Virus record (IMG/VR): IMGVR_UViG_3300028840_003967
Span: 1 to 64,000 of that record
Direction: 5' to 3' (one strand)
Length of the DNA: 64,000 bases
From: an uncultured virus (IMG/VR IMGVR_UViG_3300028840_003967)
Taxonomy: Duplodnaviria; Heunggongvirae; Uroviricota; Caudoviricetes
Positions 1 to 64,000 of the stretch are shown piece by piece. The position numbers and the translations under genes were made by a program. The notes under the pieces were generated by a model, which was not told the origin of the DNA, searched no databases, and worked only from the letters and a program-made list of their open reading frames with translations. Positions within the stretch are counted from its first letter, which is position 1. Every line of letters begins with the position of its first letter.

Positions 1-659
1 CGTTGGTTTGAAAACACCTTGTCTTTTTCGGAAAAGATTCCACTCTCCAATATCACCTTTATCGCATCTGGATGGCCGTCAGCGGGTTGGATGAAAACTT
101 CTCTCACAAAGACTTCTTCTTTCAGGATTTCCTCGACTTCCCTCATGTCCTGTTCCGTGCCGACAACGAACTTGAAATAGCAATTCGTCATATAACGGAC
201 CAATGTAGGAAGCGCACTGCGCCTACCGGAGCTAGAGAGTTTCGGAGAAATGATCCATGCGTCAATGCAAACGAAATGTTTCGGATCGCACTTGTCCAGA
301 AGTTCCCCGTTCGTTTCGATTGAAGTCCCGAACGCCGGTTCGATCTCTTTGCAGATTTGAACAATCTGTGGAAGGAAGATAGTAGGCTCACCGCCAGTGA
401 AAACAACATGGCGCTTGTGAAGAGGAAAAGACTTCAAAACAGAAATAACATACTCGACAGATAACGAAAGGTGTTTTGTTTCCGCCTGACTCGGTTTGAT
501 ATTTTCCGGTTTGTAGCCGCTATCGCACCAACTACATGTTCGATTGCATCCAAGAGTCCTCAGAAAAACAGAAGGAAGGCCAACTGTTGGACCTTCCCCG
601 GAAATCGTCTCATAAATTTCATGTACACCAATTTCTTTAGGAGTTCCTTGCCTCCGCAT
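1..659 (-). CDS. queE: 7-carboxy-7-deazaguanine synthase (radical SAM), runs off left edge; missing from ORF track
   Basis: Manual translation from ATG 659: MRRQGTPKEIGVHEIYETISGEGPTVGLPSVFLRTLGCNRTCSWCDSGY...VVFTGGEP...SIETNG...ISPK; CxxxCxxC and GGEP motifs. Confidence 0.92.
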   Translation of the reverse strand, partial: MRRQGTPKEIGVHEIYETISGEGPTVGLPSVFLRTLGCNRTCSWCDSGYKPENIKPSQAETKHLSLSVEYVISVLKSFPLHKRHVVFTGGEPTIFLPQIVQICKEIEPAFGTSIETNGELLDKCDPKHFVCIDAWIISPKLSSSGRRSALPTLVRYMTNCYFKFVVGTEQDMREVEEILKEEVFVREVFIQPADGHPDAIKVILESGIFSEKDKVFSNQ

Positions 660-1053
660 AAGATGTATTCGTTTCCCAAACGCGAAGGGAGTCCAGTCTT
701 GCGGATTCATGCTCGAAACACTCCTTCATCTCCGCGAACCAATGAAGCGCCAACACTTCAACCGTAGGGTCTTGATGGATTATGAACACGTGTTCCCTGA
801 AGCCGCCCTCAATGAGAACGCCCGCGAGAGGATCGTCTATTTTGAGAACGACTTTATGATCCCATCTCTCCACGACGTGTTTCAACTTTTTGAGTTCCGC
901 GAAGTCCACCACAAATCCGTTGTCGCCTATGTTGCCGTAGGCCGTCAACTCCACGCGGTAGTTGTGCCCGTGCAAGAAACGACACTTCCCTTCGTGCCGC
1001 ATCAACCTATGGGCGATAGAGAACTCGCCCAAAAATTTCGTTACCTTGACCAT
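637..1053 (-). CDS. queD: 6-carboxy-5,6,7,8-tetrahydropterin synthase
   Basis: AHRL..HEGKCRFLHGHNY, VVDF, WDHK, PTVE, VWET motifs. Confidence 0.95.
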   Translation of the reverse strand: MVKVTKFLGEFSIAHRLMRHEGKCRFLHGHNYRVELTAYGNIGDNGFVVDFAELKKLKHVVERWDHKVVLKIDDPLAGVLIEGGFREHVFIIHQDPTVEVLALHWFAEMKECFEHESARLDSLRVWETNTSYAEARNS

Positions 1054-1057
1054 TAGT

Positions 1058-1255
1058 TTACCTCATTCCTAGGCTACCTCTTCCTTTGTCCTTGCACGCA
1101 TTCCGACCGAGTTTTTGTTCGATCCACACTTGCGCCATGGGCCGATCTTCTTTCTTCAACGTCTTGAAATCCTCAAAGCACTCATTACACACGGCATGTC
1201 CCGCGATTGTCCTATGAGGATTCCCTTCGTTTTCCCGGCAGGCGCAACATCTCAT
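1058..1255 (-). CDS. small Zn-finger-like hypothetical protein
   Basis: CxxC...HxVCxxC; fits operon spacing. Confidence 0.5.
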   Translation of the reverse strand: MRCCACRENEGNPHRTIAGHAVCNECFEDFKTLKKEDRPMAQVWIEQKLGRNACKDKGRGSLGMR

Positions 1256-1258
1256 ACC

Positions 1259-1564
1259 CTACTCTCCTTTGTCTTCTTCGGATTTTTCACCTTCATCTTC
1301 CTTGGGCGCTTCTTCAGGGGATACGACAGTCTTCGGAGGAGCGTCAAAGACGTACTCGACAGTCTTGTTCTTTACGGCTTCGGTGAAATTCCGAAACATG
1401 TTCACGCAATCGACACGGTTCTCGTAGCCTTGCCCGCCTTGCGAGCCGGTGCCGAAGAGATAATTCCCGTTGGCACTGTACACGCTTACCTCGTGTTTGG
1501 CTTTCTTTCCCTTTCCCTGCCTGCTGAACACGACTTGATGAGTCATCTTTCCTGAAATCGCCAT
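1259..1564 (-). CDS. hypothetical protein, DUF1508/YegP-like; may have an in-frame N-terminal TM extension from ~1681
   Basis: AAGGAG RBS before ATG 1564; SANGNYLFGTG..GYENRVDC resembles YegP/DUF1508. Confidence 0.45.
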   Translation of the reverse strand: MAISGKMTHQVVFSRQGKGKKAKHEVSVYSANGNYLFGTGSQGGQGYENRVDCVNMFRNFTEAVKNKTVEYVFDAPPKTVVSPEEAPKEDEGEKSEEDKGE

Positions 1565-1726
1565 TGATTCGCTCCTTTCTTTCTCTTCAATCTTACTTCT
1601 CCAAAAAGCAAAAAACGACAATGCTCCCACAAGAGCTATGATCGTGAGCGCATACATTAGGTCTACCATGTGATCTCTCATGGTTTTACTCGCTCGTGAT
1701 TCGAAGTTCTCCAAAACAGCGCGTCG

Positions 1727-2016
1727 TGGCTCCCCCGCCTGGATTCGAACCAGGAATCGCGGATTACGCAGAAAGACGGAGCCTCCCAACAGTAACGGCA
1801 CGATGACAAACAGCACAGAGCAACACGCACTTCTCAGCTTCTTTCCGCAGTCGTTCATATGATTCATTACACCCAGCAATTACAAATAGCTTTCGTATGC
1901 CTTTTCGATGATGAAAGTCAAAGCCTTCTCGCCCATCTCGCGTCGGCGTTTTGTCTTCGTCCCTTTCTGCATTTTCAATCTCCTTCGCCGTCGTGATACC
2001 ATTTCACCACAGGGAA
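1727..2016 (-). tRNA. interrupted tRNA gene (Asn- or Gln-like; anticodon not intact)
   Basis: 5' half 2016-~1987 TTCCCTG-TG-GTGA AATGGTA TCAC (acceptor + D-arm); 3' half 1766-1727 TAATCCGC GATT CCTGG TTCGAAT CCAGG CGGGGGA G CCA; acceptor strands pair 7/7 (two G:U). Confidence 0.8.
1764..1972 (-). pseudogene. frameshifted HNH endonuclease remnant inside the tRNA anticodon arm
   Basis: AAGGAG-N7-ATG MQKGTKTKRRREMGEKAL, then a 1-nt shift to DFHHRKGIRKLFVI...ERLRKEAEKCVLLCAVCHR; stop TAA lies in the anticodon-loop position. Confidence 0.7.
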
Positions 2017-2583
2017 TCATTTTATGTGCTCCAGGATTTCATCCTTGACTTGCAAACCCGCTTGCCCGAGCACGACGCAGACTTTGGTCGCCGCATGGAT
2101 GTCACCAGTTCCCGTGCATACACACGCATGGTGGGCCTTGGAGAGAACGCAAACGGCTTCAGGTTTGAGCCTTTCTTCAAGCTCTGCGGCGATTCTATGC
2201 GTGAACTCTTCTTGAAGAGTTCCGACCTTCGAGAAGAATTCAACCAACTGTGGAAGTTTCGAGAATCCGACGATGTGTTTTCCTGGTAAATAACCGATTC
2301 CGACTGTCCCATAGAACGGCACGAAGTGATGTTGGCAGATCGATACGAAACAGATGTCTCGCATGACAACGATGTCGTTCCCTCTTGATTTGAACAACTT
2401 GAAGTCGAAAGGTAATCGGTGAGGATAGCGATCATTGATCTTGTCCTTGTTCGCTGTCATCTGTTCAAGCATCTTGACGACACGCCGGGGAGTCTCCAGC
2501 GTTTCGTTCTTCAGCTTTATGCCTAGATGGTGGCACATCCGGGCATAGGCTTTTTCAGCCGATTTACGCTTTCTGGCGTTCAC
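2017..2583 (-). CDS. folE: GTP cyclohydrolase I
   Basis: ETPRRV, SICQHHFVPFYG, GFSKL, LQE, HAC Zn ligands. Confidence 0.93.
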   Translation of the reverse strand: MNARKRKSAEKAYARMCHHLGIKLKNETLETPRRVVKMLEQMTANKDKINDRYPHRLPFDFKLFKSRGNDIVVMRDICFVSICQHHFVPFYGTVGIGYLPGKHIVGFSKLPQLVEFFSKVGTLQEEFTHRIAAELEERLKPEAVCVLSKAHHACVCTGTGDIHAATKVCVVLGQAGLQVKDEILEHIK

Positions 2584-3265
2584 AGAACTCCTCCCAACCC
2601 TTCTTTCGGAGTAAGCAAGCTGGACATTTTCCGCATCCGTGTCCCCAACTGTGTTTGCCTAACCCTGTGTTATAGCAAGTCGCTGTTTCAGTCAAGATGG
2701 TTTCCAGAACGCCCAACTCATCCGCTGCTTCAAAGATGCGCGCCTTCGTCATGTTTATTAACGGCGTGAACAGGCGCACAGTGTTCTTAGGCAATCCCAA
2801 GGCGAAGTTGATAGCGTCTTCACACGCAGCAACAAACTCATAACGGCAATCAGGATAGCCGCTGGAATCCGCTTGGCACACGCCGCTGTAGATGTGCTCT
2901 ATCCCCCGGCTGACGGCCACTCCGGCAGCGATAGAGAAGAACACCATGTTCCGGCCAGGAACAAACGACGTGGGCAATCCCTTGAACCTCTTGCTTTCCT
3001 CGATCTTCTCAAAACTGTACCCTGTCAGAGCGGAATCGAGGAGTGCTCCGTAGTTCTTCAAATCAACGGTGTCGTGCTTGCGGACTTCGAAGATTTTCCC
3101 TATCCGCTTTGCTTGGAGCAGTTCCATCTCATGCCGCTGGCCGTAACAAAAAGACAGAGCATCCACGAACGGATACTTGAAGTTCCGTTTCATCAGCGCA
3201 AGACAGGTTGCCGAATCCTGTCCGCCGGAAAGAAGAATCAGTGCGCCTTTTTGTCCTGATTCCAT
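2564..3265 (-). CDS. queC: 7-cyano-7-deazaguanine synthase (canonical)
   Basis: SGGQDS PP-loop, YGQRH, VPGRN, GYPDC, TCY..CGKCPAC Zn site. Confidence 0.95.
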   Translation of the reverse strand: MESGQKGALILLSGGQDSATCLALMKRNFKYPFVDALSFCYGQRHEMELLQAKRIGKIFEVRKHDTVDLKNYGALLDSALTGYSFEKIEESKRFKGLPTSFVPGRNMVFFSIAAGVAVSRGIEHIYSGVCQADSSGYPDCRYEFVAACEDAINFALGLPKNTVRLFTPLINMTKARIFEAADELGVLETILTETATCYNTGLGKHSWGHGCGKCPACLLRKKGWEEFCERQKA

Positions 3266-3936
3266 TTCTTGTACACCTTCTGTGCAGAGGTTATCGCGGA
3301 AGCCCGAACCAAACATGCGAGGCACACTTCGCAACCTTTTGGATCGTAGTTGCAGGAATTCGTTTTTTCAAGATCGATGCCGAGACTAAGCGCGAGCAAA
3401 GCAACTTGATGCTTCTGGAATCCGCATTCAAGAAACGGCGCTCGTATCTCGGTGATTTCGTCTTTCGTGAAGCCGCCGACTTCCTGAAGTTCCCGATACG
3501 TGTCAAGGAAAGCGGAAGTGCGATCCGAATGCGGTTCCTCCTCTTCGTGATGGAAACCCACGAACAGGTCCATCTCTTCTATGCTGGCCAAACAAGCGCC
3601 CTGTGTGATGAGGAAAGTGTTCCTTCCGTTGATGTAGTCCTTGGCAATGGAACTGCGTCCAGGTTCTATCTTCTCGCCAAAGCGGAAAATCGGCCCGCCT
3701 TTGACTTCATCTTTCATCGGTATGTCAGCCCTGTGCCTCACCAAGAATCCTCTCCCGAGAACTCCTTGATGATACTCGACGTACTCTATGGACTTTTCTG
3801 TTGTCACTTGCCCGAAGTCAACGACCAAGTTGATGATCCGTTCTTCAGGGTTCACTCCGTACACAAAGGGGTTCTTTGCGATGGCATAGAACAGCGCGGT
3901 AGAATCTAGTCCTCCAGAAGCCAGGATCACGGGCAT
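3238..3936 (-). CDS. second, divergent QueC-family PP-loop ATPase
   Basis: SGGLDS, DFGQ, NGRN, SCNY..CEVCLAC retained; YPDC replaced by HSDR. Confidence 0.85.
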   Translation of the reverse strand: MPVILASGGLDSTALFYAIAKNPFVYGVNPEERIINLVVDFGQVTTEKSIEYVEYHQGVLGRGFLVRHRADIPMKDEVKGGPIFRFGEKIEPGRSSIAKDYINGRNTFLITQGACLASIEEMDLFVGFHHEEEEPHSDRTSAFLDTYRELQEVGGFTKDEITEIRAPFLECGFQKHQVALLALSLGIDLEKTNSCNYDPKGCEVCLACLVRASAITSAQKVYKKWNQDKKAH

Positions 3937-4325
3937 TTTCTTTCTCCTTCCGCTGTGCAACGTATCCTCACACCGCCGCGAGAGTTGAACGTGGTACTCA
4001 CACTCACAGTCAAAGGATCGATGGCTTTCAAGAAGTCATCTCGAATCCTTGCTGTGATGCTTTCCTGAAACGCCTTGAAGTTCCTGTAGCTCCCCAAGTA
4101 CAGCTTCAGCGACTTCGATTCACAGATGCTTTCGAAAGGCGTGTACTGTATGTCGATTGCCCCGAAGTCCGGTTGTCCCGTCACCGGACAGAGAGACGTG
4201 AACTCTTCGAAAGAAATGCAGATACTCGGCGTTGGATGCTTCACTTGGAAAGGAACGCCTACGAGCAAGGATGGCGAATATTCTTCTGGAAACGGAACCA
4301 CTTTGCCGAGCGGGATGTCTTCCAT
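3927..4325 (-). CDS. queF: preQ0 reductase, unimodular type
   Basis: EFTSLCPVTGQPDF and QueF motif ESKSLKLYL, C-terminal RGG. Confidence 0.93.
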   Translation of the reverse strand: MEDIPLGKVVPFPEEYSPSLLVGVPFQVKHPTPSICISFEEFTSLCPVTGQPDFGAIDIQYTPFESICESKSLKLYLGSYRNFKAFQESITARIRDDFLKAIDPLTVSVSTTFNSRGGVRIRCTAEGERKCP

Positions 4326-4350
4326 GGCCGTACCGTCCACTGCGGAGAGT

Positions 4351-4404
4351 AAAAGAAAAAGGCGAGTATTTCTAGCGTCCGCAAACGCTAACGGTTGACT
4401 CGCC
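4351..4404 (-). terminator. long hairpin with U-tract upstream of que operon
   Basis: GGCGAGT..TAGCGT TTGCGG ACGCTA..ACTCGCC followed by TTTTTCTTTT. Confidence 0.7.
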
Positions 4405-4423
4405 TTCCCCCTACAACGAATGC

Positions 4424-4579
4424 TTACGGTCGCGGGGGACGCCTTCGCTTGCCAGCCTGCACGCCCAGGCGCTGTCTGCCACGGCCTGCCGCTGCACCCC
4501 CACGGCGACGGCCTGCACGAACGCCTCGACGCCCTTTGCGGCCTGCCGCTGCTGTTCCCCCCTTTCCTCCCCCTGGCAT
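4424..4579 (-). CDS. protamine-like Arg/Gly-rich 51-aa peptide
   Basis: GGAGG RBS, own promoter and terminator; MPGGGKGG...RKGRRGVRAGRRRGG..., no acidic residues. Confidence 0.7.
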   Translation of the reverse strand: MPGGGKGGTAAAGRKGRRGVRAGRRRGGAAAGRGRQRLGVQAGKRRRPPRP

Positions 4580-4630
4580 GATCGCCTCCTCTCTTCCTTG
4601 TACCGGCCTGAGTGCCAGTACGACGATCAC

Positions 4631-4659
4631 AGCCTAGTAGAATCCCGGCTTCCCGTCAA
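4631..4659 (-). promoter_or_regulatory. sigma70-like promoter
   Basis: TTGACG-N17-TAGGCT. Confidence 0.6.
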
Positions 4660-5120
4660 GCGGACGGCTTATCCGAACTTGCTTCTTGAGGGGTTATTTT
4701 ATGCACAGGACGCCAGTTTGCAACCCTGAAATTCTTGTGATTCTCAGGAACCACACTCACAAGGCGCAAAACTGAGCAATCTTTGATGATTTTTTCCTTC
4801 GTTTCCCGGTTCTCGACTACGACGCTCGTCCAGTAGGGGATACAGGCGACACGCAGCCTGGAACGCTTGGTGACGAAATCCCTGTTGATGGCCCTGCATG
4901 TGATGATCGCGCACTTGTACGCTTGGTGGCCCGCGTTCGCCCCGAGAAAGACGAACTCGATAGGGCGCACTCCCCGTGCCCACAGGTTGTAGGCGTCCAT
5001 CCCTATCTTGAAAACTTGGGTCGCTCCGCTGATCCTCACAGACCCCCGGTGGTAGCTGTACTCAGCCTTCTTCACCGAGCCGGTCTTCTCTTCTTTGATG
5101 TTCCCGTTTGCTTCCGGCAT
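4656..5120 (-). CDS. SpoVS-like (Alba-fold) protein
   Basis: VRIS...IEFVFLGANAGHQAYKCAII...CIP resembles SpoVS EIQAIGAGALNQAVKAVAI...CIP. Confidence 0.6.
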   Translation of the reverse strand: MPEANGNIKEEKTGSVKKAEYSYHRGSVRISGATQVFKIGMDAYNLWARGVRPIEFVFLGANAGHQAYKCAIITCRAINRDFVTKRSRLRVACIPYWTSVVVENRETKEKIIKDCSVLRLVSVVPENHKNFRVANWRPVHKITPQEASSDKPSA

Positions 5121-5476
5121 TGTTCCATCCTCGCTTTCGGCAGTAGGGCAGCAATGGTTTTGATGTCTCCCGGATCGATCAACACAAGGAACTGAGGGCA
5201 TCCCTTCTGTCTGTGTTGTCGCCGTTGGGCCAAGGCCACGATGAGAGGCTTACCCTCTTCCTGTGCCTTGGGAAGCTGCTCCTTCCACAGCTCCACAGCC
5301 GCGTGCTTGTCGCGGTACTTCGTTTCGATGTAGAAGTGAGGGCTACGGGAGTCTGATTGGGTGTCGTGGCCCGAGTTGCTACCAGACAGAGGAACGCGCT
5401 TGGTTCCGAAGAACGCCGCTACATCGGCTTCGACCTTCTTCCAGTGCTTCGATCTCTGCTTCGCTGTGCGGGCCAT
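5072..5476 (-). CDS. Holliday junction resolvase-like PD-(D/E)XK nuclease
   Basis: KVEADVA...RVPLSG...SD...YIETK...GKPLIV. Confidence 0.7.
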   Translation of the reverse strand: MARTAKQRSKHWKKVEADVAAFFGTKRVPLSGSNSGHDTQSDSRSPHFYIETKYRDKHAAVELWKEQLPKAQEEGKPLIVALAQRRQHRQKGCPQFLVLIDPGDIKTIAALLPKARMEQCRKQTGTSKKRRPAR

Positions 5477-5497
5477 GACTCTCTCCTGATCTGCCGA

Positions 5498-5525
5498 AGT
5501 CTACGAGGTTTTCACCGCCTGTCAA
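5498..5525 (-). promoter_or_regulatory. sigma70-like promoter
   Basis: TTGACA-N16-TAGACT in intergenic gap. Confidence 0.55.
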
Positions 5526-5573
5526 CCATTTCCTCTTCGACTTCTCGTTGATGACTCGGCTTTCTCCGGCAAC

Positions 5574-6065
5574 TCAAGCTCGACTAGAGCGTTCATACTC
5601 GACACTCCTTCTGCTTTGATCGCGGCTCAACGCCTTGGATTTCCGGTCGTAGTTGTCCACTCGCGTTTCAAGGGCGATTTTCATCGCCTCAAGTTCCTCG
5701 CACCTACGGACCAACTTTTGAATCTTCGGATCAAGGTCCATCTCCGCATCCTGTTCGTACTTCTTTTTCCCTCCGCTTGCGAATCGAATCCTCGCCCTTG
5801 CCGTGCGCAAACTTCTTTGCGCACCGATCAACTGGATTCTCGTTTTGGCGAGATGATCGTTGGCATAGGCATACCACGCCACCATAGCCGTGTAAGCTCG
5901 TTGCAGCCTCTTGGGCGGCAGGCGTGTAGGGTCAATCGGCATTTGCGCCGTGCTGTCCTTCGGCTTGTCCGTATCGACGATACCTACAGCGCGAATGCGG
6001 CGCTCCGTTTCTTCGAGGATGGTCCTTTTCTTTTTGCTTTTCGTCCCTTTGCGTTTTTTAACCAT
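5574..6065 (-). CDS. helical coiled-coil protein, possibly UvsY-like recombination mediator
   Basis: Coiled-coil pattern, position in recombination module. Confidence 0.4.
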   Translation of the reverse strand: MVKKRKGTKSKKKRTILEETERRIRAVGIVDTDKPKDSTAQMPIDPTRLPPKRLQRAYTAMVAWYAYANDHLAKTRIQLIGAQRSLRTARARIRFASGGKKKYEQDAEMDLDPKIQKLVRRCEELEAMKIALETRVDNYDRKSKALSRDQSRRSVEYERSSRA

Positions 6066-6859
6066 TTCCTTCCCTTTCTCTCATCCCAACAAATGTTGGT
6101 GTAGAAACATCCCTTGCAAGGAAAACGGTGCACAGACTCCCCTTCCCTCTTCGGCAACTTCCGGTTGTCCACGTGGTCACGGAGATAATCCAAACGCTTC
6201 TTCCGTTTCCTTTCGTCGCTCTTGTTGAACTCGAAAAACGTCTCGCGCAACGTTTGATCGTTCTTGTTCTCGTAGATGAACACGGCACGATGAATCTTCA
6301 AGTGCTTCATGTACATGTGAATCTGCTGCTTGTACCCTTCCTTCCCGTAATGCCGTCCAAGGTTCTTGAAGCCGTAGTCATTGATGGATTTGAAATCGAC
6401 GATGTACTTCTTCCCCTTTAGACTCACTATGGCGTCACAGGTTCCTTGTTCATCGCCGACAGTGAAGGGAACTTCGATGTCATCTATCGTACAAAGGCCC
6501 ATTCGGACGAAGAGGACTTGCATTCGCAAGTGAAGCGAATCGCCCGTGGCAAAGATTCGCTGTGACTTGGCGATGTCCGCGATACCACCCATCGGAGGTT
6601 TGTTCTTGGGTGCGCGCATGGATTTGTAGACAGTCCTTCTAGCGCATCCCCCGATAGCGGAAGGATGATAATACTTGTCCCTGTAGTCTTTCTTCGCGGC
6701 CTTCCACTGCTTGAACTTGCGTTCGGCCAATGCCAGTTCGATCTTTGCTTCGGCACGCCGAATGTCAACGTCCGTTATTTCCCGGCGCATGAGGGCCATC
6801 TGTTCATCGTAAAGGAAGCGATCAATGACGTTGATGAACGAGACTTTCCTCTTCTTCAT
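5984..6859 (-). CDS. Cas4-like PD-(D/E)XK exonuclease
   Basis: HPSAIGGC, GDSLH, GTCD, VDFKS, QxxxYM, CKGC..IC Fe-S ligands. Confidence 0.85.
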   Translation of the reverse strand: MKKRKVSFINVIDRFLYDEQMALMRREITDVDIRRAEAKIELALAERKFKQWKAAKKDYRDKYYHPSAIGGCARRTVYKSMRAPKNKPPMGGIADIAKSQRIFATGDSLHLRMQVLFVRMGLCTIDDIEVPFTVGDEQGTCDAIVSLKGKKYIVDFKSINDYGFKNLGRHYGKEGYKQQIHMYMKHLKIHRAVFIYENKNDQTLRETFFEFNKSDERKRKKRLDYLRDHVDNRKLPKREGESVHRFPCKGCFYTNICWDERKGRKWLKNAKGRKAKRKGPSSKKRSAAFAL

Positions 6860-7286
6860 CTTGTTCACGTCTTTCCACAGGTTGCGAAGCATTCTTCTTT
6901 GACTCCCTGTATTTGTCGATCTGACCCTTAGCTTCTTTCAAACCAAGACCTGTTCTGGCACGGTACTTCTTGACGGCAGGAATGATTCCATCCTGAATGT
7001 GTTTATCGACCAGCTTCTTCTCTTCCTCGTTCAATTCTGGAAACGTACCAACACGAACGGCCTTGGTGATCTCCGGGTACGCTTGCCACACATGAGCCGC
7101 CCGAGTAGTGACCACGCGATGCTCCGTTCCGGGAGCGTAGGCGTCGATATACTTCTGAAGTGTTCTTTTCTTGTGCGCCGTCACAAGATCGACAGTTTCA
7201 TATTCGAAGCCTTTTCCTTTGATAGTTCGCAAAAGTCCGTAGTAAGTCCGCTTCGTCCTTGTACCAAACCCCATTGCGCTAGCCAT
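6822..7286 (-). CDS. protein with C-terminal ribosomal bL12 (L7/L12) CTD-like motif
   Basis: IPAVKKYRARTGLGLKEAKGQID. Confidence 0.7.
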   Translation of the reverse strand: MASAMGFGTRTKRTYYGLLRTIKGKGFEYETVDLVTAHKKRTLQKYIDAYAPGTEHRVVTTRAAHVWQAYPEITKAVRVGTFPELNEEEKKLVDKHIQDGIIPAVKKYRARTGLGLKEAKGQIDKYRESKKNASQPVERREQDEEEESLVHQRH

Positions 7287-7310
7287 GATCGTTTCTCCTT
7301 TCGGTCAGTG

Positions 7311-7386
7311 AAAATGCAAACGCGGGTTCAAGGCGTCGGCTCTCCCTCTCCCCCGCGTTTGCAAGCCGCCCGTCCCAGGGGGCAGC
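7311..7386 (-). promoter_or_regulatory. tandem hairpins (terminator or structured leader)
   Basis: Perfect 12-bp IR TGCAAACGCGGG 7315-7326/7352-7363 followed by TTTT; second IR 7365-7386. Confidence 0.55.
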
Positions 7387-7396
7387 CGTTTTCCAA

Positions 7397-7855
7397 CTAG
7401 TTACCCAATGTTTGTGCACAAAATGTACACAAATTAACCTTCTTGACGCAGCATCCATCACACACACGTTGCCCACACGAAGGGCATGTGCTCAATTCCC
7501 ATGGAGGTGTAGAAGAAATACAAATAGCACAAAAATGATCGTCATCATCTAACTCATCATCTAACTCATCATCGTCTTCAACTTCTGCGTTGGCTTTTTC
7601 AATACACTCATCACAATGCCCATCACACTCGTTGTCGCAGCCACAAACGGTGTCAAAACAATCAGAACAAATAGGCTTTTTCTCAGTTTCCATTTCAATG
7701 AAAAACACACAAAACGGACACGTATTCTGTCCGCACACACAACACTTACGGAGTTCTGTGCCCGCCCTTCCGCAAACACCGCATTTGCAACTATCGGGCA
7801 TTCGCTCTCCGGTTAATCCGTCTTCGATCATTCCGTGTCCCTTTCGCGTTCGCAC
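7397..7855 (-). CDS. multi-CxxC Zn-finger protein with acidic linker
   Basis: Many CxxC pairs, DDDELDDELDDDD; locally AT-rich. Confidence 0.6.
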   Translation of the reverse strand: MRTRKGHGMIEDGLTGERMPDSCKCGVCGRAGTELRKCCVCGQNTCPFCVFFIEMETEKKPICSDCFDTVCGCDNECDGHCDECIEKANAEVEDDDELDDELDDDDHFCAICISSTPPWELSTCPSCGQRVCDGCCVKKVNLCTFCAQTLGN

Positions 7856-8072
7856 TTCTTGAAACCGGACGAAGATTCGATGAAGCGTTTTTGCTTGTCG
7901 GCCCGCCCTGAATGTTGTGGTTCTTCTTGTCCCGCGTCACGGGCTTGACATGGCCAACAAGTTTTCCCGTCCCGCGTAACTTGTCCCGCATCTTTGCCAT
8001 GTTCGCCCATCTTCCGTCCTTCCAGTTCGATCCCGCCTTTCCCTTCTTGCTCCCTGAACCTTTGCCGCCCAC
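7791..8072 (-). CDS. basic small protein with HNH-like C-terminus
   Basis: AAGGAGG-GTG start; GHVKP...GG...N..SNLRPVSRSAN. Confidence 0.5.
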   Translation of the reverse strand: MGGKGSGSKKGKAGSNWKDGRWANMAKMRDKLRGTGKLVGHVKPVTRDKKNHNIQGGPTSKNASSNLRPVSRSANAKGTRNDRRRINRRANAR

Positions 8073-8074
8073 TG

Positions 8075-8651
8075 TTACGCCCTCCTTTTTCTCTGCTTCG
8101 TAAGCCAGCCCCAAGATCGACCAAGTTTGATGTCTGTAATCGTAACTTGATGAACACCAAACTTCCTAGAGATTTCAGTTGGGCCTTCACCTTGCGCTAA
8201 CAATCGACAGATACGGCGCACATCTCTTTCCTTCAACTTAGCCCCGTTTTGCTTCGATCCTTGAACATGCGTTCCGTGCCGCTTTTTGTCAGCTATGTTT
8301 TCTTTCTTAGTCCCCCAAACCAAATTGCCGATCCTGTTATTGGCCGGGTTCCCGTCCAGATGACGGCATTCCATGCCTTCAGGACACGGGCCGACGAAAG
8401 CAAGAAGCACAAGACGGCAAACCTTGAAGTTGAACGACTTGTTGCTAAGGCTAAACGTAATGATCGGTCTTCCGTTTTCCGAGATGTTGTGCGGGCGTAT
8501 CCTGGCCGTCTGGCCGATGAAGTGTCTAAAGCCACGACACGCCCCCTCTTGTTTTTCGCGCCCAAAAAGAACGCACACGTCCCTGGTCGGAGACTTCATA
8601 TCCTTCCCATCCGGGAATGGGCTTCCAGATTTCTCTCTTCCGCCCGCCCAT
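8075..8651 (-). pseudogene. NUMOD4-HNH homing endonuclease, frameshifted near 8540-8570
   Basis: ATG 8651 gives EIWKPIPGWEGYEVSDQGRVRS then TAG; other frame gives RLVLLAFVGPCPEGMECRHLDGNPANNRIGNL plus HTH. Confidence 0.8.
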
Positions 8652-8662
8652 CGCTCTCCTCC

Positions 8663-8893
8663 TCAATCTCCGTTCACTGCTTCAAACTTGAACACTTCCC
8701 CCGGCAAAAAGTTCTTGGCTTCTTCCTTGGGCACGAATATACGAAGCTTTCCATCGTCCACGTCTACACAGTTTTCCTTTCCATCCTGTGTGTATCGCAA
8801 ACACGCGGAAAACAACACACTGTAAGCGTTATCGGCCATACTTTCTCTTGCGATGCCTTCCACACGCAAATCAACTTCCTTTAATATCAACAT
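8663..8893 (-). CDS. hypothetical protein
   Basis: ORF with AAAGGAG RBS in operon. Confidence 0.5.
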   Translation of the reverse strand: MLILKEVDLRVEGIARESMADNAYSVLFSACLRYTQDGKENCVDVDDGKLRIFVPKEEAKNFLPGEVFKFEAVNGD

Positions 8894-9203
8894 TTTTTTC
8901 TCCTTTCAGGAACTCGACAAGATCGGGATTGAAAACGGCAAACACATCATCCTCTTCTTTCATAACTTCGACAACTTCTTCGACAGTAGGCGTAGGGCGT
9001 TCTCCGCATGAGTACCTTGCATCCATCACGTAACGCTTCGCTTCCACTTCCCGCAACTTCGTAAAGAGAGGATGATTCCGAACAAACTTATCCGCTTCGT
9101 TCTTGCAAGGACAACAAATATATGCCGTGATTCCTCCTCGAAACTTTGTCATTTCCCTGCCGAAAAGACCGGCTGCTCTTCCACATCGCTCACACTTGTT
9201 CAT
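8871..9203 (-). CDS. hypothetical Zn-finger-containing protein
   Basis: CERC...CCPC; RBS. Confidence 0.55.
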   Translation of the reverse strand: MNKCERCGRAAGLFGREMTKFRGGITAYICCPCKNEADKFVRNHPLFTKLREVEAKRYVMDARYSCGERPTPTVEEVVEVMKEEDDVFAVFNPDLVEFLKGEKNVDIKGS

Positions 9204-9204
9204 C

Positions 9205-9360
9205 TCAAATCTCCTTCCCTCTCAGCGCCCGGTACTTCTCCAAAGCTTCCTCTTTTGAAGCACAGCTTTTCAACTCCAAGTACCATTCCCTAGGCAGCTT
9301 CTTCCCGTGGACTTTCTTAACTGCGCGAAGGATTTTCTTTTCCTCCTTGTACCGGGCCAT
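9205..9360 (-). CDS. small basic hypothetical protein (51 aa)
   Basis: AAGGAG RBS; MARYKEEKKILRAVKK... Confidence 0.5.
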   Translation of the reverse strand: MARYKEEKKILRAVKKVHGKKLPREWYLELKSCASKEEALEKYRALRGKEI

Positions 9361-9547
9361 GTAGGTTTCTCCTTATCGCCCTCTTTGCCTTGTGCTCGAT
9401 TCCCGGTGACGCTTCCGTGTGCGCGCCACTGAGAGGGATGTTCACTATCTCGCCGTTTGGCATCCGGTAAATCTTGTGACTCCCCTTGCTACGTAGGAAC
9501 TTTCCCCCTTCACTCTCCACTAATCTGATTAAGGCTTTTGTCTTCAT
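9317..9547 (-). CDS. HicA-family mRNA interferase-like protein
   Basis: MKTKALIRLVESEGGKFLRSKGSHKIYR..G..VNIP..H; GSH catalytic His. Confidence 0.75.
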   Translation of the reverse strand: MKTKALIRLVESEGGKFLRSKGSHKIYRMPNGEIVNIPLSGAHTEASPGIEHKAKRAIRRNLHGPVQGGKENPSRS

Positions 9548-9728
9548 CGAGTTTGTCTCCAAAGGCCAATACGAACGCCCCGATCAACGCAGACGCTTCT
9601 TTTGAATTAATGGGGCGGTTTTCTCCGCTTACCCCGAACCAGGTTTCTCCGGTTGTGTCTCGGGAAACAGTTAGAGACGGACCTTTCCGCAAGTGCACAT
9701 TAATTTCAAGATCGATCTCAGGCATCAC
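9510..9728 (-). CDS. hypothetical protein
   Basis: GGAGG RBS, ORF. Confidence 0.5.
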   Translation of the reverse strand: MMPEIDLEINVHLRKGPSLTVSRDTTGETWFGVSGENRPINSKEASALIGAFVLAFGDKLDEDKSLNQISGE

Positions 9729-9845
9729 TCATCCTCCACAAAGTGATAGTCGAACGTTGATTCCGCCAGGACATACACGCGCATGTCCTCAATCCCTAAG
9801 CTGTTTGCCACACTGTTCCACAATGTATCTTACTCACCCTCTCTT

Positions 9846-10163
9846 TCATTCTCTAAGTCTCCTTTCTATCGCATCTCGGACAAAATCAAAAGTTGTCTCG
9901 GTCAAAATATAAACATTCACATCTTGAATTTGAATCTCCATGAGCGGTTCCAATCCTTCTTTAGCCGCCCGTTCAATGATCTTCTCGATGTCAGCCTTCT
10001 TCAAGATGATTTGTTTCTTGTCCGTCCTCTTACATTCCGCAAGCCACTGCGGACCTTTCACATCCCCTTTGTTGCGCCATCCGCATCCCGATCCCGGCTG
10101 GACACGCCCGTTCAACTTCTCAGCCAAGCGTTTCTCTTGTTGATCCGATTTCAGCCGCTTCAT
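9846..10163 (-). CDS. Holliday junction resolvase-like nuclease
   Basis: QEKRLA...PGSG...KGDV...LAECK. Confidence 0.75.
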   Translation of the reverse strand: MKRLKSDQQEKRLAEKLNGRVQPGSGCGWRNKGDVKGPQWLAECKRTDKKQIILKKADIEKIIERAAKEGLEPLMEIQIQDVNVYILTETTFDFVRDAIERRLRE

Positions 10164-11272
10164 AGCGCGAACGCCTTTCTGTTCTTCTTCTGCCGCTTTT
10201 TCGCTTTATCCCCGGTGCGCTTCAGTTGGAGTTTTCCTTTGTGTACCTTCATCACATCGTTGTACAAGTCCTGCAAGACGTACTTGTCCATGTAGATTTT
10301 CTTGCAGAACTTCTCTCTCCCGTTGGCCTTGATCCCCTGATAGGAGTAGGCGTGTCCCTTCTTTCGGACAATCCCGTATACCACGGCCATGGGAAGAAGG
10401 TCAAGCGCATTGTCGATGGTTCCCCCTTCCCGGTATCCATATGCCCGATTGTAGAAGTTGAAGAATCCCCGTTCGTTCGCGTTGCCGCCGGTCTTGTTCT
10501 TCACAACGACGAATCCCACCGTTGTTCCCACGGCCTGTTTCAACGTCTCCCCGCTTTCCTTGATTTCCTCATAGATGTAGCCTTTGCGGTACAGCTTCAC
10601 GCAGACAGATGCCGCGTGTTCAAGCGCCTTTCCCCCCGGTGCCGTTTCAGGATCGCCGAACATCACGCCGATTTGAACACGGACTTGATTCAACAAAAGG
10701 ATGGTCGATTTCGGCGTAGAAGAAAGCAAATCCTTCTTCAATCGCGGAATCAGCTTACGCAGCATCTTGGACACGAAACGCGGGTGCATCCCGACACTGC
10801 TTTTCTCCATCTTCTTCTCGACTTCGAAGTGCGGTGTGATAGCACCGATGGAATCGAAGATCACCAAGACTTGATCCCCCTCGTCCAACACATCGCAAAC
10901 GATGTCCACGGACTGTTCGCTTGTCGTCGGCGACACGAGAAGGAACTTGTTCGGATCGGCGTCGAGGAACTTCAACCACTTCACATCGAAAGCGTTCTCC
11001 ACATCGATGTAGACAACGTACCGCTTCTTAGGCTCTTTCTTGATGAACTTCGTGGCTCCGCAAATAGCGAGCGTGCTTTTATACGCGCTGTAGTGTCCTA
11101 TGACTTCGTTTATCCGGCCTTCCACGAAGCCCCCGCCTAGAGCAATATCAAGGGAATGGCTCCCTGTGCTGAAACGCTTGATCGTCAATCCAAGTGCATC
11201 GCTGGCACGGACGATTGTTCCCCTACCGTAGCGTTTATTTATGCGGTTCATCACAGTCTCTATCGACATCAC
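10160..11272 (-). CDS. recA: RecA/UvsX recombinase
   Basis: STGSHSLDIALGGG, P-loop GHYSAYKST, IDVEN, FDSIGA, NQVR, PGGKAL, VKNK. Confidence 0.95.
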   Translation of the reverse strand: MMSIETVMNRINKRYGRGTIVRASDALGLTIKRFSTGSHSLDIALGGGFVEGRINEVIGHYSAYKSTLAICGATKFIKKEPKKRYVVYIDVENAFDVKWLKFLDADPNKFLLVSPTTSEQSVDIVCDVLDEGDQVLVIFDSIGAITPHFEVEKKMEKSSVGMHPRFVSKMLRKLIPRLKKDLLSSTPKSTILLLNQVRVQIGVMFGDPETAPGGKALEHAASVCVKLYRKGYIYEEIKESGETLKQAVGTTVGFVVVKNKTGGNANERGFFNFYNRAYGYREGGTIDNALDLLPMAVVYGIVRKKGHAYSYQGIKANGREKFCKKIYMDKYVLQDLYNDVMKVHKGKLQLKRTGDKAKKRQKKNRKAFAL

Positions 11273-11299
11273 GCTATCCCCTTTCTAAGAGAAACGAGT

Positions 11300-11626
11300 T
11301 TACGGGTAAACAAAGTATGGCATCTCTACGACACTTATTGAAGCTCCACTCTCATCTAACAACTCAACTATGTAAATCTTTTCTTTCACAGCTTTTTTTG
11401 AACCATAACTGTCTGCAAAGTGTTTCGAGAGAACTTCTTTTGCAGAAGCGTCTTCGCCGACAAATCTTGTCAACACAAGAGCAAAACCCTCGATCTCGTG
11501 AGCATAGATAACGTCAGGAGGAAGAGGGTTTAGACTTCTTCCTCCATAGGTAGTGGGTTTTTCTTCACACATCGAAATCTCCTTCTTATACTCCCTGTAG
11601 ATGTTTTCTACGGCTTGCTTTAACAT
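11300..11626 (-). CDS. hypothetical protein, AT-rich
   Basis: ORF between polA and recA. Confidence 0.45.
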   Translation of the reverse strand: MLKQAVENIYREYKKEISMCEEKPTTYGGRSLNPLPPDVIYAHEIEGFALVLTRFVGEDASAKEVLSKHFADSYGSKKAVKEKIYIVELLDESGASISVVEMPYFVYP

Positions 11627-11677
11627 CTTGACAGTCAGCGTCCCACCCCCGGAGAGAAAAACTGTCCCATGATCTCA

Positions 11678-13585
11678 TTAGTTTTTCGCGGTAGCCCATG
11701 AGTCTCCGATCCCCACTGAAACCAGTAACGGAATCACAAGTTTCCTTGTCAGATTTGGCGGCGGTGTTTCCATGAGTCTTTGAACGACCTTCGCTGCTTC
11801 GTTCGCGTACTTCGCGGGAACTTCGAAGATCAATTCGTCGTGAATCTGCATAAGCATCCTGCACTTCATACTTTTCAACTCCTTGCTTGCATCGCAAAGG
11901 ATCATCGCGTGCTTCAGCCAATCGGCGGCGGAACTCTGAATCTGTGTGTTGATGCATTGCCTTTCAGCCGCCTTTCGTTCCCGGAATACTTCGCTGGAAA
12001 TGTTCCTGATCCTGAAAGGACGGCCACAGATGTTCTTGATGAAGCCCCTTTCCCGGCAGGATTCATAAAGCTGTTCCCGGTAGATCGGCACACCGTAATA
12101 GATGTTCCAATACTTGTCGATGATGTCTATCGCTTCTTCTTTCTCTATGAAGACGCCTTCAAGAATCAACTGTCTTTGGAGGGTGAACCACATTCCCTCG
12201 TATTGAAGAGCAAAATTGCAATTTTTAGCAATCATATAAGACCGATCGTATTTTAATTCCGCCTTAATCTCATCCTTCGTTATTCCTTTAGGCAGCAATC
12301 CTGTTTCCACTCCCGTTTGGATGTGAATCGATATTCCCTTCCGAAAACAACGGAGCATCATTTTATCCAAACTGAAGATTGCCATAAGACGCAATTCAAG
12401 TTGTTCCATATCCGCGACAATCAGTTTGTTTCCAGGTTTCGGCACGAAGCATTCGCGGATATGAAGGATGTCCGTTTTAGAGGGAATCTGTTGAAGATTC
12501 GGGTTGGACGACGAAGACCGGGCCGTGCGCGCTCCCACTTGCGAATAGGTAGTATGAATCCTGTTGTTATCGTCGCAGTAGAGAAAGAGTCCCGTATCCG
12601 GCCCGGTAAATCTACGTAATGAGAGATAGGCGTTGTAGTTGACAATCTGTTTCACCAACGGATGTTCATCCAGCAAATACGCCAAGCAAACCTTGTCAAC
12701 TTTCGGCCTGCCTGTGGGTGTCTTCTCCACAGGTTCCAATCCCAATTTTCCGAAAAGAAACTTTCCTAGCTGTATCTTGGAATTGAGATTGAATTCCTTC
12801 CCGTTCTTTTGATAGACTTTGGCCGCACATTTGTCCATCTTATCTGCCAAAAGACGATCTATCCTCTTGATCCCTTTCGGATTCAGTCTGATTCCCCGGC
12901 GTTCCATGCGAATCACACCTGCGAGGCTTTCCATTTCCATCTCGAAAAACTTTCGGCGCGTTCCTTTCAACAGCATGTTGCGAACGCCGTCAACGGTCCT
13001 GGCTTTGTACCCACGCTCATATGCGTCATAAAGTTTCCACGTGGAGATAGCATCGTTACAGGCATAGGGAACAATTTCATCGATGTTCTTCATGTCCACA
13101 CTGGACGTTTTTCTAAGCCGCATTCCGATAAGAACAGCGCGTTCCTTGAGCGCATTAGGTATTCTCTCGTCCCAACAGTGTCCCGCAATCATCGTGCAAT
13201 AGATGGAGCGAAGATCGAACTTCACGCCGTGGTTCATAACCATGTTGATGTCGTAGTTGGCATGATGCATTACCTTGGTGAGTCTTCTGTCCGCGAAGAA
13301 AGGTTCCAGCTTCTTCATAACGTACTGTGTGTCGAGATACGCCGGATCGAAGCTGGATAGAGGGATTCCCCATGCACGATTCTTTCGCGCGATGGATATG
13401 AACATCACACGTCCACGGTCAATAACCAACCCCTCTTTCTTAAAAGTCTTCTTTCCGCCCGGAGCATATGTCTCCGTGTCGAAAGCAAAAGCCCGCCAGA
13501 ACGGATTCTTGCGCTTGCTGACTTCCTCAAGATATTCACACAGAAGACGCAAGTCCTTCTTCGTCTTGACAGTCTTTATCTTCAT
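11678..13585 (-). CDS. polA: DNA polymerase family A (3'-5' exonuclease + polymerase)
   Basis: DTET, RSSSSNPNLQQIP, DMEQLELR, AKNCNF, NTQIQSSAAD, QIHDEL. Confidence 0.95.
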   Translation of the reverse strand: MKIKTVKTKKDLRLLCEYLEEVSKRKNPFWRAFAFDTETYAPGGKKTFKKEGLVIDRGRVMFISIARKNRAWGIPLSSFDPAYLDTQYVMKKLEPFFADRRLTKVMHHANYDINMVMNHGVKFDLRSIYCTMIAGHCWDERIPNALKERAVLIGMRLRKTSSVDMKNIDEIVPYACNDAISTWKLYDAYERGYKARTVDGVRNMLLKGTRRKFFEMEMESLAGVIRMERRGIRLNPKGIKRIDRLLADKMDKCAAKVYQKNGKEFNLNSKIQLGKFLFGKLGLEPVEKTPTGRPKVDKVCLAYLLDEHPLVKQIVNYNAYLSLRRFTGPDTGLFLYCDDNNRIHTTYSQVGARTARSSSSNPNLQQIPSKTDILHIRECFVPKPGNKLIVADMEQLELRLMAIFSLDKMMLRCFRKGISIHIQTGVETGLLPKGITKDEIKAELKYDRSYMIAKNCNFALQYEGMWFTLQRQLILEGVFIEKEEAIDIIDKYWNIYYGVPIYREQLYESCRERGFIKNICGRPFRIRNISSEVFRERKAAERQCINTQIQSSAADWLKHAMILCDASKELKSMKCRMLMQIHDELIFEVPAKYANEAAKVVQRLMETPPPNLTRKLVIPLLVSVGIGDSWATAKN

Positions 13586-14010
13586 CGTCCTCTTCCTCTC
13601 TTCTTTCTAGGCGGAGGACCAAACTTGTTTCGGTATTGAGGGCTTCCGGGCGTGATGATACCTCCCGCATTCGGCTTTGTCTTCATCGCGGCTGCTTGCG
13701 TGATTTGCTTCAGGTTCACCACATGCGCTTGAAGCAAAGACCGATGTAGTTGGATGTTCTCGCCGGGAATGTTGCTGTCATGGACGATCTTCATGTTGAA
13801 CAATCCGACGCTGTTGATGTTGTCTTCGTACAGAATGCTCAAGCACGTGAAGTAGGAGATTCCTTCACGAAGGGTGACAACGGTACTATACTTTTGCTTT
13901 TCCTTTTCTTCTTCGTCTTGGTTTGGTACTCCCATGAGAATGTCGATTGACTTGACTTTCCCCGATGACTTCGGCGGCTCCTCTTGCGGCGTTTTTTCTT
14001 CCTCGCTCAT
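13582..14010 (-). CDS. hypothetical protein
   Basis: ORF coupled to polA start. Confidence 0.55.
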   Translation of the reverse strand: MSEEEKTPQEEPPKSSGKVKSIDILMGVPNQDEEEKEKQKYSTVVTLREGISYFTCLSILYEDNINSVGLFNMKIVHDSNIPGENIQLHRSLLQAHVVNLKQITQAAAMKTKPNAGGIITPGSPQYRNKFGPPPRKKRGRGR

Positions 14011-14242
14011 TGGAATCGTCCTTTACTTTCAACTTGGCCAAGTGTTTTCTCAACCTTCTGAGGGTTGTCGGAGTGAATCCGTCCATACGCCCGATGTAAA
14101 CATATCCAGGTTGTGCTTCTCCGTCGTTCAGCGTCTCCCTTCGATTGCGCCACATCTCAATAGAAACACGAAGAAAAGCGTGAGAATCAAACTTCTTCTC
14201 CCTCAGTCGAAACACTGGAATCGTCTTTATCTTTTTTGCCAT
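13886..14242 (-). CDS. basic hypothetical protein
   Basis: ORF after terminator. Confidence 0.45.
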   Translation of the reverse strand: MAKKIKTIPVFRLREKKFDSHAFLRVSIEMWRNRRETLNDGEAQPGYVYIGRMDGFTPTTLRRLRKHLAKLKVKDDSNERGRKNAARGAAEVIGESQVNRHSHGSTKPRRRRKGKAKV

Positions 14243-14254
14243 CGCTTTTCCCTT

Positions 14255-14305
14255 AAAAGTAGGGACAGGGTGGAAGAGGCTCGCAACTCAACCACCCTGT
14301 TCCCC
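14255..14305 (-). terminator. intrinsic terminator after ssb
   Basis: GGGAACAGGGTGG...CCACCCTGTCCCT ACTTTT. Confidence 0.7.
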
Positions 14306-14336
14306 GAGACACCCCCATTTAGGTAGGAGAGGATGT

Positions 14337-15305
14337 CTAATCCTCGTCCATCTCCGCGCCTTCGCTCAGACGGCCACGAATGACCTTCTTTGCTTCCTTA
14401 CTCTTTAGCGGAGCGTAGTATTTCTTGAACCTCTTCGTGAGATTCGGCAGTTTCTTTTCGTCGGCCTTTGCCGGACTCTTCTTTTCCGGCCAGAAAGTGT
14501 AGGCCACATTCCGCCGTTCCCCGGTTCGGCTGACTTCAACGAGCCACAGAGGCAGCTTGTCCTTTTTCTTCTTGCGGATCATCTGAATCTGTTTGTGCCG
14601 CGCTTCGTTGACTTCGTAGAATCTCGAATTCATCCTCACGACTTTCTTCGTCGCTCTCGAACGATATTTAGTGAAGTCAACGACTTCGTACAGGAAGACG
14701 ACGGAACGAGGGATATTCTGTTGACAGAACAGACACGAGTCTTTTTCCGAACAAGTGTACTTCGGAAAGACAGCCTTTCCCCCTCTGCTGCGAGACGGAA
14801 CCGTGTGCATGAACAGCATGGCAATCGGTTCGTTGCTGCGAAAGCGGAAAGTCTTCTTGTCCTCCTTCTCGGTGAGATAGGTCACAGGACGAAAACTTGC
14901 AGCGACTTCTTTCTGATGTGTTTTTAGGCGGCGATCCGCCTTCTTCCCACGATGATACCAACCTTCATCGTCGTCTTCCTTGTCTTCGTCCTCACTTTCC
15001 TCATCCTCATCCTCATCCTCTTCGTCTTCCTCATCCTCCTCATCTTCGTCTTCTTCGTCTTCCTCATCCTCGTCCTCTTCCTCTTCATCCTCCTCGTCTT
15101 CTTCATCCTCCTCTTCGTCCTCTTCCTCTTCTTCGTCTTCCTCCTCTTCGTCCTCTTCGTCCTCTTCATCTTCTTCAACTTCAACTTCTTCGTCGTCGTC
15201 TTCTTCCTCTTCGTCCTCTTCATCTTCGACAGGACGAGCAGCCTTGCGCTTCTTTTTCTTCGTCTTTTTCCGTGACTTCTTACTTCGGCGAGTCCTTTTT
15301 GCCAT
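14337..15305 (-). CDS. gp32-like single-stranded DNA-binding protein with basic N-terminus and 88-aa D/E tract
   Basis: FRF...MH...YTC....CLFC...VVD...VSRTG...YTF pattern; located between primase and polA. Confidence 0.7.
   Translation of the reverse strand: MAKRTRRSKKSRKKTKKKKRKAARPVEDEEDEEEEDDDEEVEVEEDEEDEEDEEEEDEEEEEDEEEDEEDEEDEEEEDEDEEDEEDEDEEDEEDEEDEDEDEESEDEDKEDDDEGWYHRGKKADRRLKTHQKEVAASFRPVTYLTEKEDKKTFRFRSNEPIAMLFMHTVPSRSRGGKAVFPKYTCSEKDSCLFCQQNIPRSVVFLYEVVDFTKYRSRATKKVVRMNSRFYEVNEARHKQIQMIRKKKKDKLPLWLVEVSRTGERRNVAYTFWPEKKSPAKADEKKLPNLTKRFKKYYAPLKSKEAKKVIRGRLSEGAEMDED
14964..15227. repeat. low-complexity GAN-codon (Asp/Glu) tract
   Basis: (tcc/ttc/atc/gtc)n imperfect triplet repeat on + strand. 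Confidence 0.95.
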
Positions 15306-15468
15306 GACTGCGTGCTCCTTTCTCTCTGTATGCCTCGACAATCTCCCGCAACGTTCTTGCCACTGACGGCCTTCCCCCGTCCCGTTTGGCCCGTTCCTTC
15401 GCTTCACGCTTCAGAAAAGCAAACTGTTCCTTGCTGAACTGACCCATGTAGCGGATAAAAGCGGACAC
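15280..15468 (-). CDS. small ribbon-helix-helix-like DNA-binding protein
   Basis: FSKEQFAFLKREA...SVARTLREIVEAY. Confidence 0.45.
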   Translation of the reverse strand: MSAFIRYMGQFSKEQFAFLKREAKERAKRDGGRPSVARTLREIVEAYREKGARSHGKKDSPK

Positions 15469-15502
15469 ACTTCCCCCTTCCTGCCGACGTAAGCCAGTCC
15501 AC

Positions 15503-15530
15503 ACTATAGCAGACTGATAGCGTGCTGCAA
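15503..15530 (-). promoter_or_regulatory. sigma70-like promoter (extended -10)
   Basis: TTGCAG-N16-TATAGT with TG at the extended -10 position. Confidence 0.5.
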
Positions 15531-15549
15531 GCAGTAAAAACATATTCTC

Positions 15550-16503
15550 CTAAACTCCTAGCCAGTTGGAACTTGTGAGGGCTTTAATGATCTGGAGATG
15601 GCTGCAAGAGCCAGGGTCTTCTTCCGGCCAGCGAACGTGCTTCAGGGGGCAGGAGCTACCCAATGTCATTTCCAGTATCGTCGTTCCCTCGTTGCCGTCC
15701 TCGTCATTGTCCAGTCCACCAACGAACGGTCCACCGATCTCCCGCAACTGTTTAACTTGGGCCTTTGAAACTTTGCAGTTCCCCAACCCGACGCCCAACA
15801 TCCGGGTCTGCTTGTACGTCTGACTCACTCGTATGGCATCGATTTCGCCCTCCACAATGACGTAGGCCAACGGTTCGTATCTCTGCCACTTCATGTGGCC
15901 AAAAAAGAGATGGTTGCTTTTCTTCAGCCCGAAGTATGGCATGTATCGTGGGATGCCGCTTTTGTTCACAATCGATCTTCCAGTGCATCCATAGAAATTC
16001 CCATCCGAATCATACCACGGAAACATCACACGATACTGTTCAAGATCGTAGCCAATCTCGTGAAAAGTCTTGGTTAGTGTACCGGATTTTCGGTACAACA
16101 CCCCACGCTGCCGAAGGTACGCATGAGCGAGTTCGAGATTCTCTCTTGACGTGAAGGGCGCATATCTCGAAGGCAAGACGATCTCGATTTGCTTCTTGTC
16201 TTTGCACGCGAAAAGAAGATTCTCCCTGTCAGTGAGTTCTATCCCGTACTCACCAAAGTCCTCTATGAACTCAAGCGCCTTCTCAAGAGTGAACTTCTTC
16301 AGTCGAGCTACGAGCGTGAGGAGCGTGCCGGAAGCCCTGCACCCGTAGCAATTGAATATCAGTTTCTCCGTGCTCACGCCGAACGAAGGACGATGCTCGT
16401 CATGGAAGGGACAAAGGCCGGTTATCTCGTTCCCCCTTGAAGTCATCTTCAGCCGCTCGATCTTCAACGTGTCCAACAAAAACATGAGTTCGTCACTTTC
16501 CAT
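15550..16503 (-). CDS. DnaG-type DNA primase (CHC2 Zn finger + TOPRIM)
   Basis: CPFHDEHRPSF..CYGC, VEGEIDA, LDNDEDG. Confidence 0.92.
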   Translation of the reverse strand: MESDELMFLLDTLKIERLKMTSRGNEITGLCPFHDEHRPSFGVSTEKLIFNCYGCRASGTLLTLVARLKKFTLEKALEFIEDFGEYGIELTDRENLLFACKDKKQIEIVLPSRYAPFTSRENLELAHAYLRQRGVLYRKSGTLTKTFHEIGYDLEQYRVMFPWYDSDGNFYGCTGRSIVNKSGIPRYMPYFGLKKSNHLFFGHMKWQRYEPLAYVIVEGEIDAIRVSQTYKQTRMLGVGLGNCKVSKAQVKQLREIGGPFVGGLDNDEDGNEGTTILEMTLGSSCPLKHVRWPEEDPGSCSHLQIIKALTSSNWLGV

Positions 16504-16513
16504 CACGTTCTCC

Positions 16514-16954
16514 TCAAAACGAATTAGAGGCTTCCCCATGTTTAGCGTGCCATTGACTATGGTGTGCAACACAAAGCCATCTTACGTTAAGTGGTTTAGC
16601 GTAATCGTCGTGATGTGCATGAACTTTTTTTGATCCACAAATTACACACGGTTGACGAGATAACTTCCCATTTTTAATAGCACGAAAAACAATGCATGTA
16701 GCCTTATTCTTATTCGGATAGCGTATTACATACTTTTTACCGTAATCTGGCGATTGTCTATTTCCCCGTTTTCTATCGAACGCCCGATAATACTCAATCC
16801 GTTTAAGTCTGTTTGCTTTAACATCTTTTTTCGTACATTTCTTACACTTATTCACACACCCGTCGCGCATTTCTCTGTGCGCATAAAAATCACACAGCTT
16901 TTGTCGCTTCCCACACTTGAAACATATTTTCGTTTTTTTCGTTTTTTTCTTCAT
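16514..16954 (-). CDS. HNH endonuclease (free-standing, AT-rich)
   Basis: CFKC..CKKC; PCVICG..HAHHDDY.KPLNVRWLC..HH..WH. Confidence 0.85.
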   Translation of the reverse strand: MKKKTKKTKICFKCGKRQKLCDFYAHREMRDGCVNKCKKCTKKDVKANRLKRIEYYRAFDRKRGNRQSPDYGKKYVIRYPNKNKATCIVFRAIKNGKLSRQPCVICGSKKVHAHHDDYAKPLNVRWLCVAHHSQWHAKHGEASNSF

Positions 16955-16993
16955 CTCAACACCTCCTGCCTTTCTATGTACAAAAGTATTTTC

Positions 16994-17815
16994 TCAGAAA
17001 GGAGCTACGTCGTCCGGTTTTTTCGCCAACAGTTCGGGAAACTCCTTGAATCCCTTCGGCCTAGTGTATGAGTACACAGGAAACGAATGCACAGGAAACG
17101 ACACGTCCTCGAATCGAACTTCAGCACCTTCCACAACACGATTCGGAGATTTCACAACATACTCATCCCATTCTGCTATATCGAAACACAAGTCCTCCAC
17201 AAACGCTTGAAAAGGCGCGTCTCTCAGCTTCTCCAGAAAACGGTGTCCGATCTGAATCACTTTATACTCCTCTCCCTTTTCATTGCGCCAAGTCTGATAC
17301 TCCCGATAATAGCACGTATCCGGCTCCTCTCGGCAAATACGGTCTATGATCGTCCAATGAATGATGTCCAAGCACTTGACGCTGGCTAGGACTCTCTCGA
17401 TCATGTGCCGGACGTTCTTGGACTCTTTCACCAAATTGAGAGCCGTGTACGTCCACAGGTAGTACACCACCTGATAGTTCTCCCCCTCGTAAGCATGTTC
17501 CTTTACGAGTTCTTCGTACAAGTCGAATTGCATACTGGACAACTTGAAACAATGACTTCTCTGTGCCGCTTTGCTTTCGATATACGTCCTAGTGCCGCTG
17601 TTGAGAAGATCGGGACAAAGGTCGTTGTCCGAATCCGTGGTCAGACGCTTCCACCGGTTTCCGCCGATCACAAGAGACAGGCGTTCGAAAATCTCCCCCG
17701 TAAGCTGCGCCGCGAACTGAGGCTTATTCACTTTGTTCCTCAACGTGATTCCAGGAAACAGATATGACCCATCCGCGTCACGTTTCCTGTAACGCCGCGT
17801 CACTCGTATGTTCAT
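16994..17815 (-). CDS. putative PD-(D/E)XK restriction-like endonuclease
   Basis: GEIFE...CPDLL...YIESKA. Confidence 0.5.
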   Translation of the reverse strand: MNIRVTRRYRKRDADGSYLFPGITLRNKVNKPQFAAQLTGEIFERLSLVIGGNRWKRLTTDSDNDLCPDLLNSGTRTYIESKAAQRSHCFKLSSMQFDLYEELVKEHAYEGENYQVVYYLWTYTALNLVKESKNVRHMIERVLASVKCLDIIHWTIIDRICREEPDTCYYREYQTWRNEKGEEYKVIQIGHRFLEKLRDAPFQAFVEDLCFDIAEWDEYVVKSPNRVVEGAEVRFEDVSFPVHSFPVYSYTRPKGFKEFPELLAKKPDDVAPF

Positions 17816-17818
17816 GGC

Positions 17819-19093
17819 TCACTCCATGATTTTGCGCATCTTGAACATCTTCCCTTTCTTCCCGCCCCGTGCTGCCCCTATTTCGCCAAGGTCAACAGGC
17901 TTCATGTTCATGTTGATGTGAACTTCCCCGTACTGCGTGTTCCTTCCCTTGATGATCTTGAGCACTCTAAACGGCCTATCTCTTCCTTCAGGCGCGATTA
18001 GTTCCAACACGATGTCCGATTCCTGTCCCACGGTATCGGACCAAGAAAGCGTTGCCACGCCGCCGCCTTTCTTCTTCCCTTCGGCTTGACGGTTCAACTG
18101 AACGGTTTGTAGGAAGAGAACTTTCCTAGCTTTCGCAATGCGCTTCGCTGTTCGAACGACCTTTATCAAGCGTTGGACTTCATCCCGAACGCCCGTGACT
18201 TCGTAGTGATAGATTCCGTCCACGAGAACAACATCGGGACCAAAGTTGTCGATCTCCCGCACAAGGCTGTCCAATCCTTGCGCCTCTATACTTTCTTCCC
18301 CGACGATCTGAATGACACCGCTGCACTTCTTCCTTGCCCGCAAACGCTTCTTGTATCGCTTTCTCTGGACGGGCTTCAAGGAACCACTCAGGAAATCCGT
18401 CCAGTTTAGTCTCGCGTCTATCGCGTCCAAACGATCCTCAAACTCTTGTTCGGACATTTCCTTTGTGATAATCAGCACCTTCGCCCCGCTCCAAAAGTAA
18501 TGCAGCGCGAACTTCAACAAGAGCCAACTCTTTCCGATGCCGAGACGTGCCGCTATCGTGATAAGATTTTCAGGTCGAAGAGATATGATGTACTTGTTCA
18601 ATTTCGGATACGGTGTATCAAAAACATCTCCGCTCATAAGCTGCTTCCTTCGTCGCACCACGGCGTTCTTGTAGCGCAACGTTCCTTTTTTCTTCCAATC
18701 GAGCGCCTTTGACGACGTGTGCAATGCCGTTGTTTCCAACCCTATCCGCAATTCGGAAATCGCTTTCGATACATCGCCTTGATCGATCAAAGGCGATATG
18801 TTTTTGCTGAGTTCCTTCAAGCGAATCAGGTTCTCACGCTCGACTAGTTGATCGCAGTAATACTCCATCCCTTCCTTCGTAGTGACAATCTTGAAGTCCT
18901 TGAACTTCCGCTTGAACGCGGCCTTGCTAGGCGGCTTGCCGTACTTCTCTTCGAAGTCTTGCAGAAAATTGAAATGCGCCGTGTACGTGTGGAACATGTC
19001 GCTCACGAATCCATACGCAGCAAACTTCGCTCTCGTTGCCTTGTTTCCGCGAAGCCAACGCGAGAGCACAAGGCGTTCAATGTTGACAGCCAC
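17819..19093 (-). CDS. DnaB-like replicative helicase
   Basis: ARLGIGKS, KEMS, VDGIY, QLNR, QESDIV, KGRN; GGAGG-GTG start. Confidence 0.92.
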   Translation of the reverse strand: MAVNIERLVLSRWLRGNKATRAKFAAYGFVSDMFHTYTAHFNFLQDFEEKYGKPPSKAAFKRKFKDFKIVTTKEGMEYYCDQLVERENLIRLKELSKNISPLIDQGDVSKAISELRIGLETTALHTSSKALDWKKKGTLRYKNAVVRRRKQLMSGDVFDTPYPKLNKYIISLRPENLITIAARLGIGKSWLLLKFALHYFWSGAKVLIITKEMSEQEFEDRLDAIDARLNWTDFLSGSLKPVQRKRYKKRLRARKKCSGVIQIVGEESIEAQGLDSLVREIDNFGPDVVLVDGIYHYEVTGVRDEVQRLIKVVRTAKRIAKARKVLFLQTVQLNRQAEGKKKGGGVATLSWSDTVGQESDIVLELIAPEGRDRPFRVLKIIKGRNTQYGEVHINMNMKPVDLGEIGAARGGKKGKMFKMRKIME

Positions 19094-19104
19094 GCGGTTT
19101 CCTC

Positions 19105-19779
19105 CTATCCCAACGGCAGCTTCCACCGGATTGTCGTTTTCTTGTGCTTGAAGTTCACGATCACTTTCCTCATCGCCTTCCAGAAGGCTTCCCACTCGTC
19201 TTCTCTTCCGCGATTGTACATGATGGCGGCAGGATGAAGGGACTTCACAAAGCTAACGCCGCCGATCTTCAGATTCGCGGGAATGTGAGTCAGCGCAAAA
19301 ACGCTTTCTGTCGCGCTGTTCCCTAGAAGAATCACGAGTCGAGGACGCGCGGCCCTCAGGATGCTTTGAAGCCGTGGCCTGCAATTCTCCAACTCTTTCG
19401 ACGTGGGTCGTCTGTTCTTCACTCGGTTGAAGTCGTTGCACGGGCGGCATCCGAGCGCATTAGTTATAAAGCAGTTCGAGTTCTTTCCCTTGTACCGGAG
19501 TTTGGCTCTTCGCATCGCGTTGTCGAGATTTTCTCCACACTCCCCGACAAACGGGACGCCTTCCTCGTCTTCCACTCTCCCCGGCGCTTCGCCAACCAAG
19601 ACGATGCCGCTATCCAGTTTTCCTTTCCCCCAAACCATGTTGGTCCGGTAAGCGGAAAACTCGCATTTCATACAACGACGCCACTTGTTTTGAACATCAC
19701 ACAACTTCTCAAAAGATGATTTCTTCTCGTATTGAATTGAAGACAGACAGCCAATCCCCTTCAGGGTACTCGTAGACAT
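19105..19779 (-). CDS. uracil-DNA glycosylase, family 4 (Fe-S)
   Basis: CMKC, VGEAPG..E...PFVG, NALGCRP, ENC, HPAA. Confidence 0.92.
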   Translation of the reverse strand: MSTSTLKGIGCLSSIQYEKKSSFEKLCDVQNKWRRCMKCEFSAYRTNMVWGKGKLDSGIVLVGEAPGRVEDEEGVPFVGECGENLDNAMRRAKLRYKGKNSNCFITNALGCRPCNDFNRVKNRRPTSKELENCRPRLQSILRAARPRLVILLGNSATESVFALTHIPANLKIGGVSFVKSLHPAAIMYNRGREDEWEAFWKAMRKVIVNFKHKKTTIRWKLPLG

Positions 19780-20137
19780 CGTTGTATTCCCCTTTCCACA
19801 GTCGTTGCGGGATGTTGCTGTGAATGGTGTGAGGAAAGAACCTGTCCCTGAACATTTCGAACTCGGCTTTACAAGACGTTCGAATCAGGTAGTTGTAACA
19901 AGCGGGTTCAATCACTTTCTCCGCGAGCTGAAGCCGCCAGATTTCATAGTCACAAAGCAAACAAACCACGGCGACCTTTTTCAACTGAATCGCCATGTAC
20001 TCCGCGTCTATGTTCGCCATGTCCAACGGACGTGCAAACGGTTTCATCACTTTCCATTTCGGCGGCGGCTTCAGCAACAAGACATCTACGTCGAGCGCGA
20101 AAAGCGGTAGAGACTCATTCGTCAGTGCCATCGTCAT
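19709..20137 (-). CDS. hypothetical protein (possible HAD-like fold)
   Basis: FALDVDVLL N-terminal DxD. Confidence 0.4.
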   Translation of the reverse strand: MTMALTNESLPLFALDVDVLLLKPPPKWKVMKPFARPLDMANIDAEYMAIQLKKVAVVCLLCDYEIWRLQLAEKVIEPACYNYLIRTSCKAEFEMFRDRFFPHTIHSNIPQRLWKGEYNDVYEYPEGDWLSVFNSIREEIIF

Positions 20138-20726
20138 CCCTCACTCGTTTCCGTTTCCACTTTGCCACTCGAATGCAATCAAGCGGCATGAAATTTTCTT
20201 CTAACAATCCCATTACACTGTCTCCAAAAGTCTTTTCAATTTCAATATCGGTCATTCGCGTTGTTACGACTGTTGGAAGAACTTGCTTATCCCTGAATTT
20301 CAGCACGTCATAAAACGCTGCAACCATTCCATCGTTGATAGCATACTTATCCGCTTGATGCTCTAGCTTCAATCCATCAATAATGAGAAAATCTATTCCT
20401 AGGATTTCATCAAACGCTGTTTCATCGAAGTTGCCTGTGTCGAATTTCAAAGCTGTGAGTTCTGAAAGCGAAAGAAGCTGGACTTTGAATCCATAAGCCA
20501 AAGCAGACATGCCGATCAAGTTTGCAAGCAAGCTCTTTCCGCTTTGATCCGCTCCTTGAATCAAAAGTCCTTCGCCCTTTGAAGCCTTGGACTTCATGTA
20601 CTTCATGTAGCTTCGAACAACCTTCCGTTCTTTTGAATTCCCGAGGAAGTTCTTCAACGACTTCCCAAGGAACTTTTTGCTGAAGCCGATTTGAAGCAAC
20701 TGCGTTTCGGTCATTTCAACTTCCAT
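20115..20726 (-). CDS. DnaC/IstB-like AAA+ helicase loader
   Basis: GLLIQGADQSGKS, FLIIDGL, PTVVTT. Confidence 0.85.
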   Translation of the reverse strand: MEVEMTETQLLQIGFSKKFLGKSLKNFLGNSKERKVVRSYMKYMKSKASKGEGLLIQGADQSGKSLLANLIGMSALAYGFKVQLLSLSELTALKFDTGNFDETAFDEILGIDFLIIDGLKLEHQADKYAINDGMVAAFYDVLKFRDKQVLPTVVTTRMTDIEIEKTFGDSVMGLLEENFMPLDCIRVAKWKRKRVRDDDGTDE

Positions 20727-20784
20727 GTTGAATCCTCCCAAGAACGCGCGCACGCGCATAAAAGAAGACTTCAATGACATCCTC

Positions 20785-20887
20785 TGTTACGATAGTAACA
20801 TAGGTGTCTCTATATATCACGAGCGAAGCGAGTGATATATAGAGACATATTATAATAATTATATTGCGTATGCAGTGTACTAGTACA
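20785..20887. promoter_or_regulatory. putative replication origin
   Basis: AT-rich gap with 16-bp IR TGTCTCTATATATCAC (20805-20820/20832-20847), plus TGTTAC-N4-GTAACA and TGTACTAGTACA palindromes, between initiator and loader. Confidence 0.55.
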
Positions 20888-20894
20888 AGAAGGT

Positions 20895-21506
20895 CTACAG
20901 GCGAAGACAGATGTTGCTGCGCATTTTGAAAAATGTTTCGGCGTCGTATTCCTGTTTCATTCGAACGAAGTTGTCGGCAAAGAACTCCAACATCAATTTT
21001 GTTTTCTTCCCCCCGAACTCCGTAAGCACTTTTCGAAGCAACGACAAGTGCCTTGTGTTGTCCGATTTCTTGCGCTTGCATTTCTGATCCTTTCGCCTAC
21101 CTAGAAGATCGAAGTAGTGCATCGCGTCCCTTGGTTGCCAATCTCGTGGATTTGAAGTCAAAGACTCCACGACATCGGGATTCTTCGATTCGACAGCCGC
21201 AAAGCGCCAAATCCAAGGCTTGACTTGTGTCTCTCGCTTCAATCCATTCAACCTCAACAACTTCTTCAGCCGCAACTTGTAGACGACCCGGTTTCCTTCC
21301 CCGGCGGATTTCCTCAGCACGCCCATTTCGACCAACTCGCTCAAATGCTTTTGTATCGTTGATCGAGATGTGTTCCTTATCCGCTTTAGCTCATTCAACG
21401 AAGGCAGTTTTCCTCTGTCGAAGTGCAAAAGCATTTCCGTCAGCGTAACTTTGGCTCCGTCGCTCAGGCCGGGACACCTACACACCAAGGCGATGTAGGT
21501 TTCCAC
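20895..21506 (-). CDS. winged-HTH replication initiator-like protein
   Basis: LSDGAK...PSLNEL...SRSTIQKHLSELVEMGVL...VYKL. Confidence 0.7.
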   Translation of the reverse strand: METYIALVCRCPGLSDGAKVTLTEMLLHFDRGKLPSLNELKRIRNTSRSTIQKHLSELVEMGVLRKSAGEGNRVVYKLRLKKLLRLNGLKRETQVKPWIWRFAAVESKNPDVVESLTSNPRDWQPRDAMHYFDLLGRRKDQKCKRKKSDNTRHLSLLRKVLTEFGGKKTKLMLEFFADNFVRMKQEYDAETFFKMRSNICLRL

Positions 21507-21521
21507 GATCCTTCTCCAAAG

Positions 21522-21779
21522 TTATCTCATTTGCCTCGCAAGTGCACGCAACGCTTTCTTCATGTCAGGCACTTCGACTTCAAGAACCTCGTCAACAGTT
21601 CTCTTCAGCTTCGCGACGGTCTGTTTGACGGATTCTCCTTTCGACGTGTCAATGGCGGCTTTCATTCCTGCCGTTGTTCCCATCGACTGGTATTCATGGC
21701 TCAACTTCACATCTTGCGAGAAAAACACTTCAACGATCTTTCCCGCCTTTTTCTTCGTCAGTTTCTTCTTTACTGTCAT
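21522..21779 (-). CDS. hypothetical protein
   Basis: ORF with AAGGAG RBS. Confidence 0.55.
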   Translation of the reverse strand: MTVKKKLTKKKAGKIVEVFFSQDVKLSHEYQSMGTTAGMKAAIDTSKGESVKQTVAKLKRTVDEVLEVEVPDMKKALRALARQMR

Positions 21780-22099
21780 GCCCTAATCTCCTTCTCCAGA
21801 CGTTTCTTGAGCGCCTGTATTTCTGCAAAGACACGCTCTGTAAACTTGGTTTCGCCGAAGCCTTTGCCGGGTTTGACTTGTTCCTCTTCGGCTATGCGCT
21901 CGTAGATTTCAATTTCTCCTTCCGTGTACCAGCGCCAGCCGTCTTTCGTTTTGAGAATCGGTTTGGGAATAACTTTCTTCCATTCCCATCTCCGAATCGT
22001 TTGCGGCCCGCGATGCAACTTCATCCCCAAGTATCTAGGAGAGAATACAGCAACTTCCGCATCTCCAATGAAGACTTTCTTTGTCAATGCTTGTGCCAC
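21776..22099 (-). CDS. MerR-type HTH DNA-binding protein
   Basis: QTIRRWEWKKVIPKP...GWRWYT; GGAGG-GTG start. Confidence 0.75.
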   Translation of the reverse strand: MAQALTKKVFIGDAEVAVFSPRYLGMKLHRGPQTIRRWEWKKVIPKPILKTKDGWRWYTEGEIEIYERIAEEEQVKPGKGFGETKFTERVFAEIQALKKRLEKEIRA

Positions 22100-22103
22100 T
22101 GGT

Positions 22104-22682
22104 CTACCTCCTACGTTCCGTGTACGACTTGAATGCCCGTATCTCTTTGACGATCCTACGACGCCAGTAGTCGTTTTCGTAGGCTTCTTCCAGGTCCACT
22201 TTTCTATAGTCGGAAAAGAAGAAAAAAGGATAGGGATAGGCTGCTTCTTTATGGCCGGTTCCATACAACAATTCCGGGATTCCCCCGTCGTTGAAGAAGG
22301 CTTTATACACGTCATTTCCGCAAACAATTACCAGTTTGGCTTTCGTTAAAAAGAGGCTGGTAAATTCGAAACAATTCCTGGCGCATGTCACGGTCATTTT
22401 TGAGATGCAGAACGTGACCGGGACTTGTAAACCTTCATGCCTAGCATCGAACCCACCGACATCCAAAAGCGTATCGAGAAACCAATGGGCTTTGGATGAA
22501 AACATGATGTTGGCTTCGCACATATCGGGAATAGTTGGTGCGGGCATGAGCATGACAGTATCCGCGTCCAAGTAACCCTTTGGACTTGTCAGTCGCGGAG
22601 TTCCGTGAAACTTCTTTCCGCACAAAGTACATGCCAACACTTTCTTCTTGAACTTCTTCAGGTTGATCTTACGTCTCGGCAT
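22104..22682 (-). CDS. divergent UDG family-4-fold protein
   Basis: CTLC..P.G..DAD...MPAP (for GEAP), FC..C..C, LVIVCG; HPA motif replaced. Confidence 0.55.
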   Translation of the reverse strand: MPRRKINLKKFKKKVLACTLCGKKFHGTPRLTSPKGYLDADTVMLMPAPTIPDMCEANIMFSSKAHWFLDTLLDVGGFDARHEGLQVPVTFCISKMTVTCARNCFEFTSLFLTKAKLVIVCGNDVYKAFFNDGGIPELLYGTGHKEAAYPYPFFFFSDYRKVDLEEAYENDYWRRRIVKEIRAFKSYTERRR

Positions 22683-23127
22683 CGTTTTTCTCCACAAGAA
22701 AGGCTTCGCTCATTTTCGTGTCGTACATCTTGGCGATGTCGTCTTCGGTCAAATCGCCGTCCGCGAACAGCCCTTCAACCTTCTCTTCTTCGATGATGGT
22801 TATCCGTGTCTGCGCCTTTTCGAGAACGCCACGATGCTTGAGCACTCTTTCCGCTTTGTCTGGATTGAACGCTCCTCTTTCCCGCGTTTCGATTGACATT
22901 TTCACGGAGCCGGATCGGACGACAAGATGATTTTCGTCTTCCTGTTCGCCCAATTCTTTGATAACAGGCATGAATGTGTTTTTGATTGCTTCTTCGCGTT
23001 TTTTGTTGTCCTTGTCCGCTTGCTTGAGTCCCATATACTCAAGCCCTTCTACTTCAGCTTTGTAGAGAGCCACGTTCTTGTCCTCTTCCGTCACAAGGCT
23101 TAACGGTTTCGCTTTTGCCTTTGCCAT
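22669..23127 (-). CDS. hypothetical protein
   Basis: GGAGAGG RBS, ORF. Confidence 0.55.
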   Translation of the reverse strand: MAKAKAKPLSLVTEEDKNVALYKAEVEGLEYMGLKQADKDNKKREEAIKNTFMPVIKELGEQEDENHLVVRSGSVKMSIETRERGAFNPDKAERVLKHRGVLEKAQTRITIIEEEKVEGLFADGDLTEDDIAKMYDTKMSEAFLVEKNDAET

Positions 23128-23141
23128 TCGCCTCTCCTTTC

Positions 23142-24689
23142 TCATGCGATGTACATATCCCGGTATCGAGGAATGTTCAACTTGTCTCGATACAACGGAA
23201 CTGCACGCTTGATGAAATGCCGACGACACATCGGAATCTCCCAATCGACACAATGGATTATCTTCGCATCCTTCTTCTTTTCCGCTTTCCGCCTGATCCT
23301 GCCCACAACTTGCTCCAAGTCTTGCTCTCCCCCAACCGTAGTTGTGATGAAAAGCCGATTCAGCGGGGGAATTGAAGCGCCCGACTTGATTAGCTGCATC
23401 GTCGCGACAACACAGCGGAGTTTCCTTTCCCGAAGCATGTTTTCGTACTTCTCGACTTTCTTTCGACTGCCGCCGAGCATGATTGCGACGCCTTTCTTGT
23501 AGACTCTTTTAATGGCTTTGCGTAGAGCCTTGGCGTGTGCCACTCGGTGTGTGACCACAAGAACGGAATTGCTCTTGTCCGCTTTCAATTCCTCGTACAC
23601 TCTCTGTGCGATGATCTCCGTTCTCTCCTCGCTCTCGGTGACAACATCCAGGACAACTTTGTAGTCGCGTTCGCCGTCAGGAGGAACCCTGATCTTCTTC
23701 TTCACGAATCGTCCATCGATCTTTGCTTTCACGATGCGGGTTATCTTTTTCGGCAGCCGTGTTTCCAACTTCAACAATTCAGCATCGGCGATAGGCAACG
23801 AGTTCTCGGTTTCTTTTCCAAACGTTCCTTCCATGCTATAGAATGCTGTACCGAATACTCGGTACATGACTTTGTGCATCCCGTCTTTCCTCTTAGGTGT
23901 TCCGGTGATTCCGATCCGATACGCGGCAGGACTTTGGTTGACGCATTCGAGGAAAGTTCTCGCGGGACAGACATGGCACTCATCGAACACAACACATCCG
24001 AAGTTCTTTTCCCATGTCTTCCAATGCTCTTGGCGTTTGAACCACGTCTGCGCCATGGCGACGGTGAAATGCGGGCCTAACGTAGCTTTCGGTCCTCGAA
24101 TGATCCCGATCTTTTCTTTGTACTCTTCGCCGAACGCCTTCATAAGATCGTGAATCCATGCGTTCATCACTACGCTCGTGTGAGTGAAGATGAGCGTCTT
24201 CTGTTCCAGTTGCATGGCCATGAGGATCACGCCGATAGTTTTTCCTGCAGCAACCTCCATCACATTGAGGTAAGTGCCCAACGGACGTTGCCTGTCTTCG
24301 GCCAGGATGTCTTTTCGGAATTGATCGAGAGAGACTTGTTGTTCCTTACGAGGAGAAACTTGAAGATCGGGATACGGTTCTTCGATGTCACAGAAGATTC
24401 TCTTGTCTATGACTTCTGCTCGGCCTAAAGCATCGTATGCGTCCTTACCTATAACGCCGCTTTCGAAGACGTATCCACGTGGAACGTAGATCGTCTTACC
24501 CTTCTCATCATACATCTCTATGTACTTCTCGACGTTCTTAATAAAGGCCGGATTTATGCCGGAATACTTCACAGCTTTCTGGAAAACAGGGTTGGGTATG
24601 GTCAAATGGTCCTTGATTCCTTCTCTTACCGATCTTCTGAATCCTGAGACACCAACTCTCCTTCCTACGACAAAGCGTAGACTTCCCAT
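23142..24689 (-). CDS. superfamily 2 DNA helicase
   Basis: AAGKT, DECH, TGTPKRKDG, QVVGRIRR. Confidence 0.92.
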   Translation of the reverse strand: MGSLRFVVGRRVGVSGFRRSVREGIKDHLTIPNPVFQKAVKYSGINPAFIKNVEKYIEMYDEKGKTIYVPRGYVFESGVIGKDAYDALGRAEVIDKRIFCDIEEPYPDLQVSPRKEQQVSLDQFRKDILAEDRQRPLGTYLNVMEVAAGKTIGVILMAMQLEQKTLIFTHTSVVMNAWIHDLMKAFGEEYKEKIGIIRGPKATLGPHFTVAMAQTWFKRQEHWKTWEKNFGCVVFDECHVCPARTFLECVNQSPAAYRIGITGTPKRKDGMHKVMYRVFGTAFYSMEGTFGKETENSLPIADAELLKLETRLPKKITRIVKAKIDGRFVKKKIRVPPDGERDYKVVLDVVTESEERTEIIAQRVYEELKADKSNSVLVVTHRVAHAKALRKAIKRVYKKGVAIMLGGSRKKVEKYENMLRERKLRCVVATMQLIKSGASIPPLNRLFITTTVGGEQDLEQVVGRIRRKAEKKKDAKIIHCVDWEIPMCRRHFIKRAVPLYRDKLNIPRYRDMYIA

Positions 24690-24783
24690 GAGAGGATTTC
24701 CCTTCTCTTGAAGCACTCCTACGCCCAAACGGCCCGGAAAATCGCAAGCTGTGAAAGCTGTGCGAGCTAACTGTTTTGGGGAA

Positions 24784-24812
24784 AGGCTAGGGGGTTCCAC
24801 ACGTTGTGTCAA
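24784..24812 (-). promoter_or_regulatory. sigma70-like promoter for replication module
   Basis: TTGACA-N17-TAGCCT. Confidence 0.65.
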
Positions 24813-24815
24813 GAG

Positions 24816-24845
24816 AAAAATAACTCCTTGTGGAGCAAGGAGTTA
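24816..24845 (-). terminator. terminator ending structural operon
   Basis: TAACTCCTTG CTCCA CAAGGAGTTA TTTTT. Confidence 0.75.
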
Positions 24846-24877
24846 AGGGGACAATCCAGGGGAAGCGCGAGCGTGGA

Positions 24878-25897
24878 TCAGACAGGATCGTACTTGAAGC
24901 CAAGACGGAGCGGAAGGGCCGCGATGTTGATAGCGCCCTTCGGAACGTTCCTCTTCAGCCACACGGAAAGAACCTCTCCTGCCGCAAGAGTGAAGGCTGT
25001 CTGGTAGTGCGGCGGATCGGACGTGGGGGGCGCAAAGAAGTTGATCCCTGAAGGAGCCACACTGTCTTGAACGATGACCGGCTCCCCTGTGGTTGAATTA
25101 TACATTCCAATCGACATGTCAATTGGCGAAACAAGTTCGATGGTATCGCCTTCGTTTCCTTCGGCTGGAGAAGACATCCGCTGTCCTCTTGCAGCGGCAG
25201 AAACAACAAGTGTTCGCCCGTCCGTCCCTCCACGGCTGTTGTAGTACATGATTTCCTGTGTGCGTGTATTGCGGATGTAGTAGCTCGAAGGAAAGTTCCT
25301 GGCGTCGTCGATCTCGATCTGCACATCTCCGCTCTGAGGATAGTATCCTTGACAACGAACTCTTGTTGGAAGACCGGGAACTTCGATGACAGGAACAACA
25401 TTCTTGTAGCTCACAGCCCCCGTGTTCTTCAGGAAAAGACATGCGTAGTTCGGAGTGCCCTTCATCGCTTCATCCAAAGAAACGTCGTCAAAGAGAACGT
25501 TCTTGACAGCATCGATGACGGCGTTTTCTTCCGTGTCTGCGATAGGAAGATCGACAGCCACGACACTGACTTCGATCCAAGCGTTTTCCGTGCTGCTTTC
25601 GAGTTCGAAAGTCCCCCCGGCACCCACGGCCACGGATGTTCCGGCTGTCTTGTCTCTCGGTGCCTGCCAAGCAAGCGTCTGTCCTGAGTTCTTGAAGACA
25701 AACTTTCCCACGCCACTGAGGTTCTTTCCGCCTATCTTCGTGATAGTGACGGCACTCAGGACGAGCATAGGACGCGCGATGAGGCTGGAAACAAGATCGG
25801 CACTTATCCTGCCGCCCAAACCATCGTGTCCGGCTTCGTCATCCGCCGCAGCGGCGGACTTGCTGTGGAAAAGTTCAATGTCTGAATTGTGCGCCAT
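24878..25897 (-). CDS. putative minor tail/structural protein
   Basis: Beta-rich; LGGRIS, NVLFDDVS..EA, CLFLKNT, VWLKR.VP.GA pattern seen in phage structural proteins. Confidence 0.55.
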   Translation of the reverse strand: MAHNSDIELFHSKSAAAADDEAGHDGLGGRISADLVSSLIARPMLVLSAVTITKIGGKNLSGVGKFVFKNSGQTLAWQAPRDKTAGTSVAVGAGGTFELESSTENAWIEVSVVAVDLPIADTEENAVIDAVKNVLFDDVSLDEAMKGTPNYACLFLKNTGAVSYKNVVPVIEVPGLPTRVRCQGYYPQSGDVQIEIDDARNFPSSYYIRNTRTQEIMYYNSRGGTDGRTLVVSAAARGQRMSSPAEGNEGDTIELVSPIDMSIGMYNSTTGEPVIVQDSVAPSGINFFAPPTSDPPHYQTAFTLAAGEVLSVWLKRNVPKGAINIAALPLRLGFKYDPV

Positions 25898-25900
25898 CGT

Positions 25901-26200
25901 TTAACCTCCCTGGAACACTTTGTTCACACGACTCTGATTGTCTTGAGTCGCGACAGCCGCATTCCTGAAGAAGTTCTCGAATTCATCGAGAACCTCCATG
26001 AACTCTTGATACTTTTCTTTCGTGATCTCGGGAGACACATCGGGAACAGGCGTTGTGGGCGTAGCAAGCGCGGCGACTTCAGCCTGTACGCCTGTTGAAA
26101 CATAGGCTTCCCGAACGTCGCTCACCAAGTTATTCGCCGAGCGAAGATACTTCGCTACTGACTTCGCTCTTGTCAGCACGTTTTGTGCTTCCACGCTCAT
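25901..26200 (-). CDS. hypothetical protein
   Basis: GGAGG RBS, ORF. Confidence 0.55.
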   Translation of the reverse strand: MSVEAQNVLTRAKSVAKYLRSANNLVSDVREAYVSTGVQAEVAALATPTTPVPDVSPEITKEKYQEFMEVLDEFENFFRNAAVATQDNQSRVNKVFQGG

Positions 26201-26528
26201 CAGTTTCTACCTCCTCTTCCCTCGTTACTTTGATCCCTGAACGTTCCAAAGCGGCAATCATCTTAGCCGCTTCTTCAGGACTGTCAAACTCAATTTCTTC
26301 CGCTCTTTCCCCTCGCTTCTCTCCCTTGGAATCCCTCAAGGCTTTGATGAAGGGTTCCAGGTCTTTCTCGGCCACATTCGACGCCAGCCGAAACACTTTC
26401 GCTTTCTCGTCATACGCCAAAAAGACGAACTGCCGCACCCCGCTCGCCATCAATTTCAACTCGTCCGACATGTTTGCTTTCATGTAGAACGCATAGCGAG
26501 CCTTGTTTGGATCAACCATGTCCGCCAC
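26130..26528 (-). CDS. hypothetical protein
   Basis: ORF in operon. Confidence 0.5.
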   Translation of the reverse strand: MADMVDPNKARYAFYMKANMSDELKLMASGVRQFVFLAYDEKAKVFRLASNVAEKDLEPFIKALRDSKGEKRGERAEEIEFDSPEEAAKMIAALERSGIKVTREEEVETDERGSTKRADKSEVSSEVSSLGE

Positions 26529-26970
26529 AGCATCCGCTCCTTACGTTCGTGTTGATGGCAATGGACGGGGGTTTCTTGCCCGCGTCCCGGTACATGACAG
26601 TCAAGTTCATGTGCGCCTTGGCGATCTCGTCTTCTATGCTTTTTCCTTTCAAGTCAATGGTGATCGTGTGATCCCTGTTGTTCCCGAAACAGAACTTCGC
26701 AAACCAACCTTCCGTTTGGATGAGAACAAGATTGTACATTGCCGCCGTTTCCTGAATCCTTTGCGGCAACGGCGGTTCTTTGTAGATGTGCTGCTTGAAC
26801 GCCTCTCTCACAACGTCCAAGTTCTCAAGAACGAGATAAACGCTTCCATCTCCCTGCATGATGGCTGTCTTTGCAGGACAGTTCTTGAAGTTCACAGCAT
26901 GAACGTTTATCACGCTCACAGGAACTTCTATGGGCGTTTCATCCGGTGAAGTCATCGTGATCGTGTCCAT
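26512..26970 (-). CDS. hypothetical protein with C-terminal GCCGGHG
   Basis: ORF with GAGG RBS. Confidence 0.55.
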   Translation of the reverse strand: MDTITMTSPDETPIEVPVSVINVHAVNFKNCPAKTAIMQGDGSVYLVLENLDVVREAFKQHIYKEPPLPQRIQETAAMYNLVLIQTEGWFAKFCFGNNRDHTITIDLKGKSIEDEIAKAHMNLTVMYRDAGKKPPSIAINTNVRSGCCGGHG

Positions 26971-26980
26971 GGCAGTATCC

Positions 26981-27400
26981 TCACCACTTTCCCAACGGGC
27001 AGTGTTCGTTCTTCGCTTTCCACTTCACAGTCAAAAAACATCCGCATCCTTCTTCGGTTTCGTTTCTAGGTTCCGTGTCCAGGTACTTCGGTTGTCCGCA
27101 CACGGGAGCGCCTTGCCAAGCCATCCTGAAGAGTCTCTTTCCTTCAGGATTCAATGCCGTACACGCTTCACAAATAGCCTGTCTTTCGTTAAACTCCTCT
27201 CTTTCGACCTTCGGACCGACCACAGCCTTAGAAAGCTGATACGCTGCCTTCACCATGTCTTTAGCTTTCTCGATGGCCGTATAGTCATGCCCTTCGGAAG
27301 CCATTTGATCGACAATCCTTTGATGCCGAGTCTCGGCGGTTTCTTCTTCTCGGGGAGCGTCTTCCGTTGCCCCGCTGTCACCCACATACTCTTCCGGCAT
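26981..27400 (-). CDS. Cys-cluster protein
   Basis: RQAICEAC..CGQP..CGCFL..KWK..HCPLGKW. Confidence 0.6.
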   Translation of the reverse strand: MPEEYVGDSGATEDAPREEETAETRHQRIVDQMASEGHDYTAIEKAKDMVKAAYQLSKAVVGPKVEREEFNERQAICEACTALNPEGKRLFRMAWQGAPVCGQPKYLDTEPRNETEEGCGCFLTVKWKAKNEHCPLGKW

Positions 27401-27409
27401 CGTCTTCTC

Positions 27410-28450
27410 CTACGGACAAGTGTTGCACGTAATGCAGGGCGGCAACTGAGCCGCGCAGAAGCCTGGATTCGCGAAGTCAACACAACACGCTGCCATTTCC
27501 ACAGTGAATCCGTAGCTCCCGCAACAAGGAAGACAGTTGAAGTCATCAACCCAAAATGCGATGTCCGTTGTCACGATGTTCCCAAAAGGCTGACAAAGAC
27601 ACTGAAAATACTTTGCCCCTCCCGGTCCTCCACCGATCAAGTTTCCACACGGAGTACATCCGCCTGAAACCAAAGTTGTGCACAGTTTTGTAGGGCACAC
27701 GCCGAAGATGTTTGTAAAACGGATCAGCGTCATTATACATCTCGATGGAACAGTGTTGTTGACACTGGAAATCCTGAGAAGATGTGTAGCGTCTGGAGGA
27801 CCGCCCGGCCTTCGGCCCGTGCAGACATTCATGGAAACGCCGCTGACAGGCACATATGCTGGAACAAAGCAGTTCGCGCTCCACCCTGGGGCGGCTTGTG
27901 ACCAAACAGGCATGAGAAACGTGTGTGCTCCTGGAGCGCAAGGCACAGGCACATCTCCCGTGCAGCAAAGGTTCAACTCGATTCCCACATCTACATTCAG
28001 TTCACAGCAAGAGCAAAGTTCGTCTGCCGTGTTTTTCAACGTAACGGAAATCGTCTTTGTTTCCCCGGCGTTGATCCAACAACGGGAAGCAAGCGATTCG
28101 ATGAACTCGGTTGAAGAGGGACAGAGAAGACATCCTTCTCTGTAACTGTTGATTGTAACCGCTCCTCTCACAGCGATGGCACAGGTAGTGTTATTGAACA
28201 CGTCCACTGTGTAAGTAAGTGTGAATCCGTCTATAGCTATACACTGGCCGTAAGGACGGATGAAACAGATTGTCTTGTTTGTCCATCCGGTAGCGTAGAG
28301 TTTCAACGGCGGTGGTGTTGCACAATCCGAAGGGCCAACAGTTATTGTTCCGATGCTTCCCAAGTCAAGGGAATCCTGTGCGCATCCGATGGCAATGTCG
28401 GAATTGTCACAACAACAATCAGGATGTGGAGACATTGCCGGAACAGCCAT
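27410..28450 (-). CDS. extremely Cys-rich putative tail-tip/adhesin protein
   Basis: About 35 Cys in 346 aa, N-terminal DCCC; position after tail hub. Confidence 0.6.
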   Translation of the reverse strand: MAVPAMSPHPDCCCDNSDIAIGCAQDSLDLGSIGTITVGPSDCATPPPLKLYATGWTNKTICFIRPYGQCIAIDGFTLTYTVDVFNNTTCAIAVRGAVTINSYREGCLLCPSSTEFIESLASRCWINAGETKTISVTLKNTADELCSCCELNVDVGIELNLCCTGDVPVPCAPGAHTFLMPVWSQAAPGWSANCFVPAYVPVSGVSMNVCTGRRPGGPPDATHLLRISSVNNTVPSRCIMTLIRFTNIFGVCPTKLCTTLVSGGCTPCGNLIGGGPGGAKYFQCLCQPFGNIVTTDIAFWVDDFNCLPCCGSYGFTVEMAACCVDFANPGFCAAQLPPCITCNTCP

Positions 28451-28459
28451 CGTGATCCT

Positions 28460-29578
28460 CTACGGACAGTTGCCAACGTCAGTGTAGCTTCCCGGAGTTC
28501 CTGGGTTCACCACTTCAATCGTGATGAATCTCTTTTTCAACACACACGTACTTGTATCAAAACAGATGTCATGTAGAACCTGAACAGACGTGTGCGTAAG
28601 CCCGCCGCCCTCTTCGATGCAGCCGTAGGTAACTGTGATCGTTTTTCCACACTGACAGTCGCCTTTGGACGCCACAGTTATTCCCGTGACAACTTCTGTT
28701 TCACTCCCGGAACAAGAACCTGGAGGAGATGTAGGAGTCCAGTCGTCTTCAGGAATCACGATCTCTTTCGTATTGTACGTCAATTTCCACTGCGTTGAAG
28801 TTGGAGACGGTGTACAAGAAAAAGTCATTCCGGTAACTACATGAAGTTCTTCGCAACAGTCAAGAGTTCCTTCGTAGTTCTCTTCTGTCGAAGGAAGCAA
28901 CAGCCGATAAGTTTCAACGCCTTTCACGTGCCCGCTACAATCGATTTCAATGACTTTGGGAAAGATGAGATTATCGCAATCGATCCCTCCAGGCATTGCG
29001 TTTCCTTTGTCTGCCTGTGGACATCCTACGTTTACACATCCCCCCGGAGCTATGCCTGCCGCGAAAGCGTTCCAAGGATGAAGAATAGTCAAAGTGGGAT
29101 CGCATCTCGTCGGATTCCAATTTACGGCGTTTACAGCGTTCCCTTGTCGGTCGTTTACACGAAAGCCGTCATTCTGTCTGAGAAGTTGTGTTGTATTTAT
29201 GGTTTTGAGTTGTACGTCTCCAACGTGCCTGTCGTTTCCCCCGGCACCATCGCAAGGCTCGAACATCTTGATAGAGCCAACGCCTTGATGTTGATGATTG
29301 AACGGGGCTTTCGCCTTTGCCATTCCAGGATCGTTTTCGCACGTGACAGGTTTGATCTGATTACCTAACCCTCCGACACCATCTTTGCCCGGTTCAGAAG
29401 GCTCTTCCGCGTCTTCTACTTCTTCGTCCGTGACTCCGCTCACTGAAGACGAAAGAGCATTGAGTTGAGCCTGGACTTTTCTGAACTCGTTTTCGAGCCA
29501 TCCAATACGAGCATCCTTTTCCACCAGTTCTTTCTGGAGGAAGAGAAGTCTTTTTGCTACTTCGGTTTCCCAAGCCAT
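28460..29578 (-). CDS. coiled-coil + Cys-rich putative tail fibre
   Basis: N-terminal heptads, repeated VVTG(M/I)T units, many Cys. Confidence 0.55.
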   Translation of the reverse strand: MAWETEVAKRLLFLQKELVEKDARIGWLENEFRKVQAQLNALSSSVSGVTDEEVEDAEEPSEPGKDGVGGLGNQIKPVTCENDPGMAKAKAPFNHQHQGVGSIKMFEPCDGAGGNDRHVGDVQLKTINTTQLLRQNDGFRVNDRQGNAVNAVNWNPTRCDPTLTILHPWNAFAAGIAPGGCVNVGCPQADKGNAMPGGIDCDNLIFPKVIEIDCSGHVKGVETYRLLLPSTEENYEGTLDCCEELHVVTGMTFSCTPSPTSTQWKLTYNTKEIVIPEDDWTPTSPPGSCSGSETEVVTGITVASKGDCQCGKTITVTYGCIEEGGGLTHTSVQVLHDICFDTSTCVLKKRFITIEVVNPGTPGSYTDVGNCP

Positions 29579-29582
29579 TGTT

Positions 29583-31379
29583 TCACCGTTGTAAGTTGGT
29601 AAGCGGCCTGTCGCCAAAGATGAACGGACTGTTGGCGACTCTTAGGACGAGCGATTGCTTCGCCCTGTTGAACGACATCCCCATTACACGAAGGTCCATC
29701 GTTTCCCACGTCAAGTCTGTGCCTGCCGGTCCAGCATCGGGAACCACCCCTTTACCATCTGGGTAAGGATCGACTCCGAAAGTCTCGGTAGGATCGTACA
29801 TGACATTGATCGAATCGCCAAGTTCGATTCCGAGATAGTCGATATAGGGTATGATGTCGGGTCTGGTGTAGCTTTCGTCTCCCGTTCCCGTATGCCGGGG
29901 ATGGAGATGAATTTGAATTTCGCCGGACACTTTAGGACGCCCGATCTGTTCCATGAGTTGATCGGCGAAGTCTATCAGGAAAGCCTCATCGTCTCTGACT
30001 ACGCCTCCGCTCTGATCGAGAATCTTCACCCAATCGATGTTGTATCGCTGATAGACTCTTCCGTTCGGACATCCTCCGGTCTTCACCACAACAAGTTCGC
30101 CAAGGTCTTCCCAAAGGTTCGCGAACAAATCCCACACCAAGATTTTCGGATCGGTGGGATACTCGTCAACATGTTCGCTACCTTCAGGCGACCAAAAAGG
30201 AAGCATGGACATGAGGCGCTTGGGACAGAAGGAAACTACGTACTCACCACAAGAATTCTTGTCTGCTGGTGGTGTGATCGTAGCAACCTCTACAAGTTCG
30301 AAGTCAGCCCATTCCCAAGGCGTCTCTTGCTTTTCGCAATGAGGATCGACGCCTTCTGGAATCTCGCCCCCCGGATAGTCTTCAGCCTCTTTGCAACGTC
30401 CGAGATTTCTCTTTGGGATGTTCGCCATGACGACAATCTGATTGTCTCCCACAACGGAAAACTTCCCGTCCTCTTCCTTGAAAGAGAACGCGGCAGGTCT
30501 TATGTCGTTCGGAAAGAGATAGCGACAAGCGAACGGCGGACATCCCGAAATCTCTTCCGGGAAATAAGGCTCAACAAGATTGAAGCACGCCGGTTTGTGT
30601 TCTGCTTCTATGCACTGACTAAACCATCCCGGCAAGAGTTGGACATCCGGCCTGTAGCGGAATCGGCCAAGACCTTCAAGCCGAATCTTCTCGTAGCAGT
30701 CTGACTTGTCGATCCGAAGATTCAACTTGACGAGGTTGTCCCATTTTGGCGTCCGAAGATGCCATTGGCCGACCAACTTGCTAAGGCGAATCTCTTTCTG
30801 TTTGACGACAGTCAAATCGATGAACTTCGCCTTGTCATTCAACGAGTCGTAGTACCAGCGCCAAGCAGGACCAAACTTGAGGATTTGCGTCAGCATCTCT
30901 CCGATGCTGCGCCCCTCGACTTGAATGTTCTTTTCGATCAGCACGGAACTAGGAACGGGATCAACGAACGTCGTTCCTGTAAGGATGCTGCTCGCGTTCA
31001 CGATTGCATTCAATGCGTCTTCAAGATTTTCTTCTCCGGTGTAGCGTTCGTCATTGAAAGCAAAGCGTGCCGTCGTTTCCGATGAAGAATCGGGGTACTC
31101 ACGGTCACGAAGAAAAGGTTCCCTGGAAACGTCATCGAATCCGTCCGTCAATTCGTAACGCTGGAAGTCTTCGTTAGGAGAAATCTGTTCTTCCAATGTA
31201 CGCAGCCGACCTTTCAGCCGAACGGTTCCGTTGATCGTGTACGTCCAGACCAAATCCATGTCAAGAGGAGTGTCATCCGATCTCTTCTCAACAAGAGTGA
31301 ACGACAAACGCCATGCGCTTTCAAACTGCATCTCAAGTTGATCCTCTCTAAATCCCGTAAGGGTTGTGACTTCAGGCAT
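29583..31379 (-). CDS. tail hub/baseplate (Tal-like) protein
   Basis: Second gene after tape measure; size and beta-rich content. Confidence 0.55.
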   Translation of the reverse strand: MPEVTTLTGFREDQLEMQFESAWRLSFTLVEKRSDDTPLDMDLVWTYTINGTVRLKGRLRTLEEQISPNEDFQRYELTDGFDDVSREPFLRDREYPDSSSETTARFAFNDERYTGEENLEDALNAIVNASSILTGTTFVDPVPSSVLIEKNIQVEGRSIGEMLTQILKFGPAWRWYYDSLNDKAKFIDLTVVKQKEIRLSKLVGQWHLRTPKWDNLVKLNLRIDKSDCYEKIRLEGLGRFRYRPDVQLLPGWFSQCIEAEHKPACFNLVEPYFPEEISGCPPFACRYLFPNDIRPAAFSFKEEDGKFSVVGDNQIVVMANIPKRNLGRCKEAEDYPGGEIPEGVDPHCEKQETPWEWADFELVEVATITPPADKNSCGEYVVSFCPKRLMSMLPFWSPEGSEHVDEYPTDPKILVWDLFANLWEDLGELVVVKTGGCPNGRVYQRYNIDWVKILDQSGGVVRDDEAFLIDFADQLMEQIGRPKVSGEIQIHLHPRHTGTGDESYTRPDIIPYIDYLGIELGDSINVMYDPTETFGVDPYPDGKGVVPDAGPAGTDLTWETMDLRVMGMSFNRAKQSLVLRVANSPFIFGDRPLTNLQR

Positions 31380-31380
31380 C

Positions 31381-31911
31381 TTATGGTCCCACCAAAGGTT
31401 CTTCCGAAGTCTCGAAAAGCAAGCTGTACTCCACGAAGTTCTTCGACCCATCGTAAGCGTGACTCATCTTCCGATAGTAACTGTTCACATATCTTCGATA
31501 GACTGTGGTGTAGTCGTCCTCATAGACACGCAAAATTCCAGCATACGGCCCGATGGCGTTCGGAGCGGCACGGATGAAGTCTTCCACTTCCTGAATGTTC
31601 CGCCCATGATAGTACAGTTTGTCGAGAACAAGCGCATACTTGCTTGTGGTTCCCAGCAACAACGGTGCTGGAGTCGAACGAGCCAATCCCTGCCAGTTCA
31701 ATCCGAAGTCACGAGTAGGATTGGGATTCAAAAAGCCGCCAATCCCCAAACCAAGTGTTCCACTGGCGGCTGGCGTCGTTTGATCGGACACAAGAGTATA
31801 GTATACTCCTATGTCTTTCAATCCTTGGCTCGGTCCTTGTGTCCTCTCGAAGGTGAATCGAGAGGCGATCTCGCAGCCTATTTCCAGGACCATTGGCTCA
31901 ATCACGGGCAT
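31381..31911 (-). CDS. distal tail-like protein
   Basis: Immediately follows tape measure. Confidence 0.5.
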   Translation of the reverse strand: MPVIEPMVLEIGCEIASRFTFERTQGPSQGLKDIGVYYTLVSDQTTPAASGTLGLGIGGFLNPNPTRDFGLNWQGLARSTPAPLLLGTTSKYALVLDKLYYHGRNIQEVEDFIRAAPNAIGPYAGILRVYEDDYTTVYRRYVNSYYRKMSHAYDGSKNFVEYSLLFETSEEPLVGP

Positions 31912-31921
31912 TACTTTTCTC

Positions 31922-34900
31922 CTACAAAGTTGCGCTGTTGAGGATTTCCTGTGCCGTCGCCACGTTCTCTTTTTTCTCCGCGATGTAGTTCGTGTGCTCT
32001 CTCGTCTTCTCGGCGGACTGTAACGCAAAATCAGCGACATTTTCGGCAAGCCCGTTGATGGCTTCGATGTTTTCACTTTGAACATCGAGAAGACCTGTGA
32101 GCGAAGCATTCGCGTCAGCGACGGAATCATTCAAGGTTGTAGTTGCCTCACTGAGTGTTTCCAAGTTAATGCCTTTCAGCATTTCGGTAAACGGCACGAT
32201 AGCTTTGTCAAAAACGGCTTGTACTTCATTCAACTTTCCTGCAACAGCCGTGAATCCTTCTTGAACTTTGGCCGTGAAGGTTTCTGTAGCCGTCTTGACA
32301 CGATCTGTGGCTTCTACGGCGGGTTCCGCGATAGGAGCGGCTTCGGCGGCTTCCGTAGCTCCTTCGACTCCTCTTGCGCCTTCGGCTCCTATTTCTTCCT
32401 TCATAACTTCTTGAATTTCGCGCTCTATCTCTTTTTCCTTTTGTTGTTTTTCAGCAAGAGAAACAACCGTGTGACGAAGCCTTGAATCAGTTTCCTGGAA
32501 CTGCCTGAAGAGTTCGTTCATCTGCGTGATCGCGGCGTGTCTGAAAGCAAACGCCTTATCAAGCGGGAACTCTGCCGCGTCAAAAGCCGCTTTCCCGGCG
32601 TTCTCTATGAGCGTGAACATCCTGTCGAAGAGTTCTTTGTTCGCGCTGCTTTGTTTGCTCCAGAAGTCATTCAAAGCGGCCGTTGCCTGAATCAGCCTTT
32701 CTCTTGCGGCGGCAACAGCGCCTTCGTCAGTCAAGTCAACGTCGTACACTTCTGCTTGGGCCTTGACAAGATCAAGGGCAAACTGAGTGAACTTTGCCTG
32801 TTGCTTCTTCACCAAATCGCCGACTCTTTTTCCTTCTTCGGCGGCGGCTTTGGTGAACTCAGACGTATCCTCCTTACTCACCTTGGCGGCTTTCTTCTCA
32901 CGCTCGGCAGGTGCCTTCGCCGCTTCTTCGACGGGCTTGACAACTTCAGGCTTCGAGAGAGCGCGCTTCGCGATGTCTTCCGCTTTGTCAGCGGCTTCAT
33001 TCAGTTTTTCATTACCCTTCTTGAACGCTTCGAAAGTCTTTTCGATTGTTTTGGGAAGCGCCTCAAGGAACGTGTCCATTTTGTCGGACAACTTCTGCGT
33101 GCTCTTCTCGATCTCAGTGCGCCTGAAGTTGATGTCGTTGATAAGATCGCGGATGGCTTTGTCGGTAAGTTCACTGACAAAACCAAAAGCCTCTTGTGTC
33201 GGGCCAGCCCTTTCAACGGACGTGAGGATTTTATCGAAGCCTTCAGCAAAGGCTTTCTGCAAGTCCTCTCTTTCAGGAAAGGCTTCTTTGAGTCTTTCCG
33301 CGAACTCAACAGCCAAAGCACCTTGCTTTTCCCGGAACGCTCTCAGCGTTTCCCTGTTTTGCTTCTCGGTTTCCTCAAGCCTCTTCCTGTCCCTCTTGAG
33401 ACTCTTTTGCCGCGCTTCGGCGTTTAGAAGGGCTTCCCTTTCAGTTTCAGTGAGTATCTCTCCGCTAGTCTCCTTCAGTTTAAGCTGACGGATCAACTGT
33501 TCCGTCTCACCAAGACTAGCATTGATGGCAACCAACTTCTTTCCTGAAGTCAAAAACTCCGTGCCGAAGTCTTCGAACGTTCGCGCGAACTCACTCAGCT
33601 TCTCTCGGAATTCGACATCCAAAAGCTGTTGGAGACTGGTGAATGTTTTGATGGTCGCGTTTGCGGCATCCAAGCGCGCTTCGTTCGTGGCTTTTTGCTG
33701 ATCGAACTCTTCTTTGAAGATTCGGCGGAAGAACGCCAGCTTCGCGGCTTCTTCAAGTTTCCTTGCCGCATCGGCAAGTTCACGCGAAGCCGTGATAATA
33801 CCGTTGGAAGCATTCTTGGCGCGTCTCTCCATCTCTTTCACGCGAGCATCGCCAATAGCAAAGGCTTTCTGCAATTCAGCAGACGCGCTTTTGTAAAGAG
33901 CTTGTACTTTGCCTTGATTGTTGAACGTCCTGTTTTGGATGTCTGTGATTTTGGTTTCGGTTTCTTCAAGTTCTTTGGTAGCACTTTCGAAATTGCGGTT
34001 TCGAACCCTGTCTTCCTGTTCGATTTCAAACATCCGCTTCTGCAATTCGAGTTCGAGTGCTTGTCCTCTCAAGCCCTTCTCACGCAACAACTGACGTTCA
34101 CGATTTTGGTTGAGAGAATCGAGTCTGGCCTTTTCGTCTTCGAAACCGAGTTCCTGAAGCCTCTCTTGGACTTCAATCCGTTTCTTGAACAAGTCTTGAA
34201 GTTGAGTCTGATCTTCCTTTTTTTGTTCTGCCGCGACTTGCTGGAAACGCTTCTGGAAGCGCGTGAGAGCCACACGTTCAAGACCTACGAAGCCGCCCTT
34301 GAGGGCTTCCTTCTGGAACTCATCAAACAGGTCTTCAAGAGCGTTGATCTGCTTGTTAGGATCGAGCAGCCGAAGTTGTCTTCGAAGGAACGCTTCTCCG
34401 CTCTTCTGAAGTTTGTCCAAGTCACGAACGGCTTTTTGCTGTTCGCGCCGGAAAACTTCAAGCTGCTTCGTCAAGAAAGTTGTTTCAGCAAGGAGGGCAT
34501 TTTGTGTGGCCTTGACACGCGCCTTCGCGATGTCCTGGGCAGTCGCTCCTTGCTTACGCAGTGTATCGACGATTGCCATCTCGCGTTTATGAATCGCTTC
34601 GATTTGCGCCGCCATATCCTTTGCAGTTTCCGCCTGTCGCGCGAGAAGAGATTCGTTACGCCGATTGATTCGCTCAAGGAGACGATTGATCCGCACACGT
34701 TCCTTGTCGTTATCCTGGGTCTTCTTCGTTTCCTTCGCAATCTTTTCTTCAAGCTGAAGAATGATTGTTTTGGTATTTTCTTCATCTTTAAGCAGTTCTG
34801 GCGACTTGTCCTTACCTTGAAGTTCCAAATTCCTTTGGATGAAGCGCAGTATTTCTTTCTGAAAGTTCAAACGCTTGCGGAGTGCTGTAAGACCTTTTTC

Positions 34901-37900
34901 TTCCTGTCTAGCAATTTCCTTAGCATTATCCGCAATGCCTTTTTGTAGTTTAGCACGAACTTTCTGTTGCTCCACGATCTCAACGAGTTTGGTTTGCTGT
35001 TCCGCCGTCAAATTGACGAACGTTCGCAATGACTCGTTGGCCGTATCCAATTTCAGGTCCGAAACAAAATCGATGTCAGGAATAGAAACAATACTGGATC
35101 GGAATTTTGTGAGCGTGTTAATGAACTCATCGAACACTTCTATTCCACGCTGTCCACTCCCGAATAGTCGTTCAAGCTGGAACATGAAAGGATTCAGGCC
35201 ACCAGCAACTTGCGCAAGAGGAATCCGGCTTGCCTGGAGTTTCGTGGCGAAGATAAGCGCCTGTTCCGATGTGATGTCAAAAGTTTCTCGAAGGCTTTGC
35301 AGGTCTTTATCAAATTGTTTAAGAGCTTCGGCACCAAAAGTGGCTGCGTCGATAGCACCAAAGACTTGAAGAAACTTGGCGAGAGCTTTACTTGCTTTTT
35401 CGCTGTCATCGGAGACAGCTTCAAAAGCAAGTGCCTTGATAAACTCGTTGACTTGTCCGCGCACTCTATCGAAATTGGCTTTATCAACTTCGATTTTGAA
35501 TTGCGGCGCATCCTTTCCTACGATGAAGTTGATCCGATCCACAACGCGCTGAACGCGAGCAATAGCTTCCTCTTCGCCTACTTTGCCTTCACGGCTTGTC
35601 AACGCTTCCTGTATGAATTGATCGAAAGCCTGCCGCACGCCCACAGCGCCTTGCCGAAGCGTTCTTGCGATGCCTTCGGTCAAACCTTCCTGATCGATCA
35701 ACTCTTGAAGTTTTACGTCTGTACGACTAAACTGCGTGAGCAAATTGTTGATGGACTCTCTTGAAACTTCCGTGAAGTCCTTCAACCCCGTGCTGACACG
35801 CTCTGTAGCATCCGCAATCGTCTTGAACTCTTGGTTCAAAACGTTCACAGCGTTCGTCAACGCGCCGGTTTCTTCTGCCGATTTCTTTGCTTCTTCACGT
35901 ATTTCCCTGAGCCTGTTCCTGGTTTTCTCCGTCTGTTTCTCGACAAAGCCGAACGTCTCTCCGAGTTTTTTCCATCCAGTGTTCAAGAATTCCGTAGGCT
36001 TTTGAATCAGACCAAGAGCATAGGCTAATTCGGAAGCAAGATCGATGATGGCCACAAGGCCAGCAACAAGGATTCCGACAACGGCAATGATCTTTGCTGC
36101 GGATGCAAGGAAGATGAGTGCGGCTTTAGATGCTGCAAGAAAAGCGATACGCACTTTTCCGAGCGCGCCGATAAGACTCACGCCGCCCACACCTGCTCCT
36201 GTGATAGCCGCGATGAGATTGGCAATGGCAATCTTTGCTGCTCTTGTCGAAGCCACCGAGAAGAAAAGGATGGCCCTTGAAGCTGCTCCAAACGCGGGAA
36301 CAAGTCTGGCCAACCAAAGAAGAAGTCTTCCCACAGAACCAACGAAAGCCGTTATGACACCGAGCGCACTTCCAAAAACTTCGATGAAGATGAATGCCGC
36401 TGTCGCCACGGTGCCAAGCACAGCAACCAACGCACCAAACTCAATGGCAAGCGTTGCGATCTGCTTTGCGAACTCAGGGTTCTCCTTGATCCATTCGCGC
36501 ACTTGGAAAAGCACGTCTTTAACGATCTTACCGAACGGTTCGAACGCATCTCTGATAACACGCCCGATTTCATTCGCCGTTTGCTGGAACTGACTTTGAA
36601 GCGTTGCCAACTGCCGTTGCACCTCCGCTTCAACGGAGACGCCGTCTCGGAAAGCCTGATTGGCGATGAGTTGTTTCTGTGCCACTCGTTCCGTGTTCGC
36701 GGCCAGTAAGTTAAGAACACGTCCAACGCGAATGTTGTTAAGGCCGAGAAGCGTTTGCGCCGTGATCTTTCCTTGCGCATCAAGAGCATTGAATCCCTTC
36801 AACACAAGATCGAGAGCGCCGAGCATATCCGTTTTGAGGAGTTTCGAGAACTCTTCGAAGGAAACGCCCGCGACTCTTGCCGCTTCCCTGGAACGGTCTG
36901 TGATCTGCGCGAGGATTCTCTGCAAGCCTGTTCCTGTGACTTGCGCCGAAACACCCAACTCCGCGAGCACGGCACCAAGAGCCGTCATAGCTCCAATGCC
37001 TTCCGTGCCGAGAATGTTGAACTGATTCGCCACAGGTCCAAGGAACTGCACGAAACGAACGAGAGAAGCAGCGGAGACGGCTGAAGCATCGGCCACGGCA
37101 TTGAATGCGTCGCCGATCTTGGTGATGTTCGCAATGTCGATCTTGAAGAGAAGCGTAAACGACTTGAACGCTTCAGCCGCTTCCTGTCCGGTCAACTGCA
37201 ACGCGATAGCGACTTTTTGGGCTTGCTTGACAAACTGCACGAGATTGTCTTGAGCAACGCCCAACCTCGCAGCCGCTTCCGCAAGATCGAGAACTTCGTT
37301 CGTTGCGATGCCGAGACTGCTTGCAACGTTCGTAAGTTCTTCTCCCAAGTCCCGCAACTGATCGCCGGACTTTCCAACCAAACGCCCGACACGAACAAGT
37401 TTTGTTTCGAACTCGGTGAACGTTTCAACAACGCTGCGCAAGACACGCTGGCCTATCGCGGCAGCCGCCACAAAGCCGAAGAACGACTGTCTCGTTATTC
37501 CGAGAGCACGATTGAGCAATCCCGCTGACTTCGTGGTTTCCGCGAATGCTCCACCAGCACCACCGGCAATACGAGCGCGGTTCAAGTCTCTGATTGCTTT
37601 GTTGGCTTGATTCACCACAGTAGAAAACTGAGTGAAGCCTTTAGATGCCGCCGTGGTAGATGCAGCGATCTTCCGAGTGAAGTTGTTTATCGAAGCGAGT
37701 GCCGTTTGGAGTCCGGCCAATGCCGCGCTGTCAACTTGGATTCTCGCTTTGATAACAAGTCTGTCTTGTGCTCGTTTCCGAAAAGCATCCAGCTTCTTTT
37801 CGGCGGCTTTGAGAGTAGCCGTAAGCGCAGCCTGATTGATTTTGATCTTCAGGTTAAGCCTTGCTTCGACTCGCGTCTTAAACTTCTTCAAGCGTTCTTC

Positions 37901-37957
37901 AACGACTTGAATACTTCGCGTGTCGAGTTGAAGCCTAATCAGAATGGTTTCGGCCAC
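31922..37957 (-). CDS. tail tape measure protein (TP901-family core)
   Basis: 2011 aa, helical Ala/Leu-rich, FETKLVRV..., hydrophobic TM region; follows chaperones. Confidence 0.93.
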   Translation of the reverse strand: MAETILIRLQLDTRSIQVVEERLKKFKTRVEARLNLKIKINQAALTATLKAAEKKLDAFRKRAQDRLVIKARIQVDSAALAGLQTALASINNFTRKIAASTTAASKGFTQFSTVVNQANKAIRDLNRARIAGGAGGAFAETTKSAGLLNRALGITRQSFFGFVAAAAIGQRVLRSVVETFTEFETKLVRVGRLVGKSGDQLRDLGEELTNVASSLGIATNEVLDLAEAAARLGVAQDNLVQFVKQAQKVAIALQLTGQEAAEAFKSFTLLFKIDIANITKIGDAFNAVADASAVSAASLVRFVQFLGPVANQFNILGTEGIGAMTALGAVLAELGVSAQVTGTGLQRILAQITDRSREAARVAGVSFEEFSKLLKTDMLGALDLVLKGFNALDAQGKITAQTLLGLNNIRVGRVLNLLAANTERVAQKQLIANQAFRDGVSVEAEVQRQLATLQSQFQQTANEIGRVIRDAFEPFGKIVKDVLFQVREWIKENPEFAKQIATLAIEFGALVAVLGTVATAAFIFIEVFGSALGVITAFVGSVGRLLLWLARLVPAFGAASRAILFFSVASTRAAKIAIANLIAAITGAGVGGVSLIGALGKVRIAFLAASKAALIFLASAAKIIAVVGILVAGLVAIIDLASELAYALGLIQKPTEFLNTGWKKLGETFGFVEKQTEKTRNRLREIREEAKKSAEETGALTNAVNVLNQEFKTIADATERVSTGLKDFTEVSRESINNLLTQFSRTDVKLQELIDQEGLTEGIARTLRQGAVGVRQAFDQFIQEALTSREGKVGEEEAIARVQRVVDRINFIVGKDAPQFKIEVDKANFDRVRGQVNEFIKALAFEAVSDDSEKASKALAKFLQVFGAIDAATFGAEALKQFDKDLQSLRETFDITSEQALIFATKLQASRIPLAQVAGGLNPFMFQLERLFGSGQRGIEVFDEFINTLTKFRSSIVSIPDIDFVSDLKLDTANESLRTFVNLTAEQQTKLVEIVEQQKVRAKLQKGIADNAKEIARQEEKGLTALRKRLNFQKEILRFIQRNLELQGKDKSPELLKDEENTKTIILQLEEKIAKETKKTQDNDKERVRINRLLERINRRNESLLARQAETAKDMAAQIEAIHKREMAIVDTLRKQGATAQDIAKARVKATQNALLAETTFLTKQLEVFRREQQKAVRDLDKLQKSGEAFLRRQLRLLDPNKQINALEDLFDEFQKEALKGGFVGLERVALTRFQKRFQQVAAEQKKEDQTQLQDLFKKRIEVQERLQELGFEDEKARLDSLNQNRERQLLREKGLRGQALELELQKRMFEIEQEDRVRNRNFESATKELEETETKITDIQNRTFNNQGKVQALYKSASAELQKAFAIGDARVKEMERRAKNASNGIITASRELADAARKLEEAAKLAFFRRIFKEEFDQQKATNEARLDAANATIKTFTSLQQLLDVEFREKLSEFARTFEDFGTEFLTSGKKLVAINASLGETEQLIRQLKLKETSGEILTETEREALLNAEARQKSLKRDRKRLEETEKQNRETLRAFREKQGALAVEFAERLKEAFPEREDLQKAFAEGFDKILTSVERAGPTQEAFGFVSELTDKAIRDLINDINFRRTEIEKSTQKLSDKMDTFLEALPKTIEKTFEAFKKGNEKLNEAADKAEDIAKRALSKPEVVKPVEEAAKAPAEREKKAAKVSKEDTSEFTKAAAEEGKRVGDLVKKQQAKFTQFALDLVKAQAEVYDVDLTDEGAVAAARERLIQATAALNDFWSKQSSANKELFDRMFTLIENAGKAAFDAAEFPLDKAFAFRHAAITQMNELFRQFQETDSRLRHTVVSLAEKQQKEKEIEREIQEVMKEEIGAEGARGVEGATEAAEAAPIAEPAVEATDRVKTATETFTAKVQEGFTAVAGKLNEVQAVFDKAIVPFTEMLKGINLETLSEATTTLNDSVADANASLTGLLDVQSENIEAINGLAENVADFALQSAEKTREHTNYIAEKKENVATAQEILNSATL

Positions 37958-37969
37958 GGTCTTGCTCCC

Positions 37970-38317
37970 TTACCCCATAGAGGGCGGCGGGGGTCTTCTA
38001 GGGACTCGTCCTTTGTAGTTCGGTCGTCCCTTGTTTCTTGCCCCGCTCCCTCTAAGTTTGTTGAGCACTTGCAACTTCTCCACAAACTGAGAATTGATCC
38101 CGCGTTCTTTTGGTCGATCTCCCTTTCCGGCTTCGTCGTACTCTTTCATCACTCGTTTGAACTGTTTCGCGTCGGCATTGACGCCAAGACGAGTGGCGAT
38201 GGCCATTTGTTTGATGTCCTCCAACTCCCCCGTGATGACTTCCTTGTACAAGATGCTGATCTCCTCTTCGCTGAACTCCCACAAGATGTTCCTTATCGTG
38301 TACCCGTGCCTTACCAA
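37970..38317 (-). CDS. tail assembly chaperone, frameshift (GT-like) extension
   Basis: Open in -1 frame from A AAA AAC at 38398-38392. Confidence 0.75.
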   Translation of the reverse strand: MVRHGYTIRNILWEFSEEEISILYKEVITGELEDIKQMAIATRLGVNADAKQFKRVMKEYDEAGKGDRPKERGINSQFVEKLQVLNKLRGSGARNKGRPNYKGRVPRRPPPPSMG

Positions 38318-38325
38318 GCGCGAGA

Positions 38326-38943
38326 TTATTTGCGCGTCGGAGACAGGTTCGGACTGGCGATCTTTTCCATCGTCACCAGTCCGCTTAGCAGGTTTTTTAG
38401 GATGAACTCAAAGTTCTGTTCGAAGATGATCTTTCCAAGTTCAACGATGTCGAAGAACTCAAGTTCATGGACGTAATCGAAAGCCTCCTTTTCGCTGCTG
38501 AAGTTGTACGGCCTTTTGTTGTCATCTGTTTGCGCGAGCGTCTTTGCGATGATTTCCGTCACAGACGCAGAATTGTCCGTGAGCATCTTTCCGATGTTGT
38601 CTTCGGTGAAAATGCCGATCATGGATGAAATGCTGATTGCCAACTCTCCTTGGGGAGAAATCAAACCTCCAAGAGAAGAGCCGAAAATCTGAACGCCTTG
38701 GGGTAGAAGTGTCATTCCCAAGCCCCACGGCCAGCGACGAAGAATCAGTTTCTTCGGGCGCTTTTCCGCGTACATGCCGAGAGGTTCATACTCTTCTTCT
38801 CTCGTCGTAAGAAGTTTCCGAAGCCTTGCCTTTCTTTCTTCTTCGGTTTCTTCCTTCTTCTCAGGAACTTCCTGCTTTGCTTTTTCTTCTTTTTCCGCCG
38901 CCAACTCGTCTACCTTCGTGGCTTCTCCGTTCATGTCAGTCAT
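38326..38943 (-). CDS. tail assembly chaperone (G-like)
   Basis: Between tail tube and tape measure; slippery heptamer near 3' end. Confidence 0.75.
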   Translation of the reverse strand: MTDMNGEATKVDELAAEKEEKAKQEVPEKKEETEEERKARLRKLLTTREEEYEPLGMYAEKRPKKLILRRWPWGLGMTLLPQGVQIFGSSLGGLISPQGELAISISSMIGIFTEDNIGKMLTDNSASVTEIIAKTLAQTDDNKRPYNFSSEKEAFDYVHELEFFDIVELGKIIFEQNFEFILKNLLSGLVTMEKIASPNLSPTRK

Positions 38944-38954
38944 CTCCCGTGATA

Positions 38955-39000
38955 AATGAAAGAGAGAGAGTGAGGTTCAAGGCCCTCACTCCCTCTCTCC
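38955..39000 (-). terminator. terminator after major tail gene
   Basis: GAGAGAGGGAGTGAGG GCCTTGAA CCTCACTCTCTCTC TTTCATTT. Confidence 0.65.
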
Positions 39001-39037
39001 TTTTCGGACAGTAACAGCCGACAGCACATGCTATCGA

Positions 39038-39853
39038 CTAAATGTTCTGGCCAGCCCCAAGTTGCTGAATGACCCCGTAGGGCGCACTCGGCGCAGCAAG
39101 GCTGTTGTCCAGAATGTCCAGTTCCAACTGGAACGAAGTCCAGTCGTCGCTGTTCCAACTGAAGTCACCAGTCGGATTGATCTGAACGTTGTCAAACTGT
39201 GCGATCATTTCCTGTCCGGTATCCGACACACCGATGAACTGGACCTGCGCAGTCTTGAGAATTTGGGTGAGCGGATTGAAACTTCTGCTCTCCAAAACAT
39301 CATGCGTGTAGTCCACTTCAACGAAGTCGCCATCGCCGATGCTGCCAGTGGCAACACGACGGATGGCCTTGTGGCCGAAATGATCCTCGATCACGTAGTC
39401 GGTCGTGACAGTGAACGCAGCGCCGCCACCATACGGTTCAACAACAACCGAAGAGGCGTTGACACCATCCTTCAGAATGCGCCTTTCCGTTCCGGTCAGC
39501 TTCATCACTTCGGTTGTCACACTCCCACCACCTGGAGAAGCAGCAACGTCCGTGATGTCCCCACCAAGGAAGAAGAGCCGAAGGTTCTCGGGATCGGCTT
39601 CAACGATGGTGACAGTGATGGTCGAAGAGATTTCCTTGACAATCTTTCGATCCTTCACCCGCGTTCCGGTGGACGCGCAGAAGTGCTCTTGAAAGTCAAT
39701 CGCTTGTGCGAAAGGAGCCTCTTCGATGCAGCCAAGATCGACAAATCCGCGATACTTAGGCGGAGTTGCGGAAGCATCGAGAAGTTCGTTCACCCACAAA
39801 CGAATGCCCCCAAGAGTGTAGTTGTAGGGACTTGGGCGCTCGTAATGAGCCAT
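39038..39853 (-). CDS. major tail tube protein
   Basis: YTLGGIRLW..FVDLGCIEE..ENLRLFFLG..PTGDF..DDWTSFQLELDIL; position. Confidence 0.8.
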   Translation of the reverse strand: MAHYERPSPYNYTLGGIRLWVNELLDASATPPKYRGFVDLGCIEEAPFAQAIDFQEHFCASTGTRVKDRKIVKEISSTITVTIVEADPENLRLFFLGGDITDVAASPGGGSVTTEVMKLTGTERRILKDGVNASSVVVEPYGGGAAFTVTTDYVIEDHFGHKAIRRVATGSIGDGDFVEVDYTHDVLESRSFNPLTQILKTAQVQFIGVSDTGQEMIAQFDNVQINPTGDFSWNSDDWTSFQLELDILDNSLAAPSAPYGVIQQLGAGQNI

Positions 39854-39877
39854 TGTTCCACACTCCTGTCTTTGTCC

Positions 39878-40399
39878 TTATCGAAGGCGTCTCAGTTCCT
39901 CAAGGAGAAACTTCCTCGCCTTGGACACAGCCTTTTGCAAGAAACGATTGGGCTTCGCTCCAGGGTGAAGTACGTGAGTGGCATATTGCTTGTAGAGATT
40001 CCCCTTACCCAATCCCTTCCTTTGTGCTTTGCTCCGTCTTCGACGAAGCGTGTCTGTCCCTTTCCGCAACAAAAAGTTCTTGTTAGGAAAGGCCAGTATT
40101 CCCCCCGCCCTCTTTGCGAAGATGAAGTTCGGGCCGAAGCCTTCAGTCAACGGCAACAAGTGCGGGGCATCCGAAACGACAGTAACGCTATCGCCACGGA
40201 CGACAACACGGAGAGAATCGACTAGTCCTTTTCCTGTTTCTCTACGATAAGGACCGGGAGCATTCTTATCCCCGCGCGGTGCGGTTCTTCGAATCTCCTT
40301 TTCGAGTCTCACACCAACATTCCGCAACGCCTCGCGGAATTCTCTGCGGGCACGCTGTTTGTCAGTCCCAAGCATGACTGCCAATCTGCTTTCAGCCAT
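39878..40399 (-). CDS. HK97 gp10-like neck protein
   Basis: TAP..TG..L.DS..V..APH..EG..HPGAKPNRFL.KA. Confidence 0.7.
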   Translation of the reverse strand: MAESRLAVMLGTDKQRARREFREALRNVGVRLEKEIRRTAPRGDKNAPGPYRRETGKGLVDSLRVVVRGDSVTVVSDAPHLLPLTEGFGPNFIFAKRAGGILAFPNKNFLLRKGTDTLRRRRSKAQRKGLGKGNLYKQYATHVLHPGAKPNRFLQKAVSKARKFLLEELRRLR

Positions 40400-40881
40400 C
40401 ATGGAGTCCTAACATACTTAGTGGCCCACTGACTGCGGAGCCGGTACGTATCCGTTCTCTCATCGAATACGTTATCCTCAACCGACTCTTGCCGGAAAAG
40501 AGCGACATTGATCTTCAAATCCGGCACGGGAGACGGAACCACGGCTTGAAGAAGCCTTGGGGTCACGGCCAACTGAATGGCCCGGTGAACCAACCAAATG
40601 GTTTTCTTCTCCTTCGTCTGCCCTTTGTGAATCACATCGATCTGAACCGTCCCGTCGATCCTTCCGCAAGGATCAACAGTTTCGGCCAGCATGTTAAACG
40701 TTACGGCAGGCAGCTTGCCGTCTGTCAAATCCTCAAGCATCTTGCTGTCGGACGGATAAATCCGATCACCAACAAGCGGCCCAACGCCCGTGGTAGGATC
40801 GTCAGAAGCCACCAACGCGCGTCTAACAGCTTCCAAAATCTCGTAACTAATCGTTAGTGCCCTCCTCATCTTTATTCCCAT
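40399..40881 (-). CDS. tail terminator/completion protein
   Basis: VGDRIYP..LPAVTF..VQIDV. Confidence 0.65.
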   Translation of the reverse strand: MGIKMRRALTISYEILEAVRRALVASDDPTTGVGPLVGDRIYPSDSKMLEDLTDGKLPAVTFNMLAETVDPCGRIDGTVQIDVIHKGQTKEKKTIWLVHRAIQLAVTPRLLQAVVPSPVPDLKINVALFRQESVEDNVFDERTDTYRLRSQWATKYVRTP

Positions 40882-40924
40882 TTCTGACTTGACTATCGCA
40901 CGATTTTCGTGTAATAGTTAAGAC

Positions 40925-41419
40925 ATGAGATGGAAACAGATTCCAGGCTACGAAGGCTTCTACAGTGTCTCCCACACAGGACTTGTGAGAAGAGACACTA
41001 CGGAAAAAATACTCAAGCCTTCGCCAACGGGCAAAACAGGATATGTAAGCGTTGATCTTTCCAAGAAAGGAAAGCGCAAACGCATAAACATCCATCGTCT
41101 TGTGATGCTTGCCTTCGTCAGTCCTTGCCCTCCTGGCCTTGAAGTCAACCACATTGACGGAAAAAGAACCAACAACAGACGAGACAATCTTGAGTACGTC
41201 ACACGCTCTGAAAACCACCTTAACGCCTACAGAGACAGAGGCGTTAAAGTAAACCAAGGTTCCAACCACGGAATGAGCCGCCTTACGGAACAAAAAGTGA
41301 AACGCATTCGACGCCTTATTCGAAAAGGTTGGAGCCTCAAACGAATAGCCAAGAAGTTCAGAGTTGATCCTTCCTGCATTTCTAGGATCAAATCCTACGA
41401 ACTCTGGAAACACGTTTAA
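40925..41419 (+). mobile_element. NUMOD4-HNH homing endonuclease, inverted in neck operon
   Basis: WKQIPGYEGFYSVSHTGLVR; HRLVMLAF..VNHIDGKRTNNRRDNLE; C-terminal HTH. Confidence 0.9.
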
Positions 41420-41433
41420 GTATGACATCTCGG

Positions 41434-42204
41434 TCAGTTCTCCCCGTACCGGCGACACAACAGCCGGTAGAAGTCTTCTCTCGGATCGAAACGAACGCCG
41501 ACAACAATGAACTCTTGATCCGCTCCGGTATGATCCGTGTCAAGAATCCTATCTTCCATTGTTGGCCGGAATTCCGTTTCGTCAAGCAACTTGAATTCTT
41601 CCTTCAACGCCCAAAAGACGACATCTCCAACAGCGATGATCCCCGAAAAGATCAACTCGGCTTCCATGTCCACGTCGCTTTTGTTTACAGTCAGTACGAT
41701 CTTTTCAACGTCGTCTGTCACTTGCCAAGACGGCCCTGCAAATGTCTGAGCCTTGATTCGCGTGTACACAACACCTTTCAAATGGTTGTCTTGGCGAATG
41801 AGCATTTCACAGCGTCCACTTGCAGGGTTGTACTCCTTTCGTTTGATCGTGAACAGATTGCCCGATCCAGACGGCCAAGTAACCACGGAAAGGATGTTCG
41901 GGTTTACATCGTACACACTCAAAAAACGATCCGTGGGAAGAATCAATCCGCCGCTGTTGGCGATTTGTTCGTCATCCAGATTCGGCACACTGGCGGGAAT
42001 GGCAGTGTACTGTTTCACCAATTCCCTTCTAGGCCGAATGTTTCCGCTTCCAAGGTCTTCCCGACAAAAAGCGTATTGGTGAAAGTCTACAAGAGGATCA
42101 TTCAGCAATGAACGCTCTTGATGGAAAATTGATTTGAGTTCCTCGTTAAAGGTTACGACTTCACGAGGACCAAGCCCCTTTGGAAAGTTCGGAAGAAGAG
42201 CCAA
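41434..42204 (-). CDS. head closure-like protein
   Basis: Position in neck module. Confidence 0.45.
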   Translation of the reverse strand: MALLPNFPKGLGPREVVTFNEELKSIFHQERSLLNDPLVDFHQYAFCREDLGSGNIRPRRELVKQYTAIPASVPNLDDEQIANSGGLILPTDRFLSVYDVNPNILSVVTWPSGSGNLFTIKRKEYNPASGRCEMLIRQDNHLKGVVYTRIKAQTFAGPSWQVTDDVEKIVLTVNKSDVDMEAELIFSGIIAVGDVVFWALKEEFKLLDETEFRPTMEDRILDTDHTGADQEFIVVGVRFDPREDFYRLLCRRYGEN

Positions 42205-42205
42205 C

Positions 42206-42661
42206 TCAAATCTCCTTCAGCGGAACGATGGGTTTGGTGAACTCGGCGAACACCACATCGTCTGTCACAGGCTCGCATGTGCGATGAAAACAATGATCGC
42301 ACTCTTGGGTAAAATCCTCAAAGATGTCTTTCGGCCATGCCGCGAGATGCTTTCTCAGACAAATGCGACACTTCAACACTCCTATGATGTACCTGTCGGG
42401 GTCGCCCTTCTCCTTTGGACAGTCAGCCCACGCGCACACGAAATCGTTGGGAACATCGATGTTGATCTCGCCAGCGAGAACGTCATCGATACATTTATCC
42501 CAACGTGCTTCCATCGTGGCGTCCATATCACGCTCTCCGATTCTTTTTCCCTGTCCGTTTCTTCGGTACACTTTTTCCACGTCCGCCCCGGACAAGTTTC
42601 TGCGATCCTTTTTCCATCTTCCCTTCTTTCTGAAGGGCAGACGTAGCGATGGCAAAAGCAC
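42206..42661 (-). CDS. Cys-containing hypothetical protein (true start probably ~42526)
   Basis: CAWADC, CRIC, CDHC motifs. Confidence 0.45.
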   Translation of the reverse strand: MLLPSLRLPFRKKGRWKKDRRNLSGADVEKVYRRNGQGKRIGERDMDATMEARWDKCIDDVLAGEINIDVPNDFVCAWADCPKEKGDPDRYIIGVLKCRICLRKHLAAWPKDIFEDFTQECDHCFHRTCEPVTDDVVFAEFTKPIVPLKEI

Positions 42662-42722
42662 GGCTTTCGTCGAAGCCTTGCCGCTTGAGTGCCGCTACTC
42701 TCTTGTCAAGAATTCTAGGCAT
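42528..42722 (-). CDS. small basic protein
   Basis: MPRILDKRVAALKRQG..AFAIATSALQKEG; coupled to upstream stop. Confidence 0.55.
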   Translation of the reverse strand: MPRILDKRVAALKRQGFDESRAFAIATSALQKEGKMEKGSQKLVRGGRGKSVPKKRTGKKNRRA

Positions 42723-43527
42723 CTGTCCTCACCTGAAGTTCGTTGGAGATGGCGATGCGCCCATTGTAGTCCGTCGTCCCAACGACGATCCAATAGACGG
42801 TATCGGGAGTCAAGTCACTCAGTCTAGCGGCGTTCTGCCACTGTTCCTGAGAGATGACAAGAATGGGTTCAAGCCCTTCTCTCACGCCTGGATTTGTCAA
42901 AGCGGAAGAAAGGCGCGTCTTATCTTCAATCTCAGGAAGCGTATCGATGTAGACAACGTAAGAGTAGAAGTCACTCACCGTTGCCCGCGTCCACTGGATG
43001 TCAATCGTCGTGTCCGTCTTCTTCAACAACTGAAGCGTTGTTTTCGGAGGAGTGTGTTGAACATCCGTAGGAACCATAGCATCGATCACAATATCTCGCC
43101 GGATGAGTTCTCCTTGAAGAATGCTCTCGTCACCGAGAGTGAGTTGAGAATCATCCAAGTAACGTTCGAACTGTTGCCGAAGTTCCTTTTTGATGAGCGC
43201 ATTGTTTTTTACGCTTTGGCCTGGATCGGTTTTCCCGACACGAGAATCAATCAGGAAATACTTGGCGAAGTGGAGTAGGCGCGAATCAGTTACCATCATC
43301 GCGGCCCAAAGAAGAATTGCAGGTTCTTCAATGGGTTTCACTTCATCGAAACTTTGAATCTCTTCATTGAAGAGACGAGCGCCGTCAAAAAGAAACGCCG
43401 AGAGTTCATTGTCTGGTAGCTCATCGTGCGGCACGCTTCCCATAGAGCGCAACCGCCCGATGAGTTCCAGACGCTTCGGGGAATCGATCACACTGTACTG
43501 ATCCAGCAACATCACTTCGAAAGACAT
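42715..43527 (-). CDS. head-tail adaptor-like protein with C-terminal FN3 domain
   Basis: TTIDIQWT..YVVY..LSDLTPDTVYWIVV..SNELQVRT. Confidence 0.65.
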   Translation of the reverse strand: MSFEVMLLDQYSVIDSPKRLELIGRLRSMGSVPHDELPDNELSAFLFDGARLFNEEIQSFDEVKPIEEPAILLWAAMMVTDSRLLHFAKYFLIDSRVGKTDPGQSVKNNALIKKELRQQFERYLDDSQLTLGDESILQGELIRRDIVIDAMVPTDVQHTPPKTTLQLLKKTDTTIDIQWTRATVSDFYSYVVYIDTLPEIEDKTRLSSALTNPGVREGLEPILVISQEQWQNAARLSDLTPDTVYWIVVGTTDYNGRIAISNELQVRTDA

Positions 43528-43538
43528 CGTAATTCCCC

Positions 43539-44123
43539 TTACTCAAGCGTGATGGCGTTGTCTCCCTCTTCAAGCGCGTCTGCCACGAAACGGGGGCAAA
43601 CGTATTTCATCCCGTCGAGAAAGCTGTTGTACACGTCCTGAAAACTAAACGTGCCTATCGTCGGTGCGGGATGGTGCGACTTCATGGCGCGAATCGTGAC
43701 GAGTTCCGTACTGCGCGCCAAAGTCGGATTCGCATCCGTGGGTTGATATGTCTGCATGAACCTTTTCGCCGCGTTGTCGATCTTCGCTTGAAGAGCTTTT
43801 CGCTGACGAACTTTTTCCATCGTGTTCTGCGAGCGAAGACCGCCAGCGGAAAGAACTTCCGAGCCATCTTCTCGCAAAGCAGCTTCATCCACAAACTCAA
43901 ACTCGTGCAGAAACTTTCCTGGCCTTGTTGATCGCGGCTGATTCATCTCAGCAACTTTCGCCGGGTTGTTCACGGCAGCGGAACTTTGTGGTACGATTGT
44001 TTCCGCTGTTGGAGAAGCAGACGGGGACGTGGCAGTAGCCGTGCCCACATCGCCTTTTCCTTCGTCCTTCGGTGCTTCGTTCGTGCCCGCATTCTTCGGG
44101 GGAGTTTTGTTGTCCTTCGCCAT
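43539..44123 (-). CDS. hypothetical virion-associated protein
   Basis: AAAGGAG RBS; head module. Confidence 0.55.
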   Translation of the reverse strand: MAKDNKTPPKNAGTNEAPKDEGKGDVGTATATSPSASPTAETIVPQSSAAVNNPAKVAEMNQPRSTRPGKFLHEFEFVDEAALREDGSEVLSAGGLRSQNTMEKVRQRKALQAKIDNAAKRFMQTYQPTDANPTLARSTELVTIRAMKSHHPAPTIGTFSFQDVYNSFLDGMKYVCPRFVADALEEGDNAITLE

Positions 44124-44209
44124 GGTCTTTCTCCTTTGTTAGTGAAAAATCGACACGGTTGTTTCGAGAGAGTCCACGTGTCATTCTCTCTACTCACATC
44201 CTCGTCTCC

Positions 44210-45025
44210 CTAGACGAAGGTGACTTTCTTCTGCCCTTGCGAAAGAACCGCCAACGCAGCGGTATTGCTTCCAACACGAGCAGTCACGTAGACATCTTCC
44301 GCCGCCGTGTCGGCGACGTAGCCGCTCACTTTCCCGTCAGCGTCACTCAACATCTCCACACCATCGTTTCCACCTGCCTCCGTGTCAAGAAGTTGACCAA
44401 GAGACATAAGGCCAAGAGCCGTGGTAGCGATGACAACTCCAGAAGCATCCAACGCGGACAGGAACACTTTCTTGTTGGAAAGAACATTTCCTTCCTGATC
44501 CTGCACGGTGAACTCAAAAGCCCCGCCCGCTTGATCCGCACCACCAACAGCACTTCCCGGAGCAACGGCAGTAGTGAAAACACCAGCCAACTTCGCGGCA
44601 GCAGCGCCAGTGAAATACATCTTGAAACGACTGGAAGGCATTCGCGCGTTCAGCCGAAGCGTTCCACCGTTGTCTGACGCGGCGATGTACTTGTCGAAGA
44701 CGGCATTCGCGGCAAGAAGCGCGGCAAGTTCAGCCGCCGTGGTCGCGGCAGGCGTAGCGCCCACAAGACCATCGATGGAGACTTTCTTGTACGAAGCCCC
44801 GTTGTCTTCGCTGAAGTACGTGTTGAGAAGTTGGTCGGCAGTCACACTCATGTCGTAAGTGCCCGCCCCGGCATCGTGATTGGTCGCGCCACTGTGCTTT
44901 GTGACACCACCAAGGTCCGCTTCGTCAAGAACGCCGCCAATGACTTCAACAGGCGGCGATTCACGTTGAGGTTTATACCCGTCTCCGAAGACATTTGGAT
45001 CGGCATCGTTGATTTGTCGGCTCAT
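44210..45025 (-). CDS. head decoration-like protein with Ig-like C-terminus
   Basis: FTVQDQEGNVLSNKKV..SDADGKVS..VTARVG..VTFV (Big_1-like). Confidence 0.55.
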   Translation of the reverse strand: MSRQINDADPNVFGDGYKPQRESPPVEVIGGVLDEADLGGVTKHSGATNHDAGAGTYDMSVTADQLLNTYFSEDNGASYKKVSIDGLVGATPAATTAAELAALLAANAVFDKYIAASDNGGTLRLNARMPSSRFKMYFTGAAAAKLAGVFTTAVAPGSAVGGADQAGGAFEFTVQDQEGNVLSNKKVFLSALDASGVVIATTALGLMSLGQLLDTEAGGNDGVEMLSDADGKVSGYVADTAAEDVYVTARVGSNTAALAVLSQGQKKVTFV

Positions 45026-45297
45026 CCGATTTCTCCTTTTAGCACAAAGGAGGATAGGAACGGCTTTGAAACACTCGCCACCGTTGCCCCTATCCCCCTA
45101 TGTACTGCGCTCCACAAAACAAGGCAAGGCCGGATTCCGGGGACCATTTGGTCTAAGCGGGTCATGCCCGCCCCCTCCACGCCATCATGCACGTACCGGC
45201 CAGGGGTCTGAGGAAAGTTCCCCGTGGTGGACATGGAGTGCAGTCCTTTGTGCCACCACGGCATGATGTAACCTCCCTGCACGGTTGCCTTGCTCAC
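45022..45297 (-). CDS. hypothetical protein
   Basis: ORF abutting capsid stop. Confidence 0.35.
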   Translation of the reverse strand: MSKATVQGGYIMPWWHKGLHSMSTTGNFPQTPGRYVHDGVEGAGMTRLDQMVPGIRPCLVLWSAVHRGIGATVASVSKPFLSSFVLKGEIG

Positions 45298-46260
45298 TCA
45301 CGCAGACTCCAACACCAGACCATGCGCACTTTCGACCAAGCCAGTACCCCAAATGCCGTAGTAGGCAATGGAGTGCTTCCGCCCATGGTCCTTCACGCCA
45401 TCGTCCCGCATTTCCGCTTCCAGGGAAATGGCAAGGCCAATCACGTGATCCCCGACGATGAGGGCCGAGTAAACATCGGCGTTCGTGCTGAACACGCCAG
45501 CGTCCACGCCGGTATCCTCGTTGTCGGTGTAGATCGATCCATCGGTGCTCAGAATCTTCCGAACCTGAGTCGTCTCGATGAAACGAACGTCTTCGATGCG
45601 CCCGATCTCCCCAAGGAAAATCTGATCGGGAGCGCCGTAGTTCGCGGCATTCACCCACGCCTGATCCCGACGAAGGAACTTCGCCTGATGAGGATGGATG
45701 AAACAAATGTAGGCATCCCCGTTGAACTTGGGAGCCTTGTTGGTTGCCAGGGTGGAAACAGCATCACGAATCAAGTCCACGTCGAAAGTGTCGGAACTCG
45801 TGATAGCGGCACGTCCGCTTCTGCCTCGCGCGTACAGCGCGCCAGGAACGGTGTACAGCGTATCGCGGATTTCCGCGTCCCGCGTCTTGGCGAAGTGCAT
45901 TCCGAGCAGTTGCGCGGAACTCGCCAAGATGTCATCGAAAGACGAGCGAAGCAACAGTTCGCTCACCCCAATGGCTTTGCCTCGCTCGCCAACAGCGATG
46001 CTAATCTGCGAAGCGGCCAGGGCATCCGGCACGATGTCAACGTTCTCGGTGAGAACATTCGAGCCGGTGAGGGAAGAATACTTTAGGAACTTGATCGTCA
46101 GGCCCGGAAGGACGTTCAACTCTTCCTTCACACTCGCCACCTGTTCAAAGCGCAGCAAGGGTTGCGCCTGGAAGATGATTTCCTGCGAGTACACTTCCAG
46201 GATCGCTTCAGGAAGAGGAGTAGCGCCGCCACCAGACGCGATTGCGGTTGCAATGGCCAT
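45298..46260 (-). CDS. major capsid protein (N4-gp56-like family)
   Basis: EVYSQEIIFQAQP.LRF..GLTIKFLKY, YICFIHP.Q, GEIGRIEDVRFIET, DHGRKHSIAYYGIWG. Confidence 0.88.
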   Translation of the reverse strand: MAIATAIASGGGATPLPEAILEVYSQEIIFQAQPLLRFEQVASVKEELNVLPGLTIKFLKYSSLTGSNVLTENVDIVPDALAASQISIAVGERGKAIGVSELLLRSSFDDILASSAQLLGMHFAKTRDAEIRDTLYTVPGALYARGRSGRAAITSSDTFDVDLIRDAVSTLATNKAPKFNGDAYICFIHPHQAKFLRRDQAWVNAANYGAPDQIFLGEIGRIEDVRFIETTQVRKILSTDGSIYTDNEDTGVDAGVFSTNADVYSALIVGDHVIGLAISLEAEMRDDGVKDHGRKHSIAYYGIWGTGLVESAHGLVLESA

Positions 46261-46296
46261 TGTTCTCTTTCTCCAAACAGTCTAGTCCCTCAAAGA

Positions 46297-47316
46297 CTAT
46301 CGGCTTGTAAGAGGATTTGGATTGCGCGGATAAATCTGCCGCACTCTGCTCAAAATCTTCTTACGATTAGCCGCGTAATCTTCAGGGGACATGTTTCTCA
46401 CATCCTGGTGAAGTTTTTCTTCTTCGGTTTGCGCCGGGATGCCTTCGACGCCCGAAGTTGCCGGACGGGGAGCAGACAACGGCGTAGGAGCCGCCGGTTG
46501 CACCCCATTTGCAGCGGGGACGCTGTGCGTTTGTGGCATGGTGGCAGTAGGGGTGGTCCCCTGTGGCGTCTGTGCGGATTCAGACGATGAAGCATTCGCC
46601 GCCGGTTCTGCGCTCGAAATTGCTCCGGCAGGGAAATATCGAGCATAGACAGCCTTTGCCTCAAGAGCACTCGCGCGAAGTTCTTCTTCCGTCGAGCCTT
46701 TCACGAGTTCAGCAACAATCTTCCCACCCGCTTCATCGATGAGTCTTTGACGGAAAGCAGCTAAGCTGTCGCCTTGCAGGGCCGAGACGCGAGAAGTGAG
46801 TTCCCTGATCTCGGTAGTGTACTGTGCACGCTCTTCATCGAACTGCTTCTTCATTGCGGCAGTGGCTTGGGCGGCTGTGTCCTCGATCAACGCTTGGACA
46901 TCAAACCCAGGATTATCTTCTTTCTTTGCTTTTGAAGAAGCCTTTTCGACTTTCGCCTTCAGCGTGTCAACAGCACTTTGAAGTTCAGCGTTCTGATCGG
47001 TCAACAGCGTAACGTTCTGCTTGAGAGTTCCGTTCTCCGACTCGTAATGTTCGAGTTTGGAAAGTTTGTCGTACAACTTTTGCTTCTCTTGCTGCCGAAC
47101 TTTTTCGAGTTCAGCTTTCACGTCGGCTGGATACTCCGTCTTCGTTTGCCCATCCCATCCACAAGACGGACAACGGGCTTCGGGAGTCGGAGTAACCTTC
47201 TCGACAACAGCAGGCGTTGCCGCTTGATTCCCCTCTGCCCCAAGACGCTTCTTCTCTTCGGCGGCTTGAAGCGCAGCCGTCGCTTTTGACGCGGGGATTC
47301 CACTAGTCGTTTCCAT
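46297..47316 (-). CDS. capsid scaffolding protein
   Basis: Coiled coil, Pro/Ala linker, C-terminal RNMSPEDYAANRKKIL; directly before capsid. Confidence 0.8.
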   Translation of the reverse strand: METTSGIPASKATAALQAAEEKKRLGAEGNQAATPAVVEKVTPTPEARCPSCGWDGQTKTEYPADVKAELEKVRQQEKQKLYDKLSKLEHYESENGTLKQNVTLLTDQNAELQSAVDTLKAKVEKASSKAKKEDNPGFDVQALIEDTAAQATAAMKKQFDEERAQYTTEIRELTSRVSALQGDSLAAFRQRLIDEAGGKIVAELVKGSTEEELRASALEAKAVYARYFPAGAISSAEPAANASSSESAQTPQGTTPTATMPQTHSVPAANGVQPAAPTPLSAPRPATSGVEGIPAQTEEEKLHQDVRNMSPEDYAANRKKILSRVRQIYPRNPNPLTSR

Positions 47317-47372
47317 CTCTCGTCTCCTTCTTGTTCTTAGTCAGTAGTCGGCAACTCCACATGATCCACGTA

Positions 47373-47588
47373 CTACCTGCCAGCGGGCTTTGAACGAACG
47401 GTGGTGCCCCTGCCGACAGGCTGAGACAGTCCAGCGCCTTGCATCCGGGTCACGCGCTCGCCGTCCATCTTCGAGCCTTGCTGCGTGCCCTGTTGCTGGA
47501 GCATTCCGGCACGGAACGCCCCTTCCATTACGGACTGATCGCTGCCACCAAGGTAGTCATCGCTCAGACCGTGAGTGAAACGAGCCAT
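47373..47588 (-). CDS. small hypothetical protein
   Basis: AAGGAG RBS. Confidence 0.5.
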   Translation of the reverse strand: MARFTHGLSDDYLGGSDQSVMEGAFRAGMLQQQGTQQGSKMDGERVTRMQGAGLSQPVGRGTTVRSKPAGR

Positions 47589-47680
47589 GATCTTTCTCCT
47601 TCCCGAAACAAGTCTACACGAAACTTCACGATGCGCCGTGCTTCCCAGTCGTCCCTACGCCCACGGTCAGTGCCCTTACG

Positions 47681-47719
47681 GTAGTGTACCGATTATTCGG
47701 TTATCCCCGAAAATGTCAA
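47681..47719 (-). promoter_or_regulatory. promoter-like element with TCGGTACACTAC box
   Basis: TTGACA at portal stop, then AATAAT and TCGGTACACTAC. Confidence 0.45.
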
Positions 47720-49347
47720 GGACTTTCTCCCCCGCCTACACCCTCTTCCGTCTTCTCCATTTCGGACAGTAGCTCGTCATAGGCTGTATCCTGCGCCTGG
47801 AAAGAGGCTTCCAGTTCAGGCAGGTTCAATCCGTATGAGCCGAGCGCGTACACGTTCAGATTCACGGGACGCTCGCCGAGAGCCGCCACAGCGCGTTCAA
47901 CGTCTTCGGCCAACGTCTGTCTTTGATCTGCGAGGATTTCCAGCATCCTCCTCTTCACGTCCTTGACACCGAGAGTTCTCAGTGCTCCCGCTCTGGACTC
48001 CAATCCTTGCTCCATCTTGGCGACAAGCATGTCCACCACGAGTTTTTCATCTCGCGGCAACGGGGAGTTGAACTCAATTCCCGTTTCGTACATCCTCGTC
48101 TTGTCCTGGATTTGTTCTCCGATCTTGACGCCGAAGCGTTGATCCAAAATCTGAAGAACGATCTCGTTCGCCTGGACGATGGAACTGCCGTATGTCGTGT
48201 ACTTCCTTCGAGTCTTTTCGATCAAAGGAAGATAGGTCACTTCCAACGCGGCGGCAGATGTGTTGCTGATTTCTTGGATCGATCCCAAGGAGTTCTCGGG
48301 CGTATTGGAGATTTCATGCAAGGACAGCTTCAGGAACTTCAAGTGATTCACTGCCGCTTCAAGTTCCCCTTCCAGTCCCAAGTTCTCCACTCTCGCCTTT
48401 TCAGGAAGGCCGGACCATACCTGATTCGGCGACTTCTCAAGTTGCTGCGCTCTCGCTCCGAAGATGAGGGTTGTCGGAGCGGAATGATACTTGATGATCG
48501 AATCGATGTCGTTAGCCGCTTCATTGATGTGCTCATTCAAAGGAATGATGTCGTCAATGTCGGACTCACCAAAGAACGAACTTGCGATAGGGATGTTCCT
48601 CGTATGGACGACAGGAATCCGGCCAAGGAAGTTCTTCCTTCTGGAACCCGGAATCTCGTCCCGGTTCCAATACTCAACGACTTCTCTCCGGGTGATGATG
48701 ATGGAGTACAATCCAAGCGGGCGTCCGCTTCTCAATGTCATGGCCCGCAAAGGTCTGTCCGAAGAGTTGAACACAGTCGGGAACTGGATGAGAACGGCAT
48801 ACATCTCCCGTTCGTCGCTTTCGTCGTAGATGGGGTGGACATAAGAACTGTTTATATTGCGAATGACGATCTTTTGCTGATCGAGAGGGAGAGGCTTTCC
48901 GTCCACACCACGATCTTCGACGGTGATGTAAAGAAAAGCATCGCCTGTCACAGCGCCCATCTGTCCGTGTTCCCAAAGCATCTTGTCTCTATCGTTGGCT
49001 CTCCACACCATATCGAGAAGCGGAACAATGTTTTCGTTCCCCGGTGGTGTAGTGATCTTAAACCCGGAGCCAAAGAGCCAATCGACGGACTTGTTTATAA
49101 TGGGACGACAGTAGTTGATGGCGAGTTTTCTTTGCCCGTCAATGGTTCGAACTTCGAAGTGTTCTCCGCGATAAAAGCGCCAGTTGCGCTTGTAGCGAGC
49201 AAGGCGTGTATGCGTGTAGTCTCGGGAGTGATCTTCAAAGAAAGTTCCGGTAACGTCCAAGACATCGTTCCCCGACAAAGCAGAATCGAGATACGTATCG
49301 GTACGTCCCGTGAAAGTCTTTCTCAAGAAGCCAAGCACTTTGCTCAT
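47716..49347 (-). CDS. portal protein (SPP1 gp6-like)
   Basis: RFYRGEH, NYCRPII, VTGDAF, GRIPVVH..N, FGESDI; follows terminase. Confidence 0.9.
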   Translation of the reverse strand: MSKVLGFLRKTFTGRTDTYLDSALSGNDVLDVTGTFFEDHSRDYTHTRLARYKRNWRFYRGEHFEVRTIDGQRKLAINYCRPIINKSVDWLFGSGFKITTPPGNENIVPLLDMVWRANDRDKMLWEHGQMGAVTGDAFLYITVEDRGVDGKPLPLDQQKIVIRNINSSYVHPIYDESDEREMYAVLIQFPTVFNSSDRPLRAMTLRSGRPLGLYSIIITRREVVEYWNRDEIPGSRRKNFLGRIPVVHTRNIPIASSFFGESDIDDIIPLNEHINEAANDIDSIIKYHSAPTTLIFGARAQQLEKSPNQVWSGLPEKARVENLGLEGELEAAVNHLKFLKLSLHEISNTPENSLGSIQEISNTSAAALEVTYLPLIEKTRRKYTTYGSSIVQANEIVLQILDQRFGVKIGEQIQDKTRMYETGIEFNSPLPRDEKLVVDMLVAKMEQGLESRAGALRTLGVKDVKRRMLEILADQRQTLAEDVERAVAALGERPVNLNVYALGSYGLNLPELEASFQAQDTAYDELLSEMEKTEEGVGGGESP

Positions 49348-49365
49348 GGTCTAACCTCACTCTAT

Positions 49366-49391
49366 TAGTGTGCCGAAAATTCGGTACACTA
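49366..49391. promoter_or_regulatory. 26-bp palindrome upstream of portal
   Basis: TAGTGTGCCGAA-AA-TTCGGTACACTA. Confidence 0.55.
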
Positions 49392-49595
49392 CTTAGCCCT
49401 CTTGCGTCCAGCGGCAGCCATCTTGGCCATCTTCTTTGCGCCGAACTTTTTCCGGCCTATGACAGCGGCCAAAGCCTTTGGGTCTTCAATCCCGTCTTCC
49501 TGTCTTCCCAAGGATCGTTGAAGCCGTTGAAAACGTTTCCCGGTTCCCAACTTGGGCAGCTTCTTTTTCTGTCCACGTCCGCCACGCTGTGCCAT
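49389..49595 (-). CDS. small basic protein between terminase and portal
   Basis: LGTGKRF..DPKALAAVIGRKKFG. Confidence 0.65.
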   Translation of the reverse strand: MAQRGGRGQKKKLPKLGTGKRFQRLQRSLGRQEDGIEDPKALAAVIGRKKFGAKKMAKMAAAGRKRAK

Positions 49596-52363
49596 TACGC
49601 TATTACCCCCGCTCCTACCATGAAGTTCTGTTGAACTTCGATTTCGCCCGTGTCTGCCGGTTCCTGCGCGCCGTAGGCGGCAAGCATGAGAGAAACAGGG
49701 TAGTCGTCATGCGCTCCCGGTTCGTCTGGATGCTCGCACACCATGTAGTTGTTCTTGTACAACTTTCTCAAGTCCAACATCTCTCCCACGAAGCGCCTGA
49801 AGTGTCTTGACTTTCTCGCCTTCTCTCCGGCAGGGAAGGAGAGTCTACCCGACATGAGATCGGAATGCAATATCTTAAAACCATCCGACTTCGAAGCCGG
49901 GGTGAACTTCACTCCCTGCACTTCGACAAATCCCATTTCAGGCGTTCCATCCGCCCCCTTCCCGCGATCAAACTCGCTGTAGTACACGGTGAACTTGTCA
50001 AGTCCCCATTCCCCCACACCTGTTGCATCGAGAGTGATCTTCCTCAGTCCTTTGAAATTGGAGAGGAAGTTCACAATCTCGTGGAATTGGTGCTCGTAGT
50101 TGTCGCCGAGAAGCATGTGCCAAGCAACGACACGCTTGTTGTAGGCGATCCAATGGAAACTCCCTTCAGGCGTGTCAACCCATTCATCAGCGACGGGAGT
50201 TCTCCAATCCACGTCCATTACGGTAATCACACTTGGATCGTGGATTTTTCCGAAGTCAATCCCGGCGATCTGAGTTGTCACACGAGAAGATCGGTGCCAA
50301 ATCTCGTGATAGCCGCCGTGCGTCTTAGCGATTGCGGGCGTCATAAGCTGCTTGTCCGTGATGAACTGTCCACGCTCAAGCAACCATTCGCAGCAATAGC
50401 TAAGACGGAACTCATCGCTGTCTTCACCAAGGCGAACTTTTTCTTTCTTGATGTAGTCCCGATACATGGAGTTGTACTTTTGACAAACAAGATAGTCGTA
50501 TCGGTAGTGGTTCTTCGCTTCGCCTTGCGCGTACAAACGCTGATTGGACTTGATCGACGTGTAGAAATCAGACTTCTCCGTCGAACAAGTTCCGATCTTC
50601 ACAATGACGCCGTTGTACGCGGCAACCATGGGATGAAGGCTGTTACCTGTTACGATTCCATTAGCAATGACAAAATGCCGTTCATCTGGAACAGTCACGC
50701 AGTATGTGGGTTTCTTTCCGATATGTCTGACGGATTTAACACTAACAAACTGTATGTCTTCAGGATAAAACTGACTTCTACTCCGCCCTCTTTTTCCTTG
50801 AATAGTGCGGATACCCGCTTCAAGAGCGTCTTGTTTTGGCCCTAAGTTAAACTGCTTATGAAATTCACGCACATCTTCAACAGACTTTATATGCAGTCGG
50901 TACATATAGGTGCCTAGACGTTCTTTTATTCCCGGCAAATTCCCTGTGCTTTCCACGAAACCTTCGAACTTAGCACATTGAATGCCGAAGTGTAACAAAG
51001 TTTTCCGAAGGCCGTCTACAAGATACTCTGAACAGTTGGAAAATGAAACAACAGGTTTCACAGTCGGATTTTCTATACTGCCGTCAGCTATAATCAACCC
51101 GGAAGCAAGTCCGCGCAGAAATTCTAAGCTCCAAGGAAGATTGGGTATACGCTTGTTCTCACGCTTTGCCCCCCAAACGCCGATTTTTTTCAGCCATTCT
51201 GTCAACTTATTAGAGCCTTTCTTGTTTCCAGGCGAAGTAAGCCCACATTCAAGCATTCCACTAGATTGCTCGTTATAGACTACAGGACGCACGCCGAATT
51301 CATGCGGACATATACGGTCAAGTAGTTTCTTTACAGAAGGCTCAACAATTATTTGCGGCTTATCGCCAGTGAAACATCCGTCACCAAGAAGCAAGCCAAG
51401 CAAGAATCCTCGATCAAAGTTCCCTAAGACACCTGCTGCATTATTCAATCGTGTAGGAACAGCCATTTGCCAGCCGGGCTGGATTTCGTAAGTCAAGGCT
51501 TCGAAAGGAACCCTCCGAGTTCTGCTGCGCACAAAATGCCGGTGATTGGCCGTAACGTCTAAGTATCTTCCTCCTGCTAATGTCACACGATACACGGGTT
51601 GCACACCATTATCATGGTACTCAATATCACGAGACTCAAAAAAGCCAGAAGGAGTCAACACAGGCAGTTTCTTTTTGACAACTTCTTCCACAGGAACTTC
51701 GATTCCTCCAGAAGTAATGAAAAGCGTGCCTTCAGCAAAACACTTCCTCACCTTCAGCGTCCCGATGTCTTGCGCCTCATCAAGAATCAGGATGTGGTAC
51801 GTGTCGCCTTCGATGTGTGACTGTTCCGAAGCCGACTGAGAACGAATCCGGCTTCCATTCGAAAGACGAGTCTTGTTGGCGTTGCCGATGTCAAGGGCAA
51901 CGTTCAATTCGGCGGCTACTTCCTTCGTGGTGTCCGTTTCGAGCGTGTCACGAAGGCGACTGTAAACGATGTCAGCCTGTTCCTGTTTCGGCGCGTAGAT
52001 GCCGACAACGACACCGTACTTGTAGCCGCGATAGTTGCCTTGCTCGTCGGTACAGTTCAAGCGCCAATCGTCTTCGAAGATTTTCATTCTCGCAAGAAGC
52101 GGAAGAATCAAGCAGCACGCGGCGAGAATGTCCGCAATCAACTGAGACTTGCCGGACTGCCTAGCCCAAAGCGCGGTAAGCATGTCGCCGTCATGGAGAA
52201 GAACGGCTTCCACAAAACGATAGCCGAACTCCTTCTGATACTTGAAGTGCCTCTTCTGAGAAAGGATTTCGGCAAGACGGAGAATACGCAAAACAAGACT
52301 ATCCAACGGCACAGTCGGTTGACTGGTTTCCCGCGTGCAGACACGCGGTGCCATGGGTTCCAT
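49595..52363 (-). CDS. terminase large subunit containing an intein
   Basis: ARQSGKS, ILDEAQ, GIDFG, DATGVG, HDDY. Confidence 0.95.
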   Translation of the reverse strand: MEPMAPRVCTRETSQPTVPLDSLVLRILRLAEILSQKRHFKYQKEFGYRFVEAVLLHDGDMLTALWARQSGKSQLIADILAACCLILPLLARMKIFEDDWRLNCTDEQGNYRGYKYGVVVGIYAPKQEQADIVYSRLRDTLETDTTKEVAAELNVALDIGNANKTRLSNGSRIRSQSASEQSHIEGDTYHILILDEAQDIGTLKVRKCFAEGTLFITSGGIEVPVEEVVKKKLPVLTPSGFFESRDIEYHDNGVQPVYRVTLAGGRYLDVTANHRHFVRSRTRRVPFEALTYEIQPGWQMAVPTRLNNAAGVLGNFDRGFLLGLLLGDGCFTGDKPQIIVEPSVKKLLDRICPHEFGVRPVVYNEQSSGMLECGLTSPGNKKGSNKLTEWLKKIGVWGAKRENKRIPNLPWSLEFLRGLASGLIIADGSIENPTVKPVVSFSNCSEYLVDGLRKTLLHFGIQCAKFEGFVESTGNLPGIKERLGTYMYRLHIKSVEDVREFHKQFNLGPKQDALEAGIRTIQGKRGRSRSQFYPEDIQFVSVKSVRHIGKKPTYCVTVPDERHFVIANGIVTGNSLHPMVAAYNGVIVKIGTCSTEKSDFYTSIKSNQRLYAQGEAKNHYRYDYLVCQKYNSMYRDYIKKEKVRLGEDSDEFRLSYCCEWLLERGQFITDKQLMTPAIAKTHGGYHEIWHRSSRVTTQIAGIDFGKIHDPSVITVMDVDWRTPVADEWVDTPEGSFHWIAYNKRVVAWHMLLGDNYEHQFHEIVNFLSNFKGLRKITLDATGVGEWGLDKFTVYYSEFDRGKGADGTPEMGFVEVQGVKFTPASKSDGFKILHSDLMSGRLSFPAGEKARKSRHFRRFVGEMLDLRKLYKNNYMVCEHPDEPGAHDDYPVSLMLAAYGAQEPADTGEIEVQQNFMVGAGVIA
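50642..51742 (-). mobile_element. intein with LAGLIDADG homing endonuclease (367 aa)
   Basis: K|CFAEGT N-terminus, TANHRH block B, LLGLLLGDG and SGLIIADG, IANGIVTGN|S C-terminus; lower GC. Confidence 0.93.
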
Positions 52364-52371
52364 AAGACTGT

Positions 52372-52758
52372 TCACGGATTCCGCGTCTCCAGTTCCTTCT
52401 GAATGACTTTCACGTCTATCTGCATCTGTTGCTGGCGCGTGTCCATCTTTGTGTTCCACGCCTTCTGTTCTTCCATGTGCCGCTCGATTCTCTTGTACGC
52501 TTTCTCGGTGATCTCCTTGTTGTGCTCGTTATCTTTCTGCAAGTCCTTGATGTTGCCGTGGTTTTCCCAACTCCGCTTGTTGACCGGCAAAAGGCGCTCT
52601 TCGTTTCTCTGAATGCCTTCTTTGTTCTCTTTCACATCCCGCTGCATCTGAAGAAACGTGTAGTAGAATCCGATGATCGCGGCGCATAGCGCGAGCACGA
52701 ACTTAATCAATTCAAATCCATGCTTCGACGCATGTTTCTTCAGCGTTGAAGTGTTCAT
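52372..52758 (-). CDS. single-TM + coiled-coil protein (holin/XhlA-like?)
   Basis: LIKFVLALCAAIIGFYYTFL then heptads. Confidence 0.5.
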   Translation of the reverse strand: MNTSTLKKHASKHGFELIKFVLALCAAIIGFYYTFLQMQRDVKENKEGIQRNEERLLPVNKRSWENHGNIKDLQKDNEHNKEITEKAYKRIERHMEEQKAWNTKMDTRQQQMQIDVKVIQKELETRNP

Positions 52759-53126
52759 ACAGGCGCACTCCTGTTGCTGACCCTCGCTACGTAAGGAGTG
52801 AGAGCCGCTTGAACATCCGGCAACGACGGCTTCCTGATGAAATCCCGTTTGCACTCCGACATGAGATTCCACGCCATATCCGTGCTCAACGGTGTCCAAA
52901 TGACGACGAGAGTCTTGATTTCAGAAAGAACAGCGATAACTTCGTCTGCATCGATTGTGGACAACACATCCGCCAAAATCAAATCGTAGGTTTTGTTTTC
53001 CAGCCTACGTTTGAGTATGTATATATTGGGACATGTGTCCACGAACGCTTGCGGAACGAAACCTGCGATCCTCTCCGCAACATGATTCGCAAAAACCCTA
53101 TTGGAATCGAAAACGAGAATGTTCAT
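52755..53126 (-). CDS. stand-alone response-regulator receiver (CheY-like) domain
   Basis: NILVFD, YDLILAD, VVIWT, DFIRKP. Confidence 0.75.
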   Translation of the reverse strand: MNILVFDSNRVFANHVAERIAGFVPQAFVDTCPNIYILKRRLENKTYDLILADVLSTIDADEVIAVLSEIKTLVVIWTPLSTDMAWNLMSECKRDFIRKPSLPDVQAALTPYVARVSNRSAPV

Positions 53127-53437
53127 CGCTTTCCTCTCCCGCTACGTGTAGTTGCTATATCCCATTCGTTGAACTCTTTCCGGGTCAAATAGATTCCCGG
53201 AAAACCTGAAACAGTCGCGTCAAGATCGTTGATGTCCTTCTTGGCGTCATCTATCCTCTGGTAGAGATGTCTCACATCTTCACGGTGTTTCTCTTCGTGA
53301 GCGATCAATCTTCCTTCGACTTCTTTCAACTTGCCCCAAAAGAGCCGCCCAATAACAAAGATCAACGTTCCAACGACAGCTAAGAGCGCCGAAAGGAGCG
53401 TAAAAATGATCGTCATTGTGTAGTTGTCACCTTTCAT
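53123..53437 (-). CDS. single-TM + coiled-coil protein (holin-like?)
   Basis: IIFTLLSALLAVVGTLIFVIG then heptads. Confidence 0.5.
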   Translation of the reverse strand: MKGDNYTMTIIFTLLSALLAVVGTLIFVIGRLFWGKLKEVEGRLIAHEEKHREDVRHLYQRIDDAKKDINDLDATVSGFPGIYLTRKEFNEWDIATTRSGRGKR

Positions 53438-53446
53438 CTCACACTC

Positions 53447-53794
53447 CTATCCGCTGTAAGTCACGTCGCCTTTGATCTTGAACACGCCTTGAAGAACTGT
53501 GTGAATGTCGCCAGAAGGCAACTCTACTTCAACGTCATACACGAAGTTTCCGCAATAGTTCAACTCCCTTGTGTCAGCGGGAACAAGATAGATTTCGAGC
53601 ACGCCATTTGTTGGATCGGTGATCGCGGCTTCGCCAGCAACGGCAGAAGACTTCTCGATCAAAGCTGTGGTGTTGAAGTCCTTTCGGACGGTGAATCGCG
53701 CTGTGCTTCCGGTGATGTCAAACACAACGCCGTCAACGTCCTTAACGGTCACTTCAAGCGTTTGGTTGTCACCCCTGAAGATTTCAACGTCCAT
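53447..53794 (-). CDS. BppU N-terminal-like virion protein
   Basis: RGDN..VKDVDG..DITG..NG..L.PADT..YDVE..TVLQG. Confidence 0.65.
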   Translation of the reverse strand: MDVEIFRGDNQTLEVTVKDVDGVVFDITGSTARFTVRKDFNTTALIEKSSAVAGEAAITDPTNGVLEIYLVPADTRELNYCGNFVYDVEVELPSGDIHTVLQGVFKIKGDVTYSG

Positions 53795-53979
53795 CTTCCG
53801 CTCCTTAGACGCAACAGCACTTTAGGGTGCCGACAAGTTGGCTCTTGTCAACAATGGTTCCTTTCAAGCCGGTTCGCTTGACAACGATTGTTCCCGTCAA
53901 AGGAAAGTGCAGGCACAAGTTTCTTCTCGGCCTGCAAATCATTCCCTTGGTTGCCAAACACACGCCTGAAGCCATCGTA

Positions 53980-54537
53980 CTACTCCTTGACCACCTGATA
54001 CGTAAGCATCTCGTCGTCCACGTTGTACGTCGCCGATACGGAGTATTCCGCGAGAACGTTCGTGTTCGCGATGGTATCCGCCTTGGAAGGGTATATCCTG
54101 ATCGTCGCGGAAGTCAAGTTGTGTCTCGCGTCATACACCGGAGAGAAGATTCTGAAGTTCTCTTGGACAAGCCCAAGGACTCTTTGCAAGAGGGTCAGAA
54201 GGGAAGTTACGTCTCCGGTAACTGTATCGACGGCAGTCCGAATGGAATCCAGATCGTTTGCTTCCACGAGCACGGTTTCAAGTTCGGTCGAAATGTATTC
54301 GTCCAGCGTCGTGTGTCCTGCATCGGTGTACGTCACGAAACGAGCGTTGTACTTCCCTACGGCAGTGAAGGTGTAGGACGCTTCATAGTAGCCGCCCGAA
54401 CGATGCGGAAGATCGACAGTGACAAAGGGTGTTGCCGATCCGGGAATGAAGATTTCCACTTGAGGAAACTTCGTGGTTTCCCTATCAGCCAACTGAAGGC
54501 CCAAAGAAGTTGTCTCGTCTTTGACGCCACGTATCAT
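53980..54537 (-). CDS. putative structural protein
   Basis: Beta-rich N-terminus + coiled coil. Confidence 0.5.
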   Translation of the reverse strand: MIRGVKDETTSLGLQLADRETTKFPQVEIFIPGSATPFVTVDLPHRSGGYYEASYTFTAVGKYNARFVTYTDAGHTTLDEYISTELETVLVEANDLDSIRTAVDTVTGDVTSLLTLLQRVLGLVQENFRIFSPVYDARHNLTSATIRIYPSKADTIANTNVLAEYSVSATYNVDDEMLTYQVVKE

Positions 54538-55355
54538 TTCAAGAACCTCGTTGCATCCGGCGCTGTCAACACTGCCTGTCTCACTTTTTCCGGCCACATG
54601 CTTTGCTTGCTGAACATTGGATTGTTGCAGGCCACGGAACAACAAATCATCGGGAACTGCAAGAACGCATCCGCTAGATAGACTCTCTGCTTGAATCTAT
54701 CGAACGGAAGAAAGATCGCTGTCAGAGAAGCCTTGATTTTCCTCTTCGACGGAGCATGTCGCTTGATCTTGTCACAGCAGAAAGCGCCAAGTTCGGTGCA
54801 ATACGAAGCGGGCTTACCGCTCGGCTTGAAATCGAAGTTGTAGCCGATGCCGGATTGACTCAATGCGGCATCAACAATGATCTGCGCTTCCGAATGCACG
54901 ACCCACGGACGAACGACAGCGGCATAGTCGGAATGGAACAGAAGTTCTCCCAAGTCTTGAACAACCACTCCTTCGCTGATCGCGTGTGTAATCGTTCTTA
55001 CGAACGTCCCCACTTGTTGTCCGCCCGTATGAACTCTGTCCACTCCAAGAGATCGAGGTTTGTAGATGAACTTCGTTTTCTGATCCCTGTATCCGGTGAC
55101 AGGCCCGGTAAACACAGCAAGATGTTTCCATGCTCCAGGAATGAACTTCGCGGAACCAATATAGTGTCTGGATTGTGTAAGGATGAAGTCTCCGGGCTGC
55201 ATGAGACTCGTAAAGCAACGGTAGTCATCCCATGTGAAATGCACTTTTGGCATCCCGTAGACAACAGCGGGCCAAAGAAGCGGATTCAGACAGAGACACT
55301 TGGGAGAAGCCCAAATGTCGCCGCCAAAAGCCGCTAGCCTCGCCTGAATGTTCAT
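54534..55355 (-). CDS. permuted papain-like NlpC/P60 (YiiX/YebB-like) amidase
   Basis: QPGDFIL, WKHLAVF, HAISEGV, GYNFDF, YCTEL. Confidence 0.85.
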   Translation of the reverse strand: MNIQARLAAFGGDIWASPKCLCLNPLLWPAVVYGMPKVHFTWDDYRCFTSLMQPGDFILTQSRHYIGSAKFIPGAWKHLAVFTGPVTGYRDQKTKFIYKPRSLGVDRVHTGGQQVGTFVRTITHAISEGVVVQDLGELLFHSDYAAVVRPWVVHSEAQIIVDAALSQSGIGYNFDFKPSGKPASYCTELGAFCCDKIKRHAPSKRKIKASLTAIFLPFDRFKQRVYLADAFLQFPMICCSVACNNPMFSKQSMWPEKVRQAVLTAPDATRFLK

Positions 55356-55364
55356 TCCTGTTCC

Positions 55365-55688
55365 TCACACGCTTTCCACGTCGAGCACTCCGTTGTCACA
55401 GACAATGCGGAAAAGAGCACCTGTTGTTTTGTCCTTTATCAAAAGCCTGGAAGGAATGTTACCTGGAAAAGCGGCCATCCAATCTTCGTTCATAAGAATT
55501 TCCTTGATGGCCGCGTTGTCGTACACGTCATATGAGTCGAATAGTTCTTGGGGCGGGAGGAATTCCACCACGACTCGTGTTCCGTCGATTGACTTCAACA
55601 TGGTGCCGAGCGACAACGACGTGGACACGTCAATCATCTCTTGCGTGATTTCGGTAGAGGGAACGATTGCGTATGCTACATTGCTCAC
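55365..55688 (-). CDS. hypothetical protein
   Basis: ORF coupled to upstream gene. Confidence 0.5.
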   Translation of the reverse strand: MSNVAYAIVPSTEITQEMIDVSTSLSLGTMLKSIDGTRVVVEFLPPQELFDSYDVYDNAAIKEILMNEDWMAAFPGNIPSRLLIKDKTTGALFRIVCDNGVLDVESV

Positions 55689-56554
55689 GTGTTCATCCTC
55701 CCGCCAGGAGGGTAGTTGTTCCTAAACGGGGACGCGGGGAAGTTGACCATCGTCCCATTATTGCTGTTGACGGAGTTGTCCGTGATTGTCGGAGCGGTGT
55801 CTGTTTGGTCACAGCGCCACCAGCCGACAAGATTCGCGGATAGACTATGGAAAGTCGGATCGGACGGAGTTCCGGCATTATAGAGTTCGCGGACTTCTTC
55901 AGCCGTCAACTCAGCGTTCCAGATTGTCGCGCTCGTTGAGAATCCATCGAAGAATCTGCTAAATCCGTCACGGGAACTTATGGCAAGATTCGCCGCCGCT
56001 TCGACTATGGTGGCCGTCAAGTTGTCTCCCGTGATGTTGTTCCGCGTTAGTTCCTTGCCGTCCAAATACAGCTTCACACCTGAAGCCGCGCTGCTTCCGT
56101 CATAGGTCACGCACACATGATGCCACAGGCCGTTGTTGACTTCTCTGTAGCCTATGGGAAAATCCACTTCGATCCCGTTCAAGGTATCCGTACTCGTTAT
56201 GCCAACGACAAAATCGGGATTAGACGGACGGTAAACAAGCGACCAACCTCTCCTTGTTCCTCCGTCCAGCCGCTTGCTCAAAAGAGCGCCGACAGTGGAA
56301 AGTTCAAGAGTGCAAAACCAAATGCCGAAAGAAAACGAGTCCAGCCGGTCGAACTGAATCTCTGCCGGATTCCCGATGTCAATCCAGTCGTTGACTCCAT
56401 CGAATTCAAGAGTCTCTGTCAATGCCAGGGCGGAAGCAACAGGTATGCCCGCGATCAACTTTTCCTGGTCCGTAAGACCACCAGGAAGAGTATCCCCGAT
56501 AGGAAGTTCCTGCTTCTGTCCAGCAATGACAACAACCGGCCTTCGAACGGCCAT
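55685..56554 (-). CDS. LamG/concanavalin A-like lectin fibre protein
   Basis: FDGVNDWI, WHHVCVTYDG, KLYLDG, IWNAELTAEEVRELY, LVGWWR. Confidence 0.85.
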   Translation of the reverse strand: MAVRRPVVVIAGQKQELPIGDTLPGGLTDQEKLIAGIPVASALALTETLEFDGVNDWIDIGNPAEIQFDRLDSFSFGIWFCTLELSTVGALLSKRLDGGTRRGWSLVYRPSNPDFVVGITSTDTLNGIEVDFPIGYREVNNGLWHHVCVTYDGSSAASGVKLYLDGKELTRNNITGDNLTATIVEAAANLAISSRDGFSRFFDGFSTSATIWNAELTAEEVRELYNAGTPSDPTFHSLSANLVGWWRCDQTDTAPTITDNSVNSNNGTMVNFPASPFRNNYPPGGRMNT

Positions 56555-56564
56555 GATTCAGTCC

Positions 56565-57020
56565 TTATACCAGAAGAACGGTGTCGCTGATCTCGATTTC
56601 GATCTCGGTGGTGCTGATCGCCTTGCCGAGAAGAATCACGACTTCGCCCGCTCCGGTCGGGGCGACTTCCGTTCGCAATCCCGCCGTCGCCGCCGAAAGA
56701 CACTGCTTGGCCCCCGGCGTGAGTCCGGTGAATCCGTCCAGGACGCCATCATGCTGGATGTCTCCGATGGCGGCGGGGGCAATGGACGAACTTCGAACGA
56801 ACCTGTAGGTCGGATTGGAGGTTCCAAGGGCATCCGCCTTGGCCAGATCAACGGAGTTGGCTCCGTTGATGTAGACCACTTGGCCTTTGGAGATCGCTCC
56901 CGCGTTTCCATTCGTCATTTGGGAAACGCCGACACCGGTCACGGGTGCATCCAAGGTATCTCCTGCGGGAAGCTCCTGCTTTTGACCCTGAATGACGACA
57001 AGAGGTTTTCGCAGCGCCAT
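56565..57020 (-). CDS. fibre/capsid decoration protein
   Basis: AISKGQVVY..LAKADA..GLTPG..G.A. Confidence 0.6.
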   Translation of the reverse strand: MALRKPLVVIQGQKQELPAGDTLDAPVTGVGVSQMTNGNAGAISKGQVVYINGANSVDLAKADALGTSNPTYRFVRSSSIAPAAIGDIQHDGVLDGFTGLTPGAKQCLSAATAGLRTEVAPTGAGEVVILLGKAISTTEIEIEISDTVLLV

Positions 57021-57031
57021 CTCTCTTCTCC

Positions 57032-57439
57032 TTATGCCAAAATGATCGAGGGTTCAATCTTGATCTCCAAAACCTGCGGACTCAAAGCTCTTCCAACTTT
57101 CTGAACGATTTGTCCTGTTCCTGTCGGTGGAACGGTAGCCATTTTACCGCTCACAAGATCGAGATAGTAGATCGCCATTGCCGACAAAGAAACGGTTCCT
57201 GTTATTGGCGTCCAGTCACTCAACTCGAATCTTCCCGAAAACTGAACTTTCGCGACAAAAGTAGGAGCAGCCCCGGCGACAACAAGCCCTATGGCATTGC
57301 GCGTGTTGTTTGCCGATGTGGCCCGCAAAACTCCTATTCCTGAACTGTCCACGGCGACGACATGACCCTTGATTAGAGAGATAGCGTCCTTGTTCACTCC
57401 CTTCAAGAATTCCGTAGGAAGTACGGTCGCTACAGCCAT
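57032..57439 (-). CDS. fibre/capsid decoration protein (paralogue)
   Basis: GHVVA..AIGLV..YYLD..G..PTGTGQIVQKVGRA. Confidence 0.6.
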   Translation of the reverse strand: MAVATVLPTEFLKGVNKDAISLIKGHVVAVDSSGIGVLRATSANNTRNAIGLVVAGAAPTFVAKVQFSGRFELSDWTPITGTVSLSAMAIYYLDLVSGKMATVPPTGTGQIVQKVGRALSPQVLEIKIEPSIILA

Positions 57440-57450
57440 CGCTCAGTTCC

Positions 57451-57786
57451 TTAGGCCGGATAGTTCTCTTGAGTTCCGCCTAGAATCGCTCCGTCTGACA
57501 CGAGATCGAGGTAAATCCGATCTTCCAGATCAGCAGGTGTGGATTCCCCTATCAACGTGTCGTAGTCACTGTCCTCGTACACCTTCAAGCCGCTGTGGCC
57601 GGGAGCCGTGGAAGGAACCCAATCGCTGCCGTCGGTCCTGCCGATCTCCCAAAAGGCTTCAAGCCTTCTGAGCGCCGGATAGTTGATGTATCTTGAAAGG
57701 CGCACATGATCGTAGGAAACAGGCGTTCCGCCTGCCGTGTCCACGCTTACGGCGTTCTCACCAAGATCATGCTGGCGTCTTGCCAT
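57451..57786 (-). CDS. hypothetical protein
   Basis: AAGGAG RBS. Confidence 0.5.
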   Translation of the reverse strand: MARRQHDLGENAVSVDTAGGTPVSYDHVRLSRYINYPALRRLEAFWEIGRTDGSDWVPSTAPGHSGLKVYEDSDYDTLIGESTPADLEDRIYLDLVSDGAILGGTQENYPA

Positions 57787-57894
57787 GGTCCATCTCCTTG
57801 TTCTTCTTCGTGTCGGCCACGTGCATGGACTCGACATCCTCGATCAGATCGTACAAGTCGCCCGCGGCCCCCAGAAAGGGGGACCGCCAAATCC

Positions 57895-58113
57895 TTACGC
57901 TTCCGTCCCGGCCGCCTCGCCCGGGGCCTTCCGGACGATCGCGCCGTCCCGCGTGACGCGGTCGCCTTCGCCCAGGCCGTACTTCGCGGCGATCAGTTCG
58001 CGCAAGAGTCCCACGCGTTCCGCCGCGTGCCGCGCGTCGCGTTCCGCGGCCCCTTGCGCGTCCAAGGCCGCCGCCAGCCGCGCCAGGTCCTTTTCCTCCA
58101 CCCGCTCCGCCAT
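57895..58113 (-). CDS. small coiled-coil protein (high-GC cassette)
   Basis: ATG follows repeated leader. Confidence 0.5.
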   Translation of the reverse strand: MAERVEEKDLARLAAALDAQGAAERDARHAAERVGLLRELIAAKYGLGEGDRVTRDGAIVRKAPGEAAGTEA

Positions 58114-58115
58114 GG

Positions 58116-58565
58116 TTCGGCTCCTGGCTCTTGGCTCCTGGCTCTTAGTTGTGGCTGTCAATCCGCAATCCGCATTCCCCAGCGGGCCGCTACCGAACGG
58201 CGTCCAACGACGCGCCGATCTCCTCGTCGACCGCCGCCCGCGCCGCGTTCAGCGCTTCCAGGCGCGCGGTCAGTTCGGCTTGCTCGGCCACGGCGTCGGT
58301 CAACAGCGCTTCCCGCGCCCGCTCCAGCGCCCGGATCGCGTCGGAGAGAAGCATCTCATGCAGCCGCGCCTTGGCCTCGGCCTTGGAGACCGCGCCGCTC
58401 GCGATGTCCGCGGCCAGGTCCGCTTCGCGCCGCGCGGGGTCGATTCCCACGCTGACTTGCACCTTCCCGTCCGTCGCCGTCTTCACTTCCACGCTCATGG
58501 TCTTCGGCTCCTGGCTCTTGGCTCCTGGCTCTTAGTTGTGGCTGTCAATCCGCAATCCGCATTCC
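58116..58565. repeat. 63-bp identical direct repeat (58116-58178 and 58503-58565)
   Basis: TTCGGCTCCTGGCTCTTGGCTCCTGGCTCTTAGTTGTGGCTGTCAATCCGCAATCCGCATTCC. Confidence 0.95.
58190..58498 (-). CDS. small coiled-coil protein (high-GC cassette), possible fibre chaperone
   Basis: ATG follows repeated leader. Confidence 0.5.
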   Translation of the reverse strand: MSVEVKTATDGKVQVSVGIDPARREADLAADIASGAVSKAEAKARLHEMLLSDAIRALERAREALLTDAVAEQAELTARLEALNAARAAVDEEIGASLDAVR

Positions 58566-58580
58566 TCAATCCGCAGTCGT

Positions 58581-59957
58581 TCAACTCACGACGGCGAGCT
58601 TCCGGCTGTTGCCCGCGGCATCCTTGACCGTGATGTACCCCGTGACCGTTTCCGCGCCGATGGCCGCGTGCGTGCCGAACTTGACGGAGCCGGTGGGGTT
58701 GAGGAAGAGATCGCCGGCGAGGGTGTCGATTTCCCCGTCGGTCCCGTCGTGGCGGATGCGCAGATCGTCGGTGCCCGCCACGCCGCCGGGCTGGCGCACG
58801 ACGAAGCGGCCGTCGGCGCCCGCGCCGCCATACCCAAGCGCTCCAGGCTCGAAAACGAAGCTGCCGCCATCGGGGTTGGCGCCGCCGGATACCCCGCCGC
58901 TTTGGCCCTTAAAATAGGCATCCATTCCCGATACGGTCGTGGCGGCACAGAAGTCTCCCGGTTCCGTGTCGGCGAAGCGCAGGAACGTATTCGTATCGCC
59001 GAGTAGCTGTCCGGGTTTCACAAGCGAGAAGACTTGCCCCGTGCCGGTCCCCAAACCGCGGACATATGCGGTTCTCCAGTTGAACGTCACGTGCCCGAAA
59101 TCGACGTTGCCATCGTTCCCGGGGAAGACATTCGTCGCCAACAGGTACAGCGACGACTGGTTGTTCTTGAACGAGATGACCGCGCCGCCCGGAGAAGAGA
59201 TCTTGCCGAAGCTGCCGTCGTTATAGATGCTGAGATCGTCGCTTCCCGCCACGCCGCCGGGCTGGCGCACGACGAAGCGGCCGTCGGCGCCCGCGCCGCT
59301 CGCGCCCTTGGCGCCCGGTTCGAAGATAAAGGACCCGCCGTCCGGGTTGGCGCCGCCGGATACCCCGCCGCTTTGGCCCTTAAAATAGGCATCCATTCCG
59401 TCCGTATCGACCGCGGCGGCGAAGTCGGAAGGCTCCGCGCTGCCCAGCTTGAGCAAAGCGTTGGCGTCCGAAGGGTCGTCCGGGTCCGTGCCCACCACCA
59501 GGTCGGTGCCGTCGTCGGTCAGCCGGGACGCGCCGAGCGTCTGGCCGCCCGCGTCGGTCCACCGGGGGATCGCGTACTGCGTGCCTTCGGCCTGGAGGCC
59601 GCCGCCGGACAAATCGTGATCCGTTCCGGCGTCGTCTGTAAACATGATGACATTCGGAGTATCGCTTTTCACCCACAAGATGCCTTTTCCGGGTGCCGGA
59701 GTTCCTGGGTGATCCGCGCGTTCCGTGAAAGCAACGCCGCCACTCAGATCAACAGTCTTGTCCGTGTTGTTCCATTTGAAAGCGTTGTCCGTTCCAAAGG
59801 TCGAAGTGTCTACAACAAATAGAACTTGATTCGCGGCAGCGGTCGGTCCGTTCAAAGAATCCGGTTTCAATTTTTCGTGATCGACCACGCCGCCTCTTGT
59901 TACAAGAAGTTCGCCTGTACTTCCAGACGTGAGTTGTTTCACGGCTACCTGAGGCAT
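58581..59957 (-). CDS. Gly-rich tail/head fibre with internal duplication
   Basis: Two copies of MDAYFKGQSGGVSGGANPDGGSF...GRFVVRQPGGVAG.DDL. Confidence 0.7.
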   Translation of the reverse strand: MPQVAVKQLTSGSTGELLVTRGGVVDHEKLKPDSLNGPTAAANQVLFVVDTSTFGTDNAFKWNNTDKTVDLSGGVAFTERADHPGTPAPGKGILWVKSDTPNVIMFTDDAGTDHDLSGGGLQAEGTQYAIPRWTDAGGQTLGASRLTDDGTDLVVGTDPDDPSDANALLKLGSAEPSDFAAAVDTDGMDAYFKGQSGGVSGGANPDGGSFIFEPGAKGASGAGADGRFVVRQPGGVAGSDDLSIYNDGSFGKISSPGGAVISFKNNQSSLYLLATNVFPGNDGNVDFGHVTFNWRTAYVRGLGTGTGQVFSLVKPGQLLGDTNTFLRFADTEPGDFCAATTVSGMDAYFKGQSGGVSGGANPDGGSFVFEPGALGYGGAGADGRFVVRQPGGVAGTDDLRIRHDGTDGEIDTLAGDLFLNPTGSVKFGTHAAIGAETVTGYITVKDAAGNSRKLAVVS

Positions 59958-59979
59958 GGTAAGACTCCTAAACGAAGAC

Positions 59980-60014
59980 TAGGGATGGGGGAGATAATCA
60001 CTCCCCCATCCCTT
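59980..60014 (-). terminator. GC-rich hairpin between fibre genes
   Basis: AGGGATGGGGGAG-TGATTAT-CTCCCCCATCCCT; weak U-tract. Confidence 0.5.
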
Positions 60015-60034
60015 CCCATGCGGCGTCAAAAAGA

Positions 60035-61441
60035 TCAGACATGCGTATCCAGAACGATGTCGATCTTATCTGTCGCGGCCAACTCGTATCCGGCGACACT
60101 ACCGTTCCAGCGCAGCGTATCGCCGTTGGCGAGATTGGTCTTATCGCGGGCCGTGGTGGTGTCTCCCTGGCCGAAGTAGCATTCACCGGAATTGTCGTCG
60201 CTGACGTACATCTTCACACCGTTGACATACACAGCCACATCACAATCGCCCTTTGGCAGAGCCGCCGTGGCAATGGTGGTATCCGTGGCCTTGTCGCCAT
60301 CCGAAGACGTGACGTTCGCAGTGAGATTCTTGTAGCTCTGAGTGGACACCGGAGCCTTGATCCCGCCAGCCGCCACGAGAACGGAAGTACCATCGTTCTT
60401 GACAGAGAGCGTAGCGCCTGCCCCGCCGTCAATCCCGTTCCCTTGAGCAGCCAAACGCAGATTGGCCGAACCATCCGCTTCGATTCCAGTTCCGGCGATA
60501 GCCGCAATGTCAACGCCCACACCGTTTGACGTGACATTCACGCCTTGGATGTTTCCGCCGGTTTCGGAATCGATGTCGATAGTGAGAAGATGTTCGTTTC
60601 CGCCGCCAGCCGTCTGCGCAAGGCCGTTGCCCGCAATTTCACTGGCATCGACCTGAACGTTGTCGGCGTTGACTTGAACACCCTTTCCGGCATCGCCCAC
60701 ATCGAGATCGCTTCCATTTTCGACAAGGCCCGCACCAGCGCCCGCCGACGTAATAGCGGTGAACTGCGTCCATGATCCCGTCGGCACAGTGCCGTCGAAA
60801 ACGTAGCCGTAGTTCTCGAACACGCAGGCTTCACCACGAACCAACGCAGCTTCGCCATCCGTTACCGTGATGAAAGAGGGAGTAAGACTCGTCCCATCCC
60901 ACTCCGCAATCTTGCCGTCATCCGTGCCGTCCGTGGCAGGACTGTACAAGGTTTCGCTTTCCGAAACGATAGCACGAGTGCCGTCAGGCGGATAGTTGCT
61001 GGAATGCCCGACAATGATCTTCCAGGAAGTCCCGTCGAACTCCGCAATGTCGCCTTCATCCAGTTCGTCCGACGTTCCGGCAGTCGGTGTCCCGGTGGCT
61101 CCCGTCGCAACAACGGCCCAACCCGCGCTCGGCGAAAGAGCATTGATTTCCGCGACGGTCCTGTTCCCTATGTACGTGCGAACATGCACGGGTTCAAGCC
61201 AACTCAATCCCGCGACAGCGGCATCAAGTTGGCCCTTGTTCACGGCATCGGTTGAATCGGTGCCGTTCGCAAGATTGGTCAGCTTGTTGCTGCCCATACT
61301 CTGAGCAGCAGTGAACGCTTGACCACCGTCAGCCTGAATCACGGCTTCGGCCAATTTCGAAAGCGCGATGGCGGCAGAAGCCGAGATTTGAGAGTTGGTG
61401 ATCGTCAGCGCCTTGATCTGTTTGCCGTTGATCTGAGGCAT
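60035..61441 (-). CDS. fibre/adhesin protein
   Basis: KLTNLANGTDSTDAVNKGQL (YadA stalk-like), AGAGL/AGNGL/AGTGI repeats. Confidence 0.7.
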   Translation of the reverse strand: MPQINGKQIKALTITNSQISASAAIALSKLAEAVIQADGGQAFTAAQSMGSNKLTNLANGTDSTDAVNKGQLDAAVAGLSWLEPVHVRTYIGNRTVAEINALSPSAGWAVVATGATGTPTAGTSDELDEGDIAEFDGTSWKIIVGHSSNYPPDGTRAIVSESETLYSPATDGTDDGKIAEWDGTSLTPSFITVTDGEAALVRGEACVFENYGYVFDGTVPTGSWTQFTAITSAGAGAGLVENGSDLDVGDAGKGVQVNADNVQVDASEIAGNGLAQTAGGGNEHLLTIDIDSETGGNIQGVNVTSNGVGVDIAAIAGTGIEADGSANLRLAAQGNGIDGGAGATLSVKNDGTSVLVAAGGIKAPVSTQSYKNLTANVTSSDGDKATDTTIATAALPKGDCDVAVYVNGVKMYVSDDNSGECYFGQGDTTTARDKTNLANGDTLRWNGSVAGYELAATDKIDIVLDTHV

Positions 61442-61455
61442 TTTCTTTTTCTCCC

Positions 61456-62175
61456 TTAAACCACGTAGACTAGATCGATCTTGTCCGTTGGGGCTAGTTC
61501 ATAGGTCGCTACGCTCCCCATCCAACGCAAACTATCGCCAGCTTGAATGTTGGCGATTGCCCTTGGCACACTGGGTGTAGCTGGATCGGCGAAATAGCAC
61601 TCTTTCGTCTTAACACCGTCTCCAACTTCAACACCAAGCCCGTTGACAAAGACAAGGACCATTCCATTTGCTACAGGCGTGATTGAAATGCCGCCAGCCA
61701 TGGCAGCATCTTCGTCGCTGGTAGTTGCATTGGCAGTAATGCCTTTGTCTGCGATGGCCAGCGCATCCGTTGTTCCTCCCCCACCGGCCAAGGGAAAAAC
61801 TTTCATAAACGTGAGTGTGGTAACGCCGACAGTAATAGGATCGTCAGTTACAAGTATCCATCCCGTATCGCCGTTCGTCGTTCCTTCTGTGACGACTACC
61901 ACAAGTCCGGCAGTAACATCTTGATCCTGGTTCGCGTCCGTCGCGCGGACGGGGGGACCAGCAGATTGAATTACCCAAATTCCGTTCTCGAAGTTCCCAT
62001 TGTCCTTCACGAGAACACGGTCGCCACCAACAAGAACTTCACCGTCGAGATTGAATCCGGGTATCAGATTGGTAAGAACAACAGGTGCCGTCGTAGCGGC
62101 ACGAACACTGGCTTTGAAGTCCAGTGCATCTATGACGGCTTGACTTACTCCACTAGCTGCACTAAGGCGACTCAT
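61456..62175 (-). CDS. fibre protein
   Basis: KASVRAATT..GDRVLVKD..ENGIW..RATDA..VTEGTTNGDT. Confidence 0.7.
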   Translation of the reverse strand: MSRLSAASGVSQAVIDALDFKASVRAATTAPVVLTNLIPGFNLDGEVLVGGDRVLVKDNGNFENGIWVIQSAGPPVRATDANQDQDVTAGLVVVVTEGTTNGDTGWILVTDDPITVGVTTLTFMKVFPLAGGGGTTDALAIADKGITANATTSDEDAAMAGGISITPVANGMVLVFVNGLGVEVGDGVKTKECYFADPATPSVPRAIANIQAGDSLRWMGSVATYELAPTDKIDLVYVV

Positions 62176-62596
62176 CTAAGACACCCTCCGCACACGTCAC
62201 GGCCAAAGGATACGTGGTCGTCTTCGGAGTCCAGGCGTAATCTCGTTTCAACCAAAGATTGCGCCAAACGAAGACACCATTCCCATGTTCGTTGATTCTG
62301 TTGACCAAGGCCGTAACTTGCGGAGATTGCCGGTAGTCGGGATTTGGTCCCTTGTAGTTTGCTCTGTCACTAACGTAAGGACAACCATTGGGAAGTTGTC
62401 TTTGCTTAACTGCCTCGCGAACAGTGAGACAGAAATGAATCCTTGTGAACCTACTCTGATAGCACGAACAAAGTTTGGACGCCAACTTGCAGCAATAGAA
62501 AGGCGTGAAAAACAAAACGCCCTTCTCATCAGGAAGTGCCACGTAGCAGCAAATCCCGCATTTCGTGCACAGAGTCGGATCGTCCAAGTTCACCAT
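62162..62596 (-). CDS. YkgJ/YcgN-like Cys-cluster (CxxCxxCC) protein
   Basis: CTKCGICC..C..CSCYQSRF..CL..LPNGCPY. Confidence 0.65.
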   Translation of the reverse strand: MVNLDDPTLCTKCGICCYVALPDEKGVLFFTPFYCCKLASKLCSCYQSRFTRIHFCLTVREAVKQRQLPNGCPYVSDRANYKGPNPDYRQSPQVTALVNRINEHGNGVFVWRNLWLKRDYAWTPKTTTYPLAVTCAEGVLDESP

Positions 62597-62931
62597 CAGA
62601 CTTTCATCACCCTGATTGCCGTTACAGCTTTTGTGTTCCCACAAAGAAGTTCAAGCGTCTCAGGTTGTCGATTCGGTTCCTCGAATTCCAGGTCTTCGCC
62701 CGGAATGAGGAAAGGGTACGAAGCATCAAGAACAGCTTCGGTCTTCGGCAACGTTCCACCAAGCATTCCAGCTTTCCCAAGCGTATAGTAAACCTTGTCC
62801 GAGTTAGTGAGGGGATTCTTGATGATGAAACGACGCATGGGACGGCCAAATACAACGATTGATCCATCGTCGTGATTGACATCCACGATGCCACCTTGTT
62901 TGTCCGTCAAGTCAAGAGTTGTGACAGCCAT
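62596..62931 (-). CDS. hypothetical protein
   Basis: AAGGAG RBS. Confidence 0.55.
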   Translation of the reverse strand: MAVTTLDLTDKQGGIVDVNHDDGSIVVFGRPMRRFIIKNPLTNSDKVYYTLGKAGMLGGTLPKTEAVLDASYPFLIPGEDLEFEEPNRQPETLELLCGNTKAVTAIRVMKV

Positions 62932-62943
62932 CTTTCACACTCC

Positions 62944-63192
62944 TTACAATGGGCTTTGACGGCCACGTTGAATCCGAAACTTCTTGTTGCTGCGTTCGGT
63001 GGAGGGACGCGCAGAAAGCGTGTTGTCTCTTCCGCCTCTCGGCAAAGCGCCTGCCTCTCTTTTGAAAGCACTCTTGGCGCTACCCATGTTGATTGTCACA
63101 TCGGGAGTATATTTCGCCGAAGACTGCTTTCTCGTCCGCTTCGCGGTATTCCGTTTCGGTTCACGAGGGCCTTGATTGACTTTCTTCCCCAT
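62944..63192 (-). CDS. small K/R-rich protein
   Basis: AGGAG RBS, very basic. Confidence 0.55.
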   Translation of the reverse strand: MGKKVNQGPREPKRNTAKRTRKQSSAKYTPDVTINMGSAKSAFKREAGALPRGGRDNTLSARPSTERSNKKFRIQRGRQSPL

Positions 63193-63307
63193 GATTCACA
63201 CTCTCCTATTCCGAACGCTCCTCGCAAGTCTTTCATTCAGATTCCCGTGCCGACTTCCCCTTCTTGTGTCACGAGGACGAGCGATCTTTTTTCTGAATGC
63301 CTCTTTC

Positions 63308-63799
63308 TTACGCTCTACCTCGCGGTTTGTTTTGGCCTGTTCTTCGAGGAATTTCTGACGGCGCTCCAACTCGGAATCCCTTGCGTTTGAGACTGGACTC
63401 GGTTGAAGGCTTGAGTTTTGTCTTGCCAAACTTTCCCCGCCTTGTGCTGATTGCCCGGATTGAACTTGCGATTGCATTTCGCGGAGCCTTAGCGCCTCTT
63501 CGATCCGGTACTTTACTCTTTCCTTGCGGTGCTTTTCCCTTACCAGCCTGTCCTTTGATGGGCTGCTTCTGCCGGGATTGATCCACGCCATCGGCACGGG
63601 CTTGTGTTGTGGCGGAAGCGGACTCGGGGAACTCTTCAGGGGGTCTTCCACGAGGAACCCTTTCACTCAATTCCTTCGCCCGTTTGTAGAACTTCTTGCC
63701 GCCAGAAACAAAAGAAGCCCCCAATGCGTCTAGGGGGATTCCCTGTGGCGCTCTTTCAGCGTTTTGCAGAGCAATGGCATAGTTGATCTTCTTTGCCAT
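63308..63799 (-). CDS. basic low-complexity protein
   Basis: ATG 3 nt after upstream stop; K/R/G/S-rich. Confidence 0.45.
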   Translation of the reverse strand: MAKKINYAIALQNAERAPQGIPLDALGASFVSGGKKFYKRAKELSERVPRGRPPEEFPESASATTQARADGVDQSRQKQPIKGQAGKGKAPQGKSKVPDRRGAKAPRNAIASSIRAISTRRGKFGKTKLKPSTESSLKRKGFRVGAPSEIPRRTGQNKPRGRA

Positions 63800-63801
63800 T
63801 G

Positions 63802-64000
63802 CTATTTGCTCAAGCGATCAACTCGCGCAGTCTTGCTCGCGCGGTTCCCACCCTTGCCGCTGTACGGACCACCAATGGCCTTCTGCATAGAAGAGCCTGC
63901 ACTTCCGCCGTAAGCAGCATTCCGCCGAGCAGTCACTTTTCTTCCGGTTGGAGACTTCGAATCGCCAGAGCCTGGAACAATGGACTTGCTCTTTCCAGGG
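63802..64000 (-). CDS. partial basic Gly/Ser/Lys-rich protein (5' end outside window)
   Basis: PGKSKSIVPGSGDSKSPTGRK...VDRLSK*. Confidence 0.45.
   Translation of the reverse strand, partial: PGKSKSIVPGSGDSKSPTGRKVTARRNAAYGGSAGSSMQKAIGGPYSGKGGNRASKTARVDRLSK

Follow-up and report, generated by a model that had tools for sequence, protein, structure and literature searches.

A Split tRNA-Asn-like Gene in an Uncultured Phage, Probably Invaded by a Free-Standing HNH Endonuclease Gene That Has Since Decayed

Two intact halves of a tRNA gene that stand apart, with an HNH endonuclease reading frame between them, may mark an intron that is removed from a working tRNA, a tRNA-like RNA kept for another role, or a tRNA gene destroyed by invasion. 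The question is raised by a locus in an uncultured virus, of which we analyzed a window of 64 kb, the first part of a 75.8-kb virus record; coordinates of the locus refer to the minus strand. A first-pass annotation of this DNA had left three readings side by side: a mobile tRNA intron or intervening sequence, an anticodon-less tRNA mimic or decoy, and a tRNA killed by endonuclease invasion. The analyses described here favor the last of these, and overall we consider it likely that a free-standing homing endonuclease of tRNA regions has here come to lie inside a tRNA gene and has decayed.

Two tRNA Halves within a 7-Deazaguanine Precursor Operon

The tRNA 5′ half (1987-2016, minus strand), delimited by sequence, by ARAGORN with introns allowed, and by a pair check, begins at 2016 directly after the TGA stop codon (2019-2017) of folE, the upstream neighbor encoding GTP cyclohydrolase I (2017-2583, minus strand; PF01227, E 3.5e-39). 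It comprises, in order, a 7-nt acceptor strand, T8 and G9, a D stem of 4 bp enclosing the loop AATGGTA, a G, and ACGGC, the 5′ strand of the anticodon stem. The 3′ half (1727-1763, minus strand), delimited by blastn and by comparison with phage tRNAs, comprises TCCGC, the 3′ strand of the anticodon stem, followed by GATT, a T stem of 5 bp enclosing the loop TTCGAAT, the acceptor strand CGGGGGA, the discriminator G, and an encoded CCA. The two halves are separated by 223 nt (1986-1764), which confirms the earlier description of intact halves about 220 nt apart, starting right after the folE stop. In the pair check the acceptor strands of the two halves pair at 7/7 positions (two of them G-U), and the anticodon stem strands ACGGC and TCCGC pair at 3/5, in agreement with the imperfect pairing of the 5′ strand noted at first pass. 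Features of a functional tRNA are thus present in register (a 7-bp acceptor stem, a D arm with GG, U8, a T loop of the TTCGAAT type, and CCA); a functional anticodon arm, with a 5-bp stem, a 7-nt loop, U33, and an anticodon, is not found at the locus.

By blastn the 3′ half matches the annotated tRNA-Asn(GUU) of 10 Streptomyces phage records (94-100% over 27-35 nt), and one of its matches to an annotated phage tRNA-Asn extends over 34 nt at 97%. When it was compared with 192 distinct phage tRNAs, the top 4 matches, and 8 of the 12 best, were tRNA-Asn. The 5′ half, compared with the same 192 tRNAs, shows no isotype preference and is not specifically Asn-like. Judged by the sequence of its 3′ half, the phage's single tRNA gene is Asn-like.

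The split tRNA lies inside a que operon (1-4340 of the window), between FolE and a 140-aa ORF (1259-1681). The link to queuosine suggested at first pass, on the grounds that GUN tRNAs such as Asn are its substrates, suits this setting as a possible connection. The other members of this 7-deazaguanine precursor operon, all on the minus strand as is the 140-aa ORF, are QueE (3-710), QueD (637-1053), a 65-aa zinc-finger ORF listed between QueD and the 140-aa ORF, QueC (2564-3334), a second QueC-like gene (3238-3960), and QueF (3927-4340). Neither a promoter nor a terminator belonging to the split tRNA was found near it, and no member of the TGT/DpdA family (PF01702) was found in the phage record or in the near-identical record G001. 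Nearly all phage genes are on the minus strand, and they include bacterial-type phage genes for PolA, DnaB, primase, a RecA/UvsX-like recombinase, portal, and terminase. Two further HNH ORFs, both unrelated to the tRNA-borne HNH, are present on the minus strand, namely an HNH_3 ORF (8075-8599; E 5.2e-14) and an HNH-type ORF (G000 66988-67413; weak match to phrog_8446, E 1.3e-9), as is a 954-aa terminase large subunit with a LAGLIDADG intein (49595-52459; PF14528, E 7.1e-10; PF14890, E 6.1e-8). No paralogue of the tRNA-borne HNH was detected in the phage genome by tblastn.

The phage is present in seven DNA runs from five studies, covering sediment and seawater, with no RNA run among those listed, and all seven assemblies carrying this DNA are near-identical. 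When 5-6 kb are compared, two further assemblies and the contigs from four runs show a single-base difference at most (T>C at 2115, in folE), and no indels or joints occur in the contigs of the four DNA runs compared over positions 1-6000. The first-pass annotation had proposed a search for uninterrupted alleles or alleles with an intact HNH; neither these nor a diverged phage relative occur among the copies and contigs searched, which yielded near-identical copies only. FolE scans of viral and metagenome contigs returned two such copies (L002 and L006) and otherwise strangers of 30% identity, and a 24-nt pattern taken from the 5′ half had no match in viral contigs. The contigs of 75.4-75.6 kb from three runs start at window position 2 or 119, and G001 is permuted by ~19.7 kb; the genome may therefore be ~75.5 kb long with fixed or permuted ends.

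The Insert and Its HNH Reading Frame

At its 5′ end (1973-1986, minus strand) the insert carries, by sequence, a GAAGGAG ribosome-binding site (1986-1980) and a 7-nt spacer, followed by an ATG at 1972-1970. A 30-codon ORF starts at this ATG (1880-1972, minus strand; N-terminal profile search), of which residues 1 to 17-18 represent an HNH N-terminal remnant and the remainder is out-of-frame read-through. The HNH catalytic core (FDFHH … N … CAVCH), the tail GRLRLSA, and a TAA stop follow (1764-1922, minus strand; phrog_3106, phmmer, and ORF list). The core (1922-1767) is in a frame other than that of ATG 1972 and, according to the ORF list, has no start codon ahead of its catalytic residues; the TAA (1766-1764) abuts TCCGC of the tRNA 3′ half.

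The presence of a catalytic H…N…H core in the insert is supported by phrog_3106, by phmmer, and by alignment. The core matches phrog_3106 with an E value of 1.3e-12, over profile positions 176-226 of 252 only, and a phmmer search of 1.84 billion representatives gave 1171 matches at E<=1e-3 (best 4.7e-13), all over query residues ~23-79. Pfam gave no match for the HNH frame, and a word-indexed protein search with the 79-aa frame gave no candidate among proteins of 43-139 aa. Among the 150 best of the 1171 phmmer matches, three (P0062, P0081, and P0001) contain the N-terminal motif of the ATG 1972 ORF, with nine consecutive residues at the P0062 N terminus being identical to it. A 32-column profile of these three N termini, searched against the six-frame genome, ranked the ATG 1972 piece first (E 0.0011; next 0.15); the 30-aa N-terminal ORF did not align with P0081 in BLASTP.

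In P0062, P0081, and P0001 the DFHH motif lies 56-60 residues past the M of the MGE motif, whereas here the F of FDFHH lies 14 nt past the M of MGE, in a different frame; on the basis of these distances, about 50-55 codons have been lost, a zinc knuckle among them. The GGxCxxC knuckle is carried by all intact relatives compared, including an 87-aa gene of Roseobacter phage CRP-227, and is absent here. Alignments and the motif distances in relatives place the deletion junction at 1920-1925 (minus strand), where …MGEKA meets GFDFHH…. The HNH gene has therefore been internally deleted, through a 3n+1 loss of roughly 160 nt, and the nuclease is very probably inactive. The first-pass description of an insert with a ribosome-binding site and an ATG for an HNH ORF is borne out by the GAAGGAG, by ATG 1972, and by the phrog_3106 match; its further proposal, that a single missing base breaks the ORF, was right as to the frame offset and wrong as to the size of the loss. 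The CRP-227 gene (OR420746.1, L106:1408-1671, plus strand) is an intact and unannotated member of the family of the tRNA-borne HNH, positioned between the DNA polymerase and thymidylate synthase genes of that phage.

The tail GRLRLSA fits a motif located past the final CxxCH in 11 of the 150 best phmmer matches out of 1171 (e.g. P0123). Since it matches a tail motif of the family, the cassette extends to the TAA that abuts the tRNA 3′ half, and the homology agrees with the first-pass view that the insert reaches a TAA next to an Asn-like 3′ strand. The sequence CCGTC (1779-1775) falls within the codons of this tail. The exact 5′ boundary of the insert is uncertain because the anticodon stem pairs at only 3/5 positions.

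tRNA Detection, Splicing Motifs, and RNA Folding

As the first-pass annotation had anticipated, standard tRNA finders miss the locus. Default ARAGORN reports no tRNA there, and Rfam reports neither a tRNA nor a group I intron at E<=10 over positions 1-6000; either half searched alone likewise gives no match to the Rfam tRNA model at E<=10 (RF00005, gathering threshold 29 bits). The intron-permitting ARAGORN run that had been recommended does call the locus, at 1727-2016, and this is the single call in the whole 75.8-kb genome; the same setting applied to 40 dinucleotide shuffles (3.03 Mb in total) gave 1 call. The tRNA frame is robust, since, with the middle virtually excised at 960 combinations of cut points, default ARAGORN called a tRNA in 382 cases. 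None of these cuts yields a tRNA-Asn(GUU) of standard length with a 7-nt loop, U33, and GUU. No tmRNA was found with ARAGORN -m. The solution that ARAGORN itself proposes is a tRNA-Leu(AAG) in which GACGG (1992-1988) pairs with CCGTC (1779-1775), with a 20-nt variable arm and G33. We rejected this reading on account of G33 and of the 3′ stem strand, CCGTC, which lies inside HNH coding sequence homologous to family tails; with split tRNAs, ARAGORN at times pairs the 5′ strand of the anticodon stem with an incorrect 3′ strand (Williams preprint, 10.1101/2020.01.27.920355).

The motifs that would support splicing were sought at and around the junctions. The group I catalytic core (RF00028) has no match at E<=10 in positions 1-6000, so that Rfam agrees with the first-pass annotation, in which no such core had been recognized; as a positive control, the same Rfam library detects a ~240-nt group I intron (78.4 bits) in the tRNA-Arg of locus L065. 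That intron (L065:877-1121, plus strand) lies in a phage tRNA array, ~380 nt upstream of a related HNH gene. Under the group I junction rule (U at −1, G at omega), the base before the insert is C1987 and the base before the TAA is G1767, of which only the second fits. A bulge-helix-bulge search had also been proposed, and it found nothing at the junctions: with the motif defined as two 3-nt bulges around a 4-bp helix at the exon-intron junctions, the scan gave 3 pattern matches, compared with a mean of 1.5 in shuffles, none of them at a junction. The 290-nt RNA folds at −86.9 kcal/mol (z = 0.01 versus shuffles), indicating no unusual stability, and a fold with the acceptor, D, and T arms forced lies 5.9 kcal/mol above the minimum-free-energy fold. 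No RtcB or RNA-ligase family was found in the 75.8-kb record. With no group I core, no bulge-helix-bulge at the junctions, a fold z of 0.01, and no cut that restores Asn(GUU), the first-pass reading of a mobile tRNA intron or intervening sequence finds nothing here to sustain it.

The complementarity between the insert termini that was reported at first pass is real. The 5′ arm of this terminal helix (1963-1972, minus strand) covers the start codon, and the 3′ arm (1766-1775, minus strand) lies in the last HNH codons; both arms were assigned from sequence and helix statistics. The helix has 11 bp, including 2 G-U, and is equaled in 157/5000 shuffles and in 8/780 equal-length segments of the genome; it is only mildly unusual (rarer than chance at the ~1-3% level) and was picked after the fact. 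Translational brakes are known for homing-endonuclease genes, and the helix could be such a brake or could be due to chance.

The HNH Family, Competing Readings, and Known Systems

A survey of 175 viral-contig loci around HNH relatives, in sets of 45, 50 (query P0075), and 80 (query a three-protein alignment) in which some contigs recur, revealed frequent proximity to tRNA genes. The HNH ORF could be placed in 91 of the first 95 loci, and 78 of these are distinct. At least one tRNA lies within 1.5-2 kb of the HNH in 35/78 distinct loci, often in dense arrays on contigs of 300-550 kb, and in 14/78 a same-strand tRNA begins between −15 and +60 nt relative to the HNH stop. The tRNA right after the HNH stop is tRNA-Asn(GUU) in 7 of these 14, and the share of tRNA-Asn among all distinct tRNAs there is 26/201. 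tRNAs also occur in 24 of the last 80 loci, one of which (L109, a 461-kb contig) has the same N-terminal HNH motif and places its HNH 75 nt upstream of a tRNA-Asn. Among cultured phages, an HNH-like ORF lies within the tRNA array of Klebsiella phage NDO71, and an unannotated HNH-like stretch follows a tRNA-Asn in Gordonia phage ClubL. The target of the HNH family is plausibly the tRNA-Asn gene itself. An HNH inside a tRNA was found in 0/175 loci (ARAGORN, introns up to 1200 nt), and we found no publication that describes an intron-less HNH cassette within a tRNA gene. In L010, L012, and L072 the order is tRNA-Asn, HNH, tRNA-Asn, with the two tRNA copies differing in the acceptor stem; because the acceptor strands at the present locus pair at 7/7 positions, whereas those flanking pairs differ, the two halves here appear to derive from one gene.

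The tRNA-Asn genes of the HNH loci have further peculiarities. A tRNA-Asn(GUU) whose anticodon loop holds a structured insert occurs in two unrelated viral contigs: L010:2267-2412 (plus strand; 71 nt after U33; 51.9 bits with the Rfam tRNA model), which begins at the stop of a related HNH gene, and L055:2015-2174 (minus strand; 84 nt after G34; 53.2 bits with the same model). Both inserts are far too short for group I introns. Among the 24 distinct tRNA-Asn genes of HNH loci, 7 reach 86-95 nt because their variable region forms a hairpin that class I tRNAs do not usually have (L010:1833-1927, L014:2537-2628, L033:3094-3182 on the minus strand, L058:1140-1226 on the minus strand, L060:1748-1833, L072:1746-1832, and L089:2587-2675); such a hairpin may alter a nuclease target. 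A "tRNA-Phe" with a 204-nt intron in L112 was rejected, having no Rfam support.

The reading that we regard as probable is that a homing-endonuclease cassette lacking an intron entered the anticodon loop of a dispensable tRNA-Asn gene, and that both genes are now pseudogenes. A free-standing HNH cassette, consisting of ribosome-binding site, ORF, and stop, would have been inserted as a copy into the only tRNA gene of the phage, within its anticodon loop. The natural place of the family would be beside tRNA-Asn genes, and cleavage of the tRNA-Asn gene would have driven the insertion; free-standing homing endonucleases spread with their flanks. Because the cassette came without a self-splicing RNA around it, the anticodon loop would have been lost and the tRNA would be dead. 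The phage would have tolerated this loss, and the target site would have been destroyed; the nuclease gene would later have decayed through the out-of-frame internal deletion of ~50-55 codons, including the zinc knuckle. We infer both the insertion event, with no uninterrupted allele or diverged relative among the searched copies, and its details, i.e. that tRNA-Asn gene cleavage drove it and that repair at the RNA level is absent. The bare HNH cassette, the tRNA-Asn-adjacent family, and the internal deletion uphold the endonuclease invasion proposed at first pass, and the presence of other homing elements in the genome (the HNH_3 ORF and the terminase intein with LAGLIDADG) also speaks for it. 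Against it, an HNH inside a tRNA is atypical for the family, given the count of 0/175; both tRNA halves look undecayed, and the 5′ half is not specifically Asn-like; the 11-bp terminal helix is rarer than chance; the Rfam tRNA model scores neither the locus nor the halves; and ARAGORN prefers another 3′ strand, CCGTC at 1779-1775.

Several of these points could instead indicate that the intervening sequence is removed from the RNA by an unfamiliar route, involving host or phage nucleases and a ligase, so that the tRNA still works. The intact halves with their full acceptor stem and encoded CCA, the pairing between the insert ends, and the recurrence of anticodon-loop inserts in the tRNA-Asn(GUU) of L010 (71 nt) and L055 (84 nt) would be consistent with such removal, but the junctions lack both a group I core and a bulge-helix-bulge, the fold is no more stable than shuffles (z = 0.01), RtcB and RNA-ligase families were not found in the 75.8-kb record, none of the cuts restores a standard-length tRNA whose 7-nt loop has U33 and GUU, and the HNH within is decayed, as expected of a dead element; we therefore consider RNA-level removal improbable. 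A related proposal, to which we give only a slender chance, is that the insert is the ORF-bearing form of a hitherto undescribed class of intervening sequences in phage tRNA-Asn anticodon loops, with the L010 and L055 inserts as ORF-less siblings; these would be removed or tolerated without a group I core, and the tRNA frame would serve to process and shield a nuclease mRNA. The locus might also encode an anticodon-less tRNA-like RNA, kept as an anticodon-nuclease decoy, as a processing or stability signal of the operon, or as a substrate mimic for a queuosine enzyme. Its embedding in the que operon, where neither a promoter nor a terminator of its own lies close by, the preserved acceptor, D, and T arms, and the cost of only 5.9 kcal/mol for the constrained cloverleaf would suit an RNA of this kind. 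However, all copies are near-identical, so that preservation of the arms gives no test of conservation; a decoy for an anticodon nuclease would require an anticodon loop; neither the phage record nor G001 encodes a TGT/DpdA family member; and an HNH remnant within the gene is most simply explained by invasion. Such an RNA is in our view quite unlikely, and nothing was found in support of the mimic or decoy suggested at first pass.

The occurrence of the order tRNA-Asn, HNH, tRNA-Asn in L010, L012, and L072 allows the locus to be viewed as the leftover of an array of this type, with the 3′ half of its first tRNA lost to one deletion and the 5′ half of its second tRNA to another. Although the locus has already undergone one deletion, within the HNH gene, this history needs two more, each ending exactly at the anticodon region, and the acceptor strands here pair at 7/7 positions, unlike those of the flanking copies in the three arrays, making it a doubtful alternative with little probability. 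That the locus merely resembles a tRNA by chance is hardly credible: the Rfam tRNA model is blank for the locus and for the halves, and default ARAGORN is silent, but the intron-mode call rate is 1 per 3.03 Mb of shuffles as against 1 in the 75.8-kb real genome, the 3′ half has a 34-nt, 97% match to an annotated phage tRNA-Asn, and the T loop, the D loop with GG, U8, the 7-bp acceptor, and CCA are all in register.

If invasion followed by decay is the correct reading, the locus captures a stage of the homing cycle in an RNA gene, in which a homing endonuclease settles in the tRNA gene itself, lacks any self-splicing RNA that would mask the damage, and subsequently decays. It also draws attention to a family of phage HNH genes associated with tRNA-Asn genes and is a caution for annotation, in that neat tRNA halves flanking an ORF need not mean an intron. 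If the phage did once have its own tRNA-Asn in the queuosine-precursor operon, this would hint that the operon worked for tRNA, either alongside DNA modification or in its place.

Inserts that divide tRNA genes are known from other systems. In archaeal bulge-helix-bulge tRNA introns and split tRNAs, the intervening sequence lies in or near the anticodon loop and its flanks pair. The present locus is similar in the position of the insert and in the flank pairing, but it has no bulge-helix-bulge motif at the junctions, and the replication genes of the phage are bacterial-type (PolA, DnaB, and RecA/UvsX-like). Like group I tRNA introns, the insert interrupts the anticodon loop of a tRNA and contains an endonuclease ORF; unlike them, it has no catalytic core, has C rather than U before the 5′ junction, and is filled by its ORF from ribosome-binding site to stop. 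In "fractured genes", a free-standing homing endonuclease gene divides a host gene, and the halves are rejoined as protein by split inteins (PMC2677866). The present locus resembles fractured genes in that a gene is halved by a bare endonuclease gene, and differs from them in that no rejoining device is seen here. HNH is reported to be the most widespread coding sequence of tRNA arrays, and SegB to be a homing endonuclease that belongs to the tRNA cluster of T4 (PMC5966550, PMC6409571, PMC13096335). The SegB and array HNH genes lie between tRNA genes, whereas the present cassette lies inside a tRNA, is internally deleted, and belongs to a phage with no tRNA array. It shares with SegB of T4 and T6 and with the HNH genes of mycobacteriophage and mycobacterial tRNA arrays the character of an intron-less nuclease gene associated with tRNA genes, and its relatives in the loci analyzed here also occur in tRNA arrays.

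Follow-up and report, generated by a model that had tools for sequence, protein, structure and literature searches.

Eight 7-deazaguanine bases are known in phage DNA and, to our knowledge, every extra enzyme found so far in the corresponding gene clusters (Gat-QueC, ArcS2, QueF, DpdM, DpdN and DpdL) has meant a new base. Canonical QueC (PF06508 cluster 1; TIGR00364; PDB 3BL5 and 2PG3) is the preQ0 synthase, and residues Y35, R99, Y131 and Y189 of the E. coli enzyme are essential for preQ0 synthesis (Libby et al. 2026, PMC13329287). The same paper gives Cap9, the QueC homologue of type IV CBASS, the motifs H(x)4YxDCxxxF and RN and a length of about 185 aa. In Cap9, D117 is described as hydrogen-bonding the deazaguanine, with Y115 and R86 stacking on either side (bioRxiv 10.1101/2025.04.06.647259). 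QatC of the QatABCD system (PDB 9Y01 and 9Y02) is longer, at about 400 aa, with N- and C-terminal extensions and motifs of its own. In phage 9g and its relatives, the two-domain Gat-QueC replaces QueC in dG+ synthesis, and Campylobacter phages have QueC*, a proposed ADG synthase that takes the place of QueC (Cui et al. 2023, PMC10516641). A ligation on DNA itself is reported for CmoY of Synechococcus phage S-B43, an AsnB-type AMP-forming ligase that joins a DNA-borne carboxylate, that of 5-carboxymethylcytosine, to glycine (PMC12783734).

The window analysed here covers the initial 64,000 nucleotides of an IMG/VR virus record that is 75.8 kb long and has an estimated completeness of 79%. The minus strand carries almost all of its genes, which include a family A DNA polymerase, a primase, a DnaB-type helicase, RecA, a Cas4-like nuclease and UDG as well as portal, capsid and tail genes. 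At the left end of the window lies a 7-deazaguanine cluster with a complete preQ1 pathway, transcribed in the order small Arg/Gly-rich ORF, QueF, QueC-like, canonical QueC, FolE, two ORFs, QueD and QueE:

4424..4579, minus strand: small Arg/Gly-rich ORF, 51 aa (MPGGGKGG...), candidate gene with an AGGAGG Shine–Dalgarno sequence
3927..4340, minus strand: unimodular QueF (preQ0 reductase), TIGR03139 116.5 bits (cut-off 86.9), PF14489 88 bits
3238..3936, minus strand: QueC-like PP-loop/zinc protein, 232 aa, PF06508 78.8 bits
2564..3265, minus strand: canonical QueC (preQ0 synthase), about 233 aa from ATG 3265, PF06508 217.8 bits, TIGR00364 202.4 bits
2017..2583, minus strand: FolE (GTP cyclohydrolase I), PF01227 134.5 bits
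1058..1879, minus strand: two ORFs within the cluster (65 aa, Cys-rich, and 206 aa), no Pfam or PHROG family above threshold
637..1053, minus strand: QueD (CPH4 synthase), PF01242 104.9 bits
3..710, minus strand: QueE, an open-ended ORF truncated by the record start

QueE was called from its position, a CxxxCxxC-type radical-SAM N-terminus in the translation and similarity to a radical-SAM ORF in a related virus record (L005); a sibling contig of the same phage holds the complete gene (271 aa, L003:13251-14066). The QueF translation contains what we take to be the motifs of that enzyme, the Cys in SLCPVTGQPDF and ESKSLKLY. An Rfam search of the window matched no family, preQ1 riboswitches included.

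The QueC-like ORF is listed as 3238..3960 (minus strand, 240 aa). Its true start is most likely ATG 3936, giving a protein of 232 aa at 3238-3936, because this ATG is preceded by the Shine–Dalgarno sequence GGAAGGAG and all library relatives match from query residue at least 9. The QueF stop codon (TGA 3929-3927) overlaps this start by 10 nt, and the probable start of canonical QueC, ATG 3265 (Shine–Dalgarno GAAGGTG), overlaps the 3′ end of the QueC-like gene by 28 nt. An earlier note on this DNA had placed the gene at 3238..3936, in tandem with canonical queC and overlapping queF, and both the upstream Shine–Dalgarno sequence and the two overlaps bear this out. It had also called the product a divergent QueC paralogue, and profile scores agree. 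The protein matches PF06508 with 78.8 bits (cut-off 22 bits) through a single QueC domain at residues 11-225 of the 240-aa ORF, but its 51 bits fall short of the 150.3-bit cut-off of TIGR00364, the QueC equivalog model (EC 6.3.4.20), whereas the adjoining canonical QueC reaches 217.8 and 202.4 bits, respectively. The two proteins of the window are 23% identical.

We compared motifs in a MAFFT alignment of 162 sequences. The canonical QueC of the window has YGQRH, VPGRN, GYPDC and TCY all in place. In the QueC-like protein, SGGQDS reads SGGLDS, YGQRH reads FGQVT (Tyr to Phe and His to Thr), VPGRN reads INGRN with the Arg of the RN pair retained, GYPDC reads PHSDR (Tyr to His and Cys to Arg, with the Asp kept), TCY reads SCN(Y) with the Tyr moved by one position, and CGKCPAC reads CEVCLAC. 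The motif changes listed in the earlier note, YGQRH to FGQVT and GYPDC to PHSDR with the PP-loop, GRN and zinc cysteines kept, were therefore all correct. The zinc ligands are C195, C202, C205 and C208, spaced C-x6-C rather than C-x8-C, and the four cysteines and SGGxDS are conserved throughout an 18-member alignment of the family. The QueC-like protein thus shares with canonical QueC the SGGxDS loop, the four-Cys zinc site, the RN pair, the Asp of YPDC and its place in a que cluster, but it lacks the His of YxQxH and the Tyr and Cys of YPDC, carries an extra loop before the Asp, has the Tyr after the first zinc Cys displaced, and is encoded in addition to a canonical QueC.

The columns of E. 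coli Y35, R99, Y131 and Y189 hold Phe, Arg, His and Asn in the QueC-like protein. The pocket Asp (D138) is invariant among its relatives and the Tyr is lost; the pocket Arg persists in both the window protein and its closest relative (P0002) but is Trp in another close relative (P0009). A pocket for a guanine-type base therefore probably persists with altered walls. P0009 has thereby lost the RN arginine that is essential in E. coli QueC, which points to a different mechanism or to an impaired copy. Because the QueC-like protein lacks residues that are essential for preQ0 synthesis, a different deazaguanine chemistry is a fair inference. New deazaguanine chemistry had been suggested before on the same DNA, and the suggestion is partly supported: a real, conserved, non-canonical paralogue sits in a complete preQ1 pathway with essential residues missing.

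The AlphaFold2 model, built from an 18-row alignment, is confident (pLDDT 92.2, pTM 0.91) and has the Rossmann-type PP-loop fold of QueC. Its best structural match is Cap9 (PDB 9NTO chain B; VIA Z 19.9, r.m.s.d. 2.3 Å over 178 aligned residues, Foldseek E 6e-10), in a tie with QueC (Z 19.3, for 3BL5, and 18.9); QatC follows with 15.8 and the next family, LarE, with about 13. The C-terminal half also aligns to the family profile (E 1.9e-11). Unlike Cap9, with its YxDC motif, RN stacking residues and about 185 aa, the QueC-like protein has 232 aa and no Tyr or Cys around D138, and it is encoded by a phage within a biosynthetic cluster. The PADLOC Cap9 model PDLC00911 gives it 54.9 bits, compared with 48.3–88.1 for three phage canonical QueCs and up to 135 for library proteins, and the window ORFs scanned with Pfam (11 + 47) include no CD-NTase or Cap10 neighbour. 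The QueC-like protein is not clearly a Cap9.

With QatC it has in common that the substrate motifs are remodelled while the PP-loop and zinc site are kept, but it is far shorter, does not match the QatC model NF041925 at E ≤ 0.01, and has no qatA, qatB or qatD neighbours; among the 18 family members, the PADLOC QatC model PDLC02214 matches a single one, which is another protein. In Gat-QueC, too, a QueC-type domain of phages makes something different from preQ0, and Gat-QueCs gave the best tblastn matches among cultured phages (24% identity, E 2e-5). The QueC-like protein, however, has no class-II glutamine amidotransferase domain like that fused to the N-terminus of Gat-QueC (none appears in the alignment with the 9g protein), the 9g domain retains YPD and RN, and Gat-QueC replaces QueC whereas the QueC-like protein accompanies it. 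By these features it is neither a QatC nor a Gat-QueC.

The neighbourhood could be read in four contexts. In the window the order is QueF, QueC-like, QueC. A 1,022-nt metagenome contig (L009) that encodes a relative with 47% identity carries the last residues of QueF, then the QueC-like gene and canonical QueC, overlapping at TGATG (QueF/QueC-like) and ATGA (QueC-like/QueC). L005, with a 40% relative, has QueC, an OCD/mu-crystallin-like gene, QueC-like, QueF, a small Arg/Gly-rich ORF, a terminator-like hairpin, FolE and a QueE that bears an intein-like insert. The cultured Vibrio phage vB_VcorM_GR7B has an ArcS2-like DUF5591 gene, canonical QueC (GR7B_00118) and then a more distant cousin (GR7B_00117), followed by three unknown genes, a lysine-2,3-aminomutase-like radical SAM gene and a GNAT gene. 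The constant partners are canonical QueC (4/4) and an enzyme that consumes preQ0, QueF in three contexts and an ArcS2-like protein in one. GR7B has no QueF, and the wider family is therefore not bound to preQ1. A supposed resemblance of window ORF 4656-5201 to a SpoVS-like gene of L005 was dropped when no relation between them was detectable.

Between the window and L005, the QueC-like proteins are 38.6% identical, canonical QueC 41.4% and QueF 37.8%; RecA (33%), FolE (29%) and PolA (28.5%) lie lower. Judged from these identities, the QueC-like protein is as conserved between distant phages as the canonical enzymes of the pathway, and is under selection. Several lines of evidence, namely the Shine–Dalgarno sequence, the confident model, the kept motifs and this conservation, say that it is a working gene. 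It is not a decaying duplicate, because the relatives with 47% and 40% identity share the QueF/QueC-like/QueC neighbourhood in two other lineages; a lack of conservation in relatives, which together with inactivity had been named as grounds for abandoning the idea of a new chemistry, was thus not what we found.

An exhaustive phmmer search of 1.84 billion representatives gave 262 matches at E ≤ 1e-3, three of them at E ≤ 1e-30: the protein itself, P0002 (47% identity) and P0009 (40%). The best 150 of the 262 matches and six reference sequences were sorted according to their motifs, and seven rows with lengths below 180 or above 300 aa were left out. In the remaining 155 rows, the aromatic-x-Asp signature of QueC and Cap9 was present in 94 and missing from 61. 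FastTree split the 61 into group I (33 rows, support 86) and group II (23), which additionally lacks YGQ and RN. Group I, defined after this first tree had been inspected, comprises proteins apart from canonical QueC with no aromatic residue two positions before the invariant Asp, with SGGxDS and with SC(x)5-7CxxCxxC, all of which the window protein shows; the GR7B cousin is also a member. In a second FastTree tree of 177 rows, 31 group-I rows make up the starred set (SH-like support 95), which contains the window protein (P0001). In a free IQ-TREE quick search over 75 rows, group I did not come out as a single split (3 changes), but the tree with group I constrained to one clade lay 54.9 lnL above that search (p-AU 0.94). 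Forcing the three close QueC-like proteins together with the three phage canonical QueCs cost 48.2 lnL (p-AU 0.053), and origin by duplication of a phage QueC is on these trees disfavoured, though not formally rejected.

The set of about 31–33 clusters to which the QueC-like protein belongs was found only in phage or metagenome DNA. A pattern scan of 185,579 species genomes turned up neither the close subfamily nor the A6 clade. With alignment A4 as query, viral contigs gave only the two known phages, genome contigs gave none, and metagenome contigs gave the same phage, L009 and six canonical QueCs, which were discarded. Single queries (P0002, P0011, P0013, P0010 and P0075) found no locus among viral contigs, and tblastn against cultured phages found no match for P0021 or P0017 and weak QueC matches only for P0022. 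Genome contigs searched with the A6 clade yielded 79 loci, all with 31% identity or less, which we set aside: a regular expression found the canonical aromatic-x-D in 57 of the 79, and 16 of the other 22 belong to a separate cellular family. As to possible kinship with QueC* (CP220-type), the 24 phage tblastn matches at E ≤ 1e-3 include no Campylobacter phage.

A query with the DpdA of phage 9g found two ORFs. One, of 427 aa, is in this phage's sibling contig, outside the present record, where it shares the strand of QueE and lies some 15 kb past that gene; the other, of 631 aa, is in L005. Both match phrog_887 (141.6 and 190.8 bits, compared with 331.5 for 9g DpdA). Searches of three virus records with PF01702 (TGT) and PF20314 (DUF6610) gave no match; the PF01702 result is uninformative, because the validated 9g DpdA itself has no PF01702 match at E ≤ 1. 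A 336-aa ORF after QueE in L005, considered as a DpdA, is an acidic low-complexity protein with a null Atlas search and was set aside. Because both phages with long flanks carry DpdA, the pathway most likely feeds DNA, and DNA modification is most likely the purpose of the cluster. DpdA2 of VH7D is reported to be able to insert CDG (PMC10516641).

We tentatively propose that the QueC-like protein is an AMP-forming ligase that acts on the C7 carboxylate or amide of a deazaguanine and gives a product other than preQ0 that ends in DNA. It would be an active PP-loop ATP-pyrophosphatase with the QueC fold, a structural zinc and a rebuilt substrate pocket, and would not duplicate the canonical QueC that is always encoded beside it. 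Most likely it would adenylate the carboxylate (or amide oxygen) of CDG supplied by QueE, or of ADG, acting on the free base or, once DpdA has inserted it, on the base in DNA. The activated group would then pass to a nucleophile other than the one QueC uses, giving an N-substituted 7-carboxamide or an amidine in place of the nitrile preQ0. This second derivative would be placed in phage DNA alongside preQ1 or on top of it. Substrate, nucleophile and DNA as destination are inferred. The working model resembles Cap9 and QatC, in which one adenylation is followed by amine attack with no dehydration, and CmoY; amide ligation ending after one step, as in Cap9, is the chemistry that we hold most likely. 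CmoY comes from another branch of the ATP-pyrophosphatase superfamily and has a different base as its target, and is likened here by its mode of action, in which a carboxylate borne by the base serves as the handle and an amide is made.

Two small ORFs had been pointed out earlier as basic, with Gly-rich N-termini, and bear on one alternative to this proposal. That at 7791-8072 (93 aa, MGGKGSGS..., AAGGAGG and then GTG) lies 4 kb away and is not linked to the cluster, and that part of the suggestion is not supported; an HNH reading of it was also rejected, with no Pfam or PHROG match. For the ORF at 4424-4579 the hint found unexpected support. AGGAGG lies 5-10 nt upstream of its ATG, it matches no Pfam or PHROG family, and its Arg plus Gly fraction of 0.47 is the highest among 700 window ORFs, a value shared with an out-of-frame ORF from a GC-rich region. 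The ORF with the top Arg plus Gly fraction among the 225 of L005 also adjoins QueF (45 aa, MGTGGERP..., Shine–Dalgarno GGAGGG, followed by a hairpin with a T-run). The two are alike in position, size, composition and Gly-rich N-terminus, but have no alignable sequence. GR7B has no such ORF, its top fraction being 0.30 among 134. The presence of an Arg/Gly-rich ORF beside QueF in both phages is suggestive and keeps the idea of protein deazaguanylation alive.

In that alternative, the QueC-like protein would attach CDG at the N-terminal amine of a protein or peptide encoded by the phage, as Cap9 and QatC do with their targets, with the small protein encoded beside QueF as prime candidate. The tied top structural match to Cap9, the position of the candidate gene with its Shine–Dalgarno sequence and MPGGG or MGTGG N-terminus in both flanked phages, and the report that QatC with a remodelled pocket still conjugates CDG (PMC13329287) speak for it. 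We nevertheless regard it as quite unlikely: the Cap9 signature YxDC is absent, the PADLOC Cap9 score lies within the ordinary QueC range (48–88 bits), no QatC model matches, the two small ORFs cannot be aligned, removal of Met would leave Pro as the first residue of the window peptide, and GR7B lacks such an ORF. A bolder version, in which the enzyme caps the Gly-rich N-terminus of a protamine-like Arg/Gly peptide with 7-carboxy-7-deazaguanine and DpdA might swap the peptide-bearing base into DNA, seems to us a long shot. If true, it would be a covalent peptide–DNA decoration, or at least a nucleobase-tagged DNA-binding peptide.

The adjacency to QueF would agree better with a step downstream of preQ1 than with one at the level of CDG. 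The QueC-like gene overlaps or abuts QueF in all three close relatives, in both gene orders, and phages are reported to decorate the amine of preQ1, with methyl through DpdM and with formyl through DpdN (PMC10516641); in parallel, the aminomethyl group of preQ1 or dPreQ1 could attack an ATP-activated acid to give an N-acyl-preQ1 base. This too is improbable in our view, since it is the deazaguanine carboxylate and not a second acid that is adenylated in all characterised members (QueC, Cap9 and QatC), and since the GR7B cousin occurs without QueF. The close subfamily comprises only three lineages, two of them with a common gene order, so the adjacency may be inherited rather than selected. It is also rather unlikely, though less so, that the gene encodes a redundant or specialised isozyme or a non-catalytic partner, whether an ADG-only synthase, a QueC for other conditions or a subunit of canonical QueC. 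The QueC fold, the same ATP and zinc motifs, a canonical QueC that always adjoins the gene and the proposed ADG synthase activity of QueC* (PMC10516641) would all agree with this. Against it, the residues required for preQ0 synthesis are replaced, the protein persists beside an intact QueC at 40–47% identity across lineages, none of the 24 phage tblastn matches comes from a Campylobacter phage, and the conserved PP-loop argues against a purely structural role. The proposed ligase acting at the deazaguanine C7 position is the reading that we carry forward.

Our literature search found no paper on a phage paralogue that accompanies QueC, although preprint supplements might bear on the point. The available text of the PF06508 survey, which covers the ten largest clusters, describes no such phage group (Libby et al. 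2026, PMC13329287), that of Hutinet et al. 2019 (PMC6884629) does not mention a second QueC, and the supplement text of Cui et al. 2023, as far as available, does not mention GR7B.

The presence of an extra, remodelled QueC in a phage that makes preQ1 means that the DNA chemistry of this phage probably goes one step further than those described to date. A branch of QueC that is conserved, confined to phages and always encoded beside a normal QueC points to a ninth derivative or to the first nucleobase–protein conjugation on the phage side. In both cases, DNA hypermodification would gain an ATP-driven ligation step, and LC–MS of virion DNA would have a defined target, and Vibrio phage GR7B offers a cultured entry point to the wider family.

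The guanines of the window phage are probably modified. We detected a gene for DpdA on the sibling contig, whose product matches the DpdA family model phrog_887 and is 26% identical to the validated DpdA of phage 9g; the Pfam TGT model matched neither of these two proteins. In the window phage, DpdA is placed approximately 15 kb past QueE, beyond the present record. A gene of the uracil-DNA glycosylase superfamily sits amid the replication genes of the window phage.

Sibling contig G002:C1, 3159-4442 (L019 838-2121), minus strand: DpdA (phrog_887, 141.6 bits)
Window 19105-19779: gene for a member of the uracil-DNA glycosylase superfamily (99 bits to PF03167)
Window 7791-8072: 93-aa ORF with a strong Shine-Dalgarno sequence and a Gly/Lys-rich N-terminus, MGGKGSGSKKGK
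Window 10160-11272 and 5984-6892, and sibling-contig loci L003 18181-19005 and L019 2990-3445: ORFs with FAL- or FAF-tipped tails
Window 49595-52459: 954-aa ORF with an intein that includes a homing endonuclease domain of the LAGLIDADG type (PF14528, PF14890)
Second phage, L005 7961-8317: SpoVS-like gene (PF04232, 71 bits; phrog_35646)

The 93-aa ORF, which may be HNH-like, had no match in Pfam or PHROG. Unrelated proteins, including RecA and a Cas4-like nuclease, share a basic C-terminal tail tipped by FAL or FAF (endings ...KAFAL, ...AAFAL, ...SSFAF and ...SPFAF). The intein-bearing ORF probably encodes the large terminase or some other packaging protein, and a local peak in G+C content at 58001-60000 (0.645 versus approximately 0.50) spans a 458-aa ORF without a family assignment.

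QueF of the window (3927-4340) reads F-Q-E at a site where QueF of the second, distant phage (L005 10695-11132) reads F-H-E, the His of which we take to be catalytic in bacterial QueF. QueE of the second phage (L005 11970-13139; 389 aa) carries an insert with a weak match to an intein-splicing model (PF14890, E 0.0017). The SpoVS-like gene lies immediately upstream of the que cluster in the second phage, and no counterpart was detectable in the window.

A separate cellular QueC-like family, found at 16 loci among L023-L083 from Bacteroidota, Acidobacteriota and others, forms a clade of its own in the tree (100*) and is marked by the motifs YGQHC, LYxPYRN, NSNHAKEIDCS and SCQ...PCGACPNC.

Among cultured phages, we found a que-type cluster in Vibrio phage vB_VcorM_GR7B.

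MT366760.1, 94554-103109 (L004): que-type cluster of GR7B

This cluster comprises a DUF5591/ArcS2-like gene, QueC, QueC-like, a lysine-2,3-aminomutase-like radical SAM gene and GNAT, together with three genes of unknown function (340, 380 and 697 aa); QueF is absent from this phage. GR7B may carry an archaeosine-type or further modified base.
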